DNA of 11,958 bases, from NCBI GenBank assembly GCA_029259185.1, contig JAPDJF010000007.1, positions 1 through 11,958 of the forward strand, in the 5' to 3' direction. Each line of letters begins with the position of its first letter. Within the stretch, counting starts at the first letter, position 1. Shown piece by piece: positions 1-11,958 of this stretch. The translations under genes and the position numbers were made by a program. A model generated the notes under the pieces. The model saw only the letters and a program-made list of their open reading frames with translations. It searched no databases and had not been told where the DNA came from. This DNA comes from Hadesarchaea archaeon (GTDB taxonomy: Archaea; Hadarchaeota; Hadarchaeia; Hadarchaeales; WYZ-LMO6).

Positions 1-556
1 TAGTTACACCAAGTCTGAGAGCGATCTTCCTTAACAGTCTGAGGGTCTCAACAAACGATTTCTTTACGGCTTCCTTCTTGGAGGTCCTCACATCGGGAGG
101 GGAAAAGCCCTCCTGAGGTCTCGTCCCCTCGTTGACCAGCCTGCCGTAGAGGAACCCGATTCCTATCGACAGCATGCTCCCCACGAAGGAAAATGCCACG
201 TATTCAATCGCGAGAGAGAAACCCAGAGCGGGTACGGCCACCGGCAGGTAATACCGGAGGAGGGTTCCTATCCTCCTCGACGCTGAGGATATGAGTACGG
301 TGGTGATGGCTTCTGACTCACTAACACACCCTTTGTCTATCAAGGAAGCGAGTGTTGAGTGTGCGGCCGTTCCATCAAGCATAAATACAGCCGGAACCAC
401 GGTGGCCTCGTTCGGAATCTTGGCGACCTTCGCCAGTGGTATCAGAGGTCTGGTGAGGTGTTTTATCAGTCCCAACTCCATTACGACATTTGCGAGAAAA
501 ATACCGATAAATATGAAAACGATGAGCCTGAGATAAAGTACCGCGAAATAGATCAT
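1..556 (-). CDS. Gate/nucleoside-recognition-domain-type polytopic membrane protein, 3' end off the left edge; paralog of 9411..10337
   Basis: Absent from the ORF track because no stop falls in the window. Manual translation from ATG 556 is open to base 1: MIYFAVLYLRLIVFIFIGIFLANVVMELGLIKHLTRPLIPLAKVAKIPNEATVVPAVFMLDGTAAHSTLASLIDKG...RYYLPVAVPALG...IGFLYGR. It aligns by eye with 9411..10337 (GVLLANFIIEVGL, MDGRAGHSIVSSL, KFYMPVVLAALG, IGILYGR). It starts 17 nt after the ATPase stop, and an in-frame TGA at 571-569 bounds the start. The family label is from recall, not a search. Confidence 0.8.
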   Translation of the reverse strand, partial: MIYFAVLYLRLIVFIFIGIFLANVVMELGLIKHLTRPLIPLAKVAKIPNEATVVPAVFMLDGTAAHSTLASLIDKGCVSESEAITTVLISSASRRIGTLLRYYLPVAVPALGFSLAIEYVAFSFVGSMLSIGIGFLYGRLVNEGTRPQEGFSPPDVRTSKKEAVKKSFVETLRLLRKIALRLGVT

Positions 557-573
557 TCGATCCCCGGTTCATC

Positions 574-1347
574 TTAGCTCTCTAGGGGCTCTACGGGGGT
601 CACCAGCGGATAACGGAAAGTATGGTGGATCACGGCTCTCACACCATAAACGAGCTTCATGTTTTTGGGCGTGATCACCTCCTTCGGTTTTCCCATCCCG
701 ATCACCCTTCCCTCTTTGAGCATGACTATTTTGTCAGAGAACCGTGATGCCAGGTTCACATCGTGCATGGCCACGATCGCAGTGACTCCGTGCCTCGTCA
801 AGGTTCTCACGATCTGCATGATCTCCAGCTGGTGTCGCAGGTCTAGGTTGGAGGTGGGTTCATCAAGAAGCATTATCTCGGGGTCTTGAGCTATCGCAGT
901 AGCGATGCGGACTTTCTGAGCTTCTCCCCCGCTGAGCTCGGTGAAGTACCTTGTAGCTAAGTGTTCGATTTTCAAAAGTTTCAGTGCATCGGTCACTTTC
1001 TTAAGATCCTCTCGATCGGGGGTCCAGCTCATGTACGGTTTCCTCCCGAGGAGCGTGATTTCGAACACCGTGAGGGGGAGAGGTCTTCCACCCTGCTGCT
1101 GGAAATAGCTCATCATCCTAGCTATTTCCCTCCTCCCGATTCTGGTGTTCTCCCTTCCATCTATCATCACGACACCCCTATGAGGCCGGAGAATCCCGTT
1201 TATGCACTTCAGTAGTGTACTTTTTCCTGAACCGTTGGGGCCTAGGAGGGTTAGTATTTCTGAGTCTCCCACCGAGAGGGTGACATCTCTCAAGGCGGGA
1301 ATGCTTCGGTAGTCGAAGCTCACCCCCTTTATCTCTAGGGTCACCAA
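574..1347 (-). CDS. ABC transporter ATP-binding subunit, iron-chelate/cobalamin (FepC/BtuD/HmuV) type
   Basis: Walker A GPNGSGKS, signature LSGGE, Walker B MLLDEPTSNLD, H-loop MHD. The start (TTG 1347 or GTG 1344) overlaps the permease TGA and is preceded by GGAGG. Confidence 0.95.
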   Translation of the reverse strand: MVTLEIKGVSFDYRSIPALRDVTLSVGDSEILTLLGPNGSGKSTLLKCINGILRPHRGVVMIDGRENTRIGRREIARMMSYFQQQGGRPLPLTVFEITLLGRKPYMSWTPDREDLKKVTDALKLLKIEHLATRYFTELSGGEAQKVRIATAIAQDPEIMLLDEPTSNLDLRHQLEIMQIVRTLTRHGVTAIVAMHDVNLASRFSDKIVMLKEGRVIGMGKPKEVITPKNMKLVYGVRAVIHHTFRYPLVTPVEPLES

Positions 1348-2438
1348 TATTCTCTCCTCCTTTTCACGAGCAAGTAGATGAAAAGCGGGATTCCGGTGAA
1401 GGATGTGATTGCCCCAATCGGAAGAACCACAGGGCTCATGATCGTTCTGGAGATGATCTCGGCAGCCACCAACAGAACAGCACCTGCCATGATTGAAGAA
1501 GGTATCAGGAACCTGTGGTCACCTCCTACGACCATGCGGGCGATATGCGGAGCGACGAGCCCCACGAAGCCAATAGTTCCAGTAAAACATATTATGGAAG
1601 CGGTGATGAAAGATGCGAGGATTAAGAGGAGTGACCTCACCCTTTCGACCTTCACTCCTAGGCTCTCCGCCGTCTCGTCCCCGATACTCATAGCGTTCAA
1701 ATCCCAAGAGTACTTCCAGAGAACCGGGAAGACACAGAACACGCTAGCCGTCATTATACCTATTTGGGTCCAGCCTACCTTGTCTAGGCTTCCCATGAGC
1801 CAGTATACCACTTGAGCAACAGCGTTCTCGGTGCTGAAATACTCGAGGAGGGAGAGCATGGAGGAAAAGAGATAAGCTACGGCTATTCCCGCCAAGATGA
1901 GAGTCTCCGGTGTCACCCTCGTGAGTCTTGCTAAGGTGTAAATCAGCAAAACCCCCACTAGCGTCCAAGCGAATGCACTGACTATTACCAACGTGCTCCC
2001 GGTTATTCCCTTGTAACCGATGAGTCCAGAGTAGCCCACTATCCCAGCACCTCCGGTTATCGCCAGTGCAGCCCCAAATCCTGCAGCGGAGGCTATTCCG
2101 AGGGTGTATGGGCTGGCTAGAGGATTACGCAGGATCGCTTGGAAGATAACACCCGCGAGCGCGAGTCCCACGCCTCCAACGACGGCAGCGGCCATGCGCG
2201 GCAGTCTGATGTTCCACACGATAACCCTCGCTACCTCAGATACATCCACATTCGGAATGAAACGGGAGAAAAGTGCGAGGTATGCGTCAGAGATCCCCAG
2301 GCTGGATGGCCCTATTGAGATGCCTATTCCAACCAAGAGGAGCAAGATCACAAAGAGTGAGACGATGAAAAGGATCTTCTTGGCCGTAAGAGTCTGGTAG
2401 AATTCGGGAACACCACCTACTCTCCGTTTTGAAACCAC
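1341..2438 (-). CDS. ABC transporter permease, FecCD/BtuC family
   Basis: Motifs IRLPR, LRNPLASPYTLGIASAA, LILAGIA, GDETAESLGV, GTIGFVGLVAPHIAR and LPIGAITSFTGIP. Start moved from 2495 to GTG 2438 (GAGGG 8 nt upstream). TTG 2456, overlapping the upstream TGA, is an alternative. Confidence 0.93.
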   Translation of the reverse strand: MVSKRRVGGVPEFYQTLTAKKILFIVSLFVILLLLVGIGISIGPSSLGISDAYLALFSRFIPNVDVSEVARVIVWNIRLPRMAAAVVGGVGLALAGVIFQAILRNPLASPYTLGIASAAGFGAALAITGGAGIVGYSGLIGYKGITGSTLVIVSAFAWTLVGVLLIYTLARLTRVTPETLILAGIAVAYLFSSMLSLLEYFSTENAVAQVVYWLMGSLDKVGWTQIGIMTASVFCVFPVLWKYSWDLNAMSIGDETAESLGVKVERVRSLLLILASFITASIICFTGTIGFVGLVAPHIARMVVGGDHRFLIPSSIMAGAVLLVAAEIISRTIMSPVVLPIGAITSFTGIPLFIYLLVKRRREYW

Positions 2439-2452
2439 ACTTAGAACCCTCT

Positions 2453-3538
2453 TCAATCCTTCCAAGGTTGAGGTGTGGTCGGGTATACCCAACACCAGTT
2501 CTCAGAATATCTAACGTTCAGGAAGTTCTCGAAATAGCATCTCTGGACCTCCGTTGGATTCAAATTCTCGAAGAGTTCGGGATGGAAGAATTTGGCATAC
2601 CAGAGGGCACCTATTATCCCTTTAGGACCAGTCGCTATGTCAGGATCCACAGCATACACGGCACCGCTCTTCACGGCTTTTACGGTTTGCAGTTCATCCC
2701 GAGCTAATATCCGCTCTCGAGTCTCCCGTAAACAAAACTCGTTGTCCTTGCTCCTTGAATAGGAAGCTACTTTAACGATCACATCCGGGTTCTTCTCCAC
2801 TACCCATTCAGGGTCAACGGTGACATACGCACTAGAACTCAAAAGGGCCGCGATATTGTTTCCCCCACCTATCTCGATTCCCCTGTTCCACCATCCTTGG
2901 TTTGCCGCCGTGGTGGTTTTCCAAGTTGTCCAACTCTCGAAATAGACATCCGGTATCTCCTCAGGGCCCAGTTTCCCCACCCGGTTCTCAAGCATGTTTA
3001 GATATCCCTCCCAGAATTCCCAGAGTTTTCTCGCTTCCTCCTCCCTCCCGTAGATCCTTCCCAACACCATTATCTCGCTCCTGAATTTGTCCGGTTTGTA
3101 GCCATCGATGATAACGGGCTCTATCCCGGCGGGTTTAAGGTGTTGTTCAAGCTCTTCCACCCCTGGCCATCGCTGGTAGGCTATAACGATATCGGGTTGG
3201 AGTTCGATGATTTTTTCATAGTTGGGCGAGAAACAGCTTCCCACCACTTCTTTCTTGCTCAGCACGGGAAAGAGCCACGTATCTTGTGCCATGTATTTGC
3301 TCACACCCACGATCAGGTTCAGGTCTACCCCTATTGCCTTCATAAGTTCTGCGGCATCACCGTGGAGAACCACGGTTTTTGGTTGGTAGGGGATCTCTAT
3401 GAGTCTCCCGGCGGAATCCACAATCTCCACAGTTTCTTTGACTCCCGGTCGCGTGACGGTTGTGGTGAGAAAGGTGGCCAATCCTCCCGCGACGAGAGCT
3501 GTTAGGACTATCGCAACCACTAGCTTTCCCAGCGCCAT
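2453..3538 (-). CDS. ABC transporter substrate-binding protein, BtuF/FecB/HmuT-like (helical-backbone) family, membrane-anchored
   Basis: From ATG 3538: hydrophobic N-terminal anchor MALGKLVVAIVLTALVAGGLATF, then VDSAGRLIEIP, PNYEKIIELQPDIVI, VDPEWVVEKNPDVIV, VKAVKSGAVY and AKFFHPELF. 361 aa. The track's extension to 3727 overlaps the divergent gene and is rejected. Confidence 0.92.
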   Translation of the reverse strand: MALGKLVVAIVLTALVAGGLATFLTTTVTRPGVKETVEIVDSAGRLIEIPYQPKTVVLHGDAAELMKAIGVDLNLIVGVSKYMAQDTWLFPVLSKKEVVGSCFSPNYEKIIELQPDIVIAYQRWPGVEELEQHLKPAGIEPVIIDGYKPDKFRSEIMVLGRIYGREEEARKLWEFWEGYLNMLENRVGKLGPEEIPDVYFESWTTWKTTTAANQGWWNRGIEIGGGNNIAALLSSSAYVTVDPEWVVEKNPDVIVKVASYSRSKDNEFCLRETRERILARDELQTVKAVKSGAVYAVDPDIATGPKGIIGALWYAKFFHPELFENLNPTEVQRCYFENFLNVRYSENWCWVYPTTPQPWKD

Positions 3539-3546
3539 CTCAGAAC

Positions 3547-3563
3547 CGGAAGTATTATTAAAA
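3547..3563 (+). promoter_or_regulatory. Candidate archaeal BRE + TATA box for the chelatase operon (probably leaderless)
   Basis: CGGAAGTATTATTAAAA. The TTATTAAA element at 3555-3562 ends about 22 nt before ATG 3585, which has no SD. Confidence 0.5.
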
Positions 3564-3581
3564 CAGAAGTATTTAATACTT
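3550..3581. promoter_or_regulatory. Inverted-repeat operator AAGTATTA-N16-TAATACTT, NikR-like
   Basis: Perfect 8-bp arms at 3550-3557 and 3574-3581 with a 16-nt AT-rich spacer. The core GTATTA-N16-TAATAC differs by one base per half-site from the E. coli NikR operator GTATGA-N16-TCATAC. It lies in the only divergent spacer of the window. Confidence 0.72.
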
Positions 3582-3584
3582 TCG
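3570..3584 (-). promoter_or_regulatory. Candidate archaeal BRE + TATA box for the ABC operon
   Basis: The minus strand reads CGAAAG-TATTAAATA, ending about 31 nt before ATG 3538. This fits a purine-rich BRE plus TATA and a very short leader. Confidence 0.6.
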
Positions 3585-6020
3585 ATGAATATTTCAAACA
3601 AAAGTAATACTGCTCTTAGGCTCTCCTTCATAATAGGGTATGGTGCCTCGGCTCTCCCAAAGCTTGCGAAGGTGGTGGAAGAAGAGACGGTGGAACATGG
3701 CTTTGAGGGTCTGGTCATAAGCGACACGACATACGAACATCATAGGAACTTCGTAGCCTCTAGTGGGGGAGTGTTTATCTATTCTCACGCTCTTCCCATC
3801 GGAATCGAGGAGGATCTACGGAACTCGAGGATAGTAGTCTCGGTCAGTCGTCTCCATGCGCATCTCTCCAAAGGGCCGAAGGAGGTGCTCAGGAAGGCGG
3901 CGGTTTTGTTCGCTGTTGGAGGGGATAAAAATTTCAGAGAACTCATTCATCTCATGCTTCGAAGCCTTGGTCGTGACGTGGAGGTCGGTGAGGTGGAAGA
4001 AATTCCTTGGGATGGAATATACCACCCGAGGATGGGGATGTTCAAGACAGTTGAGGAGTATCTTGAGAAATATCCCCATAAGAATAAACCCTTGGTGGGC
4101 CTCATCTTCCACCGAACTTACATGCTGTATGGGAACATGGCCCATGTGGAATCTGTAATCGAAAAACTTGAGGAAAAGGGTCTGGGGGTCTTGCCCGTGT
4201 TTACCTACGGACACACGGATCCGATTCTGGGCACACCATCGAAAGAGGACTCGATCGAGAAATTCTTCTTCTCGAGCAAGAAGCCCTTAGTGGAGGCTGT
4301 GGTGAACCTGACGATGTTCTTCCTTTTAGATCATGGAAATTGGGTTGCAGACAGTTCGGTGGGATTCAGGGAAGTTCTGGGGGTGGAGAAGCTCAAAAAG
4401 CTCAATGTGCCGATACTTCAGCCCACATTCTCTTTTTATGAGAGAGTAGATGAATGGATCGAGGACCCGCGAGGGGTTGATTATCTCAGCCAAGTGTACA
4501 CCGTTATCATGCCAGAGGTAGATGGTTTGATAGAACCCATTTACCTAGCGGGTTCGAAAATGGATTCCCAAGGGGTTAGTCTTTACGAGAGCTATCCTCC
4601 ACACGCGGAGTATGTGGCAGGGAGGGTTAAGAAATGGATTGAACTGAGGAGGAAGCCCCCCTCGGAGCGGAAGGTAGCGATAGTCCTCATCAATCCTCCC
4701 TGTAAGGGTCTTGAGGCTAGTGTGGGTGTGGGACTCGGTTTGGATGTTCCGGAGAGTGTTACCCGGTTACTATCTAAATTACGCGAGTTCGGTTATACGG
4801 TGGGGCAAGATTTGCCGCGGAGCGGGAAAGAACTGGTCGAGCTAATCTTGAACAGAAAGGCCATAAGTGAGTTCAGGTGGACGTCGGTAGAGGAAATAGT
4901 GGGAAAGGGTGGGGCGGCAGCTTTCGTTGATCGTGATACTTACTTGAAGTGGTTTGAGGAGCTCCCGAGTGGGGTACAGAAGAAAATGATTGAGGATTGG
5001 GGACATCCGGTGGATGTCTTGTCCGGAAGAGTTAGGAGGGAGCTAGTTGGAATGGTGTACGAGGGAAAATTCGTGATCCCTGGTCTGGTTTTTGGAAACG
5101 TGTTCTTAACCCCTCAGCCTAAGTTCGGGTGCGCTGGGTCCCGGTGCGATGGAGAGGTGTGCAGGATACTCCATGACCCCACCGTGACCCCTCCCCACCA
5201 ATGGCTCGCGGTTTATCGCTGGATCACTAGGGTGTTCGGAGCGGATGTGATCATCCACTTCGGGACTCACGGGTACTTGGAGTTCAGACCGGGTAAGGGA
5301 GTGGGACTCTCTCCCTCCTGCTGGCCCGAGATAACGCTGGATGATGTGCCCCACCTCTACGTCTACGTTGTTTCCAACCCGATGGAAGGGGTCATAGCGA
5401 AAAGGAGGGGATATGCAACGTTGGTCGATCACATGTATCCCCCGATGGCCATGGCTGAGGTGCTTGAGGAGGTGGAGGACCTCTTGGCCCAGTACTCTAA
5501 GGCCAAGCAGCTCGGAGAATTCGAACGAGCCCACGTGATCTACGAAAAACTGCTGGAGAAAGCGAAGGAAAATAACATTCCAATCGGACAGGGGGATCCG
5601 AGTGAAGTGGTGGAGGGGATACACAGGTACATGGAAGGTGTGAGAAATACTCAGATAGATATGGGATTACACGTCTTTGGGTATCCTCCAACCGATGATG
5701 GAAAACTCGCCGAGTACGCCGCCACCGCTATGGCGTTCGACTCACCCACGGGTCCCTCGATCAGGAGGGTCTTGGCCGAACGCCTAGGGTTGGATTATGA
5801 TGAGTTGAGATCGAAGCCGAGCGAAGTGAGCGCGTTCGGATTGACGAATTCGGAGCTGATTCAAACCCTCCACCGAATCGCTGTGAGTGTGCTCAAACGA
5901 TCTCTAAGGTCCGGACTCACGAGTTCCGAACTTCATGAACGCACGCTAGTGGATTACATCGACGAGGAACTGAAAAGAGCGTTTGGAGTGGGTTCGAATG
6001 CTGGAGCTGGAGAAGGTTGA
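3585..6020 (+). CDS. cobN: CobN/ChlH-family chelatase large subunit, N-terminal part (811 aa)
   Basis: Family motifs VIMPEVDGLIEP, WIELRRKPPSERKVAIVL, GLDVPESV, GLVFGNVFLTPQP, HDPTVTPPHQW, IHFGTHGYLEFRPGK, NPMEGVIAKRRG and GLHVFG. Start placed at ATG 3585 rather than 3399. The symbol marks the family only; metal specificity is not established. Confidence 0.92.
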   Translation: MNISNKSNTALRLSFIIGYGASALPKLAKVVEEETVEHGFEGLVISDTTYEHHRNFVASSGGVFIYSHALPIGIEEDLRNSRIVVSVSRLHAHLSKGPKEVLRKAAVLFAVGGDKNFRELIHLMLRSLGRDVEVGEVEEIPWDGIYHPRMGMFKTVEEYLEKYPHKNKPLVGLIFHRTYMLYGNMAHVESVIEKLEEKGLGVLPVFTYGHTDPILGTPSKEDSIEKFFFSSKKPLVEAVVNLTMFFLLDHGNWVADSSVGFREVLGVEKLKKLNVPILQPTFSFYERVDEWIEDPRGVDYLSQVYTVIMPEVDGLIEPIYLAGSKMDSQGVSLYESYPPHAEYVAGRVKKWIELRRKPPSERKVAIVLINPPCKGLEASVGVGLGLDVPESVTRLLSKLREFGYTVGQDLPRSGKELVELILNRKAISEFRWTSVEEIVGKGGAAAFVDRDTYLKWFEELPSGVQKKMIEDWGHPVDVLSGRVRRELVGMVYEGKFVIPGLVFGNVFLTPQPKFGCAGSRCDGEVCRILHDPTVTPPHQWLAVYRWITRVFGADVIIHFGTHGYLEFRPGKGVGLSPSCWPEITLDDVPHLYVYVVSNPMEGVIAKRRGYATLVDHMYPPMAMAEVLEEVEDLLAQYSKAKQLGEFERAHVIYEKLLEKAKENNIPIGQGDPSEVVEGIHRYMEGVRNTQIDMGLHVFGYPPTDDGKLAEYAATAMAFDSPTGPSIRRVLAERLGLDYDELRSKPSEVSAFGLTNSELIQTLHRIAVSVLKRSLRSGLTSSELHERTLVDYIDEELKRAFGVGSNAGAGEG
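5985..5992 (+). promoter_or_regulatory. Shine-Dalgarno-like site for the second cobN-like gene
   Basis: GGAGTGGG, with GGAGTG ending 7 nt before ATG 5998. Confidence 0.55.
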
Positions 6021-7503
6021 ACGTGAGAGACTCCTGAATCCGTTCAGGAGGGCATTGAACATGATTAAAAGGATAAAGAAGTGCGAGAAGGAAGTGGGGA
6101 ATTTCCTCGTTGGGTTGGGGGGAGGATTCATAGAACCCGGGGCATCGGGATCCGTGACTAGGGGAAAGATCGAGGTCTTGCCTACCGGTCGGAACTTCTA
6201 TGCGATAGATCCCACGACGATACCGACCCCATCGGCGTGGAAGATCGGAGCCGAGACGGCCGACAAACTCGTCAAGTATTACCTCGAGAAGCATGGTAGA
6301 TATCCGGAAAGTGTGGGGCAAGTGCTCTGGAGCATAGATGGCTACAAAGCGGACGGTGAACAGCTCGCTCAGATACTCTGGTTGTTCGGGACAAGGCCAA
6401 TTTGGGATCCAACGGGGTTCGTGAGGGGGATAGAGGTTATATCGTTGGAGGAGCTCGGAAGACCCAGGATAGATAGTGTGGTCAGGATGAGCGGAATAAT
6501 GAGAGATACACTGCCGAATTATATCTATCTGATAGATGAGGCCGTGTCCAAAGTCGTGGTCCTAGATGAACCACTCGATAGGAACTACGTGCGAAAGCAC
6601 TACATGGAGCACTTGGCGAAGCTCGTCGAACTGGGGAAAAAAGCGGGAGAGGCCGAGAGGTCTGCGAGGTGCAGGGTGTATTGTAGCCCTCCGGGAACCT
6701 ATGGAACAGGCGTGAACTTAGCCGTTGAGGCATCGGCTTGGAGAAGTGATGAAGATCTGGCGAAGACTTGGATCCAGTGGGGGGGATATGCGTACACCAA
6801 GGACGTGTTTGGGAAACAGGATCTGGAGGGTTTCGCCTTGAACGTCAAGCGTGTCGATGTGGTTACGCGACAGCACGTAAGCGACGAGCACGACATCTTC
6901 AACTGCTGCTGTTATTACGGGTACCACGGAGGATTCTACAACACGGTCAAAAAACTGAGCGGGAGGAAAGACATCGAGGTAGTGGTGGTGGACACGAAAG
7001 ACGTTTCCTTCACGCACGTGAGGGAGATGAAGGAGGAGATAGAGAGGGTCGCGAGGGTGAAGCTCCTGAATCCGGTGTGGATATCGGAGATGAAGAAGCA
7101 CGGGTATAGGGGAGCCAACGAATTCTCAAAGAAGATACTCCATCTCTACGGCTGGTCCTCCACCACGAGGCTCGTGGAGAAGTGGATCTTCGACTCGGTA
7201 GCTGAGACGTATGTGCTGGACGAGGAGATGAGGCGGTGGTTGGAGGAGAACAACGTGTGGGCACTTGAGGAAATAGCTAGGAGACTCATCGAGGCTGCGG
7301 AGAGGGGATTGTGGAAACCCTCGGAGGAGGTCTTGGAAAGGCTTAAGGGCATCTACGGCGAGGTGGAGGGACTACTTGAAGAATCGGTTACTGGGGAGAT
7401 CCAAGGTGGCACGATAAATGTTTACACAGCAGAGGAGGTGGATAACTGGCAGATAAAAGCATCAGAGGTGAGGAGGATATGGGAGGAGCTGAGAGAAAGA
7501 TAA
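5998..7503 (+). CDS. cobN: CobN/ChlH-family chelatase large subunit, C-terminal part (501 aa)
   Basis: Motifs [78 protein letters not shown] and [11 protein letters not shown]. These continue the CobN sequence from where 3585..6020 ends. ATG 5998 is preferred over TTG 5983 because of the SD. Confidence 0.92.
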
Positions 7504-9392
7504 TCTTTCCATTCACAGCGATTGTGGGTCAAGAAAGGGCGAAGCTTGCTCTTCTTTGCTCGGCGGTAAATCCGTCGATAGGAGGGGTTCTCCTGAGCGG
7601 GGACAAGGGAACGGGAAAATCGACGCTCGTAAGGGCGCTAGCGGACCTGTTGCCCGAGATCGAGGTCGTTGCTGATTGTCCGTTCAGTTGTGGTCCCAGT
7701 CCGCTCGAGATGTGTGACTCCTGCTATATGAGGTTTCGGAGTGGAGAAGGGATGAACTTGGTCAAGAGAAAGATGAGGGTGGTTGATTTGCCTCTGAGCA
7801 TAACCGTCGATAGGCTTGTGGGAACCTTAGACATCAAGAGGGCGATGAAAGAGGGTGTGAGGGCCCTACACCCTGGATTGCTTGCTGAGGCCAACAGGAA
7901 CATTCTCTACATAGATGAGGTCAACTTGTTGGAAGACTACGTTGCGGATGTGTTACTGGATTCGGCGGCTATGGGATGGAACATCGTGGAGAGGGAAGGA
8001 ATCTCCGTCAGACATCCAGCTAGGTTCATCTTAGTTGGGAGCATGAATCCAGAAGAAGGGGAACTCAGACCACAGATCCTGGATAGGTTCGGTCTTTATG
8101 TGAGAATAGAGGCACCGGATGAGGTTGATCAGAGAATCGAGGTTGTGAGGAGGGTCGAGGAGTTTCAAGCGGATCCCATCTCTTTCCACGAGAGATATGG
8201 TGGGGAGCAAGAGAAGCTGAGGGAGAGGATAATCAGAGCCCGGAGCATCCTCCCCGGGGTGGAAATTGGAGCCGATTTACTGAAGTTGCTGGCCGAAACG
8301 GTTGCGGGAATGGGAATTAAGACCCACCGGGCCGAGATAATGACGGTTCGGGCTGCTAAGGCCATAGCTGCGCTGGAAGGGAGGAGGAAGGTAAACTTGG
8401 AGGATATGAAGAAAGCTATGGAGTTGGCTCTTCCCCACCGAGTGAAAGAAAAGCCGTTTGAGCAACCTCCTCCTCAGCCACTTTCGATTCCACCCAAAGC
8501 TGGAGGTGGGGGAGGAGATCATGGGAAGAAAAACGAGGGCAACGAGGGAGAGAACAAAAGAGGAGAAACATCGTCGTTAACGGGTAATGCTGAACGAACC
8601 TATGAGCCAAGTCATGCCGATCTCTTCCCTCTACCCAAGCGGAGGAATCCAGAGGCGGTCGAAAGGAGGAGTCAGGGGAGGGTTTCCAAGGAGGAGAAGA
8701 GAACGATGGTGGGGTTCCCCCAAGGGGTACCTATCTCATACCTTCCGCTACAAGAAAGCGAGCAATTCCGTGATGTGGATCTCACCGCAACCATCGTGGC
8801 AGCTGTTTCAAGACCCCGAGACAGGTTCGGGGTGGAGGAGGATGATGTAAGGGTGAGGATCAGGAAAACGAGGGCTCCTAAGTTAACAGTTTTGCTTTTG
8901 GATTCGAGCGGGAGTATGAGTATAATGAAGCGGATAAGCATAGCTAAAGGTATTGCGCTCAAGCAGATTGAAAATTCTTATGTCGGGAGAAACTACATGG
9001 CCTTGATAGCCTTCAGGGGGCGAGAGGCTCAAGTACTCGTCCCTCCCACCCGGAGGTATGAGGAGGTGCTGCGGAAGCTGAGAGAACTCCCAACTGGGGG
9101 AAAAACCCCTCTCTCGTCCGCTCTCCAAGAGTTATTATTTTTGTCCAAGAACTTCAGGAGGAAGAACAAGGGGTCTGTGGTTGAGGGAATACTCATAACG
9201 GATGGAAAAGCCAACGTTCCCCTGCGAGGACCCTCCGTGAGAGGGGAAGTCTTGGCCCTCGCTAGGAGTACCAAGAAATCCGGTATAAGGATGGAAATTT
9301 ACGACACGAGACCTCATGCGCACATAGATCCCGCACCCTCTCTCATAGAACCGTTGCAAAGCGTTTTGGGTGCACCCGTGCATGTGTACTGA
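7479..9392 (+). CDS. chlD: Chelatase AAA+ subunit, ChlI-like ATPase domain + linker + vWA domain (ChlD/BchD architecture)
   Basis: FPFTAIVGQ, Walker [26 protein letters not shown], Walker [26 protein letters not shown], a Pro/Gly/charged linker, then MIDAS DSSGSM, TGGKTPL and ITDGKAN. SD GAGGTGA at 7465-7471. Overlaps the upstream gene by 25 nt. Confidence 0.92.
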
Positions 9393-9410
9393 GGGATCTT
9401 CACGGAACTC

Positions 9411-10337
9411 GTGGCTCACTACCTCCGCTCTACTTTGCTTGTCGTTGTTTCGACGTTTTTCGGGGTTCTTCTCGCAAACTTCATCATAGAGGTCGGACTC
9501 GCGGGCAGGGTTGGTGCCCCCTTAAACCCCTTGATGGGTGTGGCTGGGCTCCCGAGAGAACTTTCGATCGCAGCCCTTATAGGCACCATGGATGGAAGGG
9601 CGGGTCACTCGATCGTTTCCTCTTTACGGAGGAAGAACGAGATAGGTGATGAGGCGGTCATAGCGTATAACCTCACCACGATGCCGCTCGCGTTTATCTC
9701 CATACTGCTCAAATTTTACATGCCAGTTGTGCTAGCGGCATTAGGGTTGGTGGCCGGCGGTGCATTCCTCATTCTGACTTTCATCTCAAGTTTGATCGGG
9801 ATGTTCATAGGCATCCTCTATGGAAGACGGAAACTCAGCGATGGAAAACGGCTACGGTTGAAGCAGAGGACTGGGAAGAAATCTAGGGGGGAGGCTTTCA
9901 GAAGTTCTTTTTCAAGAGCGGTTGGGATGACGAAATACGTGTTCAAACGTTACATCGTAGTCATCCTTTTGCTTTTGGTTCTCACCCGCACCGGCTTCTT
10001 CGATTGGATAGCCAAAGCGATCCAGGGGCTAACCGTGACGGGGTTGTCTCCCCACTCATTGGTGGCGCTCTCAACTTGTGCTGTGAGCCCTATCGCTGGC
10101 ATATTCATGGTCGGGGACATGCTGAGAGGTGGACTGGTGGGGATACGGGAGACCCTTCTGGTTCTCATCATCGGCAGGTTGCTTTTCACACTAGCGTTCG
10201 AGTATCCACGTCATTCATTCCCGTTCTACGTTTCCATGTATCCGGCCAAACTCGCAGCGAAACTGACGTTGACACTCATGCTCACAACGGTGCTGAGTAC
10301 TCCAGTCTTGATATTCATAACGTTAGCTGCATTCTGA
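9411..10337 (+). CDS. Gate/nucleoside-recognition-domain-type polytopic membrane protein
   Basis: 308 aa with two hydrophobic halves separated by a basic loop (RRKLSDGKRLRLKQRTGKKSR). GTG start 18 nt after the chlD stop. Paralog of <1..556. The family label is from recall. Confidence 0.8.
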   Translation: MAHYLRSTLLVVVSTFFGVLLANFIIEVGLAGRVGAPLNPLMGVAGLPRELSIAALIGTMDGRAGHSIVSSLRRKNEIGDEAVIAYNLTTMPLAFISILLKFYMPVVLAALGLVAGGAFLILTFISSLIGMFIGILYGRRKLSDGKRLRLKQRTGKKSRGEAFRSSFSRAVGMTKYVFKRYIVVILLLLVLTRTGFFDWIAKAIQGLTVTGLSPHSLVALSTCAVSPIAGIFMVGDMLRGGLVGIRETLLVLIIGRLLFTLAFEYPRHSFPFYVSMYPAKLAAKLTLTLMLTTVLSTPVLIFITLAAF

Positions 10338-10378
10338 AATACCCGATCACCTGGTACCCAATATCTAATTAACTAGTC

Positions 10379-11038
10379 ATGAGAATCTCAGACGATTGGA
10401 TGGACAGAAAAAGAAAGGATGTTTATGCGATATCAATGAAGTTAGAGTCGGAAGCGAGAGGACTTGAGGCAGAGGGGAATGTGGGCAAGGCTTTGAGGAT
10501 GTGGAGGGATTACACGAAACTCAAACTGGAGAAGGGAAGCTACTTCCTCGCCTCTTACGGTCGGTATGCAGAGGGAAGGGTGCTAGAGAGGATGGGCAAA
10601 CAATCAAAGGCCGCGAGGAAATACGCCGCTGCGGCCGACCTTGCGGAGTCTAAGTGCCAAAACCTTGATCTTGCAGCGTTCTTTCTCCTCGAGTCAGCGC
10701 GATGTTTGGAGAGTGTTTCCAGACTGAGCGACGCCCGTCGGGTCTACGAACGCATGGCTCGAATGTGGATGGAGGTGGGAAATCATTTCAGGGCCGCCGA
10801 TGCATACGAGCGTGCTGTCAGAGTTATCGAGCGGAGCGGTGGGTCTCTAAAAGGATATCATAGGGGTGGGGAGGAGTGGATGAAGTGCTATGAAAAGCAC
10901 TTAGAAAAGGGGGGCATCGAAGACGCGCTCTGGAGCTTGAGAAGGGCTTGGCTCTACTTCGAGCGGGTCGGGGCAAAAGGGCTCGTGAGGAAGGTTAAAA
11001 CCATCCTAGAGCGATCTAATCGGAGTGTTAAGTCATGA
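10379..11038 (+). CDS. Hypothetical alpha-helical repeat protein (TPR/SNAP-like)
   Basis: 219 aa, rich in Ala/Arg/Glu/Tyr, with repeated helix-pair patterns (GKQSKAARKYAAAA, RLSDARRVYERMA, GNHFRAADAYERA, GIEDALWSLRRA). The start may instead be ATG 10400. Confidence 0.7.
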   Translation: MRISDDWMDRKRKDVYAISMKLESEARGLEAEGNVGKALRMWRDYTKLKLEKGSYFLASYGRYAEGRVLERMGKQSKAARKYAAAADLAESKCQNLDLAAFFLLESARCLESVSRLSDARRVYERMARMWMEVGNHFRAADAYERAVRVIERSGGSLKGYHRGGEEWMKCYEKHLEKGGIEDALWSLRRAWLYFERVGAKGLVRKVKTILERSNRSVKS

Positions 11039-11076
11039 GCTGATCCTAGGTTTCACCGTCTACCTTAGAACCTATT

Positions 11077-11262
11077 TCACTTCTCTATCTTTACGAATGC
11101 TTTGTGATTTACGAAATCTATCTTTTCGATCTTCGCACGTATGGTTCGCTCAACTCCGGTAATGTCCTTTACGTGTATCGAGTTCTTCCTCGGGATCAAA
11201 AGTGCTATTTCTTCCATCAGGATTTTTTCCGGATTCACCGAGTACAATGTGAACTCGCACAC
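11077..11262 (-). CDS. cooT: CooT-family nickel-binding protein
   Basis: 61 aa with N-terminal M-C-E (Cys2), ILMEEI, KDITG-ERTI and a C-terminal IEKIDFVNHK carrying His. Size and pattern match CooT, the CO dehydrogenase Ni accessory protein. Confidence 0.85.
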   Translation of the reverse strand: MCEFTLYSVNPEKILMEEIALLIPRKNSIHVKDITGVERTIRAKIEKIDFVNHKAFVKIEK

Positions 11263-11320
11263 ACTTCTCTTTTTTAATCAGGCCTTCCCTAGTTTTAATG
11301 TTTGTGGGTAAGCGACGAAC

Positions 11321-11770
11321 TCAGTGTTTTTCAGTTTTTCTCCACTTCCAGAGAAGGTATCCGACTGGTAAGGATATCAAGAACAGCCAAACCTCCGGTC
11401 TCAATTCAGCTGTAAATGAAAACTCTCCAGTTTCTCCGAGCCAGAAGTCGAGCCAGTGGGCACCCATGATCAGGAGAAATATCATCCCGAAAATAGCGGA
11501 GAGTATGAATCCCACGAAGATGAATGAGAGTCCCTCTTTTTCTCCACTCCACATCGGTTTTACCCCAGCCAAGTATACGGCTCCGATCACGACCAGTGCG
11601 GATCCACCCAACGCATCTGCGGGGAGCGATGATTTCAAGCCGAGCACATCAATGTTTCCGAAGAGCAGGTGTCCTAGTCCTAGGACGAGACTCATCATCC
11701 CGACCCCGGCGTAGAGGAGTCCGAGCAGAAATGCGTAAACACCGATTACCTTTAGACCAGTCTCTTTCAT
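11321..11770 (-). CDS. Hypothetical membrane protein (about 4 TM helices) coupled to feoB
   Basis: 149 aa with four hydrophobic segments. SD GAGGTGA (11781-11775) includes the feoB stop codon and ends 4 nt before the ATG. Confidence 0.8.
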   Translation of the reverse strand: MKETGLKVIGVYAFLLGLLYAGVGMMSLVLGLGHLLFGNIDVLGLKSSLPADALGGSALVVIGAVYLAGVKPMWSGEKEGLSFIFVGFILSAIFGMIFLLIMGAHWLDFWLGETGEFSFTAELRPEVWLFLISLPVGYLLWKWRKTEKH

Positions 11771-11774
11771 CCCA

Positions 11775-11958
11775 TCACCTCATAAGCGATCCTACTCCTA
11801 CGATCGCCGCTGCCACTGCGTATGCGAGGATTAGTTCGTACACTATGAGAAATGCTACCCACTTCCACGATCCCGTTTCCTGCTTGACTACGCCCACGGT
11901 CGCTAGGCACGGGAGATACACGAGTACAAACGCCATGTATGCGAGCCCGGTTACGGGA
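11775..11958 (-). CDS. feoB: Ferrous iron transporter FeoB, C-terminal 60 aa (5' part outside the window)
   Basis: Not in the ORF track. Manual translation PVTGLAYMAFVLVYLPCLATVGVVKQETGSWKWVAFLIVYELILAYAVAAAIVGVGSLMR* contains the FeoB C-terminal FxLxYxPCxAT...ExGSxKW pattern. TGA at 11777-11775. Confidence 0.9.
   Translation of the reverse strand, partial: PVTGLAYMAFVLVYLPCLATVGVVKQETGSWKWVAFLIVYELILAYAVAAAIVGVGSLMR

Follow-up and report, generated by a model that had tools for sequence, protein, structure and literature searches.

A predicted NikR-type operator links a FecCD/BtuC-class importer to a CobN-like chelatase homolog in archaea: a candidate nickel-starvation module

What use does a heat-loving archaeon that is unable to make its own tetrapyrroles have for a class I chelatase homolog encoded back to back with an ABC importer? 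We analyzed 11,958 nucleotides of a Hadesarchaea archaeon contig (GCA_029259185.1, JAPDJF010000007.1:1-11958; this whole stretch is called the window). As the original prediction stated, gene calls gave two divergent operons, one for a FecCD/BtuFCD-type importer and the other for a split CobN-like protein, a ChlI–ChlD fusion, and a Gate-like protein, around a shared 46-bp region with a perfect NikR-like dyad. Profiles for Peripla_BP_2, FecCD, and ABC ATPase all matched, and the BtuFCD/FecBCD-type importer arm was thus confirmed. The features are:

2..556 (-): Gate-like membrane protein, last gene of the importer operon, first 185 residues before running off the contig end
574..1347 (-): ABC transporter ATPase (PF00005, 107 bits)
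1341..2495 (-): FecCD/BtuC-type permease (PF01032, 292.5 bits, match starting at residue 50)
2453..3538 (-): substrate-binding protein of the Peripla_BP_2 class (91.9 bits), membrane-anchored at the N terminus as judged by eye
3539..3584: shared control region between the divergent operons, 46 bp, start codons set by homolog alignment
3552..3579: predicted NikR-type operator GTATTA-N16-TAATAC, a perfect 6-N16-6 dyad
3585..6020 (+): CobN-like large subunit, N-terminal part, 811 aa (CobN-Mg_chel positions 5-665 of 1090, 587 bits)
5983..7503 (+): CobN-like large subunit, C-terminal part, 506 aa (profile positions 676-1089, 581 bits)
7479..9392 (+): ChlI–ChlD fusion, AAA+ plus VWA (TIGR02442, 646 bits, under the cut-off of 779)
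9411..10337 (+): Gate-like membrane protein, 308 aa (Gate, 24.0 bits, below cut-off)
10379..11038 (+): TPR/SNAP-like soluble protein by profile search, probably outside the conserved system
11077..11262 (-): CooT, nickel-binding CODH accessory protein, 61 aa, starting M-C-E (52.4 bits, cut-off 27)
11775..11957 (-): FeoB-like gene truncated by the contig edge, C-terminal end (30.4 bits, FeoB positions 664-714 of 772)

Neighboring genes overlap by 7, 43, 38, and 25 bases or are separated by 17, 18, and 41; the overlap of 43 assumes that the permease gene begins with the GTG at 2495, and the real start probably lies downstream. The fusion protein of 637 residues consists of an AAA+ domain with a Walker motif, a Pro/Gly/Lys-rich linker, and a VWA domain with DSSGSM, and it is plausible that the genes of the locus form a "complete" class I chelatase. 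Two Gate proteins had been predicted and two Gate-like genes are present, but the second is the one at 2-556; the candidate at 10379-11038 was ruled out by its TPR/SNAP-like match. The two Gate-like proteins are paralogs (33% identity, E 3e-24); both score under the Pfam Gate cut-off (24.0 and 16.4 against 29.6), and their nearest Atlas clusters are Gate-domain proteins (score 0.96). The predicted adjacency of cooT and feoB stood for cooT, whereas feoB is only a 60-residue C-terminal fragment (FeoB match E 1.1e-7).

In a tblastn comparison of 79 related loci, which are not independent samples, the neighborhood was conserved across archaeal phyla. ABC genes lie at most 6.5 kb away in 35 of the 46 loci with at least 4 kb of upstream sequence, the importer being missing from the other 11, and ChlID is found in 45 of the 48 loci with room for it. 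The two-gene split of the CobN-like protein recurs in 34 of 64 loci. A Gate-like gene stands near the cluster in 13 of the 36 with enough sequence, and the matches of 2-556 coincide in position with Gate-like matches at other loci. The gene at 10379-11038 gave no tblastn match in any of the 79 loci and had no counterpart at the same position in a same-family genome. CooT, for which none of the 79 loci gave a match at E 1e-5, is a neighbor only and is not conserved beside the cluster.

The CobN-like parts show the features of the class I chelatase superfamily (PF02514): a whole-length profile match, the HFG(T/A)HG motif, and an AAA+/VWA partner alongside. Across the two genes, 1089 of the 1090 profile positions are kept, among them the histidines of the cleft that are turned toward the macrocycle in HmuS, CobN, and ChlH. 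H562, E566, and E601 of the N-terminal part and H303 of the C-terminal part are retained, and HFGTHG (558-563), E566, and E601 are conserved in 74 to 78 of the 79 loci. Among solved structures, the N-terminal part best matched Mg-chelatase ChlH/BchH (PDB 4zhj, 239 bits), with which the locus shares the E625/E660 equivalents and an I–D motor; here, in contrast, one protein combines I and D, a chlorophyll pathway is lacking, and ChlH is without the cysteine motifs seen in the window. The intact equivalents of the ChlH insertion residues and the ATP motor fit a chelatase working forward equally well. Further motifs of the N-terminal part are NPPCK, the lid loop CAGSRCDGEVC, and NPMEG. The description of the CobN-like protein as Cys-rich needs qualifying: it has only 11 cysteines in 1317 residues, but seven of them fall in conserved, clade-specific motifs and line the active-site lid and cleft, C516, C521, and C526 lying within a lid-loop insertion of five residues.

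B12 synthesis could be excluded as the role of the chelatase, as originally predicted, because the host genome (94.9% complete) lacks the pathway and the protein stands apart from B12-context CobNs. Profile searches of the genome gave no HemB, CbiX, CbiC, or true NifH, no corrin methylase (the sole TP_methylase being Dph5), and no strong GATase_3 of the CobQ/CobB amidotransferase type; HemB is also missing from 33 of the 50 other cluster-bearing genomes. All CobN models remained below their cut-offs, TIGR02257 with 335.5 and 422.9 against 822 and the best model, NF004646, with 668.1 and 609.5 (rough sum 1278) against 1468. In a tree of the C-terminal part, the three B12-context CobNs (from S. 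meliloti, Tsukamurella, and H. volcanii) fell outside a clade of 56 archaeal rows that includes the window and has SH-aLRT 99; the rows of this tree do not include ChlH or HmuS. CobN-CobS-CobT and CobN-ChlID systems (PDB 7c6o, 9uk9) share with the window the fold, the catalytic His/Glu positions, and the ATP-driven partner alongside, whereas the window protein has the lid loop longer by five residues with three Cys and "CCC" where B12-context CobNs carry "SDD" or "SSD".

The same evidence bears on salvage, in which the importer would bring in scavenged corrinoids and a cobaltochelatase would re-metallate or process them. "BtuS" stands for an older idea of a corrinoid-processing chelatase. The best NCBIfam names for the subunit are CobN models, the permease resembles BtuC in an NCBIfam search, and the presence of cbiB marks the organism as a corrinoid salvager; a corrinoid cargo is nevertheless unlikely because a second FecCD importer lies ~2.5 kb from cbiB (contig C14) and "SDD" is replaced by "CCC". 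With, in addition, the unmet CobN cut-offs, the separate clade, the lack of a CobQ/CobB-type amidotransferase in the genome, and an operator of NikR type, we consider cobalt or corrinoid salvage improbable.

That operator points to nickel. No shuffle out of 200 gave such a dyad, and the dyad at 3552-3579 is the sole perfect copy in the 1.27-Mb genome. Its two inverted half-sites, of the 6-7-bp GTRTNA type and 28 bp overall, match the architecture of the E. coli NikR operator, which the available text of PMC7055735 gives as GTATGA-N16-TCATAC, and come near the predicted site GTGTTAC-N13/14-GTAACAC (PMC545781, available portion). Both arms share bases with A/T-rich TATA-like elements called by eye (TTATTAAAA at 3555-3563 on the plus strand and TATTAAATA at 3578-3570 on the minus strand). 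In a same-family genome (G061, protein 60% identical), both arms are retained and the spacer is altered. Using the motif GTRTTAC-N13-15-GTAAYAC with up to two mismatches, we found operator-like sites at 11 of 46 loci when scanning 5' of the gene for the binding protein and at 7 of 66 when scanning 5' of the CobN gene. NikR-type dyads occur at 20 of the 79 loci, several of them as direct rather than inverted repeats, compared with 3 of 166 windows taken from the intergenic promoters of unrelated genes at these same loci and 21 of 3000 random windows. In a half-site order test, the real order ranked first of 120 with 12 hits, the permutations averaging 1.9 and the best of them reaching 11. The NikR-type dyad is a conserved feature of the cluster and not chance.

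The host genome encodes NikR (NikR_C 104.2 bits, 136-residue ORF) with H81, H92-x-H94, and C100, a spacing that we take to be that of the E. coli nickel ligands. It also contains a CODH/ACS subunit and [NiFe]-hydrogenases, the companions that were to be looked for beside nikR. NikR is encoded in 46 of the 50 other cluster-bearing genomes and [NiFe]-hydrogenase family genes are found in 47; as 31 of the 50 also have CbiM/NikM, the cluster is not the sole nickel route in its hosts. These sequence data support control of the cluster by nickel through a NikR-type operator, and NikR would bind at 3552-3579. NikR-repressed uptake operons (E. coli nikABCDE and the predicted nikMNQO) likewise have a 28-bp dyad at the uptake promoter and nikR in the genome, but here a FecCD/BtuC-class transporter takes the place of a Nik/Opp or ECF one and is paired with a homolog of the class I chelatases.

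The reading that we favor, at a probability of roughly 45%, is a module that wins nickel from scavenged intact nickel chelates under NikR control when nickel is scarce. When nickel is sufficient, Ni-NikR on the 28-bp operator would cover the TATA-like elements of both promoters and, for that reason, is proposed to shut off both operons; under scarcity, both would be transcribed. The anchored binder, the FecCD permease, and the ATPase would then import an intact, tightly bound nickel chelate; the most probable cargo is a nickel corphinoid or tetrapyrrole, for example F430 or a product of its breakdown. Once in the cytoplasm, the macrocycle would be held by the two-piece CobN-like subunit in its central cleft, where the catalytic His/Glu of class I chelatases are kept and the seven clade-specific cysteines would form a lining; the ChlI–ChlD AAA+/VWA motor would use ATP to extract the nickel, and the thiolates could pass it to nickel-enzyme maturation. 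The Gate-like proteins may export the emptied ligand or provide an ion path. F430 may be the nickel source, and the host's own use of F430 does not generally drive the system, McrA being missing from 44 of the 50 host genomes with the cluster. Nickel extraction from a corphinoid is chemically hard.

In the preferred reading the reaction presumably runs toward nickel removal. Of the metal-release idea in the original prediction, the part setting it against B12 synthesis held, while removal over insertion and an F430, Ni-porphyrin, or corrinoid cargo stay proposals. A forward nickel chelatase, abundant under scarcity to compete for the metal, would insert nickel into an imported metal-free macrocycle with the intact insertion-type Glu/His set and ATP motor. 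The window genome has two mcrA genes and no F430 pathway, and a host of this kind would need a nickel corphinoid; CobN-like proteins were also once proposed as nickel chelatases by Thauer's group (PMC3087415, in its available text). Such a role is quite unlikely given the many McrA-less hosts, two further same-family genomes that carry mcrA but in which this query did not find the chelatase, and the late F430 enzymes, which were not found (neither a true NifH-type CfbC nor a strong match to a CobB/CfbB-type amidotransferase); in literature abstracts, moreover, nickel insertion into F430 is already assigned to CfbA.

Nickel control and a thiolate-lined cleft speak for nickel but are silent on the organic partner of the metal. 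The importer is a type II system of the FecCD/BtuCD class, with binder, permease, and ATPase in one operon, and reached no NCBIfam equivalog cut-off; the nearest models of the ATPase, all below their cut-offs, are F420-0, heme, FecE, and corrinoid ATPases. The nearest solved relatives of the binding protein are iron/siderophore-type binders of unnamed ligand (at most 75.8 bits), and nickel-binding CeuE-type entries (PDB 4ino, 4ls3) match it weakly (E 0.005). A non-tetrapyrrole nickel complex, with an amino acid or metallophore, could be imported instead, the CobN-like/ChlID machine acting as an ATP-driven nickel handler that frees nickel from its ligand or loads proteins, as other AAA+/VWA metal-loading pairs do. 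Both the nickel-named Peripla_BP_2 binders and three importer-less loci (L039, L042, L072), in which the operator still precedes the chelatase genes, agree with this. We regard it as unlikely, as the full CobN fold is kept with its macrocycle-facing His residues and a weakly bound complex would not require an ATP-driven machine.

A precedent for the favored reading, nickel release from an imported chelate, is HmuS, the sole proven de-chelatase of the family. According to the available text of PMC12583661, this CobN-family protein removes the metal from haem, is encoded with an uptake system, and works without ATP. HmuS/BtuS of Bacteroidota (PDB 9d26) shares with the window a CobN-family subunit, uptake of the intact chelate, and a host unable to make the macrocycle, and the HFG(T/A)HG histidine, essential there according to the same text, is retained here as H562. 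Besides its head/neck haem ligands Met-79 and His-254, HmuS has the specific motif LSLDHxxEFMGG; the comparison covered this motif, and the window protein keeps the cleft His but reads differently there. A haem-iron harvester of this type, importing haem and stripping and using its iron, would suit the adjoining feoB fragment and the iron-type relatives of the binding protein. At the other loci, surveyed with genes of the window but with FeoB outside the query set, no adjoining feoB was seen. Among solved relatives, however, HmuS lies farthest away (171 and 215 bits, with ChlH at 239 and CobN at 345), and the available text describes it as handling iron, periplasm-facing, membrane-anchored, and NADH-dependent, with no ATP use and no ChlI/ChlD. 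The window instead has a NikR-type rather than iron-type control site, a cytoplasmic AAA+/VWA motor, seven clade-specific cysteines, an archaeal host, no hydrophobic N terminus in 3585-6020 (by eye), and no HmuY/HmuR-like genes; we judge haem-iron harvesting highly improbable.

A parallel for nickel control comes from Methanothermobacter marburgensis, where, in the available part of PMC12350162, "CobN1", NikR1, and neighboring transporters are made solely when nickel is limiting. This set likewise combines a CobN-annotated archaeal protein with a NikR homolog and transporters, a likeness by annotation. Within the literature search and the source text available, "CobN1" was the only experimental nickel link found for archaeal CobN homologs.

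The analysis points to a nickel-regulated importer encoded with a CobN-like processing enzyme, a general claim that we regard as probable. Our favoured and more specific reading, to which we assign a probability of roughly 0.45, is that the module responds to nickel starvation, bringing in a tightly bound nickel chelate whose metal an ATP motor then frees; the direction of the reaction and the identity of the cargo are its weak steps. The window is the entire 11,958-base contig C30 of G000, a genome of 1.27 Mb in 54 contigs rated 94.9% complete, and contains the following genes.

Genes of the window
Starting at 3538, minus strand: membrane-anchored binding protein (Peripla_BP_2), first of four minus-strand genes
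Second of the four, minus strand: FecCD permease
Third of the four, minus strand: ABC ATPase
17 bases beyond the ABC ATPase gene, minus strand: Gate-like membrane protein, first 185 residues, running off the contig
From 3585, plus strand: CobN-like protein in two overlapping genes, N part (3585-6020) and C part (5983-7503), matching profile positions 5-665 and 676-1089 of 1090
After the CobN-like genes, plus strand: ChlI-ChlD fusion (ChlID), 637 residues, with intact Walker A and VWA DSSGSM motif
After the ChlI-ChlD fusion, plus strand: second Gate-like protein
Fifth of five plus-strand genes: TPR-like protein
Beyond the TPR-like gene, minus strand: CooT
11321-11770, minus strand: multi-pass membrane protein, 149 residues, no family match, directly downstream of the feoB fragment
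Beyond the 149-residue membrane protein gene: FeoB-like gene, last 60 residues

The original prediction placed a NikR-like dyad within a 46-bp region common to the two divergent operons, and this held: their start codons are 46 bases apart, and positions 3552-3579 form a perfect GTATTA-N16-TAATAC dyad. The pattern appeared in 0 of 200 shuffles and this is its sole perfect copy in G000, where a search allowing up to one mismatch gave no second convincing site. The dyad is built like the E. coli NikR operator GTATGA-N16-TCATAC (PMC7055735) and resembles the predicted sites GTGTTAC-N13/14-GTAACAC (PMC545781). Because each arm, as judged by eye, overlaps an A/T-rich TATA-like element correctly spaced from one of the start codons, a single bound tetramer could close both promoters. 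The divergent layout is shared by G061, a genome of the same family whose protein is 60% identical; both arms are identical there and the spacer differs. On contig C2, G000 encodes a NikR of 136 residues whose four metal ligands are spaced as usual, and NikR was found in 46 of the 50 other genomes having the CobN-like cluster (carriers).

For a broader comparison, we located homologs of the window genes in 79 related loci from many archaeal lineages and scored the 150 bases upstream of cluster genes against GTRTTAC-N13-15-GTAAYAC, accepting at most two mismatches.

Windows with an operator-like site
Before the binding-protein gene: 11/46
Before the CobN gene: 7/66
Before ChlID: 1/54
Before the Gate-like gene: 1/19
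Control, random windows: 21/3000
Control, intergenic promoter windows of unrelated genes in the same loci: 3/166 (0 at one mismatch or fewer)

Sites were present in 20 of the 79 loci, counts to be read with the loci being related to each other and several sites being direct, not inverted, repeats; by this crude consensus, the other 59 loci had no good site. Perfect copies stand ahead of the importer in a Heimdallarchaeum genome (GTGTTAC-N13-GTAACAC) and ahead of the CobN gene in a Thermofilaceae MAG (GTATTAC-N14-GTAACAC). With permuted half-sites the hit count averaged 1.9 and in one case reached 11; the real motif had 12. The direct repeat GTGTTAC-N14-GTGTTAC precedes the binding-protein gene in three loci (L031, L032 and L079), and Thermococcus-type loci carry GTAATAC/ATGTTAC-N14-GTAGCAC.

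Proteins 50-63% identical to the CobN-like protein are widespread among thermophilic archaea. Both parts were readable in 64 loci, and since 34 of these are split at the same place (the remaining 30 are fused), the split is a normal form and not damage. The neighbourhood survey suggested with the original prediction found importer genes within 6.5 kb in 35 of the 46 loci having at least 4 kb upstream (26 co-directional, 9 divergent) and none within that distance in the other 11. ChlID lies downstream of the CobN-like gene in 45 of 48 loci, and 13 of 36 have a Gate-like gene in the vicinity; neither the TPR-like gene nor CooT was conserved as a neighbour among the related loci. Within the phylum the chelatase is sporadic (3 of 66 genomes). 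A second Hadesarchaea MAG contig (L041) has the same architecture as the window, and in the C-part tree its copy is sister to that of Methanodesulfokora washburnensis (L036; SH-aLRT 100, short branches). The window copy is placed elsewhere in the clade and is not sister to L041, which argues for horizontal spread and suggests separate acquisitions of the chelatase within the phylum.

The CobN-like protein scored under the cut-offs of all curated CobN and BchH models. In the C-part tree, 56 archaeal rows including the window formed one clade (SH-aLRT 99), apart from the cobN of S. meliloti, H. volcanii and Tsukamurella, each of which lies in a B12 cluster. The separation from B12-context CobNs holds for these three references, the tree having been built from the C part with CobN-annotated sequences as its only references. 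The nearest solved structure is ChlH for the N part and M. tuberculosis CobN for the C part, with HmuS the most distant for both. Two of the rivals are a forward nickel chelatase, which would insert the metal instead of releasing it, and haem-iron harvest, in which the cargo would be haem and the metal iron. The protein retains the HFGTHG histidine of the superfamily, the counterparts of ChlH E625 and E660 and the C-part cleft histidine. The archaeal clade has added NPPCK, and a five-residue insertion creates C-x4-C-x4-C in the counterpart of the loop by which ChlH and HmuS gate their cleft; the clade also has "CCC" where B12 CobNs have "SDD" or "SSD". The three loop cysteines occur in 77-78 of 79 loci; for the CCC residues the figure is 55-59 of 67, and the count for C373 is by construction, as this residue belonged to the search pattern. 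Because soft thiolates replace hard carboxylates at the putative metal site and the genes are under a nickel sensor, we infer that the metal is nickel. A bacterial CobN-like subfamily from Rhodospirillaceae and relatives (L104-L107) also carries the N-part cysteine motifs; as these proteins no longer have the HFGTHG histidines (they read MGADG there), CCC or the cleft histidine of the C part, they probably are no working (de)chelatases of the window's kind.

The module does not belong to B12 or F430 synthesis. The original prediction had raised the question of a de novo corrin pathway: searches of G000 gave no match to HemB, CbiX/CfbA or CbiC, no uroporphyrinogen or corrin methylase, no strong CobB/CobQ-type amidotransferase, and only weak P-loop matches to NifH with no true NifH-type CfbC; its sole TP_methylase is diphthine synthase. 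HemB is missing from all four mcrA-bearing genomes of the family (G000, G061, G062 and G063) and was not found in 33 of the 50 carriers elsewhere, which were taken irrespective of completeness. Synthesis of F430 or corrinoids appears to be beyond the four alkyl-CoM-reductase hosts, which would need to import these compounds. Corrinoid salvage by the module itself is a further rival. In G000 a third FecCD permease gene and the corrinoid salvage gene cbiB (317.7 bits) are about 2.5 kb apart, in what is likely a corrinoid salvage and import locus (G000:C14:19720-24039), so corrinoid import is probably served outside the window. Also among the rivals is a non-tetrapyrrole nickel ligand. Many hosts of the module are unable to supply a tetrapyrrole themselves.

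An extension of our nickel-release reading, which we consider doubtful, is a first ATP-driven nickel de-chelatase system: anaerobic archaea without tetrapyrrole synthesis would take up F430-type nickel corphinoids that methanogens or methane oxidisers nearby have shed, and would remove the nickel to supply their hydrogenases and CODH ("nickel piracy"). In G000, an F430-auxotrophic host with alkyl-CoM reductase, intact cofactor could also arrive by this route. [NiFe]-hydrogenase family genes are present in 47 of the 50 carriers. A link to Mcr as a general rule was dropped: within the phylum the chelatase occurs in 2 of 5 mcrA genomes versus 1 of 61 without mcrA, and McrA is present in just 6 of the 50 carriers elsewhere. 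The module as a general replacement for NikMNQO was likewise rejected, as this fits G000 only (no CbiM; all 5 of 5 relatives have one) and CbiM/NikM occurs in 31 of 50 carriers. The distance between a second FecCD permease of G000 (G000:C13:11584-12543) and an mcrA gene is about 11 kb, and in two same-family genomes a CbiM/NikM gene is about 12 kb from mcrA (G062:C1:42614-43225 and G063:C20:12819-13430).

Our literature search brought up no account of a CobN-like importer module under NikR control, supplements and subscription journals being outside its scope. The name "BtuS" reportedly dates from 2003. The role of many archaeal CobN/ChlH/HmuS homologs is an openly stated puzzle, which the locus and its relatives make concrete and testable through a defined operator, a dedicated importer and a defined three-protein enzyme in which thiolates replace carboxylates at the metal site. 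For HmuS, de-chelation has been proven, and its authors call the role of the archaeal homologs unclear (PMC12583661). M. marburgensis makes "CobN1", NikR1 and two transporters only under nickel limitation, for which the 2025 proteome study offers no explanation (PMC12350162); the locus number of one of these transporters, MTBMA_c10530, adjoins candidate nickel chelatase genes listed in an earlier paper (PMC3087415). Nickel release, if true, would be a new route of nickel acquisition and its ATP-driven demetallation a new reaction type for class I chelatases, bearing on how trace metals limit hydrogen, CO and alkane metabolism in hot anoxic settings.

Elsewhere in G000, the stretch between an HxlR-like regulator gene and nrdG-nrdD contains two GTTAC-rich near-dyads (G000:C10:38845-38957; L114); the NrdD gene carries an intein with a LAGLIDADG domain. 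The near-dyads came up with a wider consensus, at two mismatches each, and look like sites of another regulator. On contig C8, a perfect GTGTTAC-N14-GTAACAC (G000:C8:18449-18476; L113:1950-1977) stands 51 bases before the gene of a 451-residue protein, whose C-terminal part is an FmdE domain and which is preceded by a second FmdE plus zinc-finger protein; the nickel regulon probably includes this gene as a second member.

Follow-up and report, generated by a model that had tools for sequence, protein, structure and literature searches.

The window considered here, i.e. the whole stretch of 11,958 nucleotides that was analysed, is contig C30 of the genome of a Hadesarchaea archaeon (G000; 1.27 Mb, 52% GC, 95% complete). 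It contains two divergent operons separated by a spacer of 46 bp, bounded by the start codon of a substrate-binding protein gene at 3538-3536 on the minus strand and the start codon of a cobN-like gene at 3585 on the plus strand. Most of this spacer is filled by a dyad, which raises the question whether the symmetry represents the operator of a metal-responsive repressor and, if so, which protein might recognize it. The DNA of the window was found in seven DNA sequencing runs and in no RNA run, the runs being labelled as hydrothermal vent metagenome.

The leftward operon starts with the gene of the substrate-binding protein (PBP; 2453..3538, minus strand), which is of the heme/siderophore/B12 type (Peripla_BP_2, PF01497, E 3.4e-26) and whose best NCBIfam matches are all below the cut-offs. 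It continues on the same strand with genes for a FecCD-family permease (1341..2495; PF01032, E 4.2e-87) and an ABC ATPase (574..1347; PF00005, E 1.5e-30). The first gene of the rightward operon, located on the plus strand, specifies the N-terminal part of a CobN-like chelatase (3585..6020, 811 aa; positions 5-665 of 1090 in PF02514) and is followed by genes for the C-terminal part (5983..7503, 506 aa; positions 676-1089) and for a fused ChlI/ChlD-like AAA+/VWA motor subunit (7479..9392; AAA_lid_2, Mg_chelatase and VWA_2 domains), which matches TIGR02442 'putative cobaltochelatase' with 646 bits, below the cut-off of 779. The plus-strand genes for a Gate-domain membrane protein (9411..10337) and a TPR protein (10379..11038), both with weak Pfam matches only, probably belong to the same operon, as judged from their spacing. 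A frameshift error was considered as the cause of the split in cobN (overlap at 5983-6020) and was rejected: the split is natural, since proteins of about 800 and about 515 aa are encoded in all related loci of sufficient length. With PF02514 covered end to end by the two ORFs and a ChlI/ChlD-type ORF next to them, the proteins fall into the class I chelatases (CobN/ChlH/HmuS plus AAA+). None of the NCBIfam cut-offs for a CobN equivalog of B12 biosynthesis was reached, and the cluster is linked to an importer.

The sequence-only reading had claimed a perfect dyad at positions 3550-3581, and rereading of the letters (AAGTATTATTAAAACAGAAGTATTTAATACTT) gave exactly this arrangement, with the arms AAGTATTA (3550-3557) and TAATACTT (3574-3581) separated by 16 nt. 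The 8-nt arms are fully complementary, and their extension to 11 nt (CGGAAGTATTA, 3547-3557; TAATACTTTCG, 3574-3584) introduces one mismatch. The arms include the hexamer dyad GTATTA-N16-TAATAC, which spans 28 bp (3552-3579) and consists of the left hexamer at 3552-3557, the spacer at 3558..3573 and the right hexamer. Read as heptamers, the half-sites are GTATTAT (3552..3558, plus strand) and TTAATAC (3573..3579, corresponding to GTATTAA on the minus strand), with their centres 21 bp or about two helical turns apart. A third heptamer, GTAATAC, which fits the heptamer consensus perfectly, is located at 3604..3610 on the plus strand within codons 7-9 of cobN; it lies 24 nt from the right half-site and thus outside the 21-bp register, and the related genome G005 has the similar AAAGTAATA upstream of its own cobN ATG. 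The spacer region additionally contains a 15-bp palindrome, AAGTATTtAATACTT, at 3567-3581 and a direct repeat formed by AACCGGAAGTATT (3544-3556) and AAACAGAAGTATT (3561-3573).

The degree to which such a symmetry is expected by chance depends on how narrowly it is defined. The exact 32-nt pattern was absent from all of 200 shuffled windows. Among 5000 dinucleotide shuffles of the spacer (46 nt), one contained the hexamer dyad of the NikR type and 94 (1.9%) contained some perfect inverted repeat whose arms measured at least 8 nt, with a gap of 3-30 nt. In the real DNA, 47 of the 1776 AT-rich islands of this genome (2.6%) contain a perfect inverted repeat of at least 8 nt with a gap of 10-22 nt. 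According to these shuffle and island rates, the dyad per se is only moderately unusual, and the weight of the argument is on its sequence and conservation, not on bare symmetry.

Both arms coincide with putative core promoter elements of the divergent operons. Judged by sequence and by the style of the BRE/TATA elements of tRNA genes, CGGAAG followed by TATTATTA (3547..3560, plus strand) is predicted to be the BRE/TATA element of the cobN operon and CGAAAG followed by TATTAAATA (3570..3584, minus strand) that of the importer operon. The predicted TATA box TATTATTA (3553-3560) is located about 25 nt upstream of the ATG at 3585, which therefore implies a leaderless or near-leaderless cobN mRNA, and TATTAAATA (minus strand, 3578-3570) is located about 31 nt upstream of the importer ATG at 3538. 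The earlier proposal that the arms overlap both divergent TATA boxes would fit these distances. The caveat attached to it, namely that two back-to-back BRE/TATA elements by themselves create dyad symmetry, also stands, as the arms (GRAAG plus TATTA) resemble the BRE/TATA elements of the tRNA genes of this genome, such as GAAAGTAATTC, ATATTAAAC and ACGTATTTATT. On account of this resemblance, the proposed operator and the TATA boxes overlap and are not alternatives to each other.

Taken further, the caveat would mean that no dedicated repressor exists and that the symmetry is a by-product of two similar GRAAG-TATTA elements in a 46-bp spacer. The arms indeed occupy the positions expected for the TATA boxes of two leaderless or near-leaderless genes, and the AT-rich islands with a perfect dyad mentioned above include another short divergent spacer, C9:4672, with a perfect 9-nt dyad of AGTATTT elements. 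The hexamer GTATTA, however, is under-represented in the genome, with 149 occurrences versus about 500 expected from base composition, and AAGTATTA is found mostly in coding and not in promoter DNA. Together with the comparative data given below, these counts make an origin of the symmetry from two promoters improbable, and the dyad is very probably a real operator of some metal-responsive repressor.

The dyad might also act as an RNA stem-loop, a cruciform or a terminator-like element instead of a protein binding site. The RNA corresponding to 3544-3587 folds at -10.7 kcal/mol (z = -4.07) into a hairpin with 11 base pairs in its stem and 16 nt in its loop, and none of 200 shuffles folds as well. 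The site is nevertheless located between divergent start codons, so that neither of the inferred transcripts contains both arms, and the stem is A/U-rich and would presumably be unstable in a vent habitat. Moreover, no compensatory pairing changes are seen in relatives, in which the arms are simply identical, and the corresponding heptamers in most other phyla are direct repeats that are unable to pair. With both arms in neither transcript and with direct-repeat versions that cannot pair, a hairpin function appears highly improbable.

Conservation of the arms and of the 16-nt spacing in relatives was a prediction of the sequence-only reading that could be followed in a single relative, since only one of 60 related genomes, G005 (locus L011), contains the gene cluster. 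Its CobN is 50-60% identical and the divergent arrangement is the same, and its spacer between the PBP and cobN genes reads GGTATTA-N16-TAATACC, in agreement with the prediction, as hexamers and spacing are identical. The right heptamer TTAATAC is likewise identical in L011. In the alignment, nine of the 16 spacer letters differ and the flanks differ as well; accordingly, four of four arms in two diverged spacers are exactly GTATTA with exactly 16 nt between them, and the BRE positions are lost in G005, which argues against a mere by-product of promoter elements. In favour of such a by-product, the identity of the left arm with that of G005 runs on into TAAAA, which is TATA-like. A strain variant with 98% identity (L042) keeps both arms and has one substitution in the spacer. 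In five family relatives (approximately 6 Mb), the hexamer dyad occurs once, at the PBP/cobN spacer of G005, with no match in the control. A result that counts against NikR is that the hexamer dyad is not enriched over 61 genomes of the order, with 14 sites versus 28 in a backwards control, and a single occurrence is therefore not significant alone.

The comparison was extended to 38 related loci from genome and metagenome collections, the records of which are labelled as Korarchaeota, Bathyarchaeia, Methanomethylicota, Thermoproteota, Archaeoglobi and Baldrarchaeum. In most of these loci, cobN occupies the fourth place of an operon in the order PBP-permease-ATPase-cobN. Upstream of the PBP gene, a pair of GTRTTAC heptamers recurs, usually 14 nt apart (rarely 13 or 15) and in direct or inverted orientation. 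The pair reads GTGTTAC-N14-GTGTTAC in L005, L008, L018, L022 and L025, GTATTAC-N14-GTATTAC in L017, GTATTAC-N14-GTAACAC in L035 and GTATCAC-N15-GTAATAC in L021. A heptamer pair is present in eight of nine distinct promoters of the operon type and, in degenerate form, in the remaining one (L010); the promoters of L026-L028, L031 and L034 (Korarchaeota-type) and of L012, L013/L038 and L019 (other architectures) lie outside this comparison. A search of the 38 loci (293,538 nt) for pairs in either orientation, separated by 13-15 nt and with at most one mismatch, yielded 14 matches that represent 10 distinct sites, versus one site in the backwards control. Nine of the 10 sites are located at the PBP start of a cobN cluster and the tenth precedes a different ORF by 34 nt, at a distance of 3.6 kb upstream of cobN.

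In six of these promoters, a separate canonical TATA box (TTTAAATA, CTTAAATA, TTTATAAG or CTTATAAG) is present 9-24 nt upstream of the first heptamer. The heptamers in these promoters are therefore not TATA boxes, which again speaks against a by-product of BRE/TATA elements; they extend over the position at which transcription is expected to start. In other phyla, the orthologous operon is preceded by a related pair of heptamers in the 21-bp register; the window heptamers match GTRTTAC except at position 7 of each. The heptamer GTRWYAC itself is nearly palindromic. By its letters, such a half-site would fit a two-fold symmetric ribbon-helix-helix dimer, and it would also explain why direct and inverted pairs are interchangeable.

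With respect to the protein that would bind these sites, a nikR gene had been expected in the genome and is present there in one copy, encoded on contig C2 by a 136-aa ORF with a ribbon-helix-helix (RHH) and a NikR_C domain. The latter (C2:63123-63347) matches PF08753 with 104 bits, and the protein exceeds the NCBIfam cut-offs of NF002169 (164 versus 111) and NF003381 (132 versus 105). It matches the NikR PDB chains 2bj1 (E 1.7e-28), 2ca9 and 1q5v, contains the RHH strand RISITL and carries the motif HMH-x5-C, which in the alignment falls in the region of the nickel site of these structures. NikR is encoded in 11 of 11 genomes checked that either carry the motif or belong to the family. Its presence is not discriminating, however, because nikR is also found in four family relatives that lack both the cluster and any exact hexamer dyad. 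A comparison of the NikR beta-strand residues (R-I-S-I-T in the family, R-x-G/C-x-S/T in other phyla) with the half-site variants revealed no clear pattern of covariation. Furthermore, a heptamer pair with at most two mismatches was detected within ±1.5 kb in only two of 12 nikR loci, and the nikR locus of G000 itself is among the ten without such a pair.

The relatives with nikR and without the exact site, as well as these ten nikR loci, would be in line with a different metal-responsive regulator that reads GTRWYAC pairs, for example a sensor of zinc or cobalt or a protein of the FmdE-zinc-finger type, the presence of NikR being coincidental. We consider this explanation unlikely, since half-site and spacing match published NikR signals (excerpt of PMC545781) and the loci for which upstream DNA was available show no other regulator gene that is conserved beside the cobN operon. 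A methanogen CobN1, moreover, responds to nickel limitation (excerpt of PMC12350162). Zinc sensing, on the other hand, has been raised for one methanogen NikR homologue (PMC3087415), which is a point in favour of a different signal.

The other genes that are preceded by the motif bear on the same question. In five other genomes that contain the operon, the exact direct pair was found five times versus zero matches in the control. Four of the matches are the promoters of cobN operons, and the fifth is located 38 nt upstream of a CbiM/NikM gene (L052) that is followed by a PDGLE-domain gene. An inverted pair in these genomes has a TTTATAAG box on one side and, on the other, a ZnuA-like gene with an FmdE gene behind it; two further inverted matches are located in coding DNA. 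The 61 genomes of the order contain four direct pairs versus one in the control. One of them is located in the nikR/FmdE spacer of L082, 9 nt before a gene for an FmdE-zinc-finger protein and 121 nt from the divergent nikR gene; of the others, one precedes a HemN-like radical-SAM gene by 23 nt, one is flanked by ZIP and ZnuA genes, and one is close to a small His-rich ORF. Matches within ORFs (L053, L054, L070-L073, L077 and L079) were treated as chance.

Occurrence of the motif before ZnuA-like and ZIP genes suggests zinc or another metal as the signal, and FmdE-domain genes, some of them with a DksA/TraR zinc finger, are the commonest neighbours of the motif; both observations favour a regulator different from NikR. 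On the opposite side, the motif precedes nikM/cbiM and adjoins nikR, in one genome each. By the same two loci, the earlier suggestion that the 'cobalt' chelatase cluster is tied to nickel gains support.

A scan of G000 for GTRTTA-N15-17-TAAYAC detected two sites, the window site and a perfect GTGTTAC-N14-GTAACAC on contig C8, immediately next to a TTATAAAT box and 37 nt upstream of the gene of a secreted FmdE-domain protein. The latter site is letter for letter the predicted NikR consensus of delta-proteobacteria (excerpt of PMC545781). A probable third site precedes the HemN-like gene on contig C26. Orthologues of this gene in three genera are preceded by GTATTAC-N14-GTATTAC, by GTAATAT-N14-GTAATAT (G036) and by GTAATAT-N13-ATAATAC (G000); the regulator thus tolerates variation of the outer letters, as in GTATTAT and TTAATAC of the window. 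The sites of G000 accordingly seem to be three in number on the basis of their letters, i.e. the spacer of the window, the FmdE gene on C8 and the HemN-like gene on C26. As a further point against NikR, a position weight matrix of the 7-mer built from 10 non-Hadarchaeal sites ranks the window site 23rd in G000, with 14.08 bits versus 24.04 bits for the FmdE site, since position 7 of both window heptamers deviates. The near-matches C12:6075, C47:2515, C7:13320 and C2:65045 fall within coding DNA or at its end and were judged to be chance occurrences. The expectation that hydrogenase and CODH genes would carry the site was not borne out, as no pair above 11 bits was detected upstream of the two [NiFe]-hydrogenase clusters or of the CODH gene of G000.

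Weighing these data, we assign a probability of about 0.7 to the reading of the dyad, made from its letters and their surroundings, as a NikR operator that overlaps both core promoters. In a NikR tetramer bound here, one ribbon-helix-helix dimer would contact GTATTAT (3552-3558) and the other TTAATAC (3573-3579); the centres of these half-sites, 21 bp apart, would be on one face of the helix. As each half-site would overlap the predicted TATA box of one of the back-to-back promoters, nickel-loaded NikR could block TBP and TFB at both of them, and one tetramer would silence the leftward operon of the class-III ABC importer together with the rightward split-CobN/ChlID operon. With scarce nickel, both operons would be expressed. 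We infer in this scheme NikR as the binder, nickel as the signal, the positions of the TATA boxes and transcription starts, and repression as the outcome of binding. The archaeal repressors MDR1, LrpA and Phr, which belong to different protein families and recognize different motifs from NikR, occlude the core promoter by steric exclusion of TBP/TFB or RNA polymerase. The proposed mechanism would be of this type, with the repressor at or just downstream of the TATA box. The site overlaps the predicted TATA boxes in the window, is located just downstream of the TATA box in the other phyla and just upstream of it at the C8 site; from each of these positions, a bound repressor could act by occlusion.

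The enterobacterial NikR signal is GTATGAT-N13/14-ATCATAC, and GTGTTAC-N13/14-GTAACAC has been predicted for delta-proteobacteria (excerpt of PMC545781). The window site has in common with these bacterial operators, among them that of E. coli nikABCDE, the two half-sites in a unit of 27-28 bp, with GTATTA matching five of the six letters of both GTATGA and GTGTTA (excerpt of PMC545781), the placement in an uptake-system promoter, and a genome-encoded NikR with RHH and nickel-binding domains. In the related archaea, the half-sites are as often direct as inverted, whereas only inverted and everted pairs are given in PMC545781. The window site differs in that it belongs to an archaeal promoter, so that its half-sites would overlap TATA/BRE elements and not -35/-10 boxes, that one site would serve two divergent operons, and that the targets are a class-III (FecBCD-like) importer and CobN/ChlID instead of NikABCDE or NikMNQO. 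NikR boxes are a known kind of site, and predictions of NikR regulons in archaea exist already; Rodionov et al. (2006, J Bacteriol 188:317) reportedly described a divergence of NikR signals among bacteria and archaea. The literature search yielded no paper on NikR sites before archaeal cobN operons, an earlier listing (Rodionov et al. 2006, RegPrecise) being possible. A NikR-type site linked to the archaeal PBP-FecCD-ATPase/split-CobN-ChlID cluster, the free orientation of the heptamers and the bidirectional placement over two TATA boxes were not encountered in the literature searched.

Two further systems resemble the gene cluster of the window. In Helicobacter pylori, a FecDE/CeuE-type ABC system imports nickel, and ceuE is regulated by NikR (excerpt of PMC5140060). 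This CeuE/FecDE (NiuBDE) system combines a binding protein of the siderophore/B12 type with a FecD-type permease and an ATPase for the import of chelated nickel, and the leftward operon of the window is of the same three-component type. Helicobacter, in contrast, has no chelatase partner, and both the consensus and the pleiotropic regulon of H. pylori NikR are different. In the Hmu/BtuS systems of Bacteroidota, HmuS is a CobN-like de-chelatase that removes iron from imported heme (excerpt of PMC12583661). The likeness is that a CobN-family protein is encoded together with metal-tetrapyrrole uptake and not with biosynthesis (excerpts of PMC12583661 and PMC6460266). The CobN of the window, however, is encoded in two parts and has retained a ChlI/ChlD AAA+ motor, its control is apparently exerted by a nickel sensor and not by iron or heme, and an outer-membrane receptor is missing.

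The gene content of G000 is relevant to the role of nickel in this organism. The genome encodes the large subunits of two [NiFe] hydrogenases and a protein of the CODH type, for which nickel is required, and neither a CbiM/NikM nor a NiCoT gene was found, which makes the divergent importer a candidate nickel route. Neither ALAD (PF00490) nor CbiX (PF01903) was detected in the 95%-complete genome; there is thus no sign of tetrapyrrole synthesis, and the 'cobaltochelatase' cannot serve the synthesis of B12. CobN/ChlH/HmuS homologues are numerous in archaea, and their role there has been described as unclear (excerpt of PMC12583661). By analogy to HmuS and heme iron, one might envisage that Hadarchaeota and further anaerobic archaea possess a regulon for nickel salvage, in which a nickel chelate is imported and the nickel is removed by an ATP-driven 'reverse chelatase'; this extension is speculative and unlikely to hold. 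Its members may include the heme/B12-type ABC importer, the split CobN with the ChlID motor, the HemN/ChuW-like radical-SAM enzyme and FmdE-domain proteins, and the chelate is possibly a nickel tetrapyrrole, e.g. coenzyme F430 or its breakdown products shed by methanogens and methane oxidisers nearby.

The heptamer pairs described here suggest that archaeal NikR reads pseudo-palindromic GTRWYAC heptamers in free relative orientation, a property that regulon-prediction tools would have to take into account. The window would also contribute a case from the archaea in which one operator covers two TATA boxes arranged back to back. Finally, a conserved, probable nickel-repressor site before a widespread split CobN and its importer provides a testable lead that these proteins function in nickel acquisition and not in B12 synthesis.

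The candidate NikR operator, composed of two GTRTTAC-type heptamers 13-15 nt apart in direct or inverted orientation, was most commonly found next to genes encoding FmdE-domain proteins, other genomes included (loci L055 and L082). In the Hadesarchaea genome, a perfect GTGTTAC-N14-GTAACAC pair on contig C8 (18449-18476; L078) adjoins a TTATAAAT box; the gene for a secreted FmdE-domain protein of 451 aa is located 37 nt downstream, and a gene combining FmdE with a DksA/TraR zinc-finger lies immediately upstream. Additionally, the pair GTAATAT-N13-ATAATAC on contig C26 (3318-3344; L085) spans a TTTATAG element and is followed after 9 nt by a HemN/HemW/ChuW-like radical-SAM gene, the deduced protein of which scores under every NCBIfam cut-off. 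Cleaner heptamer pairs were detected at HemN-like orthologues in two other genera (L081 and L088). This arrangement of heptamers suggests that the HemN-like gene is a third member of a NikR-type motif regulon, one with a tetrapyrrole flavour.

Heptamers were also present at other loci. In five Thermoprotei-labelled loci (L014, L015, L016, L039 and L040) cobN comes after a metallo-beta-lactamase-like gene, and its ATG is located 13 nt downstream of a perfect GTATTAC, which is preceded at 15 nt by TAAATAC, a less well matched partner in everted orientation; the palindrome TACTGT-N9-ACAGTA is likewise present. A family relative devoid of the cobN cluster (G003) carries a perfect GTATTAC-N14-GTATTAC (contig C11, 39048-39075; L084), and a small ORF about 135 nt downstream contains the His-rich stretch HDRHDHHGHRGAH. 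This ORF could encode a microprotein that binds nickel and is controlled in the same way as the other motif-bearing genes.

Two further spacers of the Hadesarchaea genome contain symmetric or repeated elements. The perfect dyad CTAGTATTT-N15-AAATACTAG with 9-nt arms (C9, 4672-4704) occupies the 37 bp that separate a PP-loop ATPase-like gene from the gene for a small membrane protein, and may represent either a further operator or a symmetric pair of TATA boxes. The multiple GTTAC/GTAAC repeats (GTGTTAC..CGTAAC..GTGTTACGCGTTAC..GATAAC; C10, 38840-38970) separating an HTH-regulator gene from a radical-SAM activase-like gene look like a separate operator system.

Within the window, CobN is specified by two ORFs (3585-7503; 811 and 506 aa) that overlap at 5983-6020. 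The division into about 800 and 515 aa recurs in all related loci extending far enough, from several archaeal phyla; given this recurrence a frameshift error was rejected as its cause, and the two-gene CobN is a natural form. Membrane proteins with weak matches to the Gate domain (nucleoside-recognition/FeoB-like) close both window operons (2-556, minus strand; 9411-10337, plus strand) and may be an additional component for transport in the importer/chelatase system.

ALAD (HemB), CbiX, CbiM/NikM and NiCoT were not found in the 95%-complete genome, which encodes two [NiFe]-hydrogenase large subunits and one CODH/prismane protein. Accordingly, this archaeon has a demand for nickel but neither a recognised transporter for the metal nor tetrapyrrole synthesis.
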